A stretch of DNA of 64,000 bases from an uncultured bacterium (GTDB taxonomy: Bacteria; Cyanobacteriota; Vampirovibrionia; Gastranaerophilales; Gastranaerophilaceae): contig CASELF010000027.1 of the NCBI GenBank assembly GCA_949288725.1, forward strand, positions 89,487 through 153,486. Reading direction: 5' to 3'. The position numbers were made by a program, and so were the translations under genes. The stretch's first letter is position 1. Each line of letters opens with the position of its first letter. A model generated the notes under the pieces. That model saw nothing but the letters and a program-made list of their open reading frames with translations, was not told the origin of the DNA and searched no databases. Shown one piece after another: positions 1 to 64,000 of this stretch.

Positions 1-1119
1 GCAAAAGCTCTAAGAACAGCAGATCCAATGTTAGACGCTTACGCAGATAAAAAATGGGCAACATTACAAGATACTCCGCTGGAATTTACTATCACTCGTG
101 AAAACTATGAAGATGAAATGACAGGAACAATCGTTGAAAACGAAGAATTATCCGCAGAATTAAAAAAATATGGAATAACTCCAATACCAAAAGATTTTTT
201 AGGCGGACGTGTAGGAATAATTAATAAAGAAGGCACAGAAGCCTTAATGGCAATAAAGAAATATCTTCCAACACTTGCCGATAATATGCCATATAAAGAT
301 GAATACACTCAAACGATTTCAGCAGATTCTGATGCACAACAAACTATGGTAGATGTTGATATGGTAATGGCATCAGGCGATGTCGGAGAATATAGAGGTG
401 GAATTACACTTGCTGAAAATCTTCCAAACTCTGACAAACTATCACTAACAATAGGAGGAGGTAGAAGAAACGTTTATCACAGACAAATTAGATTTATCAG
501 TGATAAGAAAAAACTTCAAGAAAGATTAGATGCAATTCTAGACAAAGAACAGCATAAATATTACTTAGATGAAGCAGATCACTGGTTTACAATTGGTCAT
601 GAAAACGCACACTCACTTGGACCAAAAGAAGGTAGTGAAAAACTTGGCAAATACAGAAATATTATTGAAGAAAACAAAGCAGATATGGGCTCATTAGCAT
701 TTGTAGATTTGTTAACAGAACTTGGAATGTACACCCCTGAACAAAGACTTCAAATAATAGTAACAACAGTTACAGATAACTTCCTAAAATCAAAGCCTGT
801 ATTATCACAAGCACACAGAGTCCGTACCGTAATGCAGAACAAATATTTTGCAGATAGAGGAGGCTACGAAATAACAAAAGAAGGCAAAATAAAAGTAAAC
901 ATCGATAAAGTTGTTCCTATAGCAAAAGAAATGCTATCCGAAATTGTAAGAATACAAATCGATGGTGATTTTAACAAGGCTGAAAAATATGTTCTTGATA
1001 ACTTTGTATGGACAGATAATATGGAACTTATCGCGCAAAAACTACAAAAAGTTTCAAAAGCCCTTAACGGAACACTGGAAACTGAACTTGCAGATAAATT
1101 GCTGGGAAAACAAAATTAA
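1..1119 (+). CDS. Zinc metallopeptidase, DPP III (M49)-like; 5' end cut by window edge
   Basis: Frame 1 is open from nt 1, with no stop before the first Met at 28, so the gene begins upstream of the window. It has a HENAH (HEXXH) zinc motif followed ~20 aa later by EENKAD, which resembles the bacterial M49 second motif EEx(K/R)A(E/D). Confidence 0.5.
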   Translation, partial: AKALRTADPMLDAYADKKWATLQDTPLEFTITRENYEDEMTGTIVENEELSAELKKYGITPIPKDFLGGRVGIINKEGTEALMAIKKYLPTLADNMPYKDEYTQTISADSDAQQTMVDVDMVMASGDVGEYRGGITLAENLPNSDKLSLTIGGGRRNVYHRQIRFISDKKKLQERLDAILDKEQHKYYLDEADHWFTIGHENAHSLGPKEGSEKLGKYRNIIEENKADMGSLAFVDLLTELGMYTPEQRLQIIVTTVTDNFLKSKPVLSQAHRVRTVMQNKYFADRGGYEITKEGKIKVNIDKVVPIAKEMLSEIVRIQIDGDFNKAEKYVLDNFVWTDNMELIAQKLQKVSKALNGTLETELADKLLGKQN

Positions 1120-1144
1120 ATAAAAACAAATTGACAACACATAA

Positions 1145-1195
1145 CAAAAAATATTCTTGCATTAGACAATAAAATCTATGCAAGAATATTTTTTA
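1145..1195. terminator. Bidirectional intrinsic terminator between the peptidase gene and dnaE
   Basis: AATATTCTTGCA (1150-1161) pairs with TGCAAGAATATT (1179-1190). An A-run lies upstream and a T-run (1191-1195) downstream, so the hairpin can serve both convergent genes. Confidence 0.7.
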
Positions 1196-1196
1196 T

Positions 1197-4100
1197 TTAG
1201 CAACAAACTGCTTCTTTTTCATCATCTTCAGAGAAATCTCTATCCATAGAACGGATTGAAAGATCAATTTTATTTCCAAAATTTTTCTTTAATATATTAA
1301 CCAAATCATTAGAAGAATTTACCCAGAAAATAGATGATGTAAGAATTTTTACAGGTCCGGTTAAATCAGGGAGTTTAAACATAACAGGATCTGAACCTGA
1401 ATTTTTACATAGCAATTGTTTTATTTGGAAGAATTCTTCAAAGGACAATTCTTCTTTAACCTTTATTGTAAAAATATTAGAATTATCGACAGTTTTAACG
1501 GTATCAATTAAAATTGCAGGAGGGTCATTTTCTTTTCTCCTACTAACTTTACCGGAAACGATAATTCTCTGTTCAGGTTGAAGAAAATCATTATACTCCG
1601 CGATTTTTGAATTAAAAGCAATTGCATCAATTCTACCAGACAAATCTTCAATAGTAACAAACCTGATAAATTTAGACGGGTCATTTTTGGTTGGAATTTG
1701 CTTAATACCTGTAACCAAACCGCAAATAGTAACGACTTTGTCATTAGGCAACTCTGCCAAATCAGTAATTTTGTGAGTCATTAAAAACGGCAACTTTTCA
1801 CGAATAGTTGAAAGAGGGTGACTTGTTACGTAGAACCCTAAAAATTCTTTTTCAAAAATTTGAATTTGACGAGGATCAAATTCTTCATCAGACCCTGCAA
1901 GATTAAATTTTGCATTATCAATAGAATTTGCATCACCTAGCATATCAAAAAGACTTCCTTGACCTGATTCTTTTTGTTTTGCTTCTTTTGCCGCTGTTGC
2001 AGTTATATATTCAATATTTTCTAATAACTGTTTGCGGCTTTTTTCAATAGATGAAAATGCACCGGCTTTAATCAAACCTTCTAATGCTCTTTTATTTGAA
2101 CATTTGATATCAACCCTTTTTATATAATCATAAATCGACTTAAATTCACCATTTGCTTCACGTTCTTTTATAATTTCTTCGCAAACAGCCTCGCCAACCT
2201 GCTTAATTGAAGCAAGTCCAAATCTGATATTATCACCGTCAGGCGTGAAAGATGCAAGAGAATGGTTTATATCAGGAGGCAAAACTTTTATACCTTTTTT
2301 CAAACATTCTTCAATATATAATTGAGTTTTTTCTTGTTCACCCGCAACACTTGATAATAATTCTGACAAATATTCAACAGGGTAATGGCATTTTAAATAT
2401 GCAGTTTGATAAGCAACAAAAGCATACGCAGCAGAATGGGATCTGTTAAAGCAGTATGACGCAAAACTTAAAATCTGATTAAATAATGTCGTAGCATCTT
2501 CTGATGACATTCCGTGTTTTGCTGAACGTTCAATGAATTTGCCTTTTTGCTTTTCCATCTCGTCAACTTTTTTCTTACCCATCATACGGCGAACCATATC
2601 CGCTTGACCCAACGTATAATCAGCAAGAACTTGGAATACTTGCATAATCTGCTCTTGATAAACAATCGTTCCGTAAGTATCTTTAAGCACAGGTTCCAAT
2701 AAAGGATGAGCATAAGAAATTGGCTCTTCACCATGTTTTCTTTTAACAAAAACATCCACCATTCCGGAATCCAAAGGTCCCGGTCTGAATAATGCAACAA
2801 GAGCACCTAAATCTTCAAACACGTCCGGTCTTAAACGTTTGACAAGATTTTTCATTCCCTGAGATTCCAACTGGAATACCCCATCCGTATCGCCTGCCAT
2901 TAACATTTCATACACAGGCTTGTCATCTAAAGGTATATCATTAATTTTAATATCAATACCTTGACGTTTCTTAATTGATGCAACTGTTTTATAAATAGTT
3001 GTAAGGTTACGAAGCCCCAAAAAGTCCATTTTCAAAAGACTTAAAACTTCAGTAACAGCATGAGGCGGATATCCTGTTTGAATAATACCATCTTTTGATG
3101 GCTGAACAGGAATAATTTCATCTAACGGTTTTGGCGCAATAATAACACCAGCAGCATGTGTACCTGTATTATTTTTAATTCCCTCAATTCCGATAGCCAA
3201 ATCAATTAAACGCTTCAGACCTATTGTTTTACCTTCAATCGGATCTATAACAATTTGCTCATCTTTATCATACAACGCCCTTAATTCAGAACCCTCATAT
3301 TGCATTGCCATTTTAAGTGTTTTGGCTTTATCATTTTGAGTAAGAGCAAATTCTATCGCAGGGTCAATCAATGCTGCAAGTCTGTTACTTTCAGAAAACG
3401 GAACACGCATAATTCTTGCAACACCTTTAAATGCGGCTTTGGCCGCATAAGTACCAAAGGTTATAATCTGGCAAACCCTGTCTTCACCATATTTTTTTGC
3501 TACATAATCAATAACTTCTCCCCTACGTTCAATACAAAAGTCGATATCAATATCAGGCATTGTAAAACGTTCAGGGTTCAAAAATCTTTCAAACAAGAGT
3601 TTATGCTTAATCGGATCCAAATCCGTAATTTCAAGAGCATAAGCAACAACAGAACCCGCTGCAGAACCTCTACCTGGACCTACTGGAATTCCATGAGTTT
3701 TGGCATAGTGGATAAAGTCCCAAGTCAAAAGAAAATACGCCGCAAAACCCATCTGATTAATTACACTGAGTTCGTACTCCATACGCTCTTTTAACTCTTT
3801 TGTCAATTCGCCATATCTTTTCTTCATACCGCAATGAACTAAATATGCAAGATATGTTTCATTAGTATAACCGTCAGGAACCGGATAATTTGGTAAAGGA
3901 CTTTTGCCCATACATAATTTTTCACACTTTTCAGCAATTTTTACAGTATTTGAAATACAACGCTCAAAAGTTTCACTATCCATCCACTTAAACGCATCTC
4001 TCAATTGAGATACTGTTTTTACGTAAAACTCATTATTTGCAAAATGAAACCTGTTTGGATCATCCTTATCACTATTTGTATTCATACACAACAAAGTGTC

Positions 4101-4757
4101 ATGCATATCAGCATCTTCCATTCGCAAATAGTGTGAGTCATTGGTGATAACCATTTCAATTCCAAGTTCATTGGCTATTTTTATTAAATCAGGATTAGTT
4201 CTTTTCTGATCATCCAACCCATGGTCTTGTAATTCAATGTAATAATCTTCACCAAACAATTCTTTATATCTTTTTGCAACCGCTTTTGCCTCCTCATAAC
4301 CTGATTTCATAAGCGTTTGCAAAACTTCTCCACCTAAACAAGCAGAACAACATACAAGTCCTTCATGGTGCTGTTGAAGTAATTCCCAATTTATACGAGG
4401 GTGAACATATCTACCCTTACACCACGCAATAGAAACAAGTTTAATAAGATTTGCATAACCTGTTTTGTTTTTTACAAGTAAAACCAAGTGATAACAAGGG
4501 TTGTTATTCTTATCCCGCTCTGTAATATCACCATTATGAACATAAAATTCACAACCCATAATTGGCTTTACTTCAGTATTTTCAGCCAATTCCTGCAATT
4601 CCATATCACCATACATTACCCCGTGATCGGTTACTGCAACTGCAGGCATGTTGTTTTCTTTGCAAAATTCTATTAAATCCTTTATCTTTATTGCCCCATC
4701 AAGAAGCGAATACTCCGTGTGCAAATGTAAAGGCACATATTTTACTACACTATCCAT
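1197..4757 (-). CDS. dnaE: DNA polymerase III alpha subunit
   Basis: 1186 aa. N-terminal PHP domain (VPLHLHTEYSLLDG, AVTDHG), polymerase core (GPGRGSAAGS, MPDIDIDF), HhH and a C-terminal OB-fold region. The length is typical of DnaE. Confidence 0.95.
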   Translation of the reverse strand: MDSVVKYVPLHLHTEYSLLDGAIKIKDLIEFCKENNMPAVAVTDHGVMYGDMELQELAENTEVKPIMGCEFYVHNGDITERDKNNNPCYHLVLLVKNKTGYANLIKLVSIAWCKGRYVHPRINWELLQQHHEGLVCCSACLGGEVLQTLMKSGYEEAKAVAKRYKELFGEDYYIELQDHGLDDQKRTNPDLIKIANELGIEMVITNDSHYLRMEDADMHDTLLCMNTNSDKDDPNRFHFANNEFYVKTVSQLRDAFKWMDSETFERCISNTVKIAEKCEKLCMGKSPLPNYPVPDGYTNETYLAYLVHCGMKKRYGELTKELKERMEYELSVINQMGFAAYFLLTWDFIHYAKTHGIPVGPGRGSAAGSVVAYALEITDLDPIKHKLLFERFLNPERFTMPDIDIDFCIERRGEVIDYVAKKYGEDRVCQIITFGTYAAKAAFKGVARIMRVPFSESNRLAALIDPAIEFALTQNDKAKTLKMAMQYEGSELRALYDKDEQIVIDPIEGKTIGLKRLIDLAIGIEGIKNNTGTHAAGVIIAPKPLDEIIPVQPSKDGIIQTGYPPHAVTEVLSLLKMDFLGLRNLTTIYKTVASIKKRQGIDIKINDIPLDDKPVYEMLMAGDTDGVFQLESQGMKNLVKRLRPDVFEDLGALVALFRPGPLDSGMVDVFVKRKHGEEPISYAHPLLEPVLKDTYGTIVYQEQIMQVFQVLADYTLGQADMVRRMMGKKKVDEMEKQKGKFIERSAKHGMSSEDATTLFNQILSFASYCFNRSHSAAYAFVAYQTAYLKCHYPVEYLSELLSSVAGEQEKTQLYIEECLKKGIKVLPPDINHSLASFTPDGDNIRFGLASIKQVGEAVCEEIIKEREANGEFKSIYDYIKRVDIKCSNKRALEGLIKAGAFSSIEKSRKQLLENIEYITATAAKEAKQKESGQGSLFDMLGDANSIDNAKFNLAGSDEEFDPRQIQIFEKEFLGFYVTSHPLSTIREKLPFLMTHKITDLAELPNDKVVTICGLVTGIKQIPTKNDPSKFIRFVTIEDLSGRIDAIAFNSKIAEYNDFLQPEQRIIVSGKVSRRKENDPPAILIDTVKTVDNSNIFTIKVKEELSFEEFFQIKQLLCKNSGSDPVMFKLPDLTGPVKILTSSIFWVNSSNDLVNILKKNFGNKIDLSIRSMDRDFSEDDEKEAVCC

Positions 4758-4816
4758 AGCAACATTTTACACGAAGCAAAGTTACTTTTACAATAAAATT
4801 TGAACAAATATTACTA

Positions 4817-5725
4817 CTACTTATCACCCATCCAAAGGGTTAAACGTTTTGCTTCAAGATCTTTGTATGCTGCAGGAAAATCCATTTCAATCAATAAATC
4901 ATGGATTTGCTGAATAATATATCTTCTTCTATGAGTAATAGAAACAATTTTTCTTGCAGTAGTTCCTATTAGGTGCAAGAAATATTTTCTATATTTTTTA
5001 TCATAACCATTATCACGAGCATATCTATATGTATTTTTTAAAACTTCCAACTCATCAACAATACGCTCCTGAACGTTGTCAGCCGTAGTATAAGAACCTT
5101 CCCTTTCTAGACGATAGTCATATAAAGGATCATCTATTACCAAAATACTATCAACTTGTGAACAAACCTTGAAGGTAAAATCAGAATCTTCAACAATAAG
5201 TCCAACTGGAAATCTTGCATTCAACCTATCTATCAAAGATTTTCTAAAAACTCTATTCCAACAAACTCCGACAAATAAAGTCAATTCATCGTCATTAATT
5301 TTTATTGTTCTATCGCCTTCTTTATCTTCATCTTGAAGTTTTTTAGAACCGTCAGGTTTAACATTATAGTTGTTAAACATAACAATATCACATTTAGTTT
5401 TGCTTAACTTATTATTTAAAACTTCCAACGCATTCAATTCAATCCAATCATCTGAATCGACAAACATAATAACATCACCGGTCGCAGCATCCAAACCTGC
5501 ATTTCGAGCAGCAGAAACACCTTTATTTTCTTCTTGAGTTAAAATCTTAAAACGAGAATCCGCATTGGCATATTCTCGAACAATATCCATAGAAGAATCC
5601 TTGCCTCTATCATCTACACAAAGGACTTCAAAATCACCAAACGTTTGATTTTTAATACTATCTAAACAATCTCTAATTTCTTTTTCTACATTATAAACCG
5701 GTACAATTATTGAAAATACAGCCAT
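4817..5725 (-). CDS. Family 2 (GT-A) glycosyltransferase
   Basis: N-terminus FSIIVPVYNVEKEIRDCLDSIKNQTF...VDDRGKDSS and a DSDD (DxD) motif. The ATG overlaps the stop of the upstream ORF (TAATG), suggesting translational coupling. Confidence 0.85.
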   Translation of the reverse strand: MAVFSIIVPVYNVEKEIRDCLDSIKNQTFGDFEVLCVDDRGKDSSMDIVREYANADSRFKILTQEENKGVSAARNAGLDAATGDVIMFVDSDDWIELNALEVLNNKLSKTKCDIVMFNNYNVKPDGSKKLQDEDKEGDRTIKINDDELTLFVGVCWNRVFRKSLIDRLNARFPVGLIVEDSDFTFKVCSQVDSILVIDDPLYDYRLEREGSYTTADNVQERIVDELEVLKNTYRYARDNGYDKKYRKYFLHLIGTTARKIVSITHRRRYIIQQIHDLLIEMDFPAAYKDLEAKRLTLWMGDK

Positions 5726-6630
5726 TACACACCTGCCTCTGAATTTACTTCAGGCTCGCTCAATTCTATATCTATTGCTTTTTGCAAACATAAAACCTGT
5801 TTGTAATAATTCTTTTTTTGAAGATAAATATCTGACAACTGATACCAATAATTTTTATCACTACCTTTTTGAGGCTCAAATTCTTTATACATTTTAATAG
5901 CCTTATCAGGTTTCAATTGACATACAGCGATTATATTGGCAATATCAAGTTTATACTGATAATCCTGAGTTAATGCAAACAAATTTTCATCTAATTTGAT
6001 TGCAGCGTCATAATCTTTTTCATCAATCAACTTTTGAACAGATTTCTTCAACGTATGAATTTCTTTTTGCTTCAAACAGAAATCCCTTTTCTCAAAATTT
6101 TTATAAACTTCATTTAATTCAGCGTAATTATTCCAATATTCGGGATCTTTAGGATTTTCAGGTTCAATCTCCTGATAAATTTCCATTGCTTGCTTAAAAT
6201 TTTTATATTTTTGATACAGAATATCTGCAATATTTTTTCGATAAACATATCTTTTGGAAAACTGATACATTTGCTCATTCAAATTAATCAAATCAGGATA
6301 ATTTTCTTCTTTTTTTAATTCTTCAAGCCTTTTTTTGTACAAGGAAAACAATTTTCTTGTAATATCAGGGACCAATTGCAAAGCACTATAACGACCACGT
6401 ATCTTATCGACAAAGTTATAAGCAACACGTTTTGTTAAAATTAAATAAGTTGAATGGTCACAAATTTCCGGGTGCTGTAAAATCAATTTACTTATAGAAT
6501 TACCCTCATTAATCAACTCGAAATACTCTTTTTCCAAATCTTTAAAACTTGGATAATCTTCTACATTTTTTTCTAATGCTGCTTGAGCTTTTTGCTTAAA
6601 TTGTTCAAGTAAATTATCAATATCTTCCAT
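5725..6630 (-). CDS. Hypothetical helical-repeat (TPR-like) protein
   Basis: 301-aa ORF rich in Y/K/E with repeated helical units (e.g. AIKMYKEFEP, AMEIYQEIEP). No catalytic motif recognised. Coupled to the downstream GT2 gene. Confidence 0.5.
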   Translation of the reverse strand: MEDIDNLLEQFKQKAQAALEKNVEDYPSFKDLEKEYFELINEGNSISKLILQHPEICDHSTYLILTKRVAYNFVDKIRGRYSALQLVPDITRKLFSLYKKRLEELKKEENYPDLINLNEQMYQFSKRYVYRKNIADILYQKYKNFKQAMEIYQEIEPENPKDPEYWNNYAELNEVYKNFEKRDFCLKQKEIHTLKKSVQKLIDEKDYDAAIKLDENLFALTQDYQYKLDIANIIAVCQLKPDKAIKMYKEFEPQKGSDKNYWYQLSDIYLQKKNYYKQVLCLQKAIDIELSEPEVNSEAGV

Positions 6631-6714
6631 AACTCTTCCAATAATCTATTATCATATAATACTATACAATTGTTAAATTTCAAATCCTTTTGTCATTGTA
6701 AATTTTAGAAACTG

Positions 6715-7959
6715 CTATATGCAATTAACATATTTATCAATTTCTTCATCAGAATTCATTTCTGTTACTGCGACAAGAACCTTGTTATTATCAAGTTTTA
6801 TACCGCCGACAATTTTGTTTTCTTTTAACTTTGCAAGAAAATCATCACTGTTGTTAACTTGAATAGTAAATTCATTAAAGAAATTCTTATTTAAAGTTTT
6901 AATGCCTTTTGATTTTAATTTATCAGACAATTTATGAGCCCCGACAGCAGACAATTCACTAGCCTGCTTAAATCCTTTTTCACCCATAACTGATAAATAC
7001 AAAGTGGCACAAAGTCCAATCAACGCCTGATTAGAACAAATATTACTTGTCGCTTTTTCTCTTTTAATATGTTGTTCTCTGGTTTGAATAGTCAAGCAAA
7101 ATGCCTGCTTACCATCAGCATCAACAGTTCTTCCGGCTAATCTTCCCGGCAGTTGCCTCATGAACTTTTCTCTACAAGCCATAAACCCGGCACTAGGTCC
7201 ACCAAAATTCATAGGAATTCCCAACGCTTGAACATCACCAACTACAATATCAGCGCCGTATTCTACAGGCGGCTTCAAAACTGCCAATGTTGAAATATCA
7301 CAACATACAACAAGTAAACAATCCACCTTTTTAACCTGCAAAATTTCGCCGTAATAATCCGGAGTCTGAACCAATACACAAGCATAATCGGAAGTTTGCG
7401 AAGGAATTTCATCCTCCCAATCAACTTCTATTGACTGAGAATAAGTATAAGTTTTTATTACCTGCTTATATTCAGGATTAAGTGAGTTTAGCACACAAAC
7501 TTTGTACTTTTTAGAAATTCTGCAAGCCATCAAAATCGCTTCTGCACAAGCCGTTCCTGCATCATAAACAGTAGCATTGGAAACATCCATGCCTGTTAAT
7601 CTGCAAATCATAGTTTGAAATTCGTACATAACCTGCAATGTACCTTGCGAAATTTCAGGTTGATAAGGTGTATATGCAGTTGTAAATTCAAATCTTCCTG
7701 CAACTTGAGAAATACATGCAGGAACAAATTTGTTATAAATCCCGCCTCCTGCAAATATGGCATAATCAGATTTATTTTTCTTTGCCAAAGACTTAATTGC
7801 TTTTTGTGTTTCTAATTCGCTTAAGCCTTCACCTAATTTCAATTCAGGCATTCTGACAGATTGAGAAATTTGTTTGAATAAATCTTCAACCTTATCAACA
7901 CCTGCCACCTGACACATTTCTTTTGTCGTTTCTTCGTTATGTACTAAAAAATTATTCAT
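6715..7959 (-). CDS. gcvPA: Glycine dehydrogenase (decarboxylating) subunit 1 (P-protein N-terminal half)
   Basis: 414 aa. N-terminus ([22 protein letters not shown]) and body ([36 protein letters not shown]-like block) match GcvPA. It starts 1 nt after the gcvH stop. Confidence 0.85.
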   Translation of the reverse strand: [414 protein letters not shown]

Positions 7960-7960
7960 A

Positions 7961-8341
7961 TTACTCCAATTCTTCTTTATACTCTGAATAAGTTAACAAA
8001 TCAGAAAATTCTTCTTCATCACCAGTTGCCTCAACTTTGACAAGCCAACCGTTTTCGTATGAATCCTCATTCAACATCTCCGGTGCGTCTATCAATGCTG
8101 TATTAACTTCAACGATTTTACCGCTTATTGGCATGTAAATTTCAGAAGCTGCTTTTACAGATTCAATATTTGCAAAAACATCACCCTTTGCAAATTCATC
8201 GCCCACCTCCGGCAATTCCAAAAATACAATATCACCTAACTGCTCTATAGCATAATCTGTTAAACCGATTGTACATAAATCATCACCCTTTAATATATAT
8301 TCATGAGATTTTGTACATAAAATATCATCTGAGAAATTCAT
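7961..8341 (-). CDS. gcvH: Glycine cleavage system H protein
   Basis: 126 aa with the lipoyl-lysine motif (IESVKAASEIYMPISGKIVEVN) and the typical H-protein length. Confidence 0.95.
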   Translation of the reverse strand: MNFSDDILCTKSHEYILKGDDLCTIGLTDYAIEQLGDIVFLELPEVGDEFAKGDVFANIESVKAASEIYMPISGKIVEVNTALIDAPEMLNEDSYENGWLVKVEATGDEEEFSDLLTYSEYKEELE

Positions 8342-8372
8342 CTGTTTAATCTCCTTTTCACCTTATATATAA

Positions 8373-9476
8373 CTATTTTACTCTATTCCTTTTTTGAATA
8401 AACGGTCGTTTTGTAACAACTGCATCGTGCAATTTTTCTCTAATCATAACTTGAATTATTGCATCCGGGCAAATTTCTTTGATATTTTTAACATAAGCAA
8501 GTGCTATATTTTTACCCGTACTTGGAGAAACACATCCGCTTGTAATATGTCCGACCTTTTCACCATTATAATATACTTCATAACCGTGTCTTGCAATATT
8601 CTTATCTAACATAGTTAATCCAATTAACTTCTTAGATACTCCGTTTGCTAACTGACTCATTATGATTTCTTTACCATTATAATCCGTTCTCTTATCCTTT
8701 GGTATAGACCAAGATAAACCTGCCTCGACAGGAGTTGTATTTTCATCTAAGTCATTTCCGTACAAATGAAGCGCCGCTTCTAATCTTAATGTATCTCTTG
8801 CGCCCAAACCTATTGGTTTTATACCATATTCTTTTCCTTCTTCCAAAATTTTATCCCATAAAAATTCGGAATACTCATTTTCTACAAGAAGTTCAAAACC
8901 ATCTTCGCCGGTATAACCCGTTCTTGATGCCAAAAGTTTTATCCCTTCTATAATTGCAGGTTTAATTGTAAAAGATTGCTGAGACGGAATACTATACCCC
9001 ATTTTTCTGATTAAATCTATTGCCCTTGGTCCTTGTATCGCAAGAAGTGAATAATTGTGTGATTGATTATCAATTTTCACATCCATTCCTCGCTTATTAC
9101 GAACCAACCAGTTTAAATCCTCATCAATTCTTGATGCATTACAAATTACAAGATAATATTCAATCCCTAGTTTGTATATAATTAAGTCATCTATTAAACC
9201 ACCGTTTTTGTTCGGTAATTGACAATATACAGCCTTTTCATAATCCAACTTTTCAATATCTTGCGGAACAACTTTATTTAAAAAAGCAGTAGCCTCTTTC
9301 CCCGAAACAAAAACTTCTCCCATATGGGAAACATCAAACACCCCAACATTTTCTCTAACAGTCTTATGCTCTTCAATAATGGATGAATACTGAACAGGCA
9401 TGTGCCACCCTGCAAAATCAACCATTTTAGCCCCCAAAGCTACATGTTTATCGTGTAAGTATGTTTCCTTAACCAT
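8373..9476 (-). CDS. gcvT: Aminomethyltransferase (glycine cleavage T protein)
   Basis: GcvT-type sequence (LHDKHVALGAKMVDFAGWHMPVQY, VFDVSHMGE). I chose the ATG at 9476 because GGGGGATAGGAAAT precedes it. The ORF-track start at 9524 has no SD. Confidence 0.93.
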   Translation of the reverse strand: MVKETYLHDKHVALGAKMVDFAGWHMPVQYSSIIEEHKTVRENVGVFDVSHMGEVFVSGKEATAFLNKVVPQDIEKLDYEKAVYCQLPNKNGGLIDDLIIYKLGIEYYLVICNASRIDEDLNWLVRNKRGMDVKIDNQSHNYSLLAIQGPRAIDLIRKMGYSIPSQQSFTIKPAIIEGIKLLASRTGYTGEDGFELLVENEYSEFLWDKILEEGKEYGIKPIGLGARDTLRLEAALHLYGNDLDENTTPVEAGLSWSIPKDKRTDYNGKEIIMSQLANGVSKKLIGLTMLDKNIARHGYEVYYNGEKVGHITSGCVSPSTGKNIALAYVKNIKEICPDAIIQVMIREKLHDAVVTKRPFIQKRNRVK

Positions 9477-9557
9477 ATTTCCTATCCCCCTCAAACTATA
9501 TTCATTCTGCACGTAAACGCGCATATTGTCAATACTTATATTGAGATAAGTTAATAC

Positions 9558-10244
9558 TTATTGGTGTAAATAATCTAAATTCCCATTTTGAATTACATAA
9601 TATGCGCAACCATAACCTGTTGAGTTTTTAGGAATACAATGCGTGGTATATGGATAAGTTGATTTAGGCGCACCCCATGGTTTCAAGGTTTCATCCTCAT
9701 AAGTAAAAACAAATAAATCACTACCCCACTGATTTGGTAGTTTTTCACCGTTTGTATCAACAAAAAAGACAATAAATGCACCACTTCTACGCTCATTCGT
9801 ATCGGTTGATTTCCACCAAACAGAAGTACCATTCATAAGTACAACTTTATAATACCTGGTATCAGTTGCATATTTTATATCATGGTTGGCACCATTTCTT
9901 CTTTTATACTCACGTTTTATACAAGATTGATTTGTATCCTTTGTTCCACAGTCTTCTAATATTTTTAGTTGAGGCTTCAAATGTTCAGCAATACTCATTG
10001 CATCCTTACTTGAAGTATATTCTGAAACCCACCCGGAAGCACCACCGCTTTCCTGTTCAGCTAACCTCACAGCCTCTGTCAAAATTGAATGTGTGGCTTG
10101 TAGTTTTGAAACTGTTTCTCTTTCTCGGATATTTTGAATCAATGTAGGTATTGCCATGGCAGAAATAACGCCTATTATACCAATAGCAATCAAAACTTCG
10201 GCTAAACTAAATCCAACTCTCTTTTCATTCTCAATCTTTTTCAT
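9558..10244 (-). CDS. Prepilin-type N-terminal cleavage/methylation domain protein (type IV pilin-like)
   Basis: MKKIENEKRVG/FSLAEVLIAIGIIGVISAMAIP matches the class III signal peptide (G-F-S/T-L-x-E plus a hydrophobic helix). The globular C-terminal part carries Cys residues. Start taken at the ATG (10244) rather than the upstream TTG. Confidence 0.75.
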   Translation of the reverse strand: MKKIENEKRVGFSLAEVLIAIGIIGVISAMAIPTLIQNIRERETVSKLQATHSILTEAVRLAEQESGGASGWVSEYTSSKDAMSIAEHLKPQLKILEDCGTKDTNQSCIKREYKRRNGANHDIKYATDTRYYKVVLMNGTSVWWKSTDTNERRSGAFIVFFVDTNGEKLPNQWGSDLFVFTYEDETLKPWGAPKSTYPYTTHCIPKNSTGYGCAYYVIQNGNLDYLHQ

Positions 10245-10343
10245 AATACATAACAAAACATTATATTGTATAATTCATATTTTCCAATATAGCATAAACC
10301 ATATATCGGGTCAAATTAACACAAGTTAATGTGAAAGAAGATT

Positions 10344-10374
10344 AAAAAAAGGGACTTTTAAAAAGTCCCTTTTA
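10344..10374 (-). terminator. Intrinsic terminator after the J-protein gene
   Basis: AGGGACTTT/AAAGTCCCT hairpin (10350-10370), followed on the minus strand by a U-run (complement of the A-run at 10344-10350). Confidence 0.7.
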
Positions 10375-10375
10375 C

Positions 10376-11425
10376 TTATTTAGCAAGTTGTTTATACAAA
10401 TCAATTTCTCTTTGTGAAAGTTTTTCAGGTAAAACTATTTTGATACGAGCATTGAGATTGCCATATCCACCTGATTTTTTAGGTAAGCCTAAGTTTTTAA
10501 GTCTTAACATTTTTCCTGAAGAGGTCATTTTAGGAATTTTTATTCCTATTGTACCGTGTAGTGTTTTTATTTCCTTTTGACAACCTAAAACAGCTTCCGG
10601 AGGAGTTATTTCTACATCTTTTGTCAAATCGGAACCTGAAATTTGATATTCACTATCAACTGGTGTAATTATCAAATATAAATCGCCTTTTTGACCATAA
10701 GCATCGGTTTTTCCTTCACCTTTAAGACGGATTTTTTGACCTGGTTTAACTTCTTTTGGAAGTTTAACTTTAAGAGATTTTGTTTCATTGATAATACCTG
10801 TGCCGCCGCAAGCAGAACAATAACCGCCACCGCCAGGACATTGAGTACATTTTCTCATGTCATTAAATTTCACGGTAATCGGGGAATCTGAAAACAAATC
10901 TTCTGCCGTTACATTTAGGGTTTTGGTTACATCCAAATCTTCTGATTTAGGTTTTTGGCGAGGAGTTCTCCCTGTGCTATATGTTCTTGTATAGCCTTGA
11001 GGCCCCATGCCTGAACCGAAATCAAATCCGGAAAAACCGCCTCTTGAATGTGTTGAAGCACCTGCCCCCATCATATCTCCGAACAATGAACTAAAGAAGT
11101 CGGAAAATCCGCCCATATCTTGCCCATTGAAGTTAAACGTTTGATAGTTGCCTCCTCCAAAGTTAAAGTTTTCAAATCCCGGAGGTGGAGTATAATCGGC
11201 ACCACTTTGCCAATTTGAACCAAGGCTATCATATCTTTGACGTTTTTGCTTATCGCCTAATACTTCATAGGCCTCATTTATTTCCTTGAACTTTTCTTCT
11301 GCTTCTTTTGTTTTATTTACATCAGGGTGATATTTTCTTGCCAGTTTTCTGAATGCAGATTTTATTTCTGCTTCAGTTGCATCCCGTTTTACTCCCAAAG
11401 TTTCATAATAATCTTTATATTTCAT
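10376..11425 (-). CDS. DnaJ/CbpA-family J-domain co-chaperone with a reduced zinc-finger region
   Basis: J domain with HPD (KDYYETLGV...KYHPDVNK), a G/F-rich linker, only [18 protein letters not shown] (two CxxC) instead of four CxxCxGxG repeats, and a DnaJ C-terminal beta-domain. SD AGGAG lies upstream. Confidence 0.85.
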
Positions 11426-11505
11426 AGTAGTATCTCCTACTTTTATAATAATATAAAACTTTGAAATTGTTCGAAAATTTAATTATTTTTTAATGAATAT
11501 AAAAA

Positions 11506-11913
11506 TTATTTTTCTTGTAAATTTTCACTCATTTCAGAAAGATTATTTTTAATAATATTATTGATATCCTTCTTGTTCAAAAACTCCAAAATTTCTTCTT
11601 TATTACCAGCCGCAAGAGTTCTTGATGTTTGAATTCTCATTTTTGGATGCAACATATTTAATGATAAGAAATGTCTGCCTGCATCATCAGGTGTTTGTTC
11701 TACGGAAAGACTATAAGCTTTACAAAACAATTGTTCTGAGTCATTTCTTACACTTTCATCGACAGGTCTATAGTATTGAGTATCTGAAACATAATTCTGG
11801 GTATTAGTCTTTATATTTTTAACTAAGTTTGTAATTGATTCATTAATGTCCACTTTTGGTTTTTCCTGTGTTCTAATTACTTCCATATATTTATTTCTGT
11901 ATAATTTTATCAT
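11506..11913 (-). CDS. Hypothetical protein (135 aa), downstream partner of the RelA/SpoT-like gene
   Basis: ORF with SD GAGGT 5 nt upstream of the ATG, 22 nt after the stop of the preceding gene. No motif recognised. Confidence 0.55.
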   Translation of the reverse strand: MIKLYRNKYMEVIRTQEKPKVDINESITNLVKNIKTNTQNYVSDTQYYRPVDESVRNDSEQLFCKAYSLSVEQTPDDAGRHFLSLNMLHPKMRIQTSRTLAAGNKEEILEFLNKKDINNIIKNNLSEMSENLQEK

Positions 11914-11935
11914 AATTACCTCAATTAATCTATTA

Positions 11936-13357
11936 CTATGCTGCGATATTTATATGCGGGACAAAACCGACTTTTTTTGCTGCTTGTTCAGCATCATCTA
12001 TTGCGTGTAATCTTATCATATTATCTTCACTCAAAATCGGATTAAACTTGGTTGGAAGTTTTGGTTTTATTCCGTAAATTCCGAGTTCAAGATCTCTATA
12101 ATAATCATAACATGCACTCAGGTATTTATTATATTCTTTATATTCCTCAGCAGATAAGCCTTTTGCTGCGGCTTGATATTCATCATATACCGGACCTAAA
12201 GTGTTTTTATTACGTCTTGAATCATATGCAATATGTTCAACTTCACCAAACGGACCTTTTCCTCTGACTTGAATTTCTGCCAAAGAACCGTTTGAAAGTT
12301 CTACGTTAAATTGTGCTGTTGTATAACCTGATTCCTTCATTGCTTGTTCTTCCAGAGGGGTTAAGGATTTGCTAAATCTTTTTGCCTCAGAACAAGTAAC
12401 AATATCAAATTTATTACCTGTTACCAACTGCATTTCTCTAAATTGTGCAATCTGCCTGTCCGTAAAATACGGAATGCCTTGATGCCCTGTATAGTTTTCA
12501 AGTTCCGTTATTTTCATTGGCTTAATTTTATCATAATTGGTTTTTAATGCTTTTATTATATCAGCGTTAACACCACTTTTTTCTATTTGTGCAATAGTTG
12601 TAGCGCCGCTTTCAATACCATGTTTCAATGATGAAAGCATAACCTGATTAAATACTGGTGCAGATTGTTTTTCTGCAAGAGCAAGTTTTACAGGACGTGA
12701 ATATTTTTGCGCAATTTGCATCTCTGCCTTAGTTAATGGTTCTTGCTTAAAGAATTTCATGATAATATTTTGTTCTTCCGCGGTTAATGCCTTATTGTTA
12801 ATTTTTATTGTTTTTAAAGTATCTACAATATCATTCTGAGTAAGATTTTTCATTGTGACTCTACCGCCTATTGCATCTTTTATAAGTTTGCTTGCAGAAG
12901 AATCGGATCTGATTACAATTCCTTTATCAATAACTTTCTTTTTCAATTTTGAATAAACTGAATTTGCACCCTTTGCTCGTACCGAAATATCTTGCCCTGC
13001 AAAGATACCTTCAATTTCTTTTTGTGCAACAGGTAATGCATCTTCATAACCTTTTGAAAGTCTTATTGATACGTTACCTAATTCATCATCAACAACTTCG
13101 TCAAGTTTGCCTGTTAAATTATTTTTTCTAATACGCATTACAGGTCTTGAACCGTTTATTGTTGAAGGTGATACAGGCATTGAAATATCCGGCTTTACAT
13201 TATACTTAACCCTTACTTTGCTAAAATCAATCATATTCTTGGCATCTGCGATTGGAATATATTTACCGTCAATTTTAACCTTTAATTTTGGTCTACACAT
13301 AAATGCACTTTTCAGCGGCTTTGCTGCATACGACAATGTTTTTGATAAAAATCCCAT
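11936..13357 (-). CDS. Divergent RelA/SpoT-domain (RSH synthetase-fold) nucleotidyltransferase with a large insertion
   Basis: Four ordered blocks match small alarmone synthetases. VRAKGANSVYSKLKKK (aa 126-141) compares with GRVKxxxSIxEKxxRK. DAIGGRV (161-167) compares with DIAGLRI. ESGYTTAQF (342-350) compares with ESGYRSYHL. AEIQVRG..EVEH (360-375) compares with VEIQIRT..WAxxEH. SD AGGAG lies upstream of the ATG at 13357. Confidence 0.6.
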   Translation of the reverse strand: MGFLSKTLSYAAKPLKSAFMCRPKLKVKIDGKYIPIADAKNMIDFSKVRVKYNVKPDISMPVSPSTINGSRPVMRIRKNNLTGKLDEVVDDELGNVSIRLSKGYEDALPVAQKEIEGIFAGQDISVRAKGANSVYSKLKKKVIDKGIVIRSDSSASKLIKDAIGGRVTMKNLTQNDIVDTLKTIKINNKALTAEEQNIIMKFFKQEPLTKAEMQIAQKYSRPVKLALAEKQSAPVFNQVMLSSLKHGIESGATTIAQIEKSGVNADIIKALKTNYDKIKPMKITELENYTGHQGIPYFTDRQIAQFREMQLVTGNKFDIVTCSEAKRFSKSLTPLEEQAMKESGYTTAQFNVELSNGSLAEIQVRGKGPFGEVEHIAYDSRRNKNTLGPVYDEYQAAAKGLSAEEYKEYNKYLSACYDYYRDLELGIYGIKPKLPTKFNPILSEDNMIRLHAIDDAEQAAKKVGFVPHINIAA

Positions 13358-13481
13358 TCTATTTCTCCTATTAAAATATATCCCCTATATTTTTTATAAA
13401 AATTTTCCGATGCAAAAATTGACATAAAAAAAAGATATATTACGAAATGTAATATACCTTTTTTAATCTTTAACTACTTTA

Positions 13482-13709
13482 CTATTTTAAACTTACTCTA
13501 ACAGCAGGTCCTTTTTGTGAAATTTCTACTTTGTTTTCTCTTGCTAGCCAGCCTAAGCCTAAATCAGCGAAATTACCTTTTAAGTCCAATTCTTTTTTCA
13601 TTTTTGCAAATGTTGTTGTTCCGTTTTCGCTAAGATAATTGTAGATTTCTCCTGCTGAAAATCCGATTTGTTCTTCTAATGTTAATGCTGGTTTTCTTGT
13701 TGTTGCCAT
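13482..13709 (-). CDS. Small winged-helix protein (DUF2582-like)
   Basis: 75 aa. IGFSAGEIYNYLSENG...LGLGWLARENKV resembles the DUF2582 wHTH family signature (GWLARExK). Confidence 0.5.
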   Translation of the reverse strand: MATTRKPALTLEEQIGFSAGEIYNYLSENGTTTFAKMKKELDLKGNFADLGLGWLARENKVEISQKGPAVRVSLK

Positions 13710-13820
13710 AGTGATTTCTCCTTCTTAATAATTGTACGTACTACACCTTTTCGATACTTTGATACTACTGCATTTCTTCAAATTTTAAATCATATTTGAA
13801 TTGTAGATTTTAATATAATT

Positions 13821-16800
13821 ATGCTAAAATATAGTACAGAAGGAGTATTGAAATTGTTCATTGAAGGTAGCATCGCCTCTGATAAAACAGAATTTCTTAT
13901 TGATAAATTTGCTAACCTCTTAAATCATGGGGTTAATTCATCTGAAATTCTTGTTCTTGAGCAAAACTCCACTCTAAAACAACATTTCATAGATAAAACC
14001 CTTGAAAAATTAACAATCACTGGATTTGAAAAATTACAAGTTCATTCATTTTTTTCACTTGTATTTAATACTATTTCAGATAATTGGGCATTTTTGGAAG
14101 ATAGAAACATTTTTGACAATCCCGTAATTTTACCTAATCTTGCAGGATTAGAGGTTTCGCAATTTATACTAAAAGACATTTTAAAAGAAGTTAAATTTAA
14201 AGGTTACAATTCAAGATTATCACTGCTTCATCAAATTTTTAGAAGGTACTCGCTTATTATACAAAATAATTTATCCCAAGCGGAAGTTGATGAAAGAGCA
14301 AAAATTCTAAAAGAAGGGTTTTCTGATGATGCAAGTCTTGCCATAAAAAAATTACTCAAAAAAACGCTTGAACTTAGAGATTTTGACTACCTTAGACAGT
14401 GTCTTTTATTTAACTATATATACAAAAACACTGACTATTTCAAAAATATAAAATATTTAATTCTGGATGATGCAGATGAATGTACTCCAATTTGTTTGGA
14501 TTTTATTGCATATTTAGCAAAACAGTTAAAAGATTATTATATTGCAATTGATAAATTAGGTTCATCCAGATGCGGATATTTAAGTGCTGATAAAAACAAC
14601 TACCAAAAACTGAAAAACATTTTTGGAAACAATGTTATAACTGCAAAAGAGCCTATTGAAATATCACTAACAGCAAACGAATTATTCAAAAATGTCAATA
14701 ACGGAGAATCAAATATACTAAAAAACTTCTCCCATAAATCTTTTGCAAAACGTTCATCAATGATAGATGAAGTTACAAAAAAGATCACAGAACTTTTACA
14801 AAACAAGGTAAAACCATGTCAAATTTCAATAGTTTCACCGGTAATAGATGACATGCTGAAATTTTCACTAAAAGAAAACCTTAAAAAAAATATAAACCTT
14901 TTATACCTGTCAGGGAGCGAAAAACTAATCCAAAACAAACTTGTTCAAGCAACAATAACAATTCTCAAACTAAATACTGAACTAAAAAAAACACTAACTG
15001 CCTCAGATATAAAAATAATTCTATCTGAGATTTTGCAAATTCCAATAAAATATTGCGAAAAAATCTTTGAATATTTTGATGATAATAAACAACTTCCAAA
15101 ACACGAGTTTGAAGATGAAGAATACAACAACCGATACAAAAATCTTCTGGAAGTCCTAAACTTAATCTCCGAAACAGAATTTAAAATTTCCGAACTTGTC
15201 ATAATGATTTATAACGAAGTTCTATCGCAACGAAATTATACAAAAGAAGAATTAAACAAATTTAATTTCTTCATAAAACAACTGACAGATTTTGAAAATG
15301 TATTTGGCAAAGAATTTAACAGTCGAAAAGTTGATATTATTTTGCAAATAGAAAATTCCATAATTGCAGAAAATCCATATTCTATATTGAACATAAACCC
15401 AAATGACATAATCGTTTCAACCCCGCAAAAAATAATAGACAACCACATAAAATCAAAATACCGTTTTTGGCTGGATATTTCAAACTCAGGTTGGATAAAA
15501 AGTGATACAGGGCCATTATATAATGCCTGGGTATTTCAAAAGGATTGGGATAAAAAAGAATACACGATAGAAGATAACATAAATCTTTCAACAGATAAAA
15601 ACGCAAGAGTATTAAGAAAACTCGCACTAGGTACAGAAGAAAAGAATTTTTGTTATTCAAGTTTGTTTGACTCAAACGGCGTTGAAAACTACGGCGGAAT
15701 TGAAAACTATATTGTTGTAAAAGAAGATAATGAACAAGAAGGAAATAATGAAAAACAATTCAAAATAACTCCAAGAGAAGATCAAAAACCTGTACTTGAT
15801 TATAGAAAAGGTTATATGGGAATTTCCGCCGTTCCGGGAGCCGGCAAAACAACAATATTGCTTGCTCTGATTATAAAACTTCTTGAATGCGGAACAAATC
15901 CTGAAAGAATATTTGTACTAACTTACATGGATTCAGCAGCCAGAAACTTCAGAGAACGAATAAAAAATGTTCGCAAAAATTCATCCAAATTACCAAACAT
16001 AAGTACAATCCACGGACTTGCATTAAGAATTTTAAAAGAAAACGGGAACTACGAACGCCTCGGATTATCAGGAGATTTTGAAATTTGCGACGACTCCCAA
16101 AGAAGCCGTATTTTAAGAGAAATTGCTACCAAATTACATCTTGAACAAAAAACTGCAGAAGAATTTGATAGAGGCGTTTCAGTATTCAAAATAGGCGGAG
16201 GTAAATTTACTCAAGTAATTACAGACAAACGCATAAAAAACTTTGAAATGTATTATAAACTATATCAAGACAGCCTAAAAGAATTTAACCTGATTGATTA
16301 TGATGATATGCTAACTGGTTCAGTAAGACTTCTAAAAGAAAATCCTGACATCCTAAGTTATTACCAAGGAATTTGTGAATACATAATAGAAGATGAAGCA
16401 CAAGATTCCTCAAAAGTTCAACAAGAACTAATAACACTGCTATCAGGGAAATTTAATAATGTCATAAGATGCGGAGATGTAAACCAATCAATTACTGCAA
16501 CTTTTTCTAACGCTGATGTAGAAGGGTTTAGAAAATTTATTACAGAAAACTACAACGTGAGCATGAATTGTTCTCAACGCTGTACAAAAGATGTTTGGGA
16601 ATTTGCAAACAAATTGGTCAAAAACACACTATCAAACCCGGAATCTAAAAACTCATTTTTTGAAATGTACATGCAACCTGTTTTAGGGAAAAACCCTGAA
16701 CCAACAGACAATACCGCATCTGTTATCGGTGAAATTTTCAAAACAGGACTTGATGAAAAAAACTTTGTTCTTAATACCATAAAATCAACCCTGACAAAAC

Positions 16801-17741
16801 ATCCTGACTATACAGTGGGAATACTTTTGAGAAACAATTATCAGGTTGCAGCATGGCAAAATTTGATAGAAAACAGCGGGCTAAAAGTAATCACAAGAAA
16901 CCAATGCCTTGAACAAAAATCCGTATTCAAAGTAGTTTTTGCGGTTATGAAAATGATACTAGAACCTTTTAATAATGAAGTTGTTGCAGGCTGCTATGAA
17001 ACATTGGCAGACGCCGGGTTTTATAGAAGGGGTTTGGATATAGAAATCAGGAAATATGATTCGCCATTTATCTGCATAAATTCAGACAATATTGACGATT
17101 TTGAACTTGAAAGATTTTATTGGGAATTGAACTATTTTGTCACATTATGCTACCTGACGCCTGATGAACTTGTACTAAAAATCGGTATGAATTACTTTAA
17201 AAGCGAAATTGAAAAATCAAATATCTATCTGATTTCAACCTTAACCAAAAGAATTTGCATAAAAAATAACTCACTTGAATATGCTCTAAACCGATTAACA
17301 GAATTGTCTAAAAAACCAAACCTTAGCGGATTTAAGTTTTTCTCAGAAGAAGATGAAGATGATAAAAAATATCTTGCCGGGAAAATTCAAATAATGACAA
17401 TGCACAAATCAAAAGGGGATGAATTTAACCTTGTATTCATGCCTGAAATGACAGAAAGAAATCTTCCACTATCAATAAACACAATCAATCTTAAATCCTC
17501 AGAATTTATAGAATCAATAAAAAACCTAAATCCAAACTATAAACCAAAATCACAATATGAACTGAAACAAGAAATCTTATCCGAAAACCTACGGCTTTTA
17601 TATGTAGCCATAACAAGAGCCAAAAACAAATTATACATAACAACGTCTTCATCAATAAAAAACAAATTTAATAAAGAACAAAAACAAGAAGCAAGTTGTA
17701 TTTTCAGAAATTTATTGGGGGTAATTGCAGACAATGAATAG
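13821..17741 (+). CDS. UvrD/AddA-type SF1 helicase fused to an N-terminal degenerate (AddB-like) helicase half
   Basis: The C-terminal half has all the SF1 motifs: I AVPGAGKTT, II IIEDEAQDSS, III CGDVNQSI, V/VI MTMHKSKGDEFNLVFM and LLYVAITRAKNKLYI. The N-terminal ~650 aa has degenerate equivalents (GSIASDKTE, LILDDADECTP). No nuclease motif is visible in this ORF. Confidence 0.8.
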   Translation: MLKYSTEGVLKLFIEGSIASDKTEFLIDKFANLLNHGVNSSEILVLEQNSTLKQHFIDKTLEKLTITGFEKLQVHSFFSLVFNTISDNWAFLEDRNIFDNPVILPNLAGLEVSQFILKDILKEVKFKGYNSRLSLLHQIFRRYSLIIQNNLSQAEVDERAKILKEGFSDDASLAIKKLLKKTLELRDFDYLRQCLLFNYIYKNTDYFKNIKYLILDDADECTPICLDFIAYLAKQLKDYYIAIDKLGSSRCGYLSADKNNYQKLKNIFGNNVITAKEPIEISLTANELFKNVNNGESNILKNFSHKSFAKRSSMIDEVTKKITELLQNKVKPCQISIVSPVIDDMLKFSLKENLKKNINLLYLSGSEKLIQNKLVQATITILKLNTELKKTLTASDIKIILSEILQIPIKYCEKIFEYFDDNKQLPKHEFEDEEYNNRYKNLLEVLNLISETEFKISELVIMIYNEVLSQRNYTKEELNKFNFFIKQLTDFENVFGKEFNSRKVDIILQIENSIIAENPYSILNINPNDIIVSTPQKIIDNHIKSKYRFWLDISNSGWIKSDTGPLYNAWVFQKDWDKKEYTIEDNINLSTDKNARVLRKLALGTEEKNFCYSSLFDSNGVENYGGIENYIVVKEDNEQEGNNEKQFKITPREDQKPVLDYRKGYMGISAVPGAGKTTILLALIIKLLECGTNPERIFVLTYMDSAARNFRERIKNVRKNSSKLPNISTIHGLALRILKENGNYERLGLSGDFEICDDSQRSRILREIATKLHLEQKTAEEFDRGVSVFKIGGGKFTQVITDKRIKNFEMYYKLYQDSLKEFNLIDYDDMLTGSVRLLKENPDILSYYQGICEYIIEDEAQDSSKVQQELITLLSGKFNNVIRCGDVNQSITATFSNADVEGFRKFITENYNVSMNCSQRCTKDVWEFANKLVKNTLSNPESKNSFFEMYMQPVLGKNPEPTDNTASVIGEIFKTGLDEKNFVLNTIKSTLTKHPDYTVGILLRNNYQVAAWQNLIENSGLKVITRNQCLEQKSVFKVVFAVMKMILEPFNNEVVAGCYETLADAGFYRRGLDIEIRKYDSPFICINSDNIDDFELERFYWELNYFVTLCYLTPDELVLKIGMNYFKSEIEKSNIYLISTLTKRICIKNNSLEYALNRLTELSKKPNLSGFKFFSEEDEDDKKYLAGKIQIMTMHKSKGDEFNLVFMPEMTERNLPLSINTINLKSSEFIESIKNLNPNYKPKSQYELKQEILSENLRLLYVAITRAKNKLYITTSSSIKNKFNKEQKQEASCIFRNLLGVIADNE

Positions 17742-18375
17742 TTTTTCACCAAATATGTTAAAAACCTATCAAACATGTCCCAAAAAGTTCTACTACAAAT
17801 TTATAGAACAAATAAATGTACCGACATCATTTCTAAAATTTGAACAAGGTAAAAAAATTCACGCCCTTGCAAACTACTACCTGCAAAAAATAAATATTTC
17901 AAGAATAGAAACAGCTCTAAATGAACACGAAACAGAATTATGGCATTCATTACTAAACAATCCGTTTTTTCAAAAAAACTGCTACAAATCAGAATACTCC
18001 CTAACTTGTAAAATAAATAATTACTGGGTAGGCGGAAGACTTGATGCTGTAGTAAAAGATGATGAAAAATATTACATCCTTGATTACAAAACAGGCTCAA
18101 TTCCTAAAAACCCCGAATACGACTACCAAACAATGATTTATCTGTTATGTCTTGAAGAAAATCTAAAAAATAATTTTCCAATCTCATTTGTATATATAGA
18201 TGTAAAAAACACCAAAAACTACGTTATCGAATACAACGAAAAATTAAAAAAAGAATATTCAAAACGGCTCACTAATATTTGTAATGAAATCACAAATGAC
18301 ACAATATACAAATGCAATCCTTCAAACTGCAAATTTTGTGAATATGCAAAACTTTGCCCTAAAACAGATGACTGA
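17734..18375 (+). CDS. PD-(D/E)XK nuclease with Fe-S cluster cysteines (Cas4/AddB-nuclease-like)
   Basis: It has an N-terminal Cys (YQTCPKKFYYKF), a RecB-type core (GRLDAVV...YYILDYKTG) and a C-terminal CxxCx5C (CKFCEYAKLC). The ATG at 17734 overlaps the helicase stop (ATGAATAG), with GGGGG 12 nt upstream. Confidence 0.75.
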   Translation: MNSFSPNMLKTYQTCPKKFYYKFIEQINVPTSFLKFEQGKKIHALANYYLQKINISRIETALNEHETELWHSLLNNPFFQKNCYKSEYSLTCKINNYWVGGRLDAVVKDDEKYYILDYKTGSIPKNPEYDYQTMIYLLCLEENLKNNFPISFVYIDVKNTKNYVIEYNEKLKKEYSKRLTNICNEITNDTIYKCNPSNCKFCEYAKLCPKTDD

Positions 18376-18387
18376 AACCTTTTTGAT

Positions 18388-19014
18388 TTATAAAGACAAA
18401 ATTCTCAACGCTTCTTTTAAAACATCTTCCGCAGGAGCCTCAGCACCTGTTGTTTGAAGAACTTTGCCAATAACACCGGAAACTTCATCCTTACTATACC
18501 CTAATGAATACAAAACTTGCAAAGCATCTTCCACATTTTGAGATAAACAATTTACTTGAACAATCTGACTGGAAGCAGAAACATTATCAACCTGCCCATA
18601 ATTAGTCAACTTATCTTTCAATTCAAGAATAATTTTTTGAGCCAACTTAGGACCAACACCCTTAGCCCTTGTAAGTTCTTTGAAATTCCCCTCTAAAACA
18701 AGTCCGACAAGTGTTGAAACATCGAAAGAATTTATAAGGGTTAAAGCCATTTTTAAGCCAACACCTGAAACAGATGTTAGAATATTAAAAATATCTCTAT
18801 CTTCACGCTTCAAAAATCCGCATAAAGACATTTTGTCTTCTTTATGATTTAAAACTGTATAAATCTTTATTTGCGAATTCACATCGGGCAATTTTGCAAA
18901 ATCTCTTCCTATAATTTCTATAAGATACCCGATGCCATAAGTTTCAACAGTAGCAAAATACCCTTTTTGATTAGCACTTGAACATGTTAAAACACCTTTT
19001 ATATAATCATACAT
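18388..19014 (-). CDS. ruvA: Holliday junction DNA helicase subunit RuvA
   Basis: 208 aa. MYDYIKG start, OB-fold, two HhH motifs (SVSGVGLKMAL, AKGVGPKLAQKI) and a C-terminal domain III. Confidence 0.9.
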   Translation of the reverse strand: MYDYIKGVLTCSSANQKGYFATVETYGIGYLIEIIGRDFAKLPDVNSQIKIYTVLNHKEDKMSLCGFLKREDRDIFNILTSVSGVGLKMALTLINSFDVSTLVGLVLEGNFKELTRAKGVGPKLAQKIILELKDKLTNYGQVDNVSASSQIVQVNCLSQNVEDALQVLYSLGYSKDEVSGVIGKVLQTTGAEAPAEDVLKEALRILSL

Positions 19015-19028
19015 AACAAACTAAACCT

Positions 19029-20456
19029 TTACTTTTTAATCTTTGCTCTAATATCTTGAATAGTATTAGCAAAATCAGAATTAACCTTAATTTTTTCACC
19101 AACAGTTTCACAAGAATATAAAATAGTGGTGTGCTTTTTATCTAAATAATCAGCAATAGCCTCATAACTTAATGAAAGAATTTCTCTGGATAAATAAGCC
19201 GTAATCTGTCTTGCATTAGAAATTTTTTGCTGCCTTGCAGTACTTTTCAAATCTTTCACAGTAACGCCAAAATATTCTGCAACAACTCCGGCAATAATAT
19301 CAATAGTTAACTCGTTTTTCTTTATAGAATTTTTCAAAACCTGACGCGCCAAATTGACAGTGATAAGACCTATATCAGAAAAACTTGCAAACGCACTGAC
19401 TTTATTAAACGCACCTTTCAATTCTCTGACATTATTATCAAAATTTTCTGCGATGAATTTAAAAACATCATCCTCAGCCTCAATATCCAATTCTTTTGCA
19501 TAAGCCTTAACTATTTCATAACGAGTTTTGAAATCCGGCGGTAAAATATCAACAACAATACCCATTTCAAAACGAGTACGCAATCTCTTATCAAGTTTTG
19601 GAATATCCTTTGGTTCTCTATCAGAAGCAATAACTATTTGCTTGTTGTTAGTATATAAAGCCTCAAAAGTAGAGAAGAAATCTTCCATAGTCTTTAATTT
19701 TGATTCCAAAAACTGAATATCATCCATCAAAAGAATATCCACATTACTAAACTTTTGATGAAATTTTCTCATAGCCGCATTATCACAATACTGTTTCTTC
19801 TTAGCCCCAGGACTTTCATTCAACTTGTAACAACGCATCATTTCATTGAAATATTCTTCCATCCTGACATAACGAACGGTCAAATCAGGTCTGTTAAATA
19901 TAATATAATGACCGATAGCCTGTAGCAAGTGAGTTTTTCCAAGCCCTGATGAACCGTAAATAAAAAGCGGATTAAATTGCTTAGACGGGTTATTAGCAAC
20001 AGTATAAGCAATATTATAAGCAAATTTTGAATTTTCACCGACAACAAAGTTTTCAAACTTTAAATTCAAATTCAAATTAGCACTGGACTGCATTTTAGCA
20101 AGAGCAGCCTTTGCATCTTCCACACTGCGTTCTTCTTTGGTTTGTCCGGCTTTTTGTTTTTTTAGTTCTTCTTTCTGAGTCTTAATATATGATTTTGCAT
20201 ACTCAGGATCATAACTGAGAGAACAAGTTGCGTTATCACCCAAAATTCGTTTTACAGAAGATTTAATAATATTAAACCAACTTTTTTTTAAAATATCTAC
20301 CGCCATAGAATGCGGAGAGTACAAAACCAAAGTGTCGTTTTCACAATCAACAGCGGCCAGAGGTGTAACCCAGTTGTTATAAACGTGCTCAGGTAAATTC
20401 TCCTCTAAATCAGCCTTAACCTTATCCCAAATAACATTTACATCTGTAATATCCAT
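19029..20456 (-). CDS. dnaA: Chromosomal replication initiator DnaA
   Basis: Walker A GSSGLGKTHLL, Walker B LLMDDIQF, sensor motifs and a C-terminal DNA-binding domain (KISNARQITAYLSRE). Start taken at MDITDVNVIWDK (20456). The ORF-track N-terminal extension is hydrophobic junk. Confidence 0.93.
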   Translation of the reverse strand: MDITDVNVIWDKVKADLEENLPEHVYNNWVTPLAAVDCENDTLVLYSPHSMAVDILKKSWFNIIKSSVKRILGDNATCSLSYDPEYAKSYIKTQKEELKKQKAGQTKEERSVEDAKAALAKMQSSANLNLNLKFENFVVGENSKFAYNIAYTVANNPSKQFNPLFIYGSSGLGKTHLLQAIGHYIIFNRPDLTVRYVRMEEYFNEMMRCYKLNESPGAKKKQYCDNAAMRKFHQKFSNVDILLMDDIQFLESKLKTMEDFFSTFEALYTNNKQIVIASDREPKDIPKLDKRLRTRFEMGIVVDILPPDFKTRYEIVKAYAKELDIEAEDDVFKFIAENFDNNVRELKGAFNKVSAFASFSDIGLITVNLARQVLKNSIKKNELTIDIIAGVVAEYFGVTVKDLKSTARQQKISNARQITAYLSREILSLSYEAIADYLDKKHTTILYSCETVGEKIKVNSDFANTIQDIRAKIKK

Positions 20457-20514
20457 GTACACATAATACCTTAAAAAAAGTGTGAAATAAATTATATATA
20501 AACAAATATAAACT

Positions 20515-20540
20515 AAAAAAAAGAGTCTCAAATGAGACTC
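20515..20540 (-). terminator. Terminator-like hairpin ~60-80 nt upstream of dnaA (same strand)
   Basis: GAGTCTC-AAAT-GAGACTC (20523-20540) is followed on the minus strand by U8 (complement of the A-run at 20515-20522). Confidence 0.5.
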
Positions 20541-20723
20541 GTTGGAATTAAGAATAGCTGGAAGTATGAAAAAGATTAATTATATTAAACGTCATAAACA
20601 ACAAAATTCTATTAACTGAATGGCTAAGTTTTTTGAAAAAAAATAACACCTTAAAAATTTACAAATTATAGCCTGTTGTGTTATTGTATAGATAAAGATA
20701 AGGGATTTTACGAGGTAGAATAC

Positions 20724-21437
20724 ATGAAAAAAAGGTACATTTTTGCTGTTATTGCAGTATTAATAACAATAGTCTTTTTCTGCAGTCTGTTTTTGGGCAG
20801 TGATAAAAGTGATGAAATATCAAGCAAATCAAACATGCCAAGAATAGGTCAATACTTGTGGACATACAATATGAATAAAAGAGAGTGGCATGAATACTCA
20901 CAAAAAGTTGACGAATTAGAATCTAAAGAAGATATTATATTACAATTAGGCTACCCTGAAGGCAACGGAGGTTACACTGTTTACCATCTGACAACTGAAA
21001 ATGCACAAGTCAAAAAAGATGATTTTTGGTTAGGTGAAGGCAGTCAAGAATTTATAATTGATAAAAATTTATATTCATATTTTCCAAAGGTATTTGAAAT
21101 TTACCAAGTATCATTCAACGGTGCAAATTTTGGCTCAAGAATGTTATCCATTAATGAAATTCAAAAATTATTTAAAGACACCTCAATCATAAAAGTTTCT
21201 GAACTTAAAAAAGGAGATATAACACTTAAATATTCCAAAAAGAATAACAAATATATGGTAGTCAACGACACCGGAGAAACTTTTTATAAATATTACATAA
21301 TTCCAAACGATAGCAAAAAAATGCAAATAGAAGATTTTTCAAATCAATTCAAAGTATTTGCACCTGTAGATATAAAACTACAAAGGATAGAAGGTTGCAG
21401 CAAAACCTTCCCTTGCTATAACATTCACATAAAATAA
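20724..21437 (+). CDS. Hypothetical membrane-anchored protein
   Basis: The ATG at 20724 is preceded by GAGGT. MKKRYIFAVIAVLITIVFFCSLFLG is an N-terminal TM/signal anchor. No other motif recognised. Confidence 0.55.
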   Translation: MKKRYIFAVIAVLITIVFFCSLFLGSDKSDEISSKSNMPRIGQYLWTYNMNKREWHEYSQKVDELESKEDIILQLGYPEGNGGYTVYHLTTENAQVKKDDFWLGEGSQEFIIDKNLYSYFPKVFEIYQVSFNGANFGSRMLSINEIQKLFKDTSIIKVSELKKGDITLKYSKKNNKYMVVNDTGETFYKYYIIPNDSKKMQIEDFSNQFKVFAPVDIKLQRIEGCSKTFPCYNIHIK

Positions 21438-21456
21438 ACTTAAAACAGGAAAACAA

Positions 21457-22764
21457 ATGATTTCATTTATAACAAACCCAATAATAATTTCAGTAACATT
21501 ACTTTGTATATTATGCTTATGCAGAGTGAATGTATTATTAGCCCTGATAGTATCCTCCGTAATTGGCGGGCTTGTAGGGCACATGAACATAAATGAAGTA
21601 ATGAATGTGTTTATAAACGGAATGGGAGGGAACTCTGAAACTGCACTTAGTTATATTTTATTAGGAGCCTTTGCTGCCTCAATGACACACACAGGACTTG
21701 CTCAATTGCTATCAAAAAAGATTGCTTGCACAATAAAATCAAAAAAATACTTGCTTATTTTTATATTGACAGGAATTGCAATACTTTCTCAAAACTTAAT
21801 ACCGGTACATATAGCGTTTATTCCTATTTTAATCCCTCCATTGCTTGCGGTTATGAATAAGTTAAAAATTGATAGAAGAGCAGTTGCCTGCGCACTTGCC
21901 TTCGGGCTAAAAGCACCATATATAGTAATTCCAGCAGGATTTGGGTTAATCTTTCAAGGTTTGATTGCCGAAAACTTTGTATCAAACGGAGTTAACATAC
22001 TGAAAAGTGACATCTGGAAATACACTTGGATTATCGGACTTGGAATGTTTATAGGGTATTTGATTTCAATATTTGTATCATATAGAAAACCTAGAGAATA
22101 CGAAAATATTGAACTAAAACAAACCGAAGAAAAAGAAGAATTACATCTGAATAAAAATCACTATATAACAATAACCGCAGCAGTATTGACTCTTGTTGTA
22201 CAATTATGGACAAATTCACTACCGCTTGGCGCTTTAGTTGGTTTAACCGTAATTTTTGGTTTTAGAGCAATAGACCACGACAAGATGGACAAACTTATAA
22301 ACGAAGGTGTTGGATTGATGGGCTATGTTGCATTTGTAATGTTAGTAGCAGCAGGATTTGCAAGCGTAATGAAAGCAACAGGAGGTGTTGAGTCACTCAT
22401 TTCAATGGTTACACCATTTATGACCAACAAAATTTTAGCCGCCTGTTTAATGCTTTTTGTCGGACTATTTATTACAATGGGAATAGGAACTTCATTTGGT
22501 ACAATACCGATTCTTGCGGTTTTATATATACCGATATGTATCAAATTAGGATTTAGTATCCCGTCAATGGTAATAATTCTTGCAGCAGCCGCAGCACTGG
22601 GAGATGCGGGATCCCCTGCTTCTGATACAACACTTGGTCCAACTGCAGGACTTAATGCTGATAATCAACACAATCACATTTGGGATACCTGTGTTCCTAC
22701 ATTTTTACACTATAATATTCCGATTGTCCTTTCTGCTATATTGGCGGTTATTATTTTCAAATAA
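21457..22764 (+). CDS. Polytopic transporter, Na+/H+ antiporter-family (YuiF/NhaC-like)
   Basis: 435 aa with about 11-12 TM helices. The N-terminal block (LLALIVSSVIGGLVG...NGMGGNSETALSYILLGAF) resembles the Na_H_antiport_2/NhaC-type family. Confidence 0.55.
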   Translation: MISFITNPIIISVTLLCILCLCRVNVLLALIVSSVIGGLVGHMNINEVMNVFINGMGGNSETALSYILLGAFAASMTHTGLAQLLSKKIACTIKSKKYLLIFILTGIAILSQNLIPVHIAFIPILIPPLLAVMNKLKIDRRAVACALAFGLKAPYIVIPAGFGLIFQGLIAENFVSNGVNILKSDIWKYTWIIGLGMFIGYLISIFVSYRKPREYENIELKQTEEKEELHLNKNHYITITAAVLTLVVQLWTNSLPLGALVGLTVIFGFRAIDHDKMDKLINEGVGLMGYVAFVMLVAAGFASVMKATGGVESLISMVTPFMTNKILAACLMLFVGLFITMGIGTSFGTIPILAVLYIPICIKLGFSIPSMVIILAAAAALGDAGSPASDTTLGPTAGLNADNQHNHIWDTCVPTFLHYNIPIVLSAILAVIIFK

Positions 22765-22858
22765 AATATTTAAACTGTTCACTTTTTGAAGTGTTTAAGT
22801 TATAATTTATGTACGAACGAGAGACAAATATATTATTTATATTGAAAGGTTATTTTAT

Positions 22859-24643
22859 ATGAAAAAAAGTCAATCAATGGGTATGTATGTAATATTAGCA
22901 ATTGTTGTAATGGTCTTTTTATCAACAATATTTATGAGCGGACCTACAACAGATACATCAGAAATATCCTATACAAATTTTCTGCAAAAACTGGAAAATA
23001 AAGAATTTTCAAAGATTGAAAAATACGAAGATAAAATTATCGCAATACCAAAAGAACAACCTGGACAATTGAATTTACCGGACAAACAACAAAAGAATAC
23101 AGTTTCTCCGTTTTTAACTCCAGATAGCAATTCACAGTATCCGATAAAACAATACAAAGTTCAAATACCGAATGACGATAACGAACTTATGACAAAATTA
23201 AACGAATCAGGAGCTGATGTTTCTGTCAAAAAAGCAGCAGAAACAAATCAAATGGCAGGGAATATCGGAACATTTTTAATCATACTATTTGGTATTATAA
23301 CATTAGGAATGATGATAAAAGCCATTCAAGCAGGCGGTTCACAGGCAATGTCATTTGGGAAAAGCAAAGCCAAAATGCTTCTTGATAGCAAAGTAAAAAC
23401 GACATTCAATGATGTTGCAGGTATTGATGAAGAGAAAAAAGAACTTGAAGAAATCGTTGACTTTTTGAAAAACGGCGAGAAATATATGAAACTGGGAGCA
23501 AAAATTCCAAAAGGAGTATTATTGGTAGGGCCTCCCGGAACAGGTAAAACATTGATGGCAAAAGCCGTTGCAGGAGAAGCAAACGTACCGTTTTTCTCAA
23601 TTTCGGGTTCTGATTTTGTCGAAATGTTTGTCGGTGTAGGTGCAAGCCGTGTAAGGGATTTGTTTGAACAAGCAAAAAAACACCAACCTTGTATAATTTT
23701 TATAGATGAAATCGATGCTGTAGGGCGTCAAAGAGGTGCAGGTTTAGGCGGCGGACACGACGAAAGAGAACAAACTCTTAACCAATTACTTGTAGAAATG
23801 GATGGTTTTGATGTTAATACAAATATCATAGTAATAGCAGCAACAAACAGACCTGACATATTGGATAATGCACTACTAAGACCGGGCAGATTTGATAGAC
23901 AAATCTATATCAACGCACCTGATGTCAAAGGTAGAGAGCAAATTCTTGAAGTTCACGCTAAAAATAAAAAACTTGATAAAGATGTGGATTTAAAAATTCT
24001 TGCCAAAAGAACACCGGGATTTACCGGAGCTGATCTTCAAAACTTGCTTAATGAATCAGCATTACTTGCGGCAAGAAACGGTGAATCTTTGATTACAATG
24101 GAAGATATTGATAAATCAATCGACAGAGTAATCGCAGGGGTAGAAAAACGCAGCAAAGTTCTAACTGATGCAGACAAAGAATTAACATCATACCATGAAG
24201 TAGGTCATGCATTAATTGATAAACTTCTACCTGAAGCAAATGAATTACACAAAGTTTCAATAATTCCTAGAGGAATGGCACTTGGTGTAACTTGGACAAG
24301 ACCAAAAGATGAAAGTGTTCATGTAAGCAAAGCAAAATTACTTGCAAAAATTACGGTATCACTTGGCGGACGTGCAGCAGAAGAAATCGTTTACGGTAAA
24401 GATAACGTAAGTACAGGAGCTTCTCAAGACTTGATAAACGTAACAGATATTGCAAGAAAAATGGTTACTGCTTGGGGTATGTCTGAAAGATTAGGGACAA
24501 TGGCATACGGTAAAAACCAAGAAAACGTATTTATGGGCAGAGATTTCGGACACCAAAGAGATTATTCTGAACAAGTAGCATACGAAATAGACCAAGAAAT
24601 TAAATCTATATTAGATGAAAGTTATGAACTTGCAAAGCGCTAG
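22859..24643 (+). CDS. ftsH: ATP-dependent zinc metalloprotease FtsH (ends prematurely at an in-frame TAG)
   Basis: It has an N-terminal TM, Walker A GPPGTGKT, Walker [32 protein letters not shown] and the zinc site HEVGHAL. The ORF stops within the conserved C-terminal helix block (see the next feature). Confidence 0.92.
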
Positions 24644-24763
24644 CTTACCTAAAACAGAGATATGCTTGAAAAAATATCAAAAGAATTACTTGAAAAAGAA
24701 ACCATTGATGATAAAGAATTTGAACAAATCATGGATTCTGTAAAACAAGAAAGACAAGCATAA
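24644..24763 (+). other. In-frame continuation of ftsH beyond two stop codons (conserved FtsH C-terminal tail)
   Basis: The same frame reads ...YELAKR-TAG-LT-TAA-NRDMLEKISKELLEKETIDDKEFEQIMDSVKQERQA-TAA. This aligns with the FtsH consensus (B. subtilis YARAKQILTENRDKLDLIAKTLLEVETLD). Confidence 0.7.
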
Positions 24764-24791
24764 ATTTAAGCAAAACTTTTTCTACAAAAAA

Positions 24792-24830
24792 ATCCATCTT
24801 ACACTAAAATCAAATAAGATGGATTTTTTA
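24792..24830 (+). terminator. Intrinsic terminator downstream of ftsH
   Basis: ATCCATCTTA (24792-24801) pairs with TAAGATGGAT (24815-24824) and is followed by TTTTTT. Confidence 0.8.
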
Positions 24831-24918
24831 TGCAAAAATTTTATAAAAAAATAAATAAAAAAAATAAAATTACCCCCTTTAATATTATTAAAAAATCAGT
24901 TAAAATAATAATAGAAAG

Positions 24919-26250
24919 ATGAAAATAGAACCATATAAAAACTTAAATTATTATCCAAATTTACCCGCCCCTCAAAAAGAAAAAAATAGAGGAGAAATTC
25001 CGTTGGCAAAAACTTTAGTAAATTTGAATAACATACCGCATTATTATCCGATAAATTTTATGGGGATACAAAATTCATCCAAACTAAGAGCATTATTTTC
25101 TTATGGATTACCTTGCATATATAGCGGAACAATAATGATTGATCCAAAAGTTTTAAACAGATGGATGAAAAACAATCTATTTTTAAAGCCTTCAGCAGAT
25201 GTTATAAAAGCGATTGAACCATACGAAAAAAGTTTAAAACCTATGGAAGAAAAAATATACAGTATAATAAAAGAACGTTCACAAATTCATCCTGATTGGA
25301 CCATAAAACAAATAATGGAAGAATTAAAACCAGTTTATTGCAGACGATTAAGGAAAAAACAGACTCCAATATTCCATGAATTAGGCGAAATATTTAAACA
25401 ATTACCTGAACAATACAATAACAAGTTTAAAATATTAATGGAAAATACAGAAAAGAAATTAAACGAACGCCCTGTTATAATTCCATTTTCATCTTATGAA
25501 TTTAAATACAAACTGGAAAAAATCGGACAAGATTACGTAAATAGCACAAACATAAAAGAGAAAAAGACAATGCGCAGGTTGTTGAAAGAATCAAAACGAT
25601 TTGCAAACACAACAAACCCAAGAACAATGGAAAAGCAAAAAGAAGTTCTTCAATTTTTGAAATTAATTCTGCGCAAATCCGTTCTAAAACATGATTCACG
25701 CCTAAATGAATTAATGGAAACCGCTCAATCAAGATTGAATAAAGATGAAATTGTAGTATCATTTTCAAGAAAGAACTTTATCTATGACCTTCTAAGGATA
25801 ATAGAGGATTTACCTGATAAAAATCTACAAGAAAAAGTTATACAAACAGCAGAAAAACTACCGACATCAAAAGATAGCACATCTGCATACTTTATGAAAC
25901 TATTATCAGAACCACCGGAAAAAATCGGTCATCGCCTGATTTGGCCATCACTTGCATCAGTAGAACACTTGTTACCACGTTCTTGCGGTGGGGCAGATAT
26001 TATGGCAAATTTTGCAGGTGCGTGCACTGTCGAAAATTCTGATAGAAAAAATATTCCTTTCATCAAACAATTAAAAAGAAAACCACTTACACCTGTATAT
26101 TGCCAACAATATGTAGATAGACTGATAGCACTTTATAAACAGGGAATATTTTATAGAATTGGTCTGAGTCCAAGATATATTAGGGATTTTAAAAATACAA
26201 TTTATGAACTGTCACAACACAAAATAAATTTAGACATTTCAAAAATGTAA
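24919..26250 (+). CDS. Hypothetical protein with a C-terminal HNH-like (beta-beta-alpha-Me) nuclease motif
   Basis: SVEHLLPRSCGGADIMANFAGACTVENSDRKNIPF (aa 347-381) fits the pattern EH-x2-P-x-S-x-GG...N...C...N..(R)K. A CIYSG element (aa 66-70) resembles the CxYxG that normally lies just upstream of HNH cores. Confidence 0.4.
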   Translation: MKIEPYKNLNYYPNLPAPQKEKNRGEIPLAKTLVNLNNIPHYYPINFMGIQNSSKLRALFSYGLPCIYSGTIMIDPKVLNRWMKNNLFLKPSADVIKAIEPYEKSLKPMEEKIYSIIKERSQIHPDWTIKQIMEELKPVYCRRLRKKQTPIFHELGEIFKQLPEQYNNKFKILMENTEKKLNERPVIIPFSSYEFKYKLEKIGQDYVNSTNIKEKKTMRRLLKESKRFANTTNPRTMEKQKEVLQFLKLILRKSVLKHDSRLNELMETAQSRLNKDEIVVSFSRKNFIYDLLRIIEDLPDKNLQEKVIQTAEKLPTSKDSTSAYFMKLLSEPPEKIGHRLIWPSLASVEHLLPRSCGGADIMANFAGACTVENSDRKNIPFIKQLKRKPLTPVYCQQYVDRLIALYKQGIFYRIGLSPRYIRDFKNTIYELSQHKINLDISKM

Positions 26251-26254
26251 TCAA

Positions 26255-27799
26255 TTAAACCTTTCCATAAGTTTCTGCATTAAAAACCTTGAATTGAAGT
26301 GCCTGCATCAGATGAATTTGTTTAATCTCAACACTATTATCAAGATCAGCAATAGTTCTTGCAAGTTTCAAAATTCGATCATATCTTCTACCTGAAAGTT
26401 GATATTTTACTATTGCAACTTTTAAAATTTCCTGAGATTTCTCATCAATTTTACAATATTTTTTAATCAATTCAGAATTTAATTCAGAATTAGTTAAAAT
26501 ATTTTCATTTTTATATCTTTCAAGTTGCAATTTCCTCGCCTTAACAACTCTACTTCTAATAGTAGCAGAATCCTCTTCACTATCAGTAGAATTAAGGAGT
26601 TCTTCTGTTGTCAATCTGGGCACATCGACCTGAATATCAATTCTATCAAGTAAAGGTCCGGACAATTTGGCAAGATAACGATTAATTTGATAATCAGAAC
26701 ATGTACAATGCTTTTCTTTATCACCTAAAAAACCGCAAGGACAAGGGTTCATAGCGCCAAGCAAAATGAATTTAGCCGGATATTTTATAGAATGTTTAGC
26801 CCTTGAAATTACAATCTCACCATCTTCTAAAGGCTGTCTTAAAACTTCCAAAACCTGACGAGGAAATTCAACCATTTCATCCAAAAACAAAACCCCACGA
26901 TTAGCAAGGGTAATTTCACCAGGCTTTGGAGTGCTTCCACCACCAATAATACCGTTAGCAGACGCAGTATGATGAACGGCTCTAAAAGGGCGCTTGACCA
27001 TCAAAGGTTCTTCATCAGATAAAAGCCCGCAGACACTATATATTTTAGTAAGTTCAAGTGCTTCTGACAACTCTAATGGAGGTAAAATTGATGCAAAACA
27101 TTTTGCCATAAGAGTTTTTCCGGAACCGGGAGAACCTATCATAAGAATATTATGCCCGCCTGCTGCTGCAATTTCCAATGCTTTTTTAGCCTTCTTCTGA
27201 CCTTTTACATCTTTAAAATCATACGTATAATTTTGCTCAACATTGTTTTTAAGATATTCATTAACATCAATAGTTGTCTTTTTTATTGGACTATCAACAA
27301 AATGATTAACAACTTGTGTCAAATGTTGCGCCCCATAAACATTAATCCCGACACAAAGCGCTGCCTCATTAACATTTGCCTTTGGAACAATAACATTTTT
27401 AACACCAGATTCCATAAGCCCCAAAACAAGAGGCAAAACCCCGTTTACGCCACGAATAGAACCGTCTAATGACAATTCACCGATAAATGCATAATCTTGC
27501 AGTTTTTCACTTTCTAAAACTTCTTCTTCTGTTAAAATTCCAACAGCAATGGGCAAATCAAAACTTGTTCCGACTTTTTTCAAATCCGCAGGTGCAAGAT
27601 TTATGACAACCTTCTTAGAAGGAAAAGTATATCCGGAATTTTTAATAGCAGACTTAACCCTATCTCGTGCCTCATTTACAGATGTATCAGGCAAGCCGAC
27701 AATAGAAATTCCCGGAAGAGAATTGACAACATCTGTTTCAACAGAAACTACATAAGCATTAAGTCCTATTACTGTCGTTGTTTTTACTGTGTTAACCAT
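26255..27799 (-). CDS. comM: Mg-chelatase-like AAA+ ATPase ComM/YifB
   Basis: 514 aa. Lon-protease-like N-domain, Walker A GSPGSGKT, Walker B VLFLDEM, a Cys cluster (NPCPCGF...CTC) and the ChlI C-terminal domain. Confidence 0.9.
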   Translation of the reverse strand: MVNTVKTTTVIGLNAYVVSVETDVVNSLPGISIVGLPDTSVNEARDRVKSAIKNSGYTFPSKKVVINLAPADLKKVGTSFDLPIAVGILTEEEVLESEKLQDYAFIGELSLDGSIRGVNGVLPLVLGLMESGVKNVIVPKANVNEAALCVGINVYGAQHLTQVVNHFVDSPIKKTTIDVNEYLKNNVEQNYTYDFKDVKGQKKAKKALEIAAAGGHNILMIGSPGSGKTLMAKCFASILPPLELSEALELTKIYSVCGLLSDEEPLMVKRPFRAVHHTASANGIIGGGSTPKPGEITLANRGVLFLDEMVEFPRQVLEVLRQPLEDGEIVISRAKHSIKYPAKFILLGAMNPCPCGFLGDKEKHCTCSDYQINRYLAKLSGPLLDRIDIQVDVPRLTTEELLNSTDSEEDSATIRSRVVKARKLQLERYKNENILTNSELNSELIKKYCKIDEKSQEILKVAIVKYQLSGRRYDRILKLARTIADLDNSVEIKQIHLMQALQFKVFNAETYGKV

Positions 27800-27879
27800 A
27801 CGGAAAGTATAACATAAGCAAGTTAATTTGTCTTTTCGATAACATTATGGTAAAATTATCCAGTGGAGATGATAAAAAG

Positions 27880-29097
27880 ATGGATAGAGAAATTTCAAAA
27901 TTAAAAAATAATATAAGTTACATATATAAAAACAACAAAAATACCCCTAGAATGGCGTTATGCTTCAATTTATCAGTAAATAATGCTGAAAAAATTCCCG
28001 GAATATATTCACTTGTAGCAAGATTACTTTTACAAGGTACAAAAAAATATAATTCAGAACAGTTAGCAAATGAATTTGAAAAATATGCAATAGACTTATC
28101 TTGCGAATTGTTTCCAAATTATTTGAGATTCAAATTTGTATGCTTAAATGAAGATTTTTCAAAAGCAGTTGAATTACTAAACGAAGTTATAACAAATTCT
28201 ACATTTGAAGAATTTGAAAAAGAAAGAACAAAATTAATCGGAGAAATTTCTGCAGAACTTGATTCTCCAAAAACAGCAACAATGGATTTGTATTGCCGAA
28301 CGATGTTTGAAAATCATTATTACGGAAATTCAATGACAAAAATATTGGAAAACATAGATAAAATAACAAAACAAGATGTAATTGAGGCTTATCAATCAAT
28401 TTTAAATAACAGCAAAAAAGTATTAGCAATCGTTGGTGCAACATCTAAAGATGAAGTTCTCCCGCAAATCGAAAATACATTAGGAGAATTGCCAAAATCT
28501 ATAGATAATGATTACAATATTGAAAAACCTTTACTAAAAGAAACAAAAGAAGTTGAGAATGTAAAATCAGACATAAATCAAGCACACATCATTAAAGGTT
28601 GGCAAGTTCCAACGTATGGGGAAAAAGATTATCCGGCTTTGATTTTGTTAAATATAATTCTTGGAGCAAGCGGACTATCTTCAAGATTATTTCTTGAATT
28701 AAGAGATAAAAAAGGTCTTGCATACGTTGTTAGAAGTTCATACGAAACCTACAAACTTGCAGGGAATTTCATGATATATATAGCAACAGAAGCGAAAAAT
28801 ATTGATGTATCGCTACAAGGGTTTAATGAAGAAATCAACAAAATTAAAACCTACCCTGTATCAGAAAAAGAACTTGCTGATGCGAAAAACAATCTGATTG
28901 GAAAATGCGCCTTCTTAGAAGAAACAAATTTACAACAAGCATGCTCTTTTGCTAAATATGGTGTAATTGGTTTTGATTTTGATTACACAGATAAAATAAA
29001 AGAAATGGTAAAAGAAGTTACTGCAGAACAAGTTTTGGAATGTGCTAAAAAATATTTTGTAGATGACAAATATGTTCTTGTAATCACCAAACCATAA
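27880..29097 (+). CDS. M16-family peptidase homologue lacking the HxxEH zinc motif (probably non-catalytic)
   Basis: M16 fold pattern, but the position of GxAHFLEHMxFKGT reads GIYSLVARLLLQGTKKY. The ATG at 27880 has GGAG 12 nt upstream. An alternative start lies at 27847. Confidence 0.7.
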   Translation: MDREISKLKNNISYIYKNNKNTPRMALCFNLSVNNAEKIPGIYSLVARLLLQGTKKYNSEQLANEFEKYAIDLSCELFPNYLRFKFVCLNEDFSKAVELLNEVITNSTFEEFEKERTKLIGEISAELDSPKTATMDLYCRTMFENHYYGNSMTKILENIDKITKQDVIEAYQSILNNSKKVLAIVGATSKDEVLPQIENTLGELPKSIDNDYNIEKPLLKETKEVENVKSDINQAHIIKGWQVPTYGEKDYPALILLNIILGASGLSSRLFLELRDKKGLAYVVRSSYETYKLAGNFMIYIATEAKNIDVSLQGFNEEINKIKTYPVSEKELADAKNNLIGKCAFLEETNLQQACSFAKYGVIGFDFDYTDKIKEMVKEVTAEQVLECAKKYFVDDKYVLVITKP

Positions 29098-29130
29098 CTT
29101 GTTGTCTAATAGTTTGATTATAATTTTTAA

Positions 29131-29727
29131 ATGACAATTCTTTTTAAGAGGATTGTCATTTTGTTTAGATATTTAATAATCGTTCTAATAATATTATTAA
29201 CGCAACAGCCCAAAAGTAATGCTGCAGAACAATTTCCGCAAAATTTAAAAATAAAAGCAAGTTTGTCAGATTTCAACTATAAATCAAATAAGGATATAGA
29301 AAAAATATTTCGAGAAAATTTGAGCAACTTTGATAACATAGCCTATACAACAATTCCAATGGGTGTTGTTGTAAGTATAAACGGATATTTGTTCTATGAT
29401 GAAGGAAAAGATAAATTAAAAGAAAATGCTTTTGGGATATTAGATATAATAGCAAGGTTGATAAAAAACTTGGATAAACCTTGCCTTATAGAAAGCAATA
29501 CCACCTCTAAATCCTTTGAAAAATCAGATTATATGTCAAATTGGGAACTTTCAATTGTAAGAGCAAATAGCATAGTGAACTATCTTATATCAAAAGAAAT
29601 CGCCTCGAATAAAATCAGAGCAAACGGTTTTGGAGAAATGATCCCGTTTTATAATGAAAACAATAACCAAATGCAAGAGAGAATAGATTTTGTAATATTT
29701 AACTATGAAGATAATTTTAGACAATAG
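29131..29727 (+). CDS. OmpA/MotB-like C-terminal domain protein with an N-terminal membrane anchor
   Basis: N-terminal TM (IVILFRYLIIVLIILL). The C-terminal part (NWELSIVRANSIVNYLISKEIASNKIRANGFGEMIPF) matches the OmpA_C peptidoglycan-binding signature. Confidence 0.7.
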   Translation: MTILFKRIVILFRYLIIVLIILLTQQPKSNAAEQFPQNLKIKASLSDFNYKSNKDIEKIFRENLSNFDNIAYTTIPMGVVVSINGYLFYDEGKDKLKENAFGILDIIARLIKNLDKPCLIESNTTSKSFEKSDYMSNWELSIVRANSIVNYLISKEIASNKIRANGFGEMIPFYNENNNQMQERIDFVIFNYEDNFRQ

Positions 29728-30541
29728 CCTGATGCAAACGAGAGGTTCTATTTTCATTAAGAATATTTTTCAATTTCATAATCGCTTGAGCATGAAGTTG
29801 GCAAACTCTGGATTCTGACATATTTAAAGTTTCACCAATTTCCTTCATCGTCATATTTTCTTGATAATAAAGGACCATCAAAACTCTTTCACGTTCAGGA
29901 AGTCTTTGTAATGCACGCTGAAGATCAGTTTTAACATTTTTTTCTTCCATCATTTCCTGAGGGTTTAACTTATGAGAATCCTCAATTGTATCAATAATTT
30001 CCATACTATCATCAGAAGAACCTTTTTTATCATAAATAGAAGTAATAGTAACATCTTCTGATATAATAGCGTTAACTTTATCAACTTCCATATCAAGATA
30101 TTCTGCAATCTCACCTGAAGTCGGAGTTCTACCGAATTTCTGTTTTAAAAATTCTGTAGCCTGCTTAATTTCTTTGATTTTCTTTCTTACACTCCTAGGT
30201 AAAAAGTCTTGAGAACGAATTTTATCCAGAATAGAACCTCTAATTCTGATTAGAGCATAAGTTTCAAATCTTGCATTTTTCAAAGGTGAAAATCTTTCCA
30301 CCGCATTAATCAAACCTTCAACCCCGTAACCTGTAATATCTTCAATAGAAATAGTCACAGGCAAAGAAACTTTAATTCTGCTGACAGCATAACGAACAAG
30401 GTAAATATACTGAACAATAATTTCATCTCTAAATTTTTTATTAGACTTATCAGCCAAATATCTTTCCCATAATTGAGATAACTCGGATTCAGAAAGTCTT
30501 TTAATATTACTATACGACGTAAAACTGAAATTTTCTTCCAT
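29717..30541 (-). CDS. fliA: Group-3 sigma-70 family sigma factor (FliA/WhiG/SigF type)
   Basis: 274 aa with regions 2 (LVRYAVSRI, GLINAVERF), 3 and 4.2 HTH (MTMKEIGETLNMSESRVCQLHAQAIMKLK). Its 3' end overlaps the convergent OmpA-like gene by 11 nt. Confidence 0.8.
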   Translation of the reverse strand: MEENFSFTSYSNIKRLSESELSQLWERYLADKSNKKFRDEIIVQYIYLVRYAVSRIKVSLPVTISIEDITGYGVEGLINAVERFSPLKNARFETYALIRIRGSILDKIRSQDFLPRSVRKKIKEIKQATEFLKQKFGRTPTSGEIAEYLDMEVDKVNAIISEDVTITSIYDKKGSSDDSMEIIDTIEDSHKLNPQEMMEEKNVKTDLQRALQRLPERERVLMVLYYQENMTMKEIGETLNMSESRVCQLHAQAIMKLKNILNENRTSRLHQAIV

Positions 30542-30669
30542 TTACCTGCCCCATCAGTTTCCTTTCACATTATAATTTTATAATATCCTAGGAAATAGAC
30601 ATCATTTAAAAAGATGAAAATAAACTAAATTGATTAAAGTAACATCATACCAAAAAGTGAGATTTGAGA

Positions 30670-31389
30670 TTAATCGTTTAATTTCGCTATTTTAAGCCCA
30701 AAAATTTCTTCAATATTTACATGGTTTAACGTATCCGCAATCAAAAGTTCAGGCGCAAAAGTATGGATTTTGTCATAATCAGGGATAGTACCCAAAACTT
30801 TGACAGAAACAAACTCTTTTAAAATCTGCGGATAATATTTTTCTTCTAGCACTTCAGAATTTTCATCGAACCTATTCAAAATAACTCCCAAAAATCTGCA
30901 ATGATTAGATAGAATATAATTTATCCCAAGCAAAGCCCTCTCAACAGGAGTAACCTTAGGATTAATAACAAGAATCAAAGGAAGGTTAAGGGATTTAACC
31001 AAATCTAATTCCGTAAAATGCTCCGCAATAGGAGTAGCAATACTATTAGAACCCTCGACAATAAGGCAATCGCAATTTTTGTCAACTGTTAGAAAATCAT
31101 TATAAATTGTATTAATATCAATTTTCACGCCATCTTCATAAGAACTTATAAAAGGTGGTGCAGAACTTTTCAAAACATAAGTTGAATCAGTTGAAATATT
31201 AGGATCAAATTTTTTGATAACAGCTAAATCAGGAGAAGTTTTGAACCCGTGCAAAACTGTAGCATTTGTTTGAATAGGTTTATAAACAGAGGTTGAATAC
31301 GACAAACTTTGCATTGTAGCAGCAAGACCTGCTCCAACAATAGTTTTACCTGTTTGTTTTTCGAGCCCTGAAATAAAAACCTTTAGCAT
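30670..31389 (-). CDS. bioD: Dethiobiotin synthase-like P-loop protein (BioD family)
   Basis: 239 aa. P-loop SGLEKQTGKT, YKPIQT, and EGSNSIATPI at the position of EGAGG. The length fits BioD. No other bio genes are nearby. Confidence 0.55.
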   Translation of the reverse strand: MLKVFISGLEKQTGKTIVGAGLAATMQSLSYSTSVYKPIQTNATVLHGFKTSPDLAVIKKFDPNISTDSTYVLKSSAPPFISSYEDGVKIDINTIYNDFLTVDKNCDCLIVEGSNSIATPIAEHFTELDLVKSLNLPLILVINPKVTPVERALLGINYILSNHCRFLGVILNRFDENSEVLEEKYYPQILKEFVSVKVLGTIPDYDKIHTFAPELLIADTLNHVNIEEIFGLKIAKLND

Positions 31390-31401
31390 AATTTCATATT
31401 A

Positions 31402-32277
31402 TCACGAGTCTTTATTTATTGCAAAATATACTTCTTTAAGGCGTTTTTTAGTTATATGAGTATATAACTGAGTTGTTGAAACATCACTGTGACCTAAAAG
31501 TTCTTGAACAACCCTTAAATCAGCGCCATTTTCAAGCAAATGAGTAGCAAAACTGTGCCTTAGAGTATGCGGAGAAATATGTTTGTGAATTTTCTCCCCC
31601 TGAGAACGTATAAAATTATAAACATCTTGTCTTGTAACATTTTTACCGTTATTTTTCAAAAGAAGTTTTTTATTTTTTTCAATATTATTATTCAAAACAA
31701 TAAAATCTCTCTCCTTAAAATATTTTTTTAAAGCCGTTTTAGCCTTTTCACCAAAAGGAACAATTCTTTCTTTTGAACCTTTACCATAGCATTTCACATA
31801 TTTAGATTTTATATCTATATCATTCAAATTAAGATTGACCAACTCAGAAACTCTTAATCCGCACCCGTAAAGCAATTCAACAATCAAAGATTGAAGAGTA
31901 TTAAGATTAGAATTAATAATACTGTTCAATTCTTCTATTGTCATAACTTTGGGCAAATGCTTTGGCAATTTAGGTTGTTCAAGCGTTTGAACAGGATTTA
32001 TAGAACTATATTCATTTGCACAAAACCACTTGAAAAACCCTCTTATAGATGCCAATTTTCTTGTAACACTTGAGGGTGTATAATTTTCCTGCTTCAACTT
32101 CATTATATAAGAAGTCACATCACTTCTTTTTATATCTGTAATCTCATTTTCATTATTTTCGGTACAAAAATCAATGAAAAAAGTCAAATCTCTCCTATAA
32201 GCATCCAATGTATTTTGGCTAAGCCCTTTTTCTACCTCAAGATATTCCAAGTATTCAGAAACAAATTGAATATTCAT
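31402..32277 (-). CDS. xerD: Tyrosine site-specific recombinase XerD
   Basis: N-terminal LSQNTLDAYRRDL (XerD-type), catalytic Arg (GLRVSELVNL), HTLRHSFATHLL and LGHSDVSTTQLYTH (His/Tyr). Confidence 0.85.
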   Translation of the reverse strand: MNIQFVSEYLEYLEVEKGLSQNTLDAYRRDLTFFIDFCTENNENEITDIKRSDVTSYIMKLKQENYTPSSVTRKLASIRGFFKWFCANEYSSINPVQTLEQPKLPKHLPKVMTIEELNSIINSNLNTLQSLIVELLYGCGLRVSELVNLNLNDIDIKSKYVKCYGKGSKERIVPFGEKAKTALKKYFKERDFIVLNNNIEKNKKLLLKNNGKNVTRQDVYNFIRSQGEKIHKHISPHTLRHSFATHLLENGADLRVVQELLGHSDVSTTQLYTHITKKRLKEVYFAINKDS

Positions 32278-32305
32278 AAATTAGATTATACTCTTTTTCA
32301 AATGA

Positions 32306-33337
32306 TTAGCAATAAGGCGTTTCATTGACCAATTTAAACAAATTATCTTCTCCGACACCACATTTCAAACCTACGGGAACAAAATTCTGTTTAAATCTTT
32401 CAATCGCATACCTATCTGTCATACCGGAAATATAATCAGTAACAATTCTAACCGTTTTTTCCTCAGAACAAATAGGTTTTAAAGTGTTATAGTACAAAAA
32501 GAACAACTCTTTAATTACACGTTTTGCTTTTTTTTCTTCAACTTTTGCAGAAGATTTTTCGCTATAAACATTTTCAAACATCCAAGTTCTAAGTTTTGTT
32601 GTATAACCCCAAGCCTCTTCACTCATAGAAATATCAGCTTTTCCGATTGAATTTTTAACAATCTCGGTAATCATTTTATTTAACCGTTTACTTTGAGTAT
32701 CGGAGAAATATTCAATACAATCTTTAGGCAGGTCACTTTGTGAAATAACACCGGCCCTTATAGAATCTTCAATATCGTGATTTATATACGCAATTTTATC
32801 AGCCAACTGAACAACTTTAGCTTCAGGCGTATTAGGAGTATAACCCCAAGAATGCGTTCTAATTCCGTCAATAGTTTCCTGACATAGATTTAATTTTTCC
32901 AAATCTTCAACGACCCTGACGCTTTGAATATTATGATGGAATCCATTTTCATTCAATTCATTAAGCACACTTTCACCACAATGTCCAAAAGGAGTATGTC
33001 CCAAATCATGGCCTAATGAAATTGCTTCTGTCAAATCCTCATTCAAATCCAAAGCCCTTGATATAGACCTTGCAATCTGCGAAACCTCAAGAGTATGAGT
33101 CAAACGAGTTCTAAAGTGATCATCAAACGGTGATAAAAAAACTTGAGTTTTATGTTTAAGCCTTCTAAAAGCCTTCGAATGTAAAATTCTATCCCTGTCA
33201 CGCTGAAAATCAGTCCTCAAATCAGACTGTTCTTCTTGTATTTTTCTGCCAATTGAATTCACTGATTTAGTAGCAAATTCACTAAGATATTCCAATTCTC
33301 TTTTTTCCAATTTTTCACGAATAGTTAATGTGGTCAT
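32306..33337 (-). CDS. dGTP triphosphohydrolase-like HD-domain protein
   Basis: FQRDRDRILHSKAFRRLKHKTQVF, RLTHTLEVSQIAR and GHDLGHTPFGH are the Dgt-family HD motifs. 343 aa. Confidence 0.85.
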   Translation of the reverse strand: MTTLTIREKLEKRELEYLSEFATKSVNSIGRKIQEEQSDLRTDFQRDRDRILHSKAFRRLKHKTQVFLSPFDDHFRTRLTHTLEVSQIARSISRALDLNEDLTEAISLGHDLGHTPFGHCGESVLNELNENGFHHNIQSVRVVEDLEKLNLCQETIDGIRTHSWGYTPNTPEAKVVQLADKIAYINHDIEDSIRAGVISQSDLPKDCIEYFSDTQSKRLNKMITEIVKNSIGKADISMSEEAWGYTTKLRTWMFENVYSEKSSAKVEEKKAKRVIKELFFLYYNTLKPICSEEKTVRIVTDYISGMTDRYAIERFKQNFVPVGLKCGVGEDNLFKLVNETPYC

Positions 33338-33412
33338 ACTTCTCCCCTTATAACAAAATATTAGCAGAGAAAATACAAATATCTATCCGTTAAATAGAGT
33401 ATTTTAATCAAA

Positions 33413-34258
33413 TTATCCCTTAACAGCACCTTCATTTTCACCGGCGATAAAATATTTCTGCATAGCAAGGAAAAATATAATAATCGGGATAGTAGAAATT
33501 ATAGAACCTGCTGCGATATATCGCCAATTAGAAGAAAACATCCCTTGCAAATTATTAATCCCAACAGGCAAAGTAAACATAGATTCTTTAGTTAAAACAA
33601 TACTAGGCCACAAAAATTCACCCCAAGACCCAATAAAAGTAAAAATAGCAAGAACCGCCAAAGAAGGTTTAACCATAGGCAATAAAACCTTCCAAAAGAC
33701 TTGAAAAACATTACACCCGTCAACTATAGCAGCCTCCTCCATTTCACGAGGAATAGCCAAAAATGCCTGACGCATCAAAAATATTCCAAAAGCGCTAACT
33801 GCAAAAGGCATAACAAGTCCAATAAACCCGGCAACATCATTAACACTATCAACAAGATGAAGTTTCAAAGTAATCAAATAAACAGGAAGCATAATAGCCT
33901 GAAACGGAACCATAATAGTTGCAAGGATAGCAAAAAAGGCAATCTTTTTCCCCTTAAATTCCATCCTTGCAAGAGGATACCCGGCCAAAGATGATAAAAT
34001 CAAATTCAAAATAACAGTACCACCTGCCACAACCATACTGTTAATAAAATACCTCATCAAATCAACCCTATGCCAAACCCCGACATAATTTGCAAAGGTA
34101 AATTCTTTAGGAATTAAAGCAGGCGGATAAGCAAATATATTTTCGCTATTACCTTTCAAAGAGGTTGATAAAAGCCATATAAAAGGAAATATTGATAATA
34201 CAGAAGTAAAAATCAACACAGAATGAACAGAAAAACTTTTCAAAAATTTTTTCATCAT
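33413..34258 (-). CDS. Carbohydrate-type ABC transporter permease (MalG-like)
   Basis: 6 TM helices. EAA loop EEAAIVDGCNVFQVFWKVLLPMVKP. ATGA overlap with the upstream permease gene. Confidence 0.85.
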   Translation of the reverse strand: MMKKFLKSFSVHSVLIFTSVLSIFPFIWLLSTSLKGNSENIFAYPPALIPKEFTFANYVGVWHRVDLMRYFINSMVVAGGTVILNLILSSLAGYPLARMEFKGKKIAFFAILATIMVPFQAIMLPVYLITLKLHLVDSVNDVAGFIGLVMPFAVSAFGIFLMRQAFLAIPREMEEAAIVDGCNVFQVFWKVLLPMVKPSLAVLAIFTFIGSWGEFLWPSIVLTKESMFTLPVGINNLQGMFSSNWRYIAAGSIISTIPIIIFFLAMQKYFIAGENEGAVKG

Positions 34259-35127
34259 AATTGATACTTATTCCTTTCAAAACAGCAAATATTAATCAAC
34301 GAAAAGACCATAACAACAACAAGCAATATAACCGCCATAGCAGAAGCATACCCCAAATCTAAATTTTCAAAAGCCTTTTCATAAATATAATAAACAATGG
34401 TCTTAGTAGAATTTAGCGGGCCGCCTTTTGTCATGACATATATTTCTGCAAAAATTTTCATAGCAGAAATAGAACTAATTGTTGTAACAAGAGCAATTGT
34501 CGGCATAATATGAGGGATAGTCACAGTAAGATGTTTTTGCAAAAAACTTGCCCCATCTATATCGCAAGCCTCGTACAATTCTTTTGGAACACTCATCAAA
34601 GCCGCCAGATATATCATCATATAATACCCGATTCCCTTCCAAATCGTTAATATAATAACTGAATAAATAGCGTATTTTGAATCAGTTAACCACCCGACAG
34701 AATGTATATGCAAAACATTTAATAAATAATTCAAAACTCCCTGATCAGCATACAGCCACTTAAACGCAATAGCCGCAACAACAATAGAAACAATAACAGG
34801 TAAATAAATCAAAATTTTATAAACAGTAATTCCTCTAATTTTTTGACTAATCAAAATCTCAATAAAAAGCGGAACAATATCCAAAACAGGAACCGCAACA
34901 ATAAGATAAATAAAATTATTCAACATAACCTTATAAAAAACGGGATTTTTGAAAATCGCCAAATAATTTCCAATTCCAATCCAATCAGGGTTATAAATAT
35001 TATTTGAATAATCTTGAAAACTTAAAACAATAGTTTGAAAAAAGGGGATAAAGAAAAAAATTAACAAAACTATAACTGCCGGAAGCAGAAATAAATACGG
35101 TGCCCATTTTCCATAATACTTAAACAT
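34255..35127 (-). CDS. Carbohydrate-type ABC transporter permease (MalF-like)
   Basis: 6 TM helices. EAA loop ELYEACDIDGASFLQKHLTVTIPHIMP. Confidence 0.85.
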   Translation of the reverse strand: MFKYYGKWAPYLFLLPAVIVLLIFFFIPFFQTIVLSFQDYSNNIYNPDWIGIGNYLAIFKNPVFYKVMLNNFIYLIVAVPVLDIVPLFIEILISQKIRGITVYKILIYLPVIVSIVVAAIAFKWLYADQGVLNYLLNVLHIHSVGWLTDSKYAIYSVIILTIWKGIGYYMMIYLAALMSVPKELYEACDIDGASFLQKHLTVTIPHIMPTIALVTTISSISAMKIFAEIYVMTKGGPLNSTKTIVYYIYEKAFENLDLGYASAMAVILLVVVMVFSLINICCFERNKYQL

Positions 35128-35268
35128 AAACCGATTATGACACCATTATACAACAAGGTCAAGTTTAGTTTTTCCCGAAGAAAAAGCACATAATTTAGTT
35201 AATATTTATTAACATTTAGCAACTTTTCAAATTAACATGTTTTTATAATAATGTAGGTAAAAGGAAAT

Positions 35269-37416
35269 ATGTCTATGTCTAGTCAAAGTGTTAATGGAGT
35301 TAATATTCCAATATTAGAAAACAGAAAGAACATAAACTTTCAACAAAGTGCAACTATCCCTCAATATCAAAATCAAACCACAATGCAAGGTGGGACAAAT
35401 TCACAATATCCGAGTTCAACAGCAATGCAAGGCTCAGTAGACAAACAAGCGATTAAACAATCCGTTGACAATTCATATATTGCAAACAGAGCAAGAGCAT
35501 CACAAGATAACAACCAATTAGCAGTAGCAGGACTTGGAGCAGCAACCTGGTACGGTATTGCGCAAGGAATGGAAAAACTTAACTACAACAGTGGTGGAGA
35601 TTATTCTAAAACTATCTATGGCAAACTGGGAAATCTTGGTGATAAATTCAGCGAAAAAACCTGGGTAGGCAGAAAATTTCAAAGCGCAGTAGATTGGACA
35701 GTCGCAAAATTAGAAAAATTATCAACAAAAAGTAAAATCGTAAACTCACTAATGCACCACTCAACAAGTCCTGAATGGCAATTTGCCAAAACACCGGGCA
35801 AAGGTCCACTAGGCTTTTTATGTACAGATGCAGAACAAATTTTAGATGACTTTATCAATCCTATAGTAGATAACCACAGATTTAATATTTTTGGAATAGG
35901 ATTTGGCGGAAAAGTAGATTATATCCAAAAACTTGAACAATACGGCATGTCACAAAATGACATCAATGCCTTCAAGTCATCCTTAAAAGGAGAAACTAAA
36001 CTAAATAGAGCGCTAAAAATTCAAAGAAAAGAAATTGAATTATTAGGAGCAGACAAATCAATACTTCAACAAATAGAAAACATCACTGACTTAAAACAAT
36101 TAAAAGAAATGGCCAAAGAAATGAAAATAAAAAAACTTGGCTTAAGCAGTGTTGCAGAATTTGAAGCATTAAAAGGTAAATTTCTTGATCATCCTGAAAA
36201 GTTGATGGCAATGTTTGAAAATGCTTCAAAAGATAAAAACTTAAAACACATTTCTATTTGGAGAAATAATACAACATTATTTGGAAAAGTAAAATCACAT
36301 TTACTTGGAAGAAGAGTACGTTTCAGCGAATACTTAAACAAATTCAAAGTAACATTAGGTAAAGGTAACAAATCAACATTAGGCAGAATGTTACCAAAAG
36401 CATTAAGCTGGGTACTTGAAGGCGGTACAAACAGATTTGCAGGCGGCAAATTAGGAGTAGCACTTCAAGCAGGAATTTTAGCAGATATCCTATATAACAC
36501 AATAAAAGCCAAAGGTGAACGTGTAAAAACATTTGCAGAACGTTGTGTAAACGACTTCACATACTTTATCGGAATGACAGCAGGTATATTTGCAATCCAT
36601 AAAATTGGCGGATTTAAATATGCAGGTCTAAAAGATGCCAAAGCAGTTGAAGCATATAGAGCAGCAAAAGAAGCCCTGGATGCAAAAACATTAGCAAAAG
36701 AATTTAATAGCAAAAAAGAATGGAAAGCCGCACTAAAAGAATTAAACAAAAAGCACCTTGGCTTAGAAAACATCAAAAACCCAATAACAAAATTACTACA
36801 AAAAATCGGAAGTTTTGTAAACTGGGGCAATGAAATGAATGCAACATATATCTCAAAAAGCAAATATAATTTGAACTGGTTAAGAAAAGCAGCAAACAAA
36901 AACATTATTGGTGTACCTCTAAGACTTTTCATCGCAATGGGCGTAGTAACACCATTCTTGGTAAAACTAACAACCTCATTAACCCATAAAATCTTTGGAC
37001 GTCCAACACATTCAGTACTGGATGAAGACGAAGCACCAAAAGAAGAACAAAAAGCACAAAATCAATCAGAACAAAGTTTCAAAGGTCAACAACCACAAAC
37101 AGCAAACAATCAACAACAAGTTCAACAACCACACAGATTTAAAAATCCAAACGAATATCAAAGTGATACAAACTTAATAAAGATGACAGCAAACGGACAA
37201 AAACCGAATATTAGAACATATATTCCATCACCGGAATGCAAAGTTCAACCGGATGAGAATAACAAATTTAAACAACAAGCCCCAACAAGAACATACATTC
37301 CATCACCGGAACCTGCAAAAATAACAGGGCCTGATATGACAGCAGCAAACCAAGCATTGGCAGAAGCTGATATGACTGAAAAATTTATCAATGAAACATT
37401 AGCCTCTATGAGGTAA
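35269..37416 (+). CDS. Large hypothetical protein (715 aa), Q/N-rich ends with central hydrophobic segments
   Basis: AAGGAAAT precedes the ATG. Q/N/S-rich N-terminus, predicted TM-like segments (GVALQAGILADIL, FIGMTAGIFAIHKIGGF, IGVPLRLFIAMGVVTPFLV) and a Q/N-rich C-terminus with a duplicated RTYIPSPE. Confidence 0.6.
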   Translation: MSMSSQSVNGVNIPILENRKNINFQQSATIPQYQNQTTMQGGTNSQYPSSTAMQGSVDKQAIKQSVDNSYIANRARASQDNNQLAVAGLGAATWYGIAQGMEKLNYNSGGDYSKTIYGKLGNLGDKFSEKTWVGRKFQSAVDWTVAKLEKLSTKSKIVNSLMHHSTSPEWQFAKTPGKGPLGFLCTDAEQILDDFINPIVDNHRFNIFGIGFGGKVDYIQKLEQYGMSQNDINAFKSSLKGETKLNRALKIQRKEIELLGADKSILQQIENITDLKQLKEMAKEMKIKKLGLSSVAEFEALKGKFLDHPEKLMAMFENASKDKNLKHISIWRNNTTLFGKVKSHLLGRRVRFSEYLNKFKVTLGKGNKSTLGRMLPKALSWVLEGGTNRFAGGKLGVALQAGILADILYNTIKAKGERVKTFAERCVNDFTYFIGMTAGIFAIHKIGGFKYAGLKDAKAVEAYRAAKEALDAKTLAKEFNSKKEWKAALKELNKKHLGLENIKNPITKLLQKIGSFVNWGNEMNATYISKSKYNLNWLRKAANKNIIGVPLRLFIAMGVVTPFLVKLTTSLTHKIFGRPTHSVLDEDEAPKEEQKAQNQSEQSFKGQQPQTANNQQQVQQPHRFKNPNEYQSDTNLIKMTANGQKPNIRTYIPSPECKVQPDENNKFKQQAPTRTYIPSPEPAKITGPDMTAANQALAEADMTEKFINETLASMR
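37213..37311 (+). repeat. 24-nt direct repeat (1 mismatch) inside the 715-aa gene
   Basis: AGAACATATATTCCATCACCGGAA (37213-37236) and AGAACATACATTCCATCACCGGAA (37288-37311) both encode RTYIPSPE, 25 codons apart. Confidence 0.9.
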
Positions 37417-37452
37417 TTGCAAACAGCCAAAATGTATGTTAAACTATATATA

Positions 37453-37626
37453 AGTCCGTATGGGTGTTAATTTTGTTCCTACATTTACATAAATAGGGAG
37501 AGTTAACTCCATTGGCATTGAAGTATACCCGCCGATATTTATATCGCCAGCGGGAAACGGATTAGTCAGGGTTCTCACCCACCTGCGAGCTCAGCAGGTA
37601 ACAAAATCCACCTATATCGGGCTTTT
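37453..37626 (+). ncRNA. Unclassified structured RNA element (stand-alone sRNA or 3'-UTR structure) ending in a U-run
   Basis: This is a GC-rich island in AT-rich DNA. A 13-bp closing helix pairs 37453-37465 with 37608-37621 (1-nt bulge, 2 G-U) and is followed directly by TTTTT. Internal hairpins: GGAG/CTCC (37496-37509), CCCGC-CGATA...TATCG-GCGGG (37527-37553), GGATT/AATCC (37558-37608) enclosing GGGT/ACCC (37568-37579) and ACCTGC/GCAGGT (37580-37598). Confidence 0.5.
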
Positions 37627-37639
37627 TATATTTTAACTG

Positions 37640-37668
37640 TTTGCTAAACCTCAAAAAACATGCTATAA
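37640..37668 (+). promoter_or_regulatory. Near-consensus sigma-70 promoter for the CpaE-like operon
   Basis: TTGCTA (37640-37645), a 17-nt spacer ending in TGC (extended -10), then TATAAT (37663-37668). This is 21 nt upstream of the ATG at 37690, with AGGTAGGT as the SD. Confidence 0.65.
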
Positions 37669-37689
37669 TCTCTTTATAGGTAGGTATTT

Positions 37690-38865
37690 ATGCAAAAAAT
37701 TTCCACACTAATACTTTCTGATGAATATGCAACCGAGCAAGTTCTGAAATTATTTGTAAGTGAATTTGATAACCTTGAATTGATTGAATCTACAAATAAT
37801 TATTCAGAAATTATGGAAATTCTTTCAAACACACCTGATAAAACAATTTTTATTGTAGATTTGTCAGTAAACAAACAAGAAAAGTTAGATTTAATATTAA
37901 AAGTTACCTCCAGATGTCCAAATTGTAAGGTATTAGCACTTGCTGATAATCCTTCAGTTGACTTAATTATACAAATAATGAGAGCAGGAGCAAGAGAATT
38001 TATACCTGTTCCTATTATAAAAAACGAATTTTTTGAAGCGATAAATAAAACAATTTCACAATTTGAAGAAACAAAAAAAATTAACAAATGCAAAATAATT
38101 TCTGTATTTTCAAATAAAGGCGGAATTGGAAAAACATCTTTAGCGACCAATTTAGCACTTGAGTTATCAAAAATAACAAAAGAAAATGTTGCACTTATTG
38201 ATATGAATTTTCAAATGGGTGATATAACAACCTTTTTGGACTTAAAACCATCTTTCAATATTTCTTATATGCTTGAAAATATTGACAAAATTAACGAAAC
38301 TTTTTTACTAAGTACTCTTGAAAAATACAAAAACACCAATTTATACATATTGGCAGATCCCCCGTATTTTAAACAAGCAGACAATATTCAAGCAAAGCAG
38401 ATAACAAAATTATTCAACACACTAAAAGATACATTCTCATACATAATAGTTGATGCAGAATCAAGTTTCAATGCCAAAAATATTGCGACATTAGACAATT
38501 CAGATTTAATTTTGCTGGTTACTGTTGCAAACTTACCGGCATTAAGAAACACACAAAGATGTCTTGAATTATTTGAAAAACTTGGTTACGACAAAGAAAA
38601 AACTCAAATTGTCGTAAATCGTTATATGGAAAATGATGAAATTAAAGAAGCAGATATTGAAAAAGTTTTATCAAAAGATATTTACTGGAAAATACCAAAC
38701 AATTACTTTGCAATAATGACAGCAATAAATAAAGGTATTCCGGTAAGTGTTTTAAACAGTTCAACTAATGTTGCTCAAAGTTACAAAGATTTAGCGCAAA
38801 AAATTTCTGATAACTTATACAAACAAAATATGATACTAAAATTTGAAAACATATTAAAACAGTAA
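37690..38865 (+). CDS. CpaE/TadZ-like protein: receiver-like N-domain fused to a MinD/ParA-type ATPase
   Basis: The N-terminal ~120 aa are REC-like (LILSDEY, IFIVDLS). The C-terminal part has the deviant Walker A SNKGGIGKTSLATNLA and the MinD/ParA fold pattern (IIVDAES...). Confidence 0.7.
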   Translation: MQKISTLILSDEYATEQVLKLFVSEFDNLELIESTNNYSEIMEILSNTPDKTIFIVDLSVNKQEKLDLILKVTSRCPNCKVLALADNPSVDLIIQIMRAGAREFIPVPIIKNEFFEAINKTISQFEETKKINKCKIISVFSNKGGIGKTSLATNLALELSKITKENVALIDMNFQMGDITTFLDLKPSFNISYMLENIDKINETFLLSTLEKYKNTNLYILADPPYFKQADNIQAKQITKLFNTLKDTFSYIIVDAESSFNAKNIATLDNSDLILLVTVANLPALRNTQRCLELFEKLGYDKEKTQIVVNRYMENDEIKEADIEKVLSKDIYWKIPNNYFAIMTAINKGIPVSVLNSSTNVAQSYKDLAQKISDNLYKQNMILKFENILKQ

Positions 38866-38888
38866 AAGTAAAATATTTGGGGGGTAAA

Positions 38889-39305
38889 ATGGGGCTTGCT
38901 GAGAGATTTAAAAACAAACTGGAGAATAAAGACATCTACAAAAAAGAAGTTATTGAACAGAAGTTGGAAGAAAATGATATAAAATTCATTTCAAAACCAA
39001 TAGAAGATAAGATTGTGCCCAAAAATATTTCAATACAAACACCGGTAACAATACCTGATGTTATTCCAGAGAAAGAAATCAAAAGTGAAAAACGTGAAAA
39101 TCTTGAGAACTTGGAAACAGAAATCATTGATAAAATTAGAAAAACTCCCTACTGGGAAGAATATACTAAAGAACAACAAATAAATATGATAGAAAAATAT
39201 TTCAATGTTAAAACAAAATCCGCTAAATACAATTCTGTAGAATATTCAACCAGAGATAAACAAGTATTTATAACCACAGTATTAACACTTGCAAATAACA
39301 GGTAG
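38889..39305 (+). CDS. Hypothetical protein (138 aa), K/E-rich, downstream partner of the CpaE-like gene
   Basis: The ATG at 38889 is preceded by GGGGGG. It lies 24 nt after the CpaE-like stop. No motif recognised. Confidence 0.5.
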   Translation: MGLAERFKNKLENKDIYKKEVIEQKLEENDIKFISKPIEDKIVPKNISIQTPVTIPDVIPEKEIKSEKRENLENLETEIIDKIRKTPYWEEYTKEQQINMIEKYFNVKTKSAKYNSVEYSTRDKQVFITTVLTLANNR

Positions 39306-39308
39306 AAA

Positions 39309-39347
39309 ATAAAAAAAGCCCGAAAACTATAATATAAGTTTTCGGGT
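39309..39347. terminator. Hairpin terminator between convergent genes
   Basis: CCCGAAAAC (39319-39327) pairs with GTTTTCGGG (39338-39346). The A-run at 39309-39317 gives a U-run on the minus strand, so it is strongest for the 39374-40351 gene. Confidence 0.7.
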
Positions 39348-39373
39348 AAAACATTTATAAGGGGAAAATATTA

Positions 39374-40351
39374 TTATTCTTGTTTTTCATTATTATCATT
39401 ATTTTCAATAACTTCCTGAGCCTCATTATTTTCTGAAGCATTTTCAAGCGGATCAGGAATTCTTAATTGCTCTTTATAGATATCTGTGTAAGCATCTCCG
39501 ACAGCACAAGTTACCATAGTATTAACATAATTTTGAGCAAGTCCGGCTAAAGTACAAATTGGTAAAACTAATAATATAAATACCAAATAATTAGCGAACT
39601 CAGGTTCAGATGATGTAGTTACTGAAGTTCCTATACCTGCAAAGATAAATACTAAGGCTAAAATAACAGTCAAAACTGTCTGAACAACCATATTGACAAT
39701 AATTGAAGCTAACAGGAATTTCAACATAGTAATCATAGTATCTTTAAACACTTTTTTAATATAATAAACAAGAGTTAACGGATTGAAATACTCAGGTCGA
39801 TACACAAAATCTTCAATGAAAGATAAATAAATATAGTTAGAAAAAGGTGTAACAACCATAAAAAGTACTGCCAAAATTAAATTCAATACTGCAAAAACAA
39901 TAACAAAAAGTATAATCACACCAACCATCTCAGCTTTATTATGAGAAGAAACAATATATGATACAAAAAGAATTATAGGAAGAATAAATCCGATAAAAAC
40001 AATAATCATTGCATACAAACCCCAAACAAATTGTAAAGGAAAGACCTTTAACCCTTTTACAAAAGTTTGAAGATTAATTTTAGGAAGCCCAACTTGAGAT
40101 TTTATTCTACTTCTATAGAAATCGACAAAAAATCCTGATAAAAAGAATAATGGAATAATAGATAATACCATCAATACTACAAGAACAATTAATGCTGGTA
40201 TTATAATTTCTTTAGGGGTTTCTTTATCAATGACATAGTTCATACAACAAAGAATAGAAGGTAGTAATAAAACAACCAACAACATTCCATGACGTTTTAA
40301 ACGCTCTTCCCCCTGATACAGGGCTTTAAACTTTGCTAATACTTTCTCCAT
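39374..40351 (-). CDS. Polytopic membrane protein, unknown function (possibly DUF4013-like)
   Basis: 325 aa with ~7 hydrophobic helices and an acidic N/E-rich tail. It shares the loop pattern (LP.IN...F..GLK) with the ORF at 42646-43464. Confidence 0.55.
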   Translation of the reverse strand: MEKVLAKFKALYQGEERLKRHGMLLVVLLLPSILCCMNYVIDKETPKEIIIPALIVLVVLMVLSIIPLFFLSGFFVDFYRSRIKSQVGLPKINLQTFVKGLKVFPLQFVWGLYAMIIVFIGFILPIILFVSYIVSSHNKAEMVGVIILFVIVFAVLNLILAVLFMVVTPFSNYIYLSFIEDFVYRPEYFNPLTLVYYIKKVFKDTMITMLKFLLASIIVNMVVQTVLTVILALVFIFAGIGTSVTTSSEPEFANYLVFILLVLPICTLAGLAQNYVNTMVTCAVGDAYTDIYKEQLRIPDPLENASENNEAQEVIENNDNNEKQE

Positions 40352-40609
40352 ACCATAAATCCTTTCTAAAAATGTTTTATAACTTAATATCTAACGTATT
40401 CTTTGACAAATTTTGGGAAACCCCAAATAAGCCTGATAAATCTTATTATATCCATATAATTACACCTCTTAAAATCACTCTAATACAAAACAAATATCGA
40501 CTTATATATGAAAAACTTTAACTACTCACCCAAACAATTTACAAAAGGTTACATAAAGGAACAATAATATTTATACAAGGAAACCCAATTTTGTACTAAA
40601 ATAAAAAGT

Positions 40610-42598
40610 ATGGAATATCACAAATTCAAAATAAATTCAAAATATAAACCAGCAGGTGATCAACCAAAAGCAATAGAACAATTATCACAAGGGATAAAAG
40701 ATGGTTATGATACCCAAACATTACTTGGTATAACAGGCTCTGGGAAAACATTTACTATCGCAAATGTCATAGAGCAAGTTCAAAAACCAACCCTTATAAT
40801 TGCTCACAACAAAACACTTGCTGCACAATTATATAATGAATTTAAAGAACTTTTTCCGGATAATGCAGTTGAATATTTCATAAGTTACTATGATTATTAC
40901 CAACCTGAAGCCTATATACCAAGAACTGACACCTACATAGAAAAATCATCTTCAATCAATGAAGAAATCGATAGACTTCGCCACAATACAACAAGGAGTT
41001 TATATGAAAGAAACGATGTAATAGTTGTGTCATCAGTAAGTTGCATATATGGTTTAGGCCTACCTGAAAACTACTTTAAAGGCTCAACAGAAATAAAAGT
41101 AGGTGACACAATAGATAGAGATGACCTGCTGAAATACTTTGTAAGCGTAAGATATGAAAGAAACGACTTAGAACTAAAATGCTCAACCTTTAGAGCAAGA
41201 GGCGATATTGTAGAAATTATGCCTGCTTACGAAAAAATAATAACAAGATTCTATTTCTGGGGAGATGAAATAGAAAAAATAGTAAAAATAGATAACGTAT
41301 CAGGAGAAATTCTGGAAACGCCAAAATCAGTTGTAATATACCCTGCAGTGCACTACCTATCTTATGATGAAAACACAGACGAAACAATAGACCTGATAAA
41401 ACAAGAACTACAACAAAGACTTGTTGAACTAAATAATGAAAATAAACTTTTAGAAGCCCAACGTCTTGAACAAAGAGTAAAATACGATATAGAAATGATA
41501 AAAGAAATGGGCTATTGTACAGGAATAGAGAACTATTCAAGAATAATCGAAAGACGTCCGCCAGGTTCTCCACCAGCAACCTTACTTGATTATTTTCCAA
41601 AAGACTTTCTAACCGTAATCGATGAATCACACGTAACATTGCCGCAAATCAAAGGAATGAGCCACGGTGATGCTGCCAGAAAGAAAATTTTAGTGGATTA
41701 TGGATTTAGATTGCCGTGCGCAAAGGATAACCGGCCTTTAACAAATGAAGAATTTTTCAAACGTGTCGGACAAAAAATATATATATCAGCAACACCTGCT
41801 GAATTTGAACAAAAAACTTCAACGCAAATTGTTGAACAAATTATAAGACCGACAGGACTTCTTGATCCAAAAATTTCAGTTAGACCAATAGATTCTCAAA
41901 TTCCTGATTTGAAAAACGAGATTAAAAAACGTGCACAAAAAGATGAACGTATCTTAATTACAACACTAACAAAACGAATGGCAGAAGACTTGACCGATTT
42001 CTTTATCCAAGAAGGAATACGGGTTAGATACCTGCATAGTGAAATAAAATCAATAGAAAGAGTCGAAATACTAAGAGATCTGCGACTTGGGGAATTTGAT
42101 GTTTTAATAGGCGTTAACTTGCTAAGGGAAGGTCTTGATATTCCTGAAGTTTCACTTGTTGCAATAATGGATGCAGATAAAGAAGGATTCTTGCGCTCAG
42201 ATACAAGTTTAATCCAAACAATAGGAAGAGCAGCAAGGAATGCTTGCGGTGAAGTTATAATGTATGCTGATAAAATAACAGATTCAATGGCAAAAGCAAT
42301 ACAAGAAACAGAACGCCGGAGAAAATTACAAATCGAATACAACACTAAACACAACATTATCCCGCAAACAATTAAAAAACCTATAGAAAATAATCTTTTA
42401 TCTCTTGTTGCAAGTTACAGAGATTTAGAAGACATAGTTGCTGAAGAAATGGTTGATTTAGGCATAGAGAAAAAAGACTTGCCAAAACTTATAGATAAAC
42501 TGGAAAAAGATATGCATAAAGCAGCCAAAGTTCTTGATTTTGAAAGAGCAGCCCAAATTAGAGATCAATTAAAAAAACTAAGAGAAATGAAAGACTAA
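40610..42598 (+). CDS. uvrB: Excinuclease ABC subunit B
   Basis: 662 aa. Walker A GITGSGKT, beta-hairpin region [14 protein letters not shown] box and a C-terminal UVR domain ([13 protein letters not shown]). Confidence 0.96.
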
Positions 42599-42634
42599 AA
42601 AAAGAGGTTCTATTTAATAATAGAACCTCTTTTA
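42596..42634. terminator. Bidirectional intrinsic terminator after uvrB
   Basis: AAGAGGTTCTAT (42601-42612) pairs with ATAGAACCTCTT (42619-42630), flanked by an A-run and a T-run. Confidence 0.8.
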
Positions 42635-42645
42635 TATTTATAAAA

Positions 42646-43464
42646 CTACTTATTGTTATTTTTGTTTTTAATATTATAAAAAATCGTACCGAGAAGGTTA
42701 CGTTTGAAATCAACCTTAACAGAATCACCCGTAACATCACTAAATGAAGTGTTAAATTGATATTCAGAATCATCACCCTTAACAAATTCAGTAGAAGCCT
42801 GAGCAAAATAATTGCCCAAGATTGAAACATTCACAACAAAAATACAAGAGCAATAAGCAACAAAAGTCCAATGGTCAAACGGAACCTTGAAGAAGAAAAA
42901 TAAATAAGCCACAGGCCCAACTAACAAAAGGTTAACAATTGCCCATTGAGGAATTACAAACAATAAATGTAATAAAACATCAGAGCAAGATTCAGAAATT
43001 ACCTTGTAATTAAAACCTTGTTTAATTGATTGAAATTTAGCAAAAGCCAAATAAGAGGTTAAAATTATAGACCCGCAAATAAGCCATATAATGCAATGAA
43101 AAATTGAATTAAAATGAGGTACATCCTTGATAGGGAAATTATATCTGGTAATATAATAACCGATAGTACCAAAAATTAACCCGTTAGGAATAAGTACAAT
43201 AATAGTTTTCAATAATCCAATTAAAAAAGCAATCGGATTAAGAGTTAAAACTTCCTGTTTATTTGTTCGGACATTATAAATAGCCTGGGTAAATAATCCA
43301 AATATAATAATACCTAAAATAGGTGCAAATGTATTAAACAAATTCATTTGACCAATCATAAAGAAATGAGCAACAAAATAAACCGGTATTGCAAAAATAA
43401 CGAATTTTAAATATGCAAATTTCTCACTAAATGCGTCACGAAACGCATCTATCATCGAAGCCAT
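42646..43464 (-). CDS. Polytopic membrane protein, unknown function (paralogue-like of 39374-40351)
   Basis: 272 aa with ~6-7 TM helices. No catalytic motif recognised. Confidence 0.55.
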   Translation of the reverse strand: MASMIDAFRDAFSEKFAYLKFVIFAIPVYFVAHFFMIGQMNLFNTFAPILGIIIFGLFTQAIYNVRTNKQEVLTLNPIAFLIGLLKTIIVLIPNGLIFGTIGYYITRYNFPIKDVPHFNSIFHCIIWLICGSIILTSYLAFAKFQSIKQGFNYKVISESCSDVLLHLLFVIPQWAIVNLLLVGPVAYLFFFFKVPFDHWTFVAYCSCIFVVNVSILGNYFAQASTEFVKGDDSEYQFNTSFSDVTGDSVKVDFKRNLLGTIFYNIKNKNNNK

Positions 43465-43496
43465 AAAACCTCCTTCTATAATCTAACTGTAAAAAC

Positions 43497-44564
43497 TTAG
43501 CCTTGGATAAGACGTTTTAACTCAGCCGGTTTAGAAGATTTGGAAACAGCATCTTCAATAGTAACCAGACCTTTTTTGAACAATTCAGCAAGAGCAGATT
43601 CCAAAGTTTGCATACCAGAACCTGAACTTGTTTGAATAGTAGAATAAATCTGTGCAGCTTTTGCCTCTCTGATAAGGTTTGCAATAGCCGGAGTAACAAC
43701 CATAATTTCCTGAGCCATAACACGACCTTTTTTAGAGCCATCCGGTTGACGTCTTGGTAACAGAGTCTGAGAGAACACAGCAACAAGAGAGTTTGCTAAC
43801 TGTACACGAATTTGTTGTTGCTGACCTTCAGGGAAAACGTCGATAATACGGTCAATAGTTTGAGCCGCAGAAGACGTGTGCAAAGTACCAAACACAAGGT
43901 GACCTGTTTCAGCAGCAGTTAATGCTAAAGCAATAGTTTCATGGTCACGCATCTCACCAACCAGAATAATATCAGGGTCTTCACGAAGTGCGGATTTAAG
44001 AGCATTAGCAAACGATCTTGTATCCATACCCAATTCTCTTTGGTGAATAATAGAGTTTTTAGAAGTATGCACAAATTCGACAGGGTCTTCAATAGTTAAA
44101 ATATGTTCAGCACGAGTTCTGTTTATATAATCAACCATTGCTGCCAAAGTTGTAGATTTACCTGAACCTGTAGGACCTGTAACTAATATAAGACCTCTTG
44201 GTTTTTCAGCGATTGTTGTAACAATAGGAGGCATACCTAACTCTTCCAATTGAGGAGCAGTAGTCGCAATTGTTCTGAATGCTGCAGCATAAGCACCTTT
44301 ATCCTTGTAGAAGTTAACCCTGAAACGACCAATACCTTCTACACCATAAGAAAAGTCTAATTCCCAATCTTGTTCAAGGTGACGTCTTTGCTCATTAGAT
44401 AACATAGGGAACAATAACTGTTCAACATCTTCTGCTGATAACGGTTCATAATCAAAACGAACCAATTTACCATCTATACGACCTACAGGAGGCAATTTGC
44501 TTGATATATGTAAGTCAGAACCGCCTCTTTCTTTCAATTCATTCAACAAATCTTCAATAACCAT
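43497..44564 (-). CDS. pilT: Type IV pilus retraction ATPase PilT
   Basis: 355 aa. Walker A GPTGSGKST, Asp box/Walker B (ILVGEMRD), His box (GHLVFGTLHT) and the PilT-specific AIANLIRE. Confidence 0.9.
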   Translation of the reverse strand: MVIEDLLNELKERGGSDLHISSKLPPVGRIDGKLVRFDYEPLSAEDVEQLLFPMLSNEQRRHLEQDWELDFSYGVEGIGRFRVNFYKDKGAYAAAFRTIATTAPQLEELGMPPIVTTIAEKPRGLILVTGPTGSGKSTTLAAMVDYINRTRAEHILTIEDPVEFVHTSKNSIIHQRELGMDTRSFANALKSALREDPDIILVGEMRDHETIALALTAAETGHLVFGTLHTSSAAQTIDRIIDVFPEGQQQQIRVQLANSLVAVFSQTLLPRRQPDGSKKGRVMAQEIMVVTPAIANLIREAKAAQIYSTIQTSSGSGMQTLESALAELFKKGLVTIEDAVSKSSKPAELKRLIQG

Positions 44565-44580
44565 ATTTATATCTCCAACC

Positions 44581-44832
44581 TTATTCTGTATATTTCATAA
44601 TTGCATCACTATCATTAGCAGCCATTTCTATTAACAAATAGACCATATAAGCGCCCAACGCAACCGCTTTAGGATCAAGGCTTGTTTTATTTGCTGCTTC
44701 AATAATTGCAGTATTTACTTCAGGATTTTCGTCCTTTATGTAATGAATCATTTTCTTACGCCATGCTGGCATATCTTCAAAAATTTCAGCAAATGCCGTA
44801 GTTGCGATATCTTCTGTTATAACTGGTAACAT
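44581..44832 (-). CDS. Hypothetical small protein (83 aa) upstream of pilT
   Basis: ORF 16 nt upstream of pilT on the same strand. Acidic and helical, with no motif recognised. Confidence 0.45.
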   Translation of the reverse strand: MLPVITEDIATTAFAEIFEDMPAWRKKMIHYIKDENPEVNTAIIEAANKTSLDPKAVALGAYMVYLLIEMAANDSDAIMKYTE

Positions 44833-44942
44833 ATTAAATAAAGCCCTTCCTATTCTACCCTCTCAATATTTTGATTATACACTAAATTTCCCCTTATGTC
44901 TATATTTCAGTAAAAATCCTATGTTTGCAGTATAATTCATTT

Positions 44943-46055
44943 ATGAAATTAATCAATCTTAAATTGACAAACTATAGAAACTGCAAAGACTTATTCTTAA
45001 ACTTTGATAAAACCAAAGTACTTATAATAGGTAAAAATGCGCAAGGAAAAACAAACATTCTAGAAAGCATCTACTATCTTTCGACACTAAAAACACCACG
45101 AACATCAAACACAACCGAACTTATAAACTTTGATAAGGAATATTTCAGAATAGACTCAGAAATAATCAAATCAAATACAGAAATTTCAATGTCATACGCA
45201 TACAACAGAGAAAAAAAGCGTGAAATTAAACTAAACAATGTCAAATCTACAATAAAAGATTTTAGAGCAGTATTAAAAACGGTATTATTTGCATCTTCAG
45301 ACCTGTTACTTCTGAGAGGAACGCCACAAGACAGAAGAGATTGGCTAGATAGAGCAATCTCACAAATTTATCCGGCTTATGATGATAGATTATCGAAATA
45401 TGAAAAAATACGCATTCAAAAAAACAACTTTCTAAAAGCTTGTGCAAAAGCAAACACAATGGATGAATCCTTATTGGAGGTTTTTAACGAACAACTGTCA
45501 ATTACAGGAAGTAACATCATTTATATAAGAAAAAAATACCTAAAAGAAATAGAAAAAATTGCACTAACAAAACACAAAACAATAAGCGAAACCGAAGAAC
45601 TATCTTTAAAGTACGATTGCAACTTTCTTGGAGTAAATTCAGAGATTGAAGAAATCGAACAAATCAAATCAAAGTTTGACGCCTCACTAAAAGAAAGAAT
45701 GCAAGAAGAAATCCGACGCTGTCAATCTTGTGTCGGCCCCCACAGGGATGATATTATTTTTTACATAAACAATCAAGAAGCGACAAAATTTGCCTCACAA
45801 GGACAGCAAAGAACAATTGTACTTTCGCTAAAATTATCCGAACTAGATATAATAACTGACAAAACAGGCGAAGAACCTATATTATTACTTGATGATGTAT
45901 TAGCAGAACTGGATGACATAAGACAAAATTATCTGCTAAAATCAATCAATCCACAAACCCAAACAATAATAACCTCAGTTGATACAATTCTTTTCGAAGA
46001 AGAATTTTTAAAAGATGTACAAATCTACAAAATTGATAATGGTAACTGTATATAA
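44943..46055 (+). CDS. recF: DNA replication and repair protein RecF
   Basis: MKLINLKLTNYRN start, Walker A GKNAQGKTN, signature ASQGQQRT and Walker B LLLDDVLAELD. Start set by homology at the ATG at 44943. Confidence 0.9.
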   Translation: MKLINLKLTNYRNCKDLFLNFDKTKVLIIGKNAQGKTNILESIYYLSTLKTPRTSNTTELINFDKEYFRIDSEIIKSNTEISMSYAYNREKKREIKLNNVKSTIKDFRAVLKTVLFASSDLLLLRGTPQDRRDWLDRAISQIYPAYDDRLSKYEKIRIQKNNFLKACAKANTMDESLLEVFNEQLSITGSNIIYIRKKYLKEIEKIALTKHKTISETEELSLKYDCNFLGVNSEIEEIEQIKSKFDASLKERMQEEIRRCQSCVGPHRDDIIFYINNQEATKFASQGQQRTIVLSLKLSELDIITDKTGEEPILLLDDVLAELDDIRQNYLLKSINPQTQTIITSVDTILFEEEFLKDVQIYKIDNGNCI

Positions 46056-46060
46056 ACACT

Positions 46061-46095
46061 AAAAAACAGGTAAGAGAAAATTATTCTCCTACCTG
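46061..46095. terminator. Hairpin terminator between recF and the convergent small ORF
   Basis: CAGGTAAGAGAA (46067-46078) pairs with TTCTCCTACCTG (46084-46095) with 1 mismatch. The A-run at 46061-46066 gives a U-run on the minus strand. Confidence 0.6.
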
Positions 46096-46106
46096 CGCGA
46101 CAATGT

Positions 46107-46370
46107 TTAAGCGACATAAACAACAGTTGGAATTTTATTTAACACAGCCAAAGTTCTTTCGGCTTCATAATTTGCTAATTTTGCCTTTTCTGCCAATGTC
46201 CGTTCTTCTTTAGGTTTTTGTTTGATAGCCTCAATTTCTTTCATTTCAGCCAATGCTTTTTGCATTTCTACCTTTTTAATAATAACATCCAATGGAGTAT
46301 TATCCTTTTTTCTGCTTGGGGCAAAAGTTCCATTTACTGCTGCTGGGGTTAATCCTGACACATCTAACAT
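46107..46370 (-). CDS. Hypothetical small protein (87 aa), K/E-rich coiled-coil
   Basis: The ATG at 46370 has AGGAG 8 nt upstream. A terminator follows. No motif recognised. Confidence 0.5.
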   Translation of the reverse strand: MLDVSGLTPAAVNGTFAPSRKKDNTPLDVIIKKVEMQKALAEMKEIEAIKQKPKEERTLAEKAKLANYEAERTLAVLNKIPTVVYVA

Positions 46371-46482
46371 AACATACACTCCTTTTTTCTTGACACTACA
46401 CTATATTTCGACACTATATATTTACTAAAACATATTTTTTACATTTTTTGCTACCTTAAAATAAATTTTAACATTTGGAAAT

Positions 46483-46510
46483 AAAAAAAGGACCTCAAAT
46501 ACAAGGTCCT
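46483..46510 (-). terminator. Intrinsic terminator after the MFS transporter gene
   Basis: AGGACC (46489-46494) pairs with GGTCCT (46505-46510). The minus-strand U-run comes from the A-run at 46483-46489. Confidence 0.6.
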
Positions 46511-46534
46511 TTCCATCTATAAATTATATAAAAA

Positions 46535-47887
46535 TTATTCTTTTATGGTAGAAGTAGCAAAAACCGCTAACAATAAGCACAACGCACCAATATAAAAAGA
46601 ATATTCATAATGGTGATTCATACCACCGTTTATAGCAGCCATATTGATAATCCAACCGACTAAAGTACAAACAAAAACCTGAGGACCTGCAATAAATATA
46701 TTAAATATACCCATAACAGAACCTTCAGTACCAGGTTTAATATATTTAGAAAGCATAGCAAAAGGAAGTGCACAAACACTAGCCCAACCTATACCTGACA
46801 AAGCCATAAAACATAATACCGCAATAGAATTATGGCAAAATATTGCCAAACCCAAATATGCAACAATCATTGATAACAATGAAAAAATATGAACCTTTTT
46901 ATTCCCAAATTTATTAGCCATAGTACCTATTGGAACAGCAATGATGAAACAAATAAAATTAAATATTGCAAGCCCAATCAACGCATAATTTTGAGCATTA
47001 TCTTTCAAGGCTTGAGCAACAACAAAATCAGTATCATCAGGAATTCCATAAACCGTATGAATAGCAAAAGCCGTAAAATAGATTAATAAACACATCATAC
47101 CAATCCAAGTGAAAAATTGCATAGTACAAATTTTCTTAACTTCAGGAGACAAAAGGAAAAAGTCCTTTAAAGACTCCCAAAAAGATTGCTTTTGAGCATC
47201 AACTTTAGCATCATCATCATTATTTATAGAACTTTTTTCTCTTATTGTTAAACAAGTCCAAACCATAGCCAAAACAAAAGCAACACCAGCCATAACAAAT
47301 TGGGCAGGAATAGACATTTGATAATTAAAAGCAAACTTCAAGAAAGGAGCCACAGCCATAGCAATTACAGAGCCTAATCCGGTAGCAAGACTAATATAAG
47401 AATTTGCTTGAGCGTGCTGTTCACTTGGAACGACATCAGGTATTAAAGAACGATAAGGACCTTGAGCAATATTTATACAAGCATCAATAATCCAAATCAT
47501 AATAGCAGCAATAAAAAGCCCGCCCCAAACAGGCATATGTATATGCAAAACTTTGCCGATAATATCAGAAAGTCCGGCAGAATGAGGGAAAAGCCATAAA
47601 GCAACTGCCGTAATCAACGCTCCCAAAAGCAAATATGGACGACGTCTTCCAAAACGTGATTTTGTATTATCACTTAATACCCCAATAATTGGCTGAACAA
47701 CCATCCCTGAAAAAGGACCAGCCAACCAAATTAAACTATAAAGTAAAGGAGAAGCCCCTAAACTGGATGTCACAGGTTCTGCCAGTGCAATTCTCATTTG
47801 CCAAGCAAACTGCAACCCTAAAAAACCTAGGGCAAAGTTGAGAAAATTTACTGTAGTAAATTTCTTCATAACAAAATTATCATCCAT
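46535..47887 (-). CDS. MFS/GPH-type sugar:cation symporter (SLC45/sucrose-transporter-like)
   Basis: 450 aa with ~12 TM helices. GRRRPYLL motif in the loop after TM2, typical of GPH/sucrose-H+ symporter relatives. Confidence 0.7.
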   Translation of the reverse strand: MDDNFVMKKFTTVNFLNFALGFLGLQFAWQMRIALAEPVTSSLGASPLLYSLIWLAGPFSGMVVQPIIGVLSDNTKSRFGRRRPYLLLGALITAVALWLFPHSAGLSDIIGKVLHIHMPVWGGLFIAAIMIWIIDACINIAQGPYRSLIPDVVPSEQHAQANSYISLATGLGSVIAMAVAPFLKFAFNYQMSIPAQFVMAGVAFVLAMVWTCLTIREKSSINNDDDAKVDAQKQSFWESLKDFFLLSPEVKKICTMQFFTWIGMMCLLIYFTAFAIHTVYGIPDDTDFVVAQALKDNAQNYALIGLAIFNFICFIIAVPIGTMANKFGNKKVHIFSLLSMIVAYLGLAIFCHNSIAVLCFMALSGIGWASVCALPFAMLSKYIKPGTEGSVMGIFNIFIAGPQVFVCTLVGWIINMAAINGGMNHHYEYSFYIGALCLLLAVFATSTIKE

Positions 47888-47957
47888 TAATGTCCCCCTT
47901 ATACCAAACTACCGTATTACTAATACTAAAAAAAACACAAACTAAAATCAAGCCACA

Positions 47958-49574
<1,617 letters not shown>

Positions 49575-49624
49575 CTAACTACTCTTTTAACCCAAATATA
49601 ATAATAATCCACTAAAAATTAATA

Positions 49625-49906
49625 CTAATTAATTTTAGGAACTTTGAAGAAACCATTTTCTTCCTCAGGTGCATTTGCCATTAATGCTTCCTTTGAAATT
49701 TCCTGACAAGGAACATCATCTCTTGTCACATTTACAAATTCAATAACTTGAGTCATAGGTTTTACATTAGATGTATCAACTTCATTCATCTGATCAACAT
49801 ATTTTAAAACATCACCTAATTGTTTTGTATAAAGAACTTTCTCTTCTTCTGTAAGTTCAAGTCTTGCTAACTTTGCGACATGTTCAACATCTTTAACAGT
49901 AATCAT
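49625..49906 (-). CDS. gatC: Asp/Glu-tRNA amidotransferase subunit C
   Basis: 93 aa. VEHVAKLARLELTEEEK...VDT is typical GatC. Confidence 0.85.
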   Translation of the reverse strand: MITVKDVEHVAKLARLELTEEEKVLYTKQLGDVLKYVDQMNEVDTSNVKPMTQVIEFVNVTRDDVPCQEISKEALMANAPEEENGFFKVPKIN

Positions 49907-50009
49907 TATCTATTCTCCTCAATTGACTTATTATATAAAATAATACTACCATGAACAAAGAAAATATTACAAAAGCACTAAATTTATAAAAAAAAGGAAA
50001 CAAAATGGA

Positions 50010-50037
50010 AGGCGGCGGGGCAACTTCCCCGCCGCCT
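50010..50037 (-). terminator. GC-rich hairpin terminator after the 235-aa ORF
   Basis: AGGCGGCGGGG-CAACTT-CCCCGCCGCCT is a perfect 11-bp stem. On the minus strand it is followed by a U-rich tract (UCCAUUUUGUUUCCUUUUUUUU). Confidence 0.7.
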
Positions 50038-50057
50038 GAACTTAATAAATTTAAAAC

Positions 50058-50765
50058 CTAAATATTTGCACCGCCATCATTTTTAATTTTATCCATAACA
50101 TTTTTAGAGCCATCGATTTTATTTATATATTCAAGCGCATAAGCAGTTGCTTCCTGATCCCGAGCGATTGCCTCCTGCAATGAAAGAATTTGAGCCATAG
50201 AAAGATGTTTAGTAAATTCATCAGAGCCATCAATCAAATATTTTTTGAACATTTTTCTTGATTCATAATCAAATCCAGGCAACCCTGACTTTAGTGAATA
50301 CCAACAATAAAAATGATGCAGCAGATAACTTTTTTCGATTTCAGGATTTCTGACAACAAACATAGGTTCTGTTTTAAATTTTATTCCCAATCCTAAAATA
50401 ATCGAAAGATAAAAAGCATCAAAACCTTTTTTTTCGGTTATTAAACCTTCCTCTTCTTTAATCACAGCCAACAATTTATCTGCATTATTCAAAAAATACA
50501 CAGGAGTATTAGCGACTTTGATATAGTCAAAAAGTGCCTTCGGCTCACAATTAGTTTTTGCAACAATTGAGGTAACATTTTCCTTCACTTCTGCTATTGT
50601 TTGAAGTGTTTTACTGTTTATTGTGAGCGAAGCACCCTTTACCATAACATTTTTTGTATCATTATTTGTATAACTTCTTTTTGTAGAATTTTTTAATTTA
50701 TTCAATAATGATTTTTCTTTTAGGGAAAGAATAAAATATTTTATCTTTTTAATAAAATTATTCAT
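50058..50765 (-). CDS. Hypothetical protein (235 aa)
   Basis: ORF bracketed by two terminators. No motif recognised. Confidence 0.5.
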   Translation of the reverse strand: MNNFIKKIKYFILSLKEKSLLNKLKNSTKRSYTNNDTKNVMVKGASLTINSKTLQTIAEVKENVTSIVAKTNCEPKALFDYIKVANTPVYFLNNADKLLAVIKEEEGLITEKKGFDAFYLSIILGLGIKFKTEPMFVVRNPEIEKSYLLHHFYCWYSLKSGLPGFDYESRKMFKKYLIDGSDEFTKHLSMAQILSLQEAIARDQEATAYALEYINKIDGSKNVMDKIKNDGGANI

Positions 50766-50813
50766 AATTTTATTTTAATAATAAGGGTTAAAAATTTACA
50801 CATACAAATATAT

Positions 50814-50847
50814 GAAAAAAGAGAATTCAAATGAATTCTCTTTTTTC
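50814..50847. terminator. Bidirectional intrinsic terminator after pepA
   Basis: AGAGAATTC-AAAT-GAATTCTCT (50820-50841), flanked by an A-run and a T-run. Confidence 0.8.
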
Positions 50848-50853
50848 TAATAA

Positions 50854-52257
50854 TTAAAAGTTTTGATGTAGCATCAAGTAATTTAATAAAGTTAAATACC
50901 CGGCTGCTGTAGCCCCCTTACAATAACCATTACGAGGTTTATCTAAGAAAGCGGTACCAGCGATATCAATATGTGCCCATTTTACAGAATCAGTTACAAA
51001 TTCCTTTAAGAACATGCCTGCAGCAGAAGCTCCACCAGAGCGAGAACCGGTATTTTTCATATCAGCGACATCACTGTTCATATTATCTCTATAATCCTGG
51101 AACATAGGAAGTTGCCAGAATTTTTCACCTGAATATGAAGCCGTTTTAATAAGAGATTTAACAAGTTCTTTATTATTACCCATAATACCTGAAACAGTAT
51201 CACCCAAAGCAACAACACAAGCACCTGTTAATGTAGCAATATCAATAACTTCATCAACTTCTAAATCACAAGCATAACAAAGAGCATCCGCCAAAGTCAA
51301 TCTACCTTCAGCATCTGTATTATCTACCTCAATAGTTTTGCCATTTCTTGCGGTTAAAATATCACCCGGCTTATAAGATTTTCCGGACGGCATATTTTCA
51401 CAAGCAGCAATTAACCCGTGAACTTCAACATCAGGCTTCAACTTGTCGATAACGCTCATAATACCTATAACACAAGCCTCACCTGACATATCATTTCTCA
51501 TATTAAGCATTGAAGAAGCAGGTTTTAAATCCAATCCACCGCTATCAAAACATAAACCTTTACCGATAATAGCAACACGCTTTACCGGATTTTGCGGAAT
51601 ATATCTCATATGAATAAATCTTGGAGGATTATCGCTGCCTTTTGCGACAGCAAGATAAGCCTTCATGCCCATTTTCTTGATTTCTTTTTCATCGTATATA
51701 TCAGTATCAATACCTTCAATTTTTTGAGCAATTTCTGCAATTTTCTTTGGAGTCGCAAACTCTGCAGGTTCATTTGCCAAATCTCTTGCCAAATCTAAAC
51801 CTTTTAATGCTTCAACAACTAATTCAATATCACTTGAAACCTTTGAAATATATACTGTAGAAATTTTATGATTTTTCTTTGTTTTATATTTATCAAAACT
51901 GTAATTAGCAATTGAAGCAGCCAAAATAGTGGACATACCAAAAGTAACATTTGTACTAATATCAAAGGCAATTGTATCAGCCTTCAATTCAAGACATTTT
52001 TTAACCGCAGAAGTAATTGCCTTGCGAATAGCATCGTTATCGATATTATTTTCAATACCAAAACCCACTGCCATAACATATTTGGCAGGTAATTCCCCAC
52101 GGGTATGAATTACAAAGACTTCTCCGACATCTCCACGAAAACTGTCCGGAGCAAATCTATTAATCAAATCACTTGATGTCAACTCATCCTTAAACTTGTT
52201 AACTATCAAAACGTCGCAATCAATTTGATTTGCATTTTCAACTATCCTGATATCCAT
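50854..52257 (-). CDS. pepA: Leucyl aminopeptidase (M17)
   Basis: 467 aa. IGKGLCFDSGGLDLKP and NTDAEGRLTLAD are the M17 signature motifs. Confidence 0.93.
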   Translation of the reverse strand: MDIRIVENANQIDCDVLIVNKFKDELTSSDLINRFAPDSFRGDVGEVFVIHTRGELPAKYVMAVGFGIENNIDNDAIRKAITSAVKKCLELKADTIAFDISTNVTFGMSTILAASIANYSFDKYKTKKNHKISTVYISKVSSDIELVVEALKGLDLARDLANEPAEFATPKKIAEIAQKIEGIDTDIYDEKEIKKMGMKAYLAVAKGSDNPPRFIHMRYIPQNPVKRVAIIGKGLCFDSGGLDLKPASSMLNMRNDMSGEACVIGIMSVIDKLKPDVEVHGLIAACENMPSGKSYKPGDILTARNGKTIEVDNTDAEGRLTLADALCYACDLEVDEVIDIATLTGACVVALGDTVSGIMGNNKELVKSLIKTASYSGEKFWQLPMFQDYRDNMNSDVADMKNTGSRSGGASAAGMFLKEFVTDSVKWAHIDIAGTAFLDKPRNGYCKGATAAGYLTLLNYLMLHQNF

Positions 52258-52324
52258 AATTAAATCTCCTTCAACGCAAATTATAACATAGATTCACTAA
52301 AAATAAATAGTTTCAATAATTGAA

Positions 52325-53542
52325 TTATCTAACCTTATTATCTTTTGCTTTTTTAATAACAGAATTCAAAGAAGAAATTGCATAAGAACGCAAATCATAA
52401 GCCTGTGTATTATCAGGATCCAATTTAATTACAATATTCAAATCATCAATAGCTGGCAAATACATTTCCAACTTGCAATAAATAATAGCACGAGTAAGAT
52501 ATTTTTCGGCATCTTTGCTATCAAGTTCAATAGCCTTATTCAAATCTTTTTCAGCCAATTTTAAATCGCCGTCAGTCTTACTGATAACAGAACCTCTTGC
52601 ATAATAATAATCAGGATTTTTATCATTTAACTCAATAGCTTTTGTGTAATCTTCAATAGCAGAATTGTAATGTTCCAAAGTCACTTCCGCAATTGCTCTT
52701 TCGTAATAAGCCAAATCATTTTTAGGATTAACTTCTAATTCTTTAGTAAAATCCAAAATAGCATCTTCATACTTTTTCAATCCTAATTTAGCAATACCAC
52801 GATTGTAATATGCTCTGCTAAAATTTTTATCTAATGCAATAACCTTTGAATAATCCTCAATTGCTTCGCTATACTTTTTCATATAAAACTTAGCAACGCC
52901 ACGATTGTTATAAGCATCAATATAATTTGGATTTAAACTTATAAGTTTAGTATAATCCTGAATAGCGCCATCGTAATTTCCGAGATTACGCTTAGCAATT
53001 CCTCTGTTAAAATATGCCAATTCATTTTTAGGATCCAACGAAATTGCCTTATCAAAGTCTTCAATCGCTTTGGCATATTTTTTTAACAAAACATTTGTTG
53101 TTCCCCTATTTAGATAAGCATTAACATTATCAGGGTTAATTTCTAGTTCTTTAGTATAATCTTCAACGACATCTTCATAATCATTCAAATTAGATTTTGC
53201 AATACCGCGATTGTAATAAAGATTTTCACGTTTAGGGTCCAACTCAATTGCTTTTGAATAATCAGTAACCGCCTCTTTATATTTTCCTAACAAATATTCG
53301 GCGTTACCTCTTTTCGCATAAGATTCTGCATTATCAGGATTAAGTTTAATAGCCTTAGTATAATATTCAATAGCAGTATCATACTGTTTTTCATCGAAAC
53401 TTGCTTTTGCCACATCTAAAAAGGACTGTTCCTTTTTATCTTTTCTACTAAGTCTTGCAGCATAACAAGGCTGAGCAAAGCAAGAAAAAGAACTTGCCAC
53501 CAAACCCAAAACTATAACTGCTATAGAAATCTTATTTTTCAT
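52325..53542 (-). CDS. Secreted tetratricopeptide-repeat protein
   Basis: Signal peptide MKNKISIAVIVLGLVASSFSCFAQPCYA, then ~10 consecutive 34-aa TPR units (A..Y..AI.L.P....AY.NRG). Start set at 53542. Confidence 0.8.
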   Translation of the reverse strand: MKNKISIAVIVLGLVASSFSCFAQPCYAARLSRKDKKEQSFLDVAKASFDEKQYDTAIEYYTKAIKLNPDNAESYAKRGNAEYLLGKYKEAVTDYSKAIELDPKRENLYYNRGIAKSNLNDYEDVVEDYTKELEINPDNVNAYLNRGTTNVLLKKYAKAIEDFDKAISLDPKNELAYFNRGIAKRNLGNYDGAIQDYTKLISLNPNYIDAYNNRGVAKFYMKKYSEAIEDYSKVIALDKNFSRAYYNRGIAKLGLKKYEDAILDFTKELEVNPKNDLAYYERAIAEVTLEHYNSAIEDYTKAIELNDKNPDYYYARGSVISKTDGDLKLAEKDLNKAIELDSKDAEKYLTRAIIYCKLEMYLPAIDDLNIVIKLDPDNTQAYDLRSYAISSLNSVIKKAKDNKVR

Positions 53543-53748
53543 AAAAACAATTCCAATAATGTAATAGATATTACAAGATATAAGGATGATATTACAAATA
53601 TGTATAAAAGTCAAAAATCCCAAAATCTACCTTGCACAAATGTTAAATTATGTAAAATTTATATCATAAAAATTAGCCAAAAATTAAAGAAATAACGAGA
53701 AAAACCCGATATAAATAAAGTAGTTAACTAAAAAGGGTAACAGGAAAG

Positions 53749-56700
53749 ATGGCAAAAACACATATTCCATTTTTAAAAGGTGATATATGCAGCACAAGCG
53801 GAGTTTCAATTTCGCAAAGTCTTGTTGACCAATATTCAGAAGAAGTAATTGAACTTGCTATACAATTAAAAGCAAACAACTTAAACGGGGTAGGAGGAAA
53901 CAGAAAAGATAATGCACAAAAGCCATTAAGTTCAAATGACCAAAGCAGTTATGATACATTCTTTGTTGAATCAGCAATCAGAATGCTTAACAATGAACAA
54001 AGAAACAAAATATTTGCAATATTCAAGGAAATGGCAAAAGATTGTCCGATAGATGATCCACAATGGGCAGGATATTCAGCAGATGAAATTCTTGCGATGG
54101 AAAAAAACGGAGTACTAATCCCAGAAGATATAGTTGCCTGGGCACACAGCCAACAACAACTGGATGAAACTAACTATGTATTGGAAACCGATTCTAATAC
54201 AGAAGATCCGACTGTAGAAGACACATTTGCCAATACAGATTCACTAGATGTATTACAAGCAACCGCAAAGAAAAATATAGAAAAAGCAGAAAATGCAGAT
54301 AAAAAAGTAGAAGAAAAAAAAGAAAAATATGAAACAATTGCACAAAAAGCAACTCAAATAAAAAAAGAAAAAGAAAACAGTTTTTTTGAATCAATACAAA
54401 AAATTAAGACACTACAAGATAAATGGGAAGCATTAAAGACAAAAAAAGAAACCGGAAAATTAACTGCCAACGAAGAAAGTGAATTCAAAGAATTATCTAA
54501 ACAATTAAAAAACAGCGACACAGAAACAAAATCAACAATGCAAACAGGCAAAAATGATTTAGATGACTTTTTGAAAGAACTGGACAGTTTAAATCTTGAA
54601 ATTAATAATACCGCACAAATTGCCAAAGACACAATCTATTCAGGAAGGACATTGAATACCCTAACAAAGAACTACAATGTCTATAATTTGCCATACGCAT
54701 ATACAGGAACAAGTTTTGATAACAGCGGTCTGATTTCATTAACCTTAAACGGTATGACAAACGAAGAAATTGGCGAATTAGCAGTACAAAAAGGTGAAGA
54801 ACTTGACACAAATAATAACACCATAGAAACAGAAGCAAGTGGAGGCGAATATTCTGAAACAATAGAATTTGCGACGAATTACACAAATTACATAACAGAA
54901 AGTGAAACAAAAACAGAAAACGAAAAGAATAAAACAGAAGGCTCAGCAACAGAACCGGAAACAACCGACCAAGCAGACTTAGCTGACGACGCAACAACAG
55001 AAGATGGTCAAACAAATACAACTACAGACAATCAAACAACTCAAAATAACGGAACCCAAAACGAAACTCCGTCAATAAAATTTGGTATAAAAGAATCTAT
55101 ACAAGCAACTCAAAGAACTATAGATTCTAGTTCAACTGATGTTGATAAAACAGGAACAGTTATTTCCGATAACAAAGATTTGAATAAAGAACTAAAAACC
55201 GCAAAAATCGAAATGACATACATCAACAAAGAAGTAGATTCTTTAAACGAAAAATTAACAGGTAACGAACAAGACACCGAAACATTCTTACAAGAACTTG
55301 AAAGATTACAAGCAGAATCTTCAGAAGATGGAATTCAAGTTGCACAAACGACCTCACAACCGGAAACCCAAACAGAAAATACAACAACCACAGCACAACA
55401 ACAACCTGAAGTAGGAACCGTTGTTAAAAACGGACAAAGCGAAATTGAAAAATCAGCACAAACGGCAACAACAGTTCTAAACTCATTTGCAGCAGCCGAC
55501 CAAATTATCGCACAAAACACAAATAAACCGGAAAATGTAAATGAAGAAATAACACCGGAAGAAGCTGCAAAAAAAGAAAAAGAAGCGAATATAAAGAGTA
55601 AAAAACTGGAACTTGCCCAAAATATTCAAGACCTTGGGGAAGACAGAACAGATATAAGTACAGATTTAGAAAAAGCAATAACTGCAGGAGATCTTGCGAC
55701 AACAGAAGGCGTAAAATCACTTGAAGTATTGAGCAAAAGCCACGGACAATTAACAACCCAAAATGCAACAACATCACAAGATGCAACAGATGCAATAGAA
55801 ACAGGAACAATGACACAAGCAATAGGGTTAATGGACAAATTCAACGGAATTGCTACCTTCAGTTATGGTGTATTGCTTGCCTCAAATCCATTTACAATGC
55901 CACAAGGCATGTTGCTAATGGGAATAGGTAACGCATTACAAATAAAAGGAAATCTGGAAGTTGTAACAGGAACAGTGGCAGCAACAAGCGGAGCCGCAGG
56001 AAAAGCAACAACATTAGTCGCAAATTCTGCAATAGGTTCTGCCGTAACGACAATGACACAAGCAGAATCTATACTTAACGTAAACGTAACAACAATAGAC
56101 GAAGCAAATGCTCAAGCAGAAGAAGGTCAAAACCCAACTCAAACCCAAAACCAAAACAATACAACAACTCCAACTCAAGCAACCACAGGAGAAAATCCTG
56201 TTGCTGATGCAATTACCGGAGTAACAACCGCACCGGAAACAAATACCCAAACCCAAGACCAAACAACAAATTCAACCCTTTCTGATGCAATAAATAACGT
56301 TATGACTCAACAAGTCAACCCGACAATACAACAAGAACAAGAAACAACAAATACAACAACAACTCCAGAAACAAACAATGAAGTTGCAGAACAACCTGCA
56401 CAAACACCTGCAAATACAACTGTGAATGAAGAAACAAATACAAATACAAATACAACAACACAAGAAGAACAAACAACAACTAACGGTGCAACTCAACAAA
56501 CAGCAGAAACAGAACAAAAACAACCTGCCCAACAAGAAACACAAGAAAATAACGCCGAAGGAACTGAACCACAAGCAATACAAAATACAACTCAAACACA
56601 AGTTGAAAAGAACCAACCACAAAACCCGAGCCAAACACAAGAATTGCAACCACAAGGAGTAAGCGAACAAAAACAAAACACAGAAGAAACAACCCCACAA

Positions 56701-58179
56701 ACAAACACAAATACAACGGAAGAAAGCAAAAATGCAGAATCCACCAAAAAAGAAACAGAAGAAGCAACCGAAAAAGATGCCGATAATGCAACAAAGGAAT
56801 CAAAAGGTTATCTTCAAGATATGAATTCTGCAAATAAAGAAGATGAAAAGTCACAAAAGGATGCAAAAAGCATTTCAAAAGAAATAAAAGACATCAATAA
56901 AACCACCAAAAAGGACGATGAGAAATTCCAAAAAGAAGTAAAACAAGAACAAAAACAAATAGAAAAGATACAACAAGAAATTGAAGAAAAAAATCAAAAA
57001 ATGATGCAACTACAAGAAGAACAAGTTGAACTACAAACAAACTTGGAAGAACTTAACGCTGCATTCAACTCAGCAACACCGACCAAACAAGCAGAAATTC
57101 AAGCAAACATACAAACAAAATCAGGTCAACTTCTTGAGAAAAATTCACAATCAACAGAAGTTGCTTCTCAAAACGTAATCCTAAAAGTCGGAACAACAAA
57201 AAAAGTACAAGGTCTAAGAAGATCAATACAAGTACATACGACAACTGCAAAAAGGAATCAAAAAATAGCAACAAATGATTCAAAAACAGCAGACAAAATA
57301 TTAAAAATAGCAGATACAACCAGCCAAGTTGCAGGACTGGCATCAATAGCAGGGAGCATCACATCAAAAATTGGTAATGCTGTAACCCTAGCCGGAAACA
57401 CACAAATAACAGCAGGAAACATTCAAATTTCCACAGGCACACCGCTATTATCAAACCCATTCACAGTAAGTTTAGGAACAGCGCTAATAACAGCAGGTAC
57501 AAGCCAAGTTGTAGCAGGTTCAGCACAAGTTGCAACAGGAACAACGACATCAATAATAGGTGAATCCGTATCTCTAGCAGCAAACATAACCAATACAGCA
57601 GCAAGCGCAACAAAAGCCGCAATATACATTGAACAAGGAAACATAGCAGGTGCACTTATGGCAACAGGCTCAGCAATCATGTCAGGCGTATCTGCAGGTC
57701 AAAACATTTCGCAAATCGGCCAACTAAACCAAATGGCAGATAGCGCATCTGCAGTAGCAAGCAGTGCACAACAAGCATCAACTCAAGCGACAGGCGCAAG
57801 CAATGCTGTAAATAACGGAACAGCAACAACAACCCAATTAGCAGATACAACAGCATCAATAAATGACTCCATGACAGGAGCAATAAACGGAACAACAGAT
57901 GCAAGCGGGAAAGTTGTTTCTCAAGGCTTTAACCAAACCAGCAGTTCAATTTCAAAAGCAGCAAAAATCGGATTTGATGACGTAATGCAAATCGGAGGTG
58001 CAGCCCAAACCGTAGGTTCAATGATAGGAACAGATAATGATGGCTCCGCCGACATTAAACAAGACAGAAAATTACGCAGATTTGGTTCTATTACAAGAAT
58101 TAACACCAAGAAAAAACTTCAAAAAGTTAATTCTGTATCAACAAGTTCATATAACAGCAGACGAGGAGGAAATTACTAA
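53749..58179 (+). CDS. Giant hypothetical protein (1476 aa): coiled coils, T/Q/N/E low complexity, two NPFT plus Gly/Ala-zipper hydrophobic modules
   Basis: A single uninterrupted ORF with strongly purine-rich codon use. Modules are ASNPFTMPQGMLLMGIGNALQIKG... (about nt 55880) and LSNPFTVSLGTALITAGTSQVVAG... (about nt 57450). It has K/E/Q coiled coils and a basic C-terminal tail. No signal peptide is evident. Confidence 0.6.
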   Translation: MAKTHIPFLKGDICSTSGVSISQSLVDQYSEEVIELAIQLKANNLNGVGGNRKDNAQKPLSSNDQSSYDTFFVESAIRMLNNEQRNKIFAIFKEMAKDCPIDDPQWAGYSADEILAMEKNGVLIPEDIVAWAHSQQQLDETNYVLETDSNTEDPTVEDTFANTDSLDVLQATAKKNIEKAENADKKVEEKKEKYETIAQKATQIKKEKENSFFESIQKIKTLQDKWEALKTKKETGKLTANEESEFKELSKQLKNSDTETKSTMQTGKNDLDDFLKELDSLNLEINNTAQIAKDTIYSGRTLNTLTKNYNVYNLPYAYTGTSFDNSGLISLTLNGMTNEEIGELAVQKGEELDTNNNTIETEASGGEYSETIEFATNYTNYITESETKTENEKNKTEGSATEPETTDQADLADDATTEDGQTNTTTDNQTTQNNGTQNETPSIKFGIKESIQATQRTIDSSSTDVDKTGTVISDNKDLNKELKTAKIEMTYINKEVDSLNEKLTGNEQDTETFLQELERLQAESSEDGIQVAQTTSQPETQTENTTTTAQQQPEVGTVVKNGQSEIEKSAQTATTVLNSFAAADQIIAQNTNKPENVNEEITPEEAAKKEKEANIKSKKLELAQNIQDLGEDRTDISTDLEKAITAGDLATTEGVKSLEVLSKSHGQLTTQNATTSQDATDAIETGTMTQAIGLMDKFNGIATFSYGVLLASNPFTMPQGMLLMGIGNALQIKGNLEVVTGTVAATSGAAGKATTLVANSAIGSAVTTMTQAESILNVNVTTIDEANAQAEEGQNPTQTQNQNNTTTPTQATTGENPVADAITGVTTAPETNTQTQDQTTNSTLSDAINNVMTQQVNPTIQQEQETTNTTTTPETNNEVAEQPAQTPANTTVNEETNTNTNTTTQEEQTTTNGATQQTAETEQKQPAQQETQENNAEGTEPQAIQNTTQTQVEKNQPQNPSQTQELQPQGVSEQKQNTEETTPQTNTNTTEESKNAESTKKETEEATEKDADNATKESKGYLQDMNSANKEDEKSQKDAKSISKEIKDINKTTKKDDEKFQKEVKQEQKQIEKIQQEIEEKNQKMMQLQEEQVELQTNLEELNAAFNSATPTKQAEIQANIQTKSGQLLEKNSQSTEVASQNVILKVGTTKKVQGLRRSIQVHTTTAKRNQKIATNDSKTADKILKIADTTSQVAGLASIAGSITSKIGNAVTLAGNTQITAGNIQISTGTPLLSNPFTVSLGTALITAGTSQVVAGSAQVATGTTTSIIGESVSLAANITNTAASATKAAIYIEQGNIAGALMATGSAIMSGVSAGQNISQIGQLNQMADSASAVASSAQQASTQATGASNAVNNGTATTTQLADTTASINDSMTGAINGTTDASGKVVSQGFNQTSSSISKAAKIGFDDVMQIGGAAQTVGSMIGTDNDGSADIKQDRKLRRFGSITRINTKKKLQKVNSVSTSSYNSRRGGNY

Positions 58180-58181
58180 TA

Positions 58182-58214
58182 AAAAAAGACCGATATTTCT
58201 ATCGGTCTTTTTCT
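58182..58214. terminator. Bidirectional intrinsic terminator between the giant ORF and adhE
   Basis: AGACCGATA-TTTC-TATCGGTCT (58188-58209), flanked by an A-run and a T-run. Confidence 0.85.
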
Positions 58215-58233
58215 TTATCTAATATAAAATTTA

Positions 58234-60936
58234 TTATTTAGATTTTTTTGCTACAGGGTAGTAATCTCTTACAACACCTTCGAAAGCATCAATATAAATT
58301 TGTTTCATATCAGACATGATCGGATAAACAGGGTTAGCACCTGTACATTGATCGTCAAATGCCAATTCAACCATTTCATCCAATTTAGCATAGAATTCTT
58401 CTTCAGGGTTTTGAACACCTTGTTTTTCCATGAATTCTTTAATTGAATTAGGAAGTTCAACCTTCTTCATCAATTCATCGATTGCATCAAGTAACAATTG
58501 AACTTTTTCTTCATTAGTTTTACCACCCAATTTCAATTCATCTGCAATTTGAGCATATCTTTCAACTGCACATGGATATTTGTATTGAGGGAATGTTGCT
58601 TGTTTTTTAGGACAATCAGAAGCATTATATTTAATAATTTGTCTGATTAATAAAGCGTTAGCAACACCGTGTGGTACGTGGAACATAGCACCTAATTTGT
58701 GAGCCATAGAGTGGCACAATCCTAAGAAAGCGTTAGCAAATGCCATACCTGCAATAGTTGCAGCATAGTGCATTTTTTCTCTTGCGATAGGATCATTAGC
58801 ACCATCTTTATAACTTCTTTCCAAATACTTGAATACTAATTTGCAAGCTTCCAAAGCATTTGAATTAGTGAAGTTAGTAGCCATACAAGAAACATAAGCC
58901 TCAATTGCGTGAACTAAAGCATCAATACCTGAAGCAGATGTCAAACCTTTAGGCATTGTATCAACATAGTTAGGGTCAACAATAGCCATAGAAGGAGTCA
59001 ACGCATAATCTGCAATTGCATATTTAACACCTTCTTTATCATCAGTAATGATAGAGAATGGAGTAACTTCTGAACCAGTACCTGAAGTTGTAGGAATAGC
59101 AACCATTTTTGCTTTCTTACCAAGTTCAGGAAGCATACAAATTCTCTTTCTGATATCTAAGAATCTCATAGAAATATCAGAGAAGTTAGTATCAGGTTGT
59201 TCATAACGTAACCAAAGAATCTTAGCAGCATCCATAGGAGAACCACCACCTAATGCGATGATTACATCCGGTTCAAACGGACGCATAATAGCAAAAGCTT
59301 CTTCAATAGTTGATAATGTTGGATCAGGTTTTACATCAAAGAATACTTCATGTTCAATACCTAACTCATCTAAAACATTAGTAATTTTATTAGCCATGCC
59401 AGAATTGAATAAGAATCTATCAGTTACGATAAATGCTCTCTTACAACCAGCCAATTCTCTCAATGCAAGGTCAGTAGCACCACGTTTGAAGTAAACCTTT
59501 TGAGGAACCTTAAACCATAACATATTTTCTCTCCTTTCAGCAACACGTTTGTAGTTTAATAAGTCAGCAACACCAACATTACCTGAAACAGAGTTTTTAC
59601 CCCAAGAACCACAACCTAATGTTAATGATGGTTCCATACGGAAGTTGTATAAATCACCAATACCACCTTGAGATGATGGTTGATTAATCAAAACTCTGCA
59701 AGAAGGCATTTTCTTAGCATAAGCATCGATTCTATCTTTCTTTCTGTCATCAGTGTGTAGAACAGAAGTATGACCAGCACCACCTCTAGATACTAAATAA
59801 TAAGCCTCTTCAGTTGCTTCTTCAAAATCTTTTGCTCTGTACATTGCTAAAATTGGAGATAATTTTTCTCTTGAGAACGGATCTGACCAATCAACAGTTT
59901 TTCTTTGAGCAAGAAGAACTTTAGCATTTTCAGGAACATCAAAACCTGCTAATTTAGCGATTGTGTGTGCAGATTGACCAACAATCTTAGGATGAGCAGT
60001 TCCTCTTTGAGGATCGATAAATCCGAAATCAATAAGTTTTTGCATTTCAGCTTCAGTTAAAATGTGAGCACCACGGTATGCAAATTCTTTTTTAACTTCT
60101 TCATATATACTATCAACAACAATTACAGATTGTTCAGAAGCACAAATCATACCATTATCGAATGTTTTTGACATCAAAATTGAAGATACTGCAGTTTTAA
60201 TATCAGCAGTTTCATCGATAACAGCAGAAACGTTACCAGGACCAACACCTAAAGCAGGATTACCTGATGAATAAGCTGCTGTAACCATTCCAGGACCGCC
60301 TGTTGCTAAAATACAAGAAATCTTTTTGTGTTTCATCAATTGTCCTGATAACTCGATAGAAGGAACATCAATCCATCCGATAATATCTTCAGGAGCACCA
60401 GCCTTAACTGCAGCTTCCAAAACTACTTTTGCAGCAGCAATAGTACATTCTTTTGCTCTTGGGTGTGGTGAAAAGATGATTGCGTTTCTTGTTTTTAATG
60501 CAATCAATGATTTGAATATTGCAGTTGATGTTGGGTTTGTTGTAGGTACAATACCTGCAATAACACCTAAAGGTTCTGCAACAACTTTTACACCGTTTTC
60601 TTTATCATTACTGATAATACCACAAGTTTTTGTATTCTTATGTTTATTATAAATGTATTCTGCAGCAAAGTGGTTTTTCATAATTTTATCTTCTAAAACA
60701 CCCATGCCAGTTTCTTTAACAGCCATTTTTGCTAAAGGAATACGAGCCTTGTCTGCAGCAGTTGCAGCTGCTTTAAAAATCTTATCAACTTGTTCTTGAG
60801 TAAATGTTGAATAGATTTTTTGTGCCTTTTGAACTCTTTCAATTAGAAGTTCTAATTGTTCTGCGTTGTCAACAAGACTAGACTTATTTAAAGTCTGTTC
60901 AAGTTTTTCAACGTCTTTTTTGCTTTTTGTTGTCAT
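58234..60936 (-). CDS. adhE: Bifunctional acetaldehyde-CoA/alcohol dehydrogenase
   Basis: ~900 aa. N-terminal ALDH domain (catalytic-Cys region MICASEQS) and a C-terminal Fe-ADH domain (GGGSPMDAAK, His-rich metal site). The ATG at 60936 has AAAGGAG upstream. Confidence 0.96.
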   Translation of the reverse strand: MTTKSKKDVEKLEQTLNKSSLVDNAEQLELLIERVQKAQKIYSTFTQEQVDKIFKAAATAADKARIPLAKMAVKETGMGVLEDKIMKNHFAAEYIYNKHKNTKTCGIISNDKENGVKVVAEPLGVIAGIVPTTNPTSTAIFKSLIALKTRNAIIFSPHPRAKECTIAAAKVVLEAAVKAGAPEDIIGWIDVPSIELSGQLMKHKKISCILATGGPGMVTAAYSSGNPALGVGPGNVSAVIDETADIKTAVSSILMSKTFDNGMICASEQSVIVVDSIYEEVKKEFAYRGAHILTEAEMQKLIDFGFIDPQRGTAHPKIVGQSAHTIAKLAGFDVPENAKVLLAQRKTVDWSDPFSREKLSPILAMYRAKDFEEATEEAYYLVSRGGAGHTSVLHTDDRKKDRIDAYAKKMPSCRVLINQPSSQGGIGDLYNFRMEPSLTLGCGSWGKNSVSGNVGVADLLNYKRVAERRENMLWFKVPQKVYFKRGATDLALRELAGCKRAFIVTDRFLFNSGMANKITNVLDELGIEHEVFFDVKPDPTLSTIEEAFAIMRPFEPDVIIALGGGSPMDAAKILWLRYEQPDTNFSDISMRFLDIRKRICMLPELGKKAKMVAIPTTSGTGSEVTPFSIITDDKEGVKYAIADYALTPSMAIVDPNYVDTMPKGLTSASGIDALVHAIEAYVSCMATNFTNSNALEACKLVFKYLERSYKDGANDPIAREKMHYAATIAGMAFANAFLGLCHSMAHKLGAMFHVPHGVANALLIRQIIKYNASDCPKKQATFPQYKYPCAVERYAQIADELKLGGKTNEEKVQLLLDAIDELMKKVELPNSIKEFMEKQGVQNPEEEFYAKLDEMVELAFDDQCTGANPVYPIMSDMKQIYIDAFEGVVRDYYPVAKKSK

Positions 60937-60988
60937 ACTTTTTCTCCTTTTTATAACACACAATTTGTAATATAATTCAAATTTTAAT

Positions 60989-61006
60989 TTGTGAATTTTA
61001 TCACAA
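60989..61006. promoter_or_regulatory. Rex-box/CRP-type palindromic operator upstream of adhE
   Basis: TTGTGAATTTTATCACAA contains TGTGA-N6-TCACA with perfect arms and differs at 1 position from the Rex consensus TTGTGAA-N4-TTCACAA. It lies 53-70 nt upstream of the adhE ATG. Confidence 0.5.
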
Positions 61007-61385
61007 TAATATTTTACAATAAATAAATTACATAATCAAGTGTTATGTTTACAATCTTTATAAATTTTTTATCTGAAAAACAAAAAGCCCCAAACGCACA
61101 AATAATGGCAAAAATATTCCTAAAAGCAAAAAATACATGCCCAAAAGTCATGAAAAATAAATTATTAATATATAAATAAATCAAGAAAAATAAACAATTA
61201 AACTAAAAGACAATTATATTCCCCCATCCGGACTATTTTTTAAAAATAAAGACCAGCCAATCAGATAATTTAATTCAGACAAAAAAAGGCTAAGATATAG
61301 CAATAAGTGCATATTCTACACTTTATCCCAAATAGTTGATTTTCTGCATATTTCAGACAATCTTAACAAAACTTCATCATAGGGG

Positions 61386-61414
61386 TTGACAAAAAAACAT
61401 ATATGGACTATAGT
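61386..61414 (+). promoter_or_regulatory. Near-consensus sigma-70 promoter for the 99-aa ORF
   Basis: TTGACA (61386-61391), a 17-nt spacer, then TATAGT (61409-61414). This is ~50 nt upstream of the ATG at 61467. Confidence 0.6.
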
Positions 61415-61466
61415 AAAAGTGTTAGATGAAGTGTTAATTAAACACTTAATAACAAAGGAGGTTACT

Positions 61467-61766
61467 ATGTTAACAATAAACGCAGTAAATATAAATTCAC
61501 AATATACACCATTCAGAAACAGACAATCTGTAAACAACAACACAAACAACAATAAAGTTGGTGTTATGTCTATAGATAAAACAAACAACTCTAAAGTTCA
61601 TTTTGAAAAGGATTTGTTTGAATCAAAGAAAGCAGACGTTGTTCAATCAAATCCAATCAAAGCGATAGGTTACAATTTTGTAAAGGCTTATAATATACTA
61701 TGCACTCCAAAAAGACGTGCAGCCCAAACTGAATCAACATATATTCATTTGCCATATATGGCATAA
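61467..61766 (+). CDS. Hypothetical small protein (99 aa), N-rich
   Basis: The ATG at 61467 is preceded by a perfect AAGGAGG. It has its own promoter and terminator. The antisense ORF 61316-61588 is rejected. Confidence 0.6.
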   Translation: MLTINAVNINSQYTPFRNRQSVNNNTNNNKVGVMSIDKTNNSKVHFEKDLFESKKADVVQSNPIKAIGYNFVKAYNILCTPKRRAAQTESTYIHLPYMA

Positions 61767-61846
61767 AATCATATGAAAGACTTAACTCTTTTTATTTACC
61801 CCGCAAAGGTTTTAGATATACTTAAAACCACACTTTAGACCAAATA

Positions 61847-61877
61847 ATGTCCTCTCCGTTTGGAGGGGACATTTTTA
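61847..61877 (+). terminator. Intrinsic terminator of the 99-aa ORF
   Basis: ATGTCCTCTCC-GTTT-GGAGGGGACAT followed by TTTTT. Confidence 0.8.
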
Positions 61878-61995
61878 TGTATAAAACATTTACTAAATAA
61901 GTGTACCAAATACAATATAGGCGCATTTTAACACACGATACAATAACCCATTTGCAAAGAACTTATATTACTTCAACAAAGTTTTGAAACAAGGA

Positions 61996-62691
61996 TTACC
62001 AATTAGTACGGGTTAAGACGGTTTTGCCGTTTTTATCATACATTTTGTCCTTGTACCAAACTCCTTGGAACTCTTTATCAGGGCCGAACATGTATTGAAT
62101 ATCTTTGGACACAAAATATATAGCGCTTTTAAGTCTGCCTTTTCTATCATATTGCATAGAAGTATAAGGAAAATTCGGATATTCATCAGACATTACATCT
62201 GTATAATACATTTTTCCAAAAGCAGTGTAGTAGAATGCATTTTTAGGGTTATTTTTATATTGAATTGCGTACATCACAAGGGTATTTTTCTTATAGAAAA
62301 ACGCACAATATTTGGCATCTTCATCTTCTGTTACACCGTTGTTAGTCAGCATATAATGATGTTTGTAATCTTTATCTTTAAAATAGTCAGAAAAAGTCTT
62401 TTTAAATTCATCTTTTGTATAATAAACTTTACTTGTATTATTTTCAAAAAGTTTTGCTTTATAATCGCTAATCAAATCTTCTTTCTGCTCTTGAGAAATA
62501 TCAAGCCAATCAAAAGCAACTTCAAGTTGCAAGACTTTATCGGAAGGAGTAACTTTTTGCTCCTCTTGTTTAACTTCCAGATTATTAGCATGCTCAACAT
62601 CATCAAGGCTGTAAATTTCTTCAACGGCATAAGCCAAATTAAACCCTGAACAGATTAAACAAGCGAATAAGATTACAAAAAACTTTTTCAT
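61996..62691 (-). CDS. Secreted hypothetical protein (231 aa), Y/K-rich
   Basis: Signal peptide MKKFFVILFACLICSGFNLAYA. It starts 9 nt after the preceding gene's stop. No motif recognised with confidence. Confidence 0.55.
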   Translation of the reverse strand: MKKFFVILFACLICSGFNLAYAVEEIYSLDDVEHANNLEVKQEEQKVTPSDKVLQLEVAFDWLDISQEQKEDLISDYKAKLFENNTSKVYYTKDEFKKTFSDYFKDKDYKHHYMLTNNGVTEDEDAKYCAFFYKKNTLVMYAIQYKNNPKNAFYYTAFGKMYYTDVMSDEYPNFPYTSMQYDRKGRLKSAIYFVSKDIQYMFGPDKEFQGVWYKDKMYDKNGKTVLTRTNW

Positions 62692-62700
62692 ATAATTCTC

Positions 62701-63384
62701 CTATAGTGTATTGTGTAAAATTCTATATGCAATACGCATTTTTAAAGAAAAAAGATTATCTTCAGCCGCAAACAAGTTTGCTTCATTAACAGCATATTCT
62801 TCAGGCGTAATAATACCGTTTATTTGAAAACCAAGAAATTGATTTTTAGGACCTCTGCGTGATTTTGTTGCCATTGCATAAATGTAAGCAGCCATATCAT
62901 CTTTATCGATCAAATTATCACCGGAAGGTTCGCCGTGAGCAGACAATTTGCTAAATCCGTTTCTTATTTGCACCTTAATTTTTGCAAAATAATCAGGGCG
63001 ATTCATTATATCATAATGTCCAAACCTGTACCTGAACTGATAAGCCTCATACTGAGCATAATCAAGTTTTCCGGTCAAATTACCTGTTTCTCTGGCCATA
63101 AACAGAAGATAAGATTCAGCGATACTTTGAATTTCAGATTTCAAAGTATCATCAAGTTTTTTAATATCTTCAGGAGTTTTATCAGGTTTATCGGCAAGTC
63201 TTCTCCAAGAATTAGGCAAAACTTCAAACGCTTCGGCTTTAGGATTAGTAATACCACTTTGAGTAACCATGTCGTTAAACAACAATCCGACAGCCTGACC
63301 TAATTCAGCATTGCCGCCGGACAACTCCTTTAGAATAGAAGTCCTTTGTGGTTTTACGTTACGTCCAAAGTTTTGCATAGGCAA
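62701..63384 (-). CDS. Hypothetical protein (227 aa)
   Basis: ORF starting 6 nt after the activase-like gene's stop. No motif recognised. Confidence 0.5.
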   Translation of the reverse strand: MPMQNFGRNVKPQRTSILKELSGGNAELGQAVGLLFNDMVTQSGITNPKAEAFEVLPNSWRRLADKPDKTPEDIKKLDDTLKSEIQSIAESYLLFMARETGNLTGKLDYAQYEAYQFRYRFGHYDIMNRPDYFAKIKVQIRNGFSKLSAHGEPSGDNLIDKDDMAAYIYAMATKSRRGPKNQFLGFQINGIITPEEYAVNEANLFAAEDNLFSLKMRIAYRILHNTL

Positions 63385-63390
63385 ATTGTC

Positions 63391-64000
63391 CTAACTTATA
63401 TCCCAACGTCCGCATGTTCCGCCCCAACGAGCGATAATATTACCTTTCACATCCTTTATTTTTTCTACATGTTGAACTTCATTAACACCTTCAACAATTG
63501 TAATAACTTCACAATTGTTAGAACATCCTGTACATCCGCAAGTTATTGATGAAAAATGCATATCTGCAACATTCCAACCCTTGAATTTTGTTGAAACTTC
63601 TGTATATTGATGATTTTCCATAGCCAATAAAGCAGCACCAATTGCACCCATAGTTTGGTGATTTTCAGGAACAACGATTTTTGTATTCAAGGCTTCTTCA
63701 AATGCCTTAACCATGCCTGTATTAGTTGCAACACCGCCTTGGAAAGAAACAGTTGGAAGGAGTTCCTTACCTAAAGCCAAATTACTCAAGTAATTTCTAA
63801 CAAGTGCTTGGCATAGACCATACAACAAATCCTCAACAGGATAACCTAATTGTTGCTTGTGAATAAGGTCACTTTCAGCAAAAACGCCGCAACGACCGGC
63901 AATACGAGCCGGATTTGTTGAACGTAATGCAGTTTCACCGAACTGTTCAATAGGAACATTCAATCTTTGCGCCTGATGGTCAAGGAAACTTCCTGTACCT
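63391..64000 (-). CDS. BcrAD/BadFG-family ATPase (2-hydroxyacyl-CoA dehydratase activase-like); 5' part outside the window
   Basis: The frame stays open to nt 64000 (..GTGSFLDHQAQRLNVPIEQF..). It contains FQGGVATNTGMVKAFEEAL and GAIGAALLA (actin-like ATPase fold of activases) and a Cys-rich C-terminal extension (CGCTGCSNNCE...GGTCGRWD). Confidence 0.7.
   Translation of the reverse strand, partial: GTGSFLDHQAQRLNVPIEQFGETALRSTNPARIAGRCGVFAESDLIHKQQLGYPVEDLLYGLCQALVRNYLSNLALGKELLPTVSFQGGVATNTGMVKAFEEALNTKIVVPENHQTMGAIGAALLAMENHQYTEVSTKFKGWNVADMHFSSITCGCTGCSNNCEVITIVEGVNEVQHVEKIKDVKGNIIARWGGTCGRWDIS

Follow-up and report, generated by a model that had tools for sequence, protein, structure and literature searches.

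A 473-amino-acid protein and the 135-amino-acid protein encoded behind it are members of a large, uncharacterised family of such pairs, which probably function in the manner of toxin and antidote. Both are encoded in a 64-kb window, the whole stretch of DNA that was analysed, from the Gastranaerophilales, a poorly understood, uncultured, non-photosynthetic cyanobacterial lineage of human and animal guts. The favoured reading, which is given a probability of about 0.5, is that the larger protein is an active pyrophosphokinase of the RelA/SpoT-homologue (RSH) type that is restrained by the smaller one, its dedicated and co-evolving binding partner, in the fashion of an antitoxin or immunity protein. 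The analysis shows the fold, motif conservation, gene pairing, rate co-variation, purifying selection and distribution. RSH enzymes are the central stress-signalling enzymes of bacteria and, as toxSAS, growth-arrest enzymes.

Organization of the locus

Three genes follow one another on the (-) strand: the enzyme ORF (11936-13357), the 135-aa ORF (11506-11913) and a J-protein gene (10376-11425). The ORFs and the spacings of 22 nt and 80 nt that an earlier note on this DNA had given for them are exact. The 22-nt spacer between enzyme and partner (11914-11935, (-) strand) holds the partner's Shine-Dalgarno sequence GAGG. Orthologous genome loci have spacers of 10-35 nt at this place, and the operon suggested for the two ORFs proves to be a conserved bicistronic pair.

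The third gene encodes a 349-aa DnaJ-like co-chaperone with a J domain, a G/F region, a single CxxC...CxxC zinc centre and a DnaJ_C domain (Pfam DnaJ 97.6 bits, DnaJ_C 110 bits; under the TIGR02349 cutoff). The 80 nt in front of it carry no terminator. The transcription unit is closed by an intrinsic terminator with a 12-bp stem followed by a T-run (10347-10373, (-) strand), which had been placed at 10344-10374. On the other side of the enzyme gene, after the upstream DUF2582 wHTH gene, an AT-rich hairpin with a U-run (13426-13459, (-) strand; -14.5 kcal/mol, z = -8.2 against shuffled sequences) is a probable terminator, so that the enzyme gene would head its own operon. Rfam and tRNA scans of the 64-kb window gave no match and thus point to no riboswitch or leader.

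The enzyme as an RSH synthetase-fold protein

Motifs and a predicted structure identify the product of the 473-aa ORF (11936-13357, (-) strand) as a genuine RSH synthetase-fold protein, the stand-alone form of its family, for which a homology search recovered 60 homologue clusters. The motif blocks lie exactly where they had been reported: VRAKGANSVYSKLKKK at residues 126-141, DAIGGRV at 161-167, ESGYTTAQF at 342-350, AEIQVRG at 360-366 and EVEH at 372-375, with 174 aa from block 2 to block 3. The motif order RxKxxxSxxxK, DxxGxR, GY G-loop, ExQxR and EH is complete and aligns with the same motifs of RelP. R127, K129, S133, K137, D161, G164 and R166, as well as Y345, Q349, E361, Q363, R365 and H375, show no variation across 44 homologues with identities down to 36%, and the motifs are therefore not a product of chance. 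When 13 distant relatives are added to the 44 sequences, the catalytic set (R127/K129/S133/K137, D161/G164/R166, G344/Y345, E361/Q363/R365, E374/H375) is invariant or nearly so.

The Pfam RelA_SpoT profile (PF04607, 113 positions, cutoff 27 bits), by which the protein was to be checked, gives a divided answer. The full-length enzyme scores 19.2 bits over profile positions 2-62, the first half, and stays below the cutoff, in which it differs from RelP/RelQ. With its insertions excised it reaches 32.2 bits (E=1.4e-7, positions 2-91 of 113), and 18 of the 21 homologues that were trimmed match as well. Relatives that naturally lack insertion A exceed the cutoff unmodified (P0139 34.6, P0178 30.7 and P0153 31.2 bits). 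The same pattern is seen against the sequences of the PDB: the full-length enzyme and the full-length profile retrieve only spurious matches to designed repeat proteins, and real matches are found only by the profile of the relatives lacking insertion A, which retrieves RelP (6fgk, E=9e-8) and also Rel and RelQ. NCBIfam contains no match for the enzyme or its partner.

The AlphaFold (AF2) model of the enzyme has a pLDDT of 91.6 and a pTM of 0.87. In the structure check that the earlier note had proposed, its fold retrieves only alarmone synthetases: Foldseek ranks 1-17 in the PDB go without exception to SAS, CapRel or exported-SAS entries. Their probabilities reach 1.00 and their target-length TM-scores are 0.40-0.57, yet E-values are only ~1e-2. 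The top match in BFVD is a phage RelA/SpoT protein (E=4.6e-5). The RSH assignment of the earlier note is upheld by the invariant catalytic set, the trimmed Pfam match and these fold matches.

By profile as by fold, the best PDB matches are RelP and RelQ (SAS1/SAS2; PDB 6fgk, 6fgj, 5ded), which have the synthetase fold in common with the enzyme and carry its five motif blocks without a change of order. Like them, the enzyme consists of a single synthetase domain and carries no hydrolase. It is about twice their size, adding an N-terminal beta domain, a C-terminal helical extension and two insertions, and has an obligate downstream partner gene that RelP and RelQ lack. That the nearest solved sequences, RelP, Rel and RelQ, belong to housekeeping (p)ppGpp synthetases counts against a toxin. 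It favours instead the main rival explanation, a possible but less likely one, by which the protein is a lineage-specific, regulated signalling enzyme that makes an alarmone or a related nucleotide in normal physiology, with the partner as an obligate regulatory, activating or substrate-presenting subunit and stress input from the Hsp70/J system. Purifying selection on the pair fits such an enzyme too. Omega is 0.095 for the enzyme against its closest orthologue and 0.10 for the partner, and both are functional genes under purifying selection.

Architecture and the remodelled acceptor site

The enzyme begins with a disordered, basic and poorly conserved N-terminus (aa 1-24, 13286-13357, (-) strand as for all parts that follow), in which residues 1-17 have a pLDDT <50 and column conservation is lowest (0.37). 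A small beta-rich N-terminal domain follows (aa 25-86, 13100-13285; strands 26-61, pI 10.3) that bears a KPDITMP motif. It is kept even within giant relatives: in P0173, P0122 and P0124 the match to the profile sets in at positions 6-43. A long helix and the first half of the catalytic core make up aa 87-190 (12788-13099), the part with the RelA_SpoT match to positions 2-62. Its invariant residues form the ATP-binding motif R127-x-K129...S133...K137 and the Mg/ATP strand D161-x-x-G164-x-R166, aligned to 'SRVKSFESIVNKL' and 'DIAGVRI' of RelP.

Between the two halves of the core, the earlier note had seen a single insertion of ~145 aa. Extra sequence is indeed present there, but it comprises two elements split by a core strand. 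Insertion A (aa 191-280, 12518-12787) is a helical arm with a 40-residue helix (210-249) and invariant L227 and E229. It is as conserved as the catalytic core (0.63 vs 0.66). Most of the superfamily lacks these ~90 aa or has a shorter version, with profile positions ~190-265 skipped in most of the distant relatives. The conserved strand ITELENYTGHQGIPYF (aa 281-299, 12461-12517; N288, Y289, G291 and G294 invariant) contains ITELENY (aa 283-289), the equivalent of the RSH '(K)DYI' strand, which aligns to 'LRIVKVK(DY)' of RelP. Insertion B (aa 300-340, 12338-12460), a helix-strand-helix element of ~40 aa between the DYI strand and the PK-x-GY G-loop, is common to the whole superfamily. The second half of the core (aa 341-385, 12203-12337) aligns in its invariant columns to RelP, Rel and RelQ and contains K341, the G344-Y345 G-loop, Q349, E361-x-Q363-x-R365 and E374-H375. 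The invariant Q349 stands where GYxSxH has its His. The C-terminal helical extension (aa 386-473, 11939-12202; helices 389-462) carries YDYYR and LSE..M motifs and is conserved superfamily-wide, with profile coverage to ~440-470 in distant relatives.

The residues on the donor side are thus canonical, whereas the acceptor side is remodelled. SAS enzymes that are specific for (p)ppGpp combine PKxNGYxSxH with a short connection from DYI to the G-loop, and the enzyme departs from both through Q349 and the ~40 residues of insertion B before K341-x-x-G344-Y345, where canonical RSH proteins have ~3-5 residues. Because insertion B sits at the acceptor site, it is more likely than insertion A to determine the substrate. 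The inserted sequence may also act as the sensor that the earlier note had proposed. The remodelling suggests that the acceptor may be other than GDP or GTP; precedented alternatives would be ATP/ADP or the 3' end of tRNA.

The partner protein

The partner (135 aa, 11506-11913, (-) strand) is modelled by AF2 (pLDDT 87) as an N-terminal helix, a four-stranded antiparallel sheet and two C-terminal helices, and it bears an LHP motif and an invariant G103. Earlier labelled an ORFan, it is in fact one member of a family with at least 52 clusters that pairs with the enzyme gene. The conserved pairing that a survey of orthologues was to reveal is found: of 59 loci, 58 have a gene of this family directly downstream of the enzyme gene. 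Among 56 independent metagenome loci the count is 48, or 53 when weak, divergent candidates are included. The partner has no Pfam match, and its profile matches no sequence in the PDB. Foldseek gives weak Whirly and PUR-alpha matches (E 0.02-0.05, TM ~0.35), which may serve as a lead only.

None of the known toxSAS antitoxin classes (pZFD with YXXY, Tis1-like, PanA, SAH) accommodates the partner, as their folds are missing from its top 50 Foldseek matches and nothing was found in Pfam or the PDB sequences; the likeness to known toxSAS antitoxins that might have been expected is not borne out. This counts against the antitoxin reading, as does basicity. Many antitoxins are acidic, unlike the partner family with its median pI of 9.1; the enzyme family is basic as well (9.2). 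A role as type III secretion chaperone was considered separately and rejected, since the family is basic and no chaperone folds are among its matches.

Enzyme and partner vary together. Their distances correlate with r=0.94, compared to ~0.65 for either protein against DnaJ, and the partial correlation is 0.90. Both evolve much faster than the neighbouring genes, with mean p-distances of 0.51 for the enzyme, 0.61 for the partner and 0.16 for DnaJ. Such rates speak against a signalling enzyme of normal physiology, and we know of no housekeeping SAS that needs a dedicated small subunit.

Chromosomal setting

The stand-alone form is present in 50 of the 50 Gastranaerophilales-type species genomes that were recovered and also on human-gut metagenome contigs. 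Its neighbours are housekeeping genes near dnaA, the synteny is conserved across the order without strain-variable islands, and neither integrases nor defence genes nor a defence island adjoin it. The pair is vertically inherited as a fixed chromosomal gene pair in Gastranaerophilales. PADLOC has no match for enzyme or partner, and no relatives of the pair occur in viral contigs, a phage collection or a plasmid collection. The earlier note had proposed a toxin-antitoxin/defence module; a mobile island of this kind is not supported by the setting, which is unlike typical toxin-antitoxin or defence loci. Vertical inheritance in housekeeping synteny is counted against the toxin reading, and the absence of PADLOC matches and of phage, plasmid or viral relatives against an antitoxin or immunity protein; a core-like, syntenic gene pair is in turn what a signalling enzyme would predict. 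Literature searches for a connection of Melainabacteria with alarmones, ppGpp or SpoT yielded no relevant paper.

The same setting bears on a CapRel-like sensor for abortive infection, in which the insertions or terminal extensions would detect a phage protein and free the enzyme from inhibition by itself or by the partner, so that translation is shut down. In its favour are CapRel (7ztb) as one of the fold matches and the fast evolution of the N-terminal region and of the partner, which an arms race could explain; toxSAS enzymes have also been implicated in phage defence (PMC11559606). With no PADLOC match, no defence island, integrases or adjoining defence genes, an omega of ~0.1 that gives no gene-level sign of diversifying selection, and an insertion A conserved like the catalytic core rather than in the pattern of an arms-race sensor, the proposal is very improbable.

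The linkage to the J protein, which the earlier note had remarked on, recurs both as gene order and as gene fusion. The order enzyme-partner-DnaJ occurs at 42 loci, 31 of them from genomes and 11 from metagenomes, and at least three architectures (P0124, P0229, L094) have a J domain fused to the enzyme. A second synteny group, in other genera, lacks the DnaJ linkage and has a conserved GAF-HisKA histidine kinase and a HEAT-repeat protein upstream; there the operon adjoins fliL/fliM/fliN. The J link and the conserved upstream genes favour a signalling role, in which the GAF histidine kinase and the HEAT-repeat protein would also feed in stress information in these genera. The loss of DnaJ synteny in the second group counts against it, since the J link may then be historical. 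On the same material, the pair could, rather than being a toxin and its antidote, form the core of a previously unknown system of nucleotide signalling or RNA modification in non-photosynthetic cyanobacteria that is coupled to chaperones. The rebuilt acceptor site would then yield a non-canonical product, or RNA presented by a basic, PUR/Whirly-like partner would be pyrophosphorylated, and the J protein, by bringing in Hsp70, would turn the complex on or off under proteotoxic stress. This proposal is considered unlikely.

HigBA of M. tuberculosis with its SecB-like chaperone is an example of a tripartite toxin-antitoxin-chaperone (TAC) system. By analogy only, the locus resembles it in having an enzyme, a small partner and a chaperone-system component in one terminator-bounded unit. 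It differs in three points: its co-chaperone is of the DnaJ type where the TAC system has a SecB-like chaperone, the second synteny group lacks the linkage, and no chaperone-addiction segment was identified in the partner.

Giant relatives

The superfamily comprises 508 clusters at 50% identity. Most members are domains of mosaic proteins of up to 7,567 aa that are still followed by the partner gene, as seen after relatives of 7,567, 3,101, 2,510, 1,756, 1,124 and 892 aa. Of 84 long relatives, 54 carry the RSH domain at their very C-terminal end and 30 carry it internally, and the partner gene comes after the whole gene even when the domain is internal (metagenome loci L114 and L118). The flanking modules are mosaic among relatives, and a search with a shared N-terminal module for alternative C-terminal toxin domains, a hallmark of polymorphic toxins, gave a single match. 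A domain scan of 14 long relatives, including the giant P0124 taken in three pieces, recognised only J, EF-hand-like, HD and RelA_SpoT domains; no delivery domain was recognised, and the N-terminal modules were without Pfam match. P0240 carries an HD and an RSH domain on one polypeptide, recalling the pairing of synthetase and hydrolase, and EF-hand-like and GNAT modules are present in relatives; both observations fit signalling enzymes. NifS and NifU from the contigs of the giant relatives are 64% and 58% identical to those of a Gastranaerophilales-type locus, which is only suggestive of where these contigs belong. The window also holds a 1,476-aa low-complexity ORF, which has no kinship to the giant relatives.

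A C-terminal domain on giant mosaics, followed at once by a small gene, is the pattern of toxin and immunity protein. The C-terminal placement is counted in favour of a restrained toxin and against a signalling enzyme. SYNTH domains fused to large proteins with an immunity gene downstream are known, and exported alarmone synthetases that come with immunity genes have been documented (PMC12691689). The relatives resemble Tas1/Apk1-Tis1 and the other exported synthetases (PMC12691689; PDB 6ox6, 8vx3) in their C-terminal SYNTH domain and the small downstream gene, although Tas1 itself is a marginal match to the enzyme (sequence E=0.8; fold match weak). A further reading would make the window protein an exported antibacterial effector with an unrecognised delivery route and its disordered N-terminus as signal, the partner protecting the producer. 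Besides the documented precedent and the giant C-terminal forms, the best target-length TM-score (0.57, to the exported Streptomyces SAS 8vx3) and the operon's position beside fliL/fliM/fliN in the second synteny group are in line with export. The scan found no signal peptide in the window protein, and no LXG, PAAR/Rhs, MuF, XopAD or DUF4157 in it or in the 14 long relatives. Unlike in exported alarmone synthetases, the relatives' N-terminal modules include none of the known trafficking domains, the domain is internal in 30 of the 84 and the window protein has no delivery region: its N-terminal beta domain belongs to the conserved enzyme unit. No orphan toxin or immunity cassettes were found near the pair, and the synteny is stable. 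An effector is thus quite improbable, and the internal domains and missing delivery domains also weigh against the toxin/immunity reading as a whole.

A proposed restrained pyrophosphokinase

SAS enzymes that stand alone and have a small gene beside them form toxSAS toxin-antitoxin pairs (PMC7229694). The enzyme is likewise a stand-alone SYNTH domain with N- and C-terminal additions, as in FaRel, FaRel2, PhRel, PhRel2 and CapRel (PMC7229694, PMC11782079), and the window pair is bicistronic with a small cognate protein like the toxSAS modules, with CapRel among the fold matches. It lies outside the validated subfamilies (FaRel, FaRel2, PhRel, PhRel2, CapRel, Tas1), as no PADLOC model matched, and a profile search of PDB sequences found neither CapRel nor FaRel2 and Tas1 only at E=0.8. 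The pair also differs from toxSAS modules in being fixed in synteny across an order and neither mobile nor phage-borne. Its bicistronic pairing nevertheless has the genetic layout of toxSAS toxin-antitoxin pairs and of effector-immunity pairs built on alarmone synthetases.

In the restrained-pyrophosphokinase reading, the enzyme would be a catalytically competent, highly derived member of the RSH family that moves the beta-gamma pyrophosphate from ATP onto the 3'-OH of an acceptor; this acceptor would contain a purine and stack on the G-loop tyrosine Y345. The 135-aa protein would be its dedicated binding partner, would share a transcript with the enzyme and would most likely keep it inactive; the logic of the pair would be that of a type II antitoxin or immunity protein. 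Structured antitoxins are known to obstruct the donor or the acceptor site (PMC11782079). We infer that the enzyme is active, that the partner binds and inhibits it and that the Hsp70/J system may have a role in its release. The window holds the stand-alone form of a module otherwise found in giant mosaic proteins, in Gastranaerophilales fixed on the chromosome and transcribed together with, or just upstream of, the DnaJ-like co-chaperone.

Implications

The classification of RSH enzymes has been regarded as fairly complete. The clade described here, with ~500 clusters at 50% identity, escapes the standard domain models at full length. It combines a rebuilt acceptor site with a near-universal partner of a fold class that is new for such systems, and its architectures span an unusual range, from the 473-aa stand-alone form to mosaic giants of 7,567 aa. 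Should the enzyme be a toxin, the pair would bring a new way for antitoxins or immunity proteins to act and would be one of few such modules to have become a fixed pair of core genes. Should it instead serve in signalling, it may reveal a nucleotide messenger that is new, or a connection from Hsp70 to alarmone signalling.

Fold and active site of the enzyme

The 473-aa protein adopts the RSH fold; its catalytic apparatus is intact, and its acceptor site has been rebuilt. The four RelA/SpoT motif blocks described in the earlier note lie at exactly the residues claimed, and R127, K129, S133, K137, D161, G164, R166, Y345, Q349, E361, Q363, R365, and H375 do not vary among 44 aligned homologs with identities down to 36%. 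The blocks are not chance resemblances, because this invariance of the catalytic residues is joined by Pfam and structure matches. The full-length enzyme falls short of the Pfam RelA_SpoT cutoff, scoring 19.2 of the required 27 bits with a match confined to the profile's first half, but the family is recovered when residues 191–280 and 300–339 are cut out (32.2 bits, E=1.4e-7, profile positions 2–91 of 113), as it is in 18 of 21 homologs trimmed likewise. Structure prediction retrieves the RSH fold as well. The AlphaFold2 model computed from the family alignment reaches high confidence (pLDDT 91.6, pTM 0.87), and every one of its best 17 PDB fold matches is an alarmone synthetase or close kin, including RelP, RelQ, the pneumococcal and S. 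mutans SAS, CapRel, and an exported Streptomyces SAS. The E-values of these matches are only ~1e-2 (probability up to 1.00, target-normalized TM 0.40–0.57), as half of the query falls outside the shared core. Compared with a library of viral structures, the model has a phage RelA/SpoT protein as its best match (E=4.6e-5). When a profile was built from 13 distant relatives in which the large insertion is naturally missing, it found B. subtilis RelP (6fgk) with E=9e-8, followed by the long Rel enzymes and RelQ.

The additional residues, 140-odd in total, had been read as a single 145-aa insertion, but the RelP alignment and the predicted secondary structure resolve them into two elements. Insertion A (approximately residues 191–280) follows the DxxGxR strand and one helix and forms a helical arm, one helix of which spans 40 residues; L227 and E229 of the insertion are invariant. 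Its mean column identity is 0.63, compared to 0.66 in the catalytic core; residues 1–86 are the least conserved region of the enzyme. Between the two insertions runs the strand ITELENY, in which N288 and Y289 are invariant and which aligns with “IVKVKDY” of RelP, the strand called “(K)DYI” in canonical RSH enzymes. Insertion B (approximately residues 300–340, helix-strand-helix) parts this strand from K341-x-x-G344-Y345. In canonical RSH enzymes only a few residues (“DYIxxPKxNGY”) connect DYI to the G-loop. This puts insertion B on the side of the active site where the acceptor nucleotide binds; the donor (ATP) side is canonical. The histidine of GYxSxH is replaced by a glutamine that is invariant among the 44 homologs and nearly invariant in the wider family. 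Three enzyme variants (L027, L028, and P0117) are ~70 aa longer, at 543–545 aa, and match the family profile in three overlapping stretches (46–280, 255–328, and 304–475), which indicates a putative internal duplication near the end of insertion A.

Gene cluster and transcript

The enzyme gene (11936–13357) is the second of four genes on the minus strand within 13709–10347. It is preceded by a gene for a 75-aa DUF2582 winged-helix (wHTH) protein (13482–13709) and followed by the 135-aa partner gene (11506–11913) and a gene for a 349-aa DnaJ-like protein (10376–11425). Recomputed from the window, the spacings are 22 nt between enzyme and partner and 80 nt between partner and DnaJ-like gene, as claimed. 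No terminator was found between the start of the enzyme gene and the end of the DnaJ-like gene. The first one past the enzyme is a 12-bp hairpin with a T-run on the minus strand (10347–10373) that closes the unit, which bears out the position in the earlier note (10344–10374). Directly 3′ of the wHTH gene, an AT-rich hairpin with a U-run (13426–13459, minus strand, −14.5 kcal/mol) folds with z = −8.2 relative to shuffled sequences; the consensus terminator scan overlooked it because it contains fewer than three G-C pairs. Owing to this hairpin, the enzyme gene, which carries a strong Shine-Dalgarno sequence (AGGAG), is probably the head of its own transcript. Across the 64 kb of the window (1–64000), neither tRNA genes nor Rfam families at the gathering threshold were found.

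An obligate partner protein

A small partner protein accompanies the enzyme obligately and co-evolves with it. Among bacterial and archaeal genomes, scanned at one per species, 50 loci were found, nearly all from Gastranaerophilales/Melainabacteria MAGs of gut and rumen samples, and in essentially all of them an ORF of 128–143 aa lies 10–35 nt past the enzyme gene. A survey of orthologs for the pairing, made with a partner profile, detected the partner in 58 of the 59 sources containing an enzyme copy. The partner is thus not the ORFan it was taken for, as its family comprises at least 52 clusters, none of which is annotated or carries a Pfam domain. The AlphaFold2 model of the partner (pLDDT 87) has a disordered N terminus, a helix (23–41), a four-stranded antiparallel sheet (51–103), and two C-terminal helices. 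Its fold matches are weak (E 0.02–0.05, TM about 0.35) and point time and again to proteins that bind single-stranded nucleic acids (the Whirly/PUR-alpha/MRP group). None of them is a known toxSAS antitoxin fold, and no PDB sequence match was obtained.

Both genes diverge far faster than their neighbors, with mean pairwise p-distances over 23 taxa of 0.51 (enzyme) and 0.61 (partner) versus 0.16 (DnaJ). Compared with the closest ortholog, the enzyme has an omega of 0.095 and the partner one of 0.104 (0.04–0.06 for DnaJ, wHTH gene, and helicase), low values that place both genes under purifying selection. The distance matrices of enzyme and partner correlate with r=0.94 (~0.65 for either against DnaJ; partial correlation with DnaJ controlled, 0.90), which is not a formal test but would fit a physically interacting, co-evolving pair. 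In the comparison with the closest genome (L001), dS is 0.27–0.29 for helicase and wHTH gene and 0.76–0.85 for enzyme, partner, and DnaJ. The jump at 13400–13480, the boundary between the wHTH/helicase block and the enzyme operon, suggests a recombination breakpoint or separate histories of the two blocks.

Giant relatives

The enzyme is a member of a large, hitherto undescribed clade. When 1.84 billion cluster representatives were searched exhaustively by profile, the matches comprised 508 clusters at E≤1e-3, 406 at E≤1e-10, and 124 at E≤1e-30. About 30 of the 150 best matches stand alone, and most others carry the domain within proteins of 400–7,567 aa. In 84 relatives above 550 aa, the domain is located at the extreme C terminus (54) or internally (30). 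Most giant relatives are devoid of insertion A and keep the strand (ITEINNY), the C-terminal helices, and insertion B. The regions that flank the domain in these relatives make up one mosaic network, in which modules of ~300–800 aa link 85 of 111 regions into a single BLAST component. Individual relatives contain a GNAT acetyltransferase domain (2,510 aa, locus L059), an HD phosphohydrolase domain C-terminal to the RSH domain (P0240, 2,198 aa, residues 1779–1863, 26.3 bits), or weak EF-hand-like segments at their N termini (P0124 and P0173).

A partner-family gene lies downstream of every relative with readable 3′ DNA, namely the proteins of 7,567 (E=2.5e-37), 3,101, 1,756, 1,124, and 892 aa and the GNAT-containing one. 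Where the RSH domain is internal (L114 and L118), the partner gene is found past the end of the entire gene. In an independent scan of metagenome contigs, a partner ORF is detectable in 48 of 56 loci with sufficient downstream sequence, five more have a same-sized ORF with a weak match or a more distant position, and only three have none.

This arrangement, a catalytic domain at the C terminus of variable giant proteins with a small gene directly downstream, resembles toxSAS and Tis1-type systems, in which antitoxins or immunity proteins bind and restrain their enzymes (PMC7229694, PMC11782079, PMC12691689). By analogy, the partner would bind and restrain an intrinsically harmful pyrophosphokinase, the reading ranked highest, with roughly even odds (about 0.5). 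Known trafficking domains were absent from 14 scanned long relatives; export with immunity is a minor alternative for the window's stand-alone form.

Genomic context

The order wHTH gene, enzyme, partner, and DnaJ-like gene is shared by the window with some 30 related species, surrounded by an AddA-like helicase, dnaA, ruvA, gcvTHP, and dnaE. In a second synteny group of genera, the pair occupies a different site, and the enzyme is 31–37% identical to that of the window. Here (L031–L047, L052), a GAF-HisKA-HATPase histidine kinase (~550 aa) and a HEAT_2/HEAT_PBS repeat protein (~285 aa) lie upstream on the same strand and may form a four-gene signaling operon with the pair, flanked by divergent fliL/fliM/fliN and a convergent zinc alcohol dehydrogenase. 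The partner is the sole neighbor of the enzyme retained in both groups.

A conventional TA or defense module is argued against by the vertical inheritance of the pair in housekeeping synteny and by the absent association with mobile elements. No integrases, prophage genes, or defense genes were seen around the enzyme loci, PADLOC defense models gave no match, and viral contig, phage, and plasmid collections contained no relatives. Moreover, the partner is basic and differs in fold, and the enzyme sequence is nearer to housekeeping (p)ppGpp synthetases than to Tas1, CapRel, and FaRel2. CapRel-like phage sensing is likewise a minor reading for the stand-alone form.

Several further observations concern these loci and the window. 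In L030 (5656–7168) and L049 (2223–3520), the enzyme gene is broken into two reading frames that overlap, a sign of either a frameshifted pseudogene or an error in assembly. L030 carries the label of a Methanomethylophilaceae archaeon bin, yet its neighbors fit the Gastranaerophilales synteny, and the contig is probably mis-binned. A 232-aa ORF of the window (9558–10256, minus strand), whose N terminus as read from the sequence resembles a type IV prepilin (GFSLAEVLIAIGIIGV), is often missing, shares 39–91% identity between genomes, and is far more variable than the flanking DnaJ and gcvT genes. A 1,476-aa ORF rich in T, A, E, Q, and N (53749–58179, plus strand) lies in the window's most extreme AT-skew stretch (0.44–0.54) and has no modules in common with the giant RSH relatives.

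Link to J-domain proteins

The J-protein linkage, flagged earlier as unexplained, recurs independently by neighborhood and by fusion. Enzyme, partner, and DnaJ-like gene follow each other in 31 loci from genomes and another 11 from metagenomes, and RSH polypeptides of at least three architectures contain a fused bona fide J domain: P0124 (residues 1365–1416, 46.7 bits), P0229 (418–466, 30.2 bits), and an ORF of at least 1,551 aa in locus L094. As a lead, this suggests a possible functional connection of the enzyme to Hsp70; the fusions are few, and the DnaJ-like neighborhood is lost in the second synteny group. The DnaJ-like protein (71–95% identical across the order) has a single CxxC...CxxC zinc centre (CTQC...CSAC), whereas a usual DnaJ has four CxxCxGxG repeats, and scores well under the TIGR02349 DnaJ cutoff (245.7 vs 377 bits). 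It may be a specialized paralog rather than the housekeeping DnaJ.

Associations with J domains, the histidine kinase, the HEAT-repeat protein, an HD domain, and EF-hand-like segments speak for the main rival, in which the enzyme would be a regulated signaling enzyme and the partner a regulatory or substrate-presenting subunit. This reading is judged somewhat unlikely.

An RSH synthetase domain with a small cognate protein is an already known kind of system. As far as the family libraries and the literature searched show, the clade, the acceptor-site insertion, the partner fold, the Melainabacteria distribution, the giant mosaic architectures, and the J-domain link are new, and the enzyme–partner system is of clear interest for the RSH/toxSAS field.
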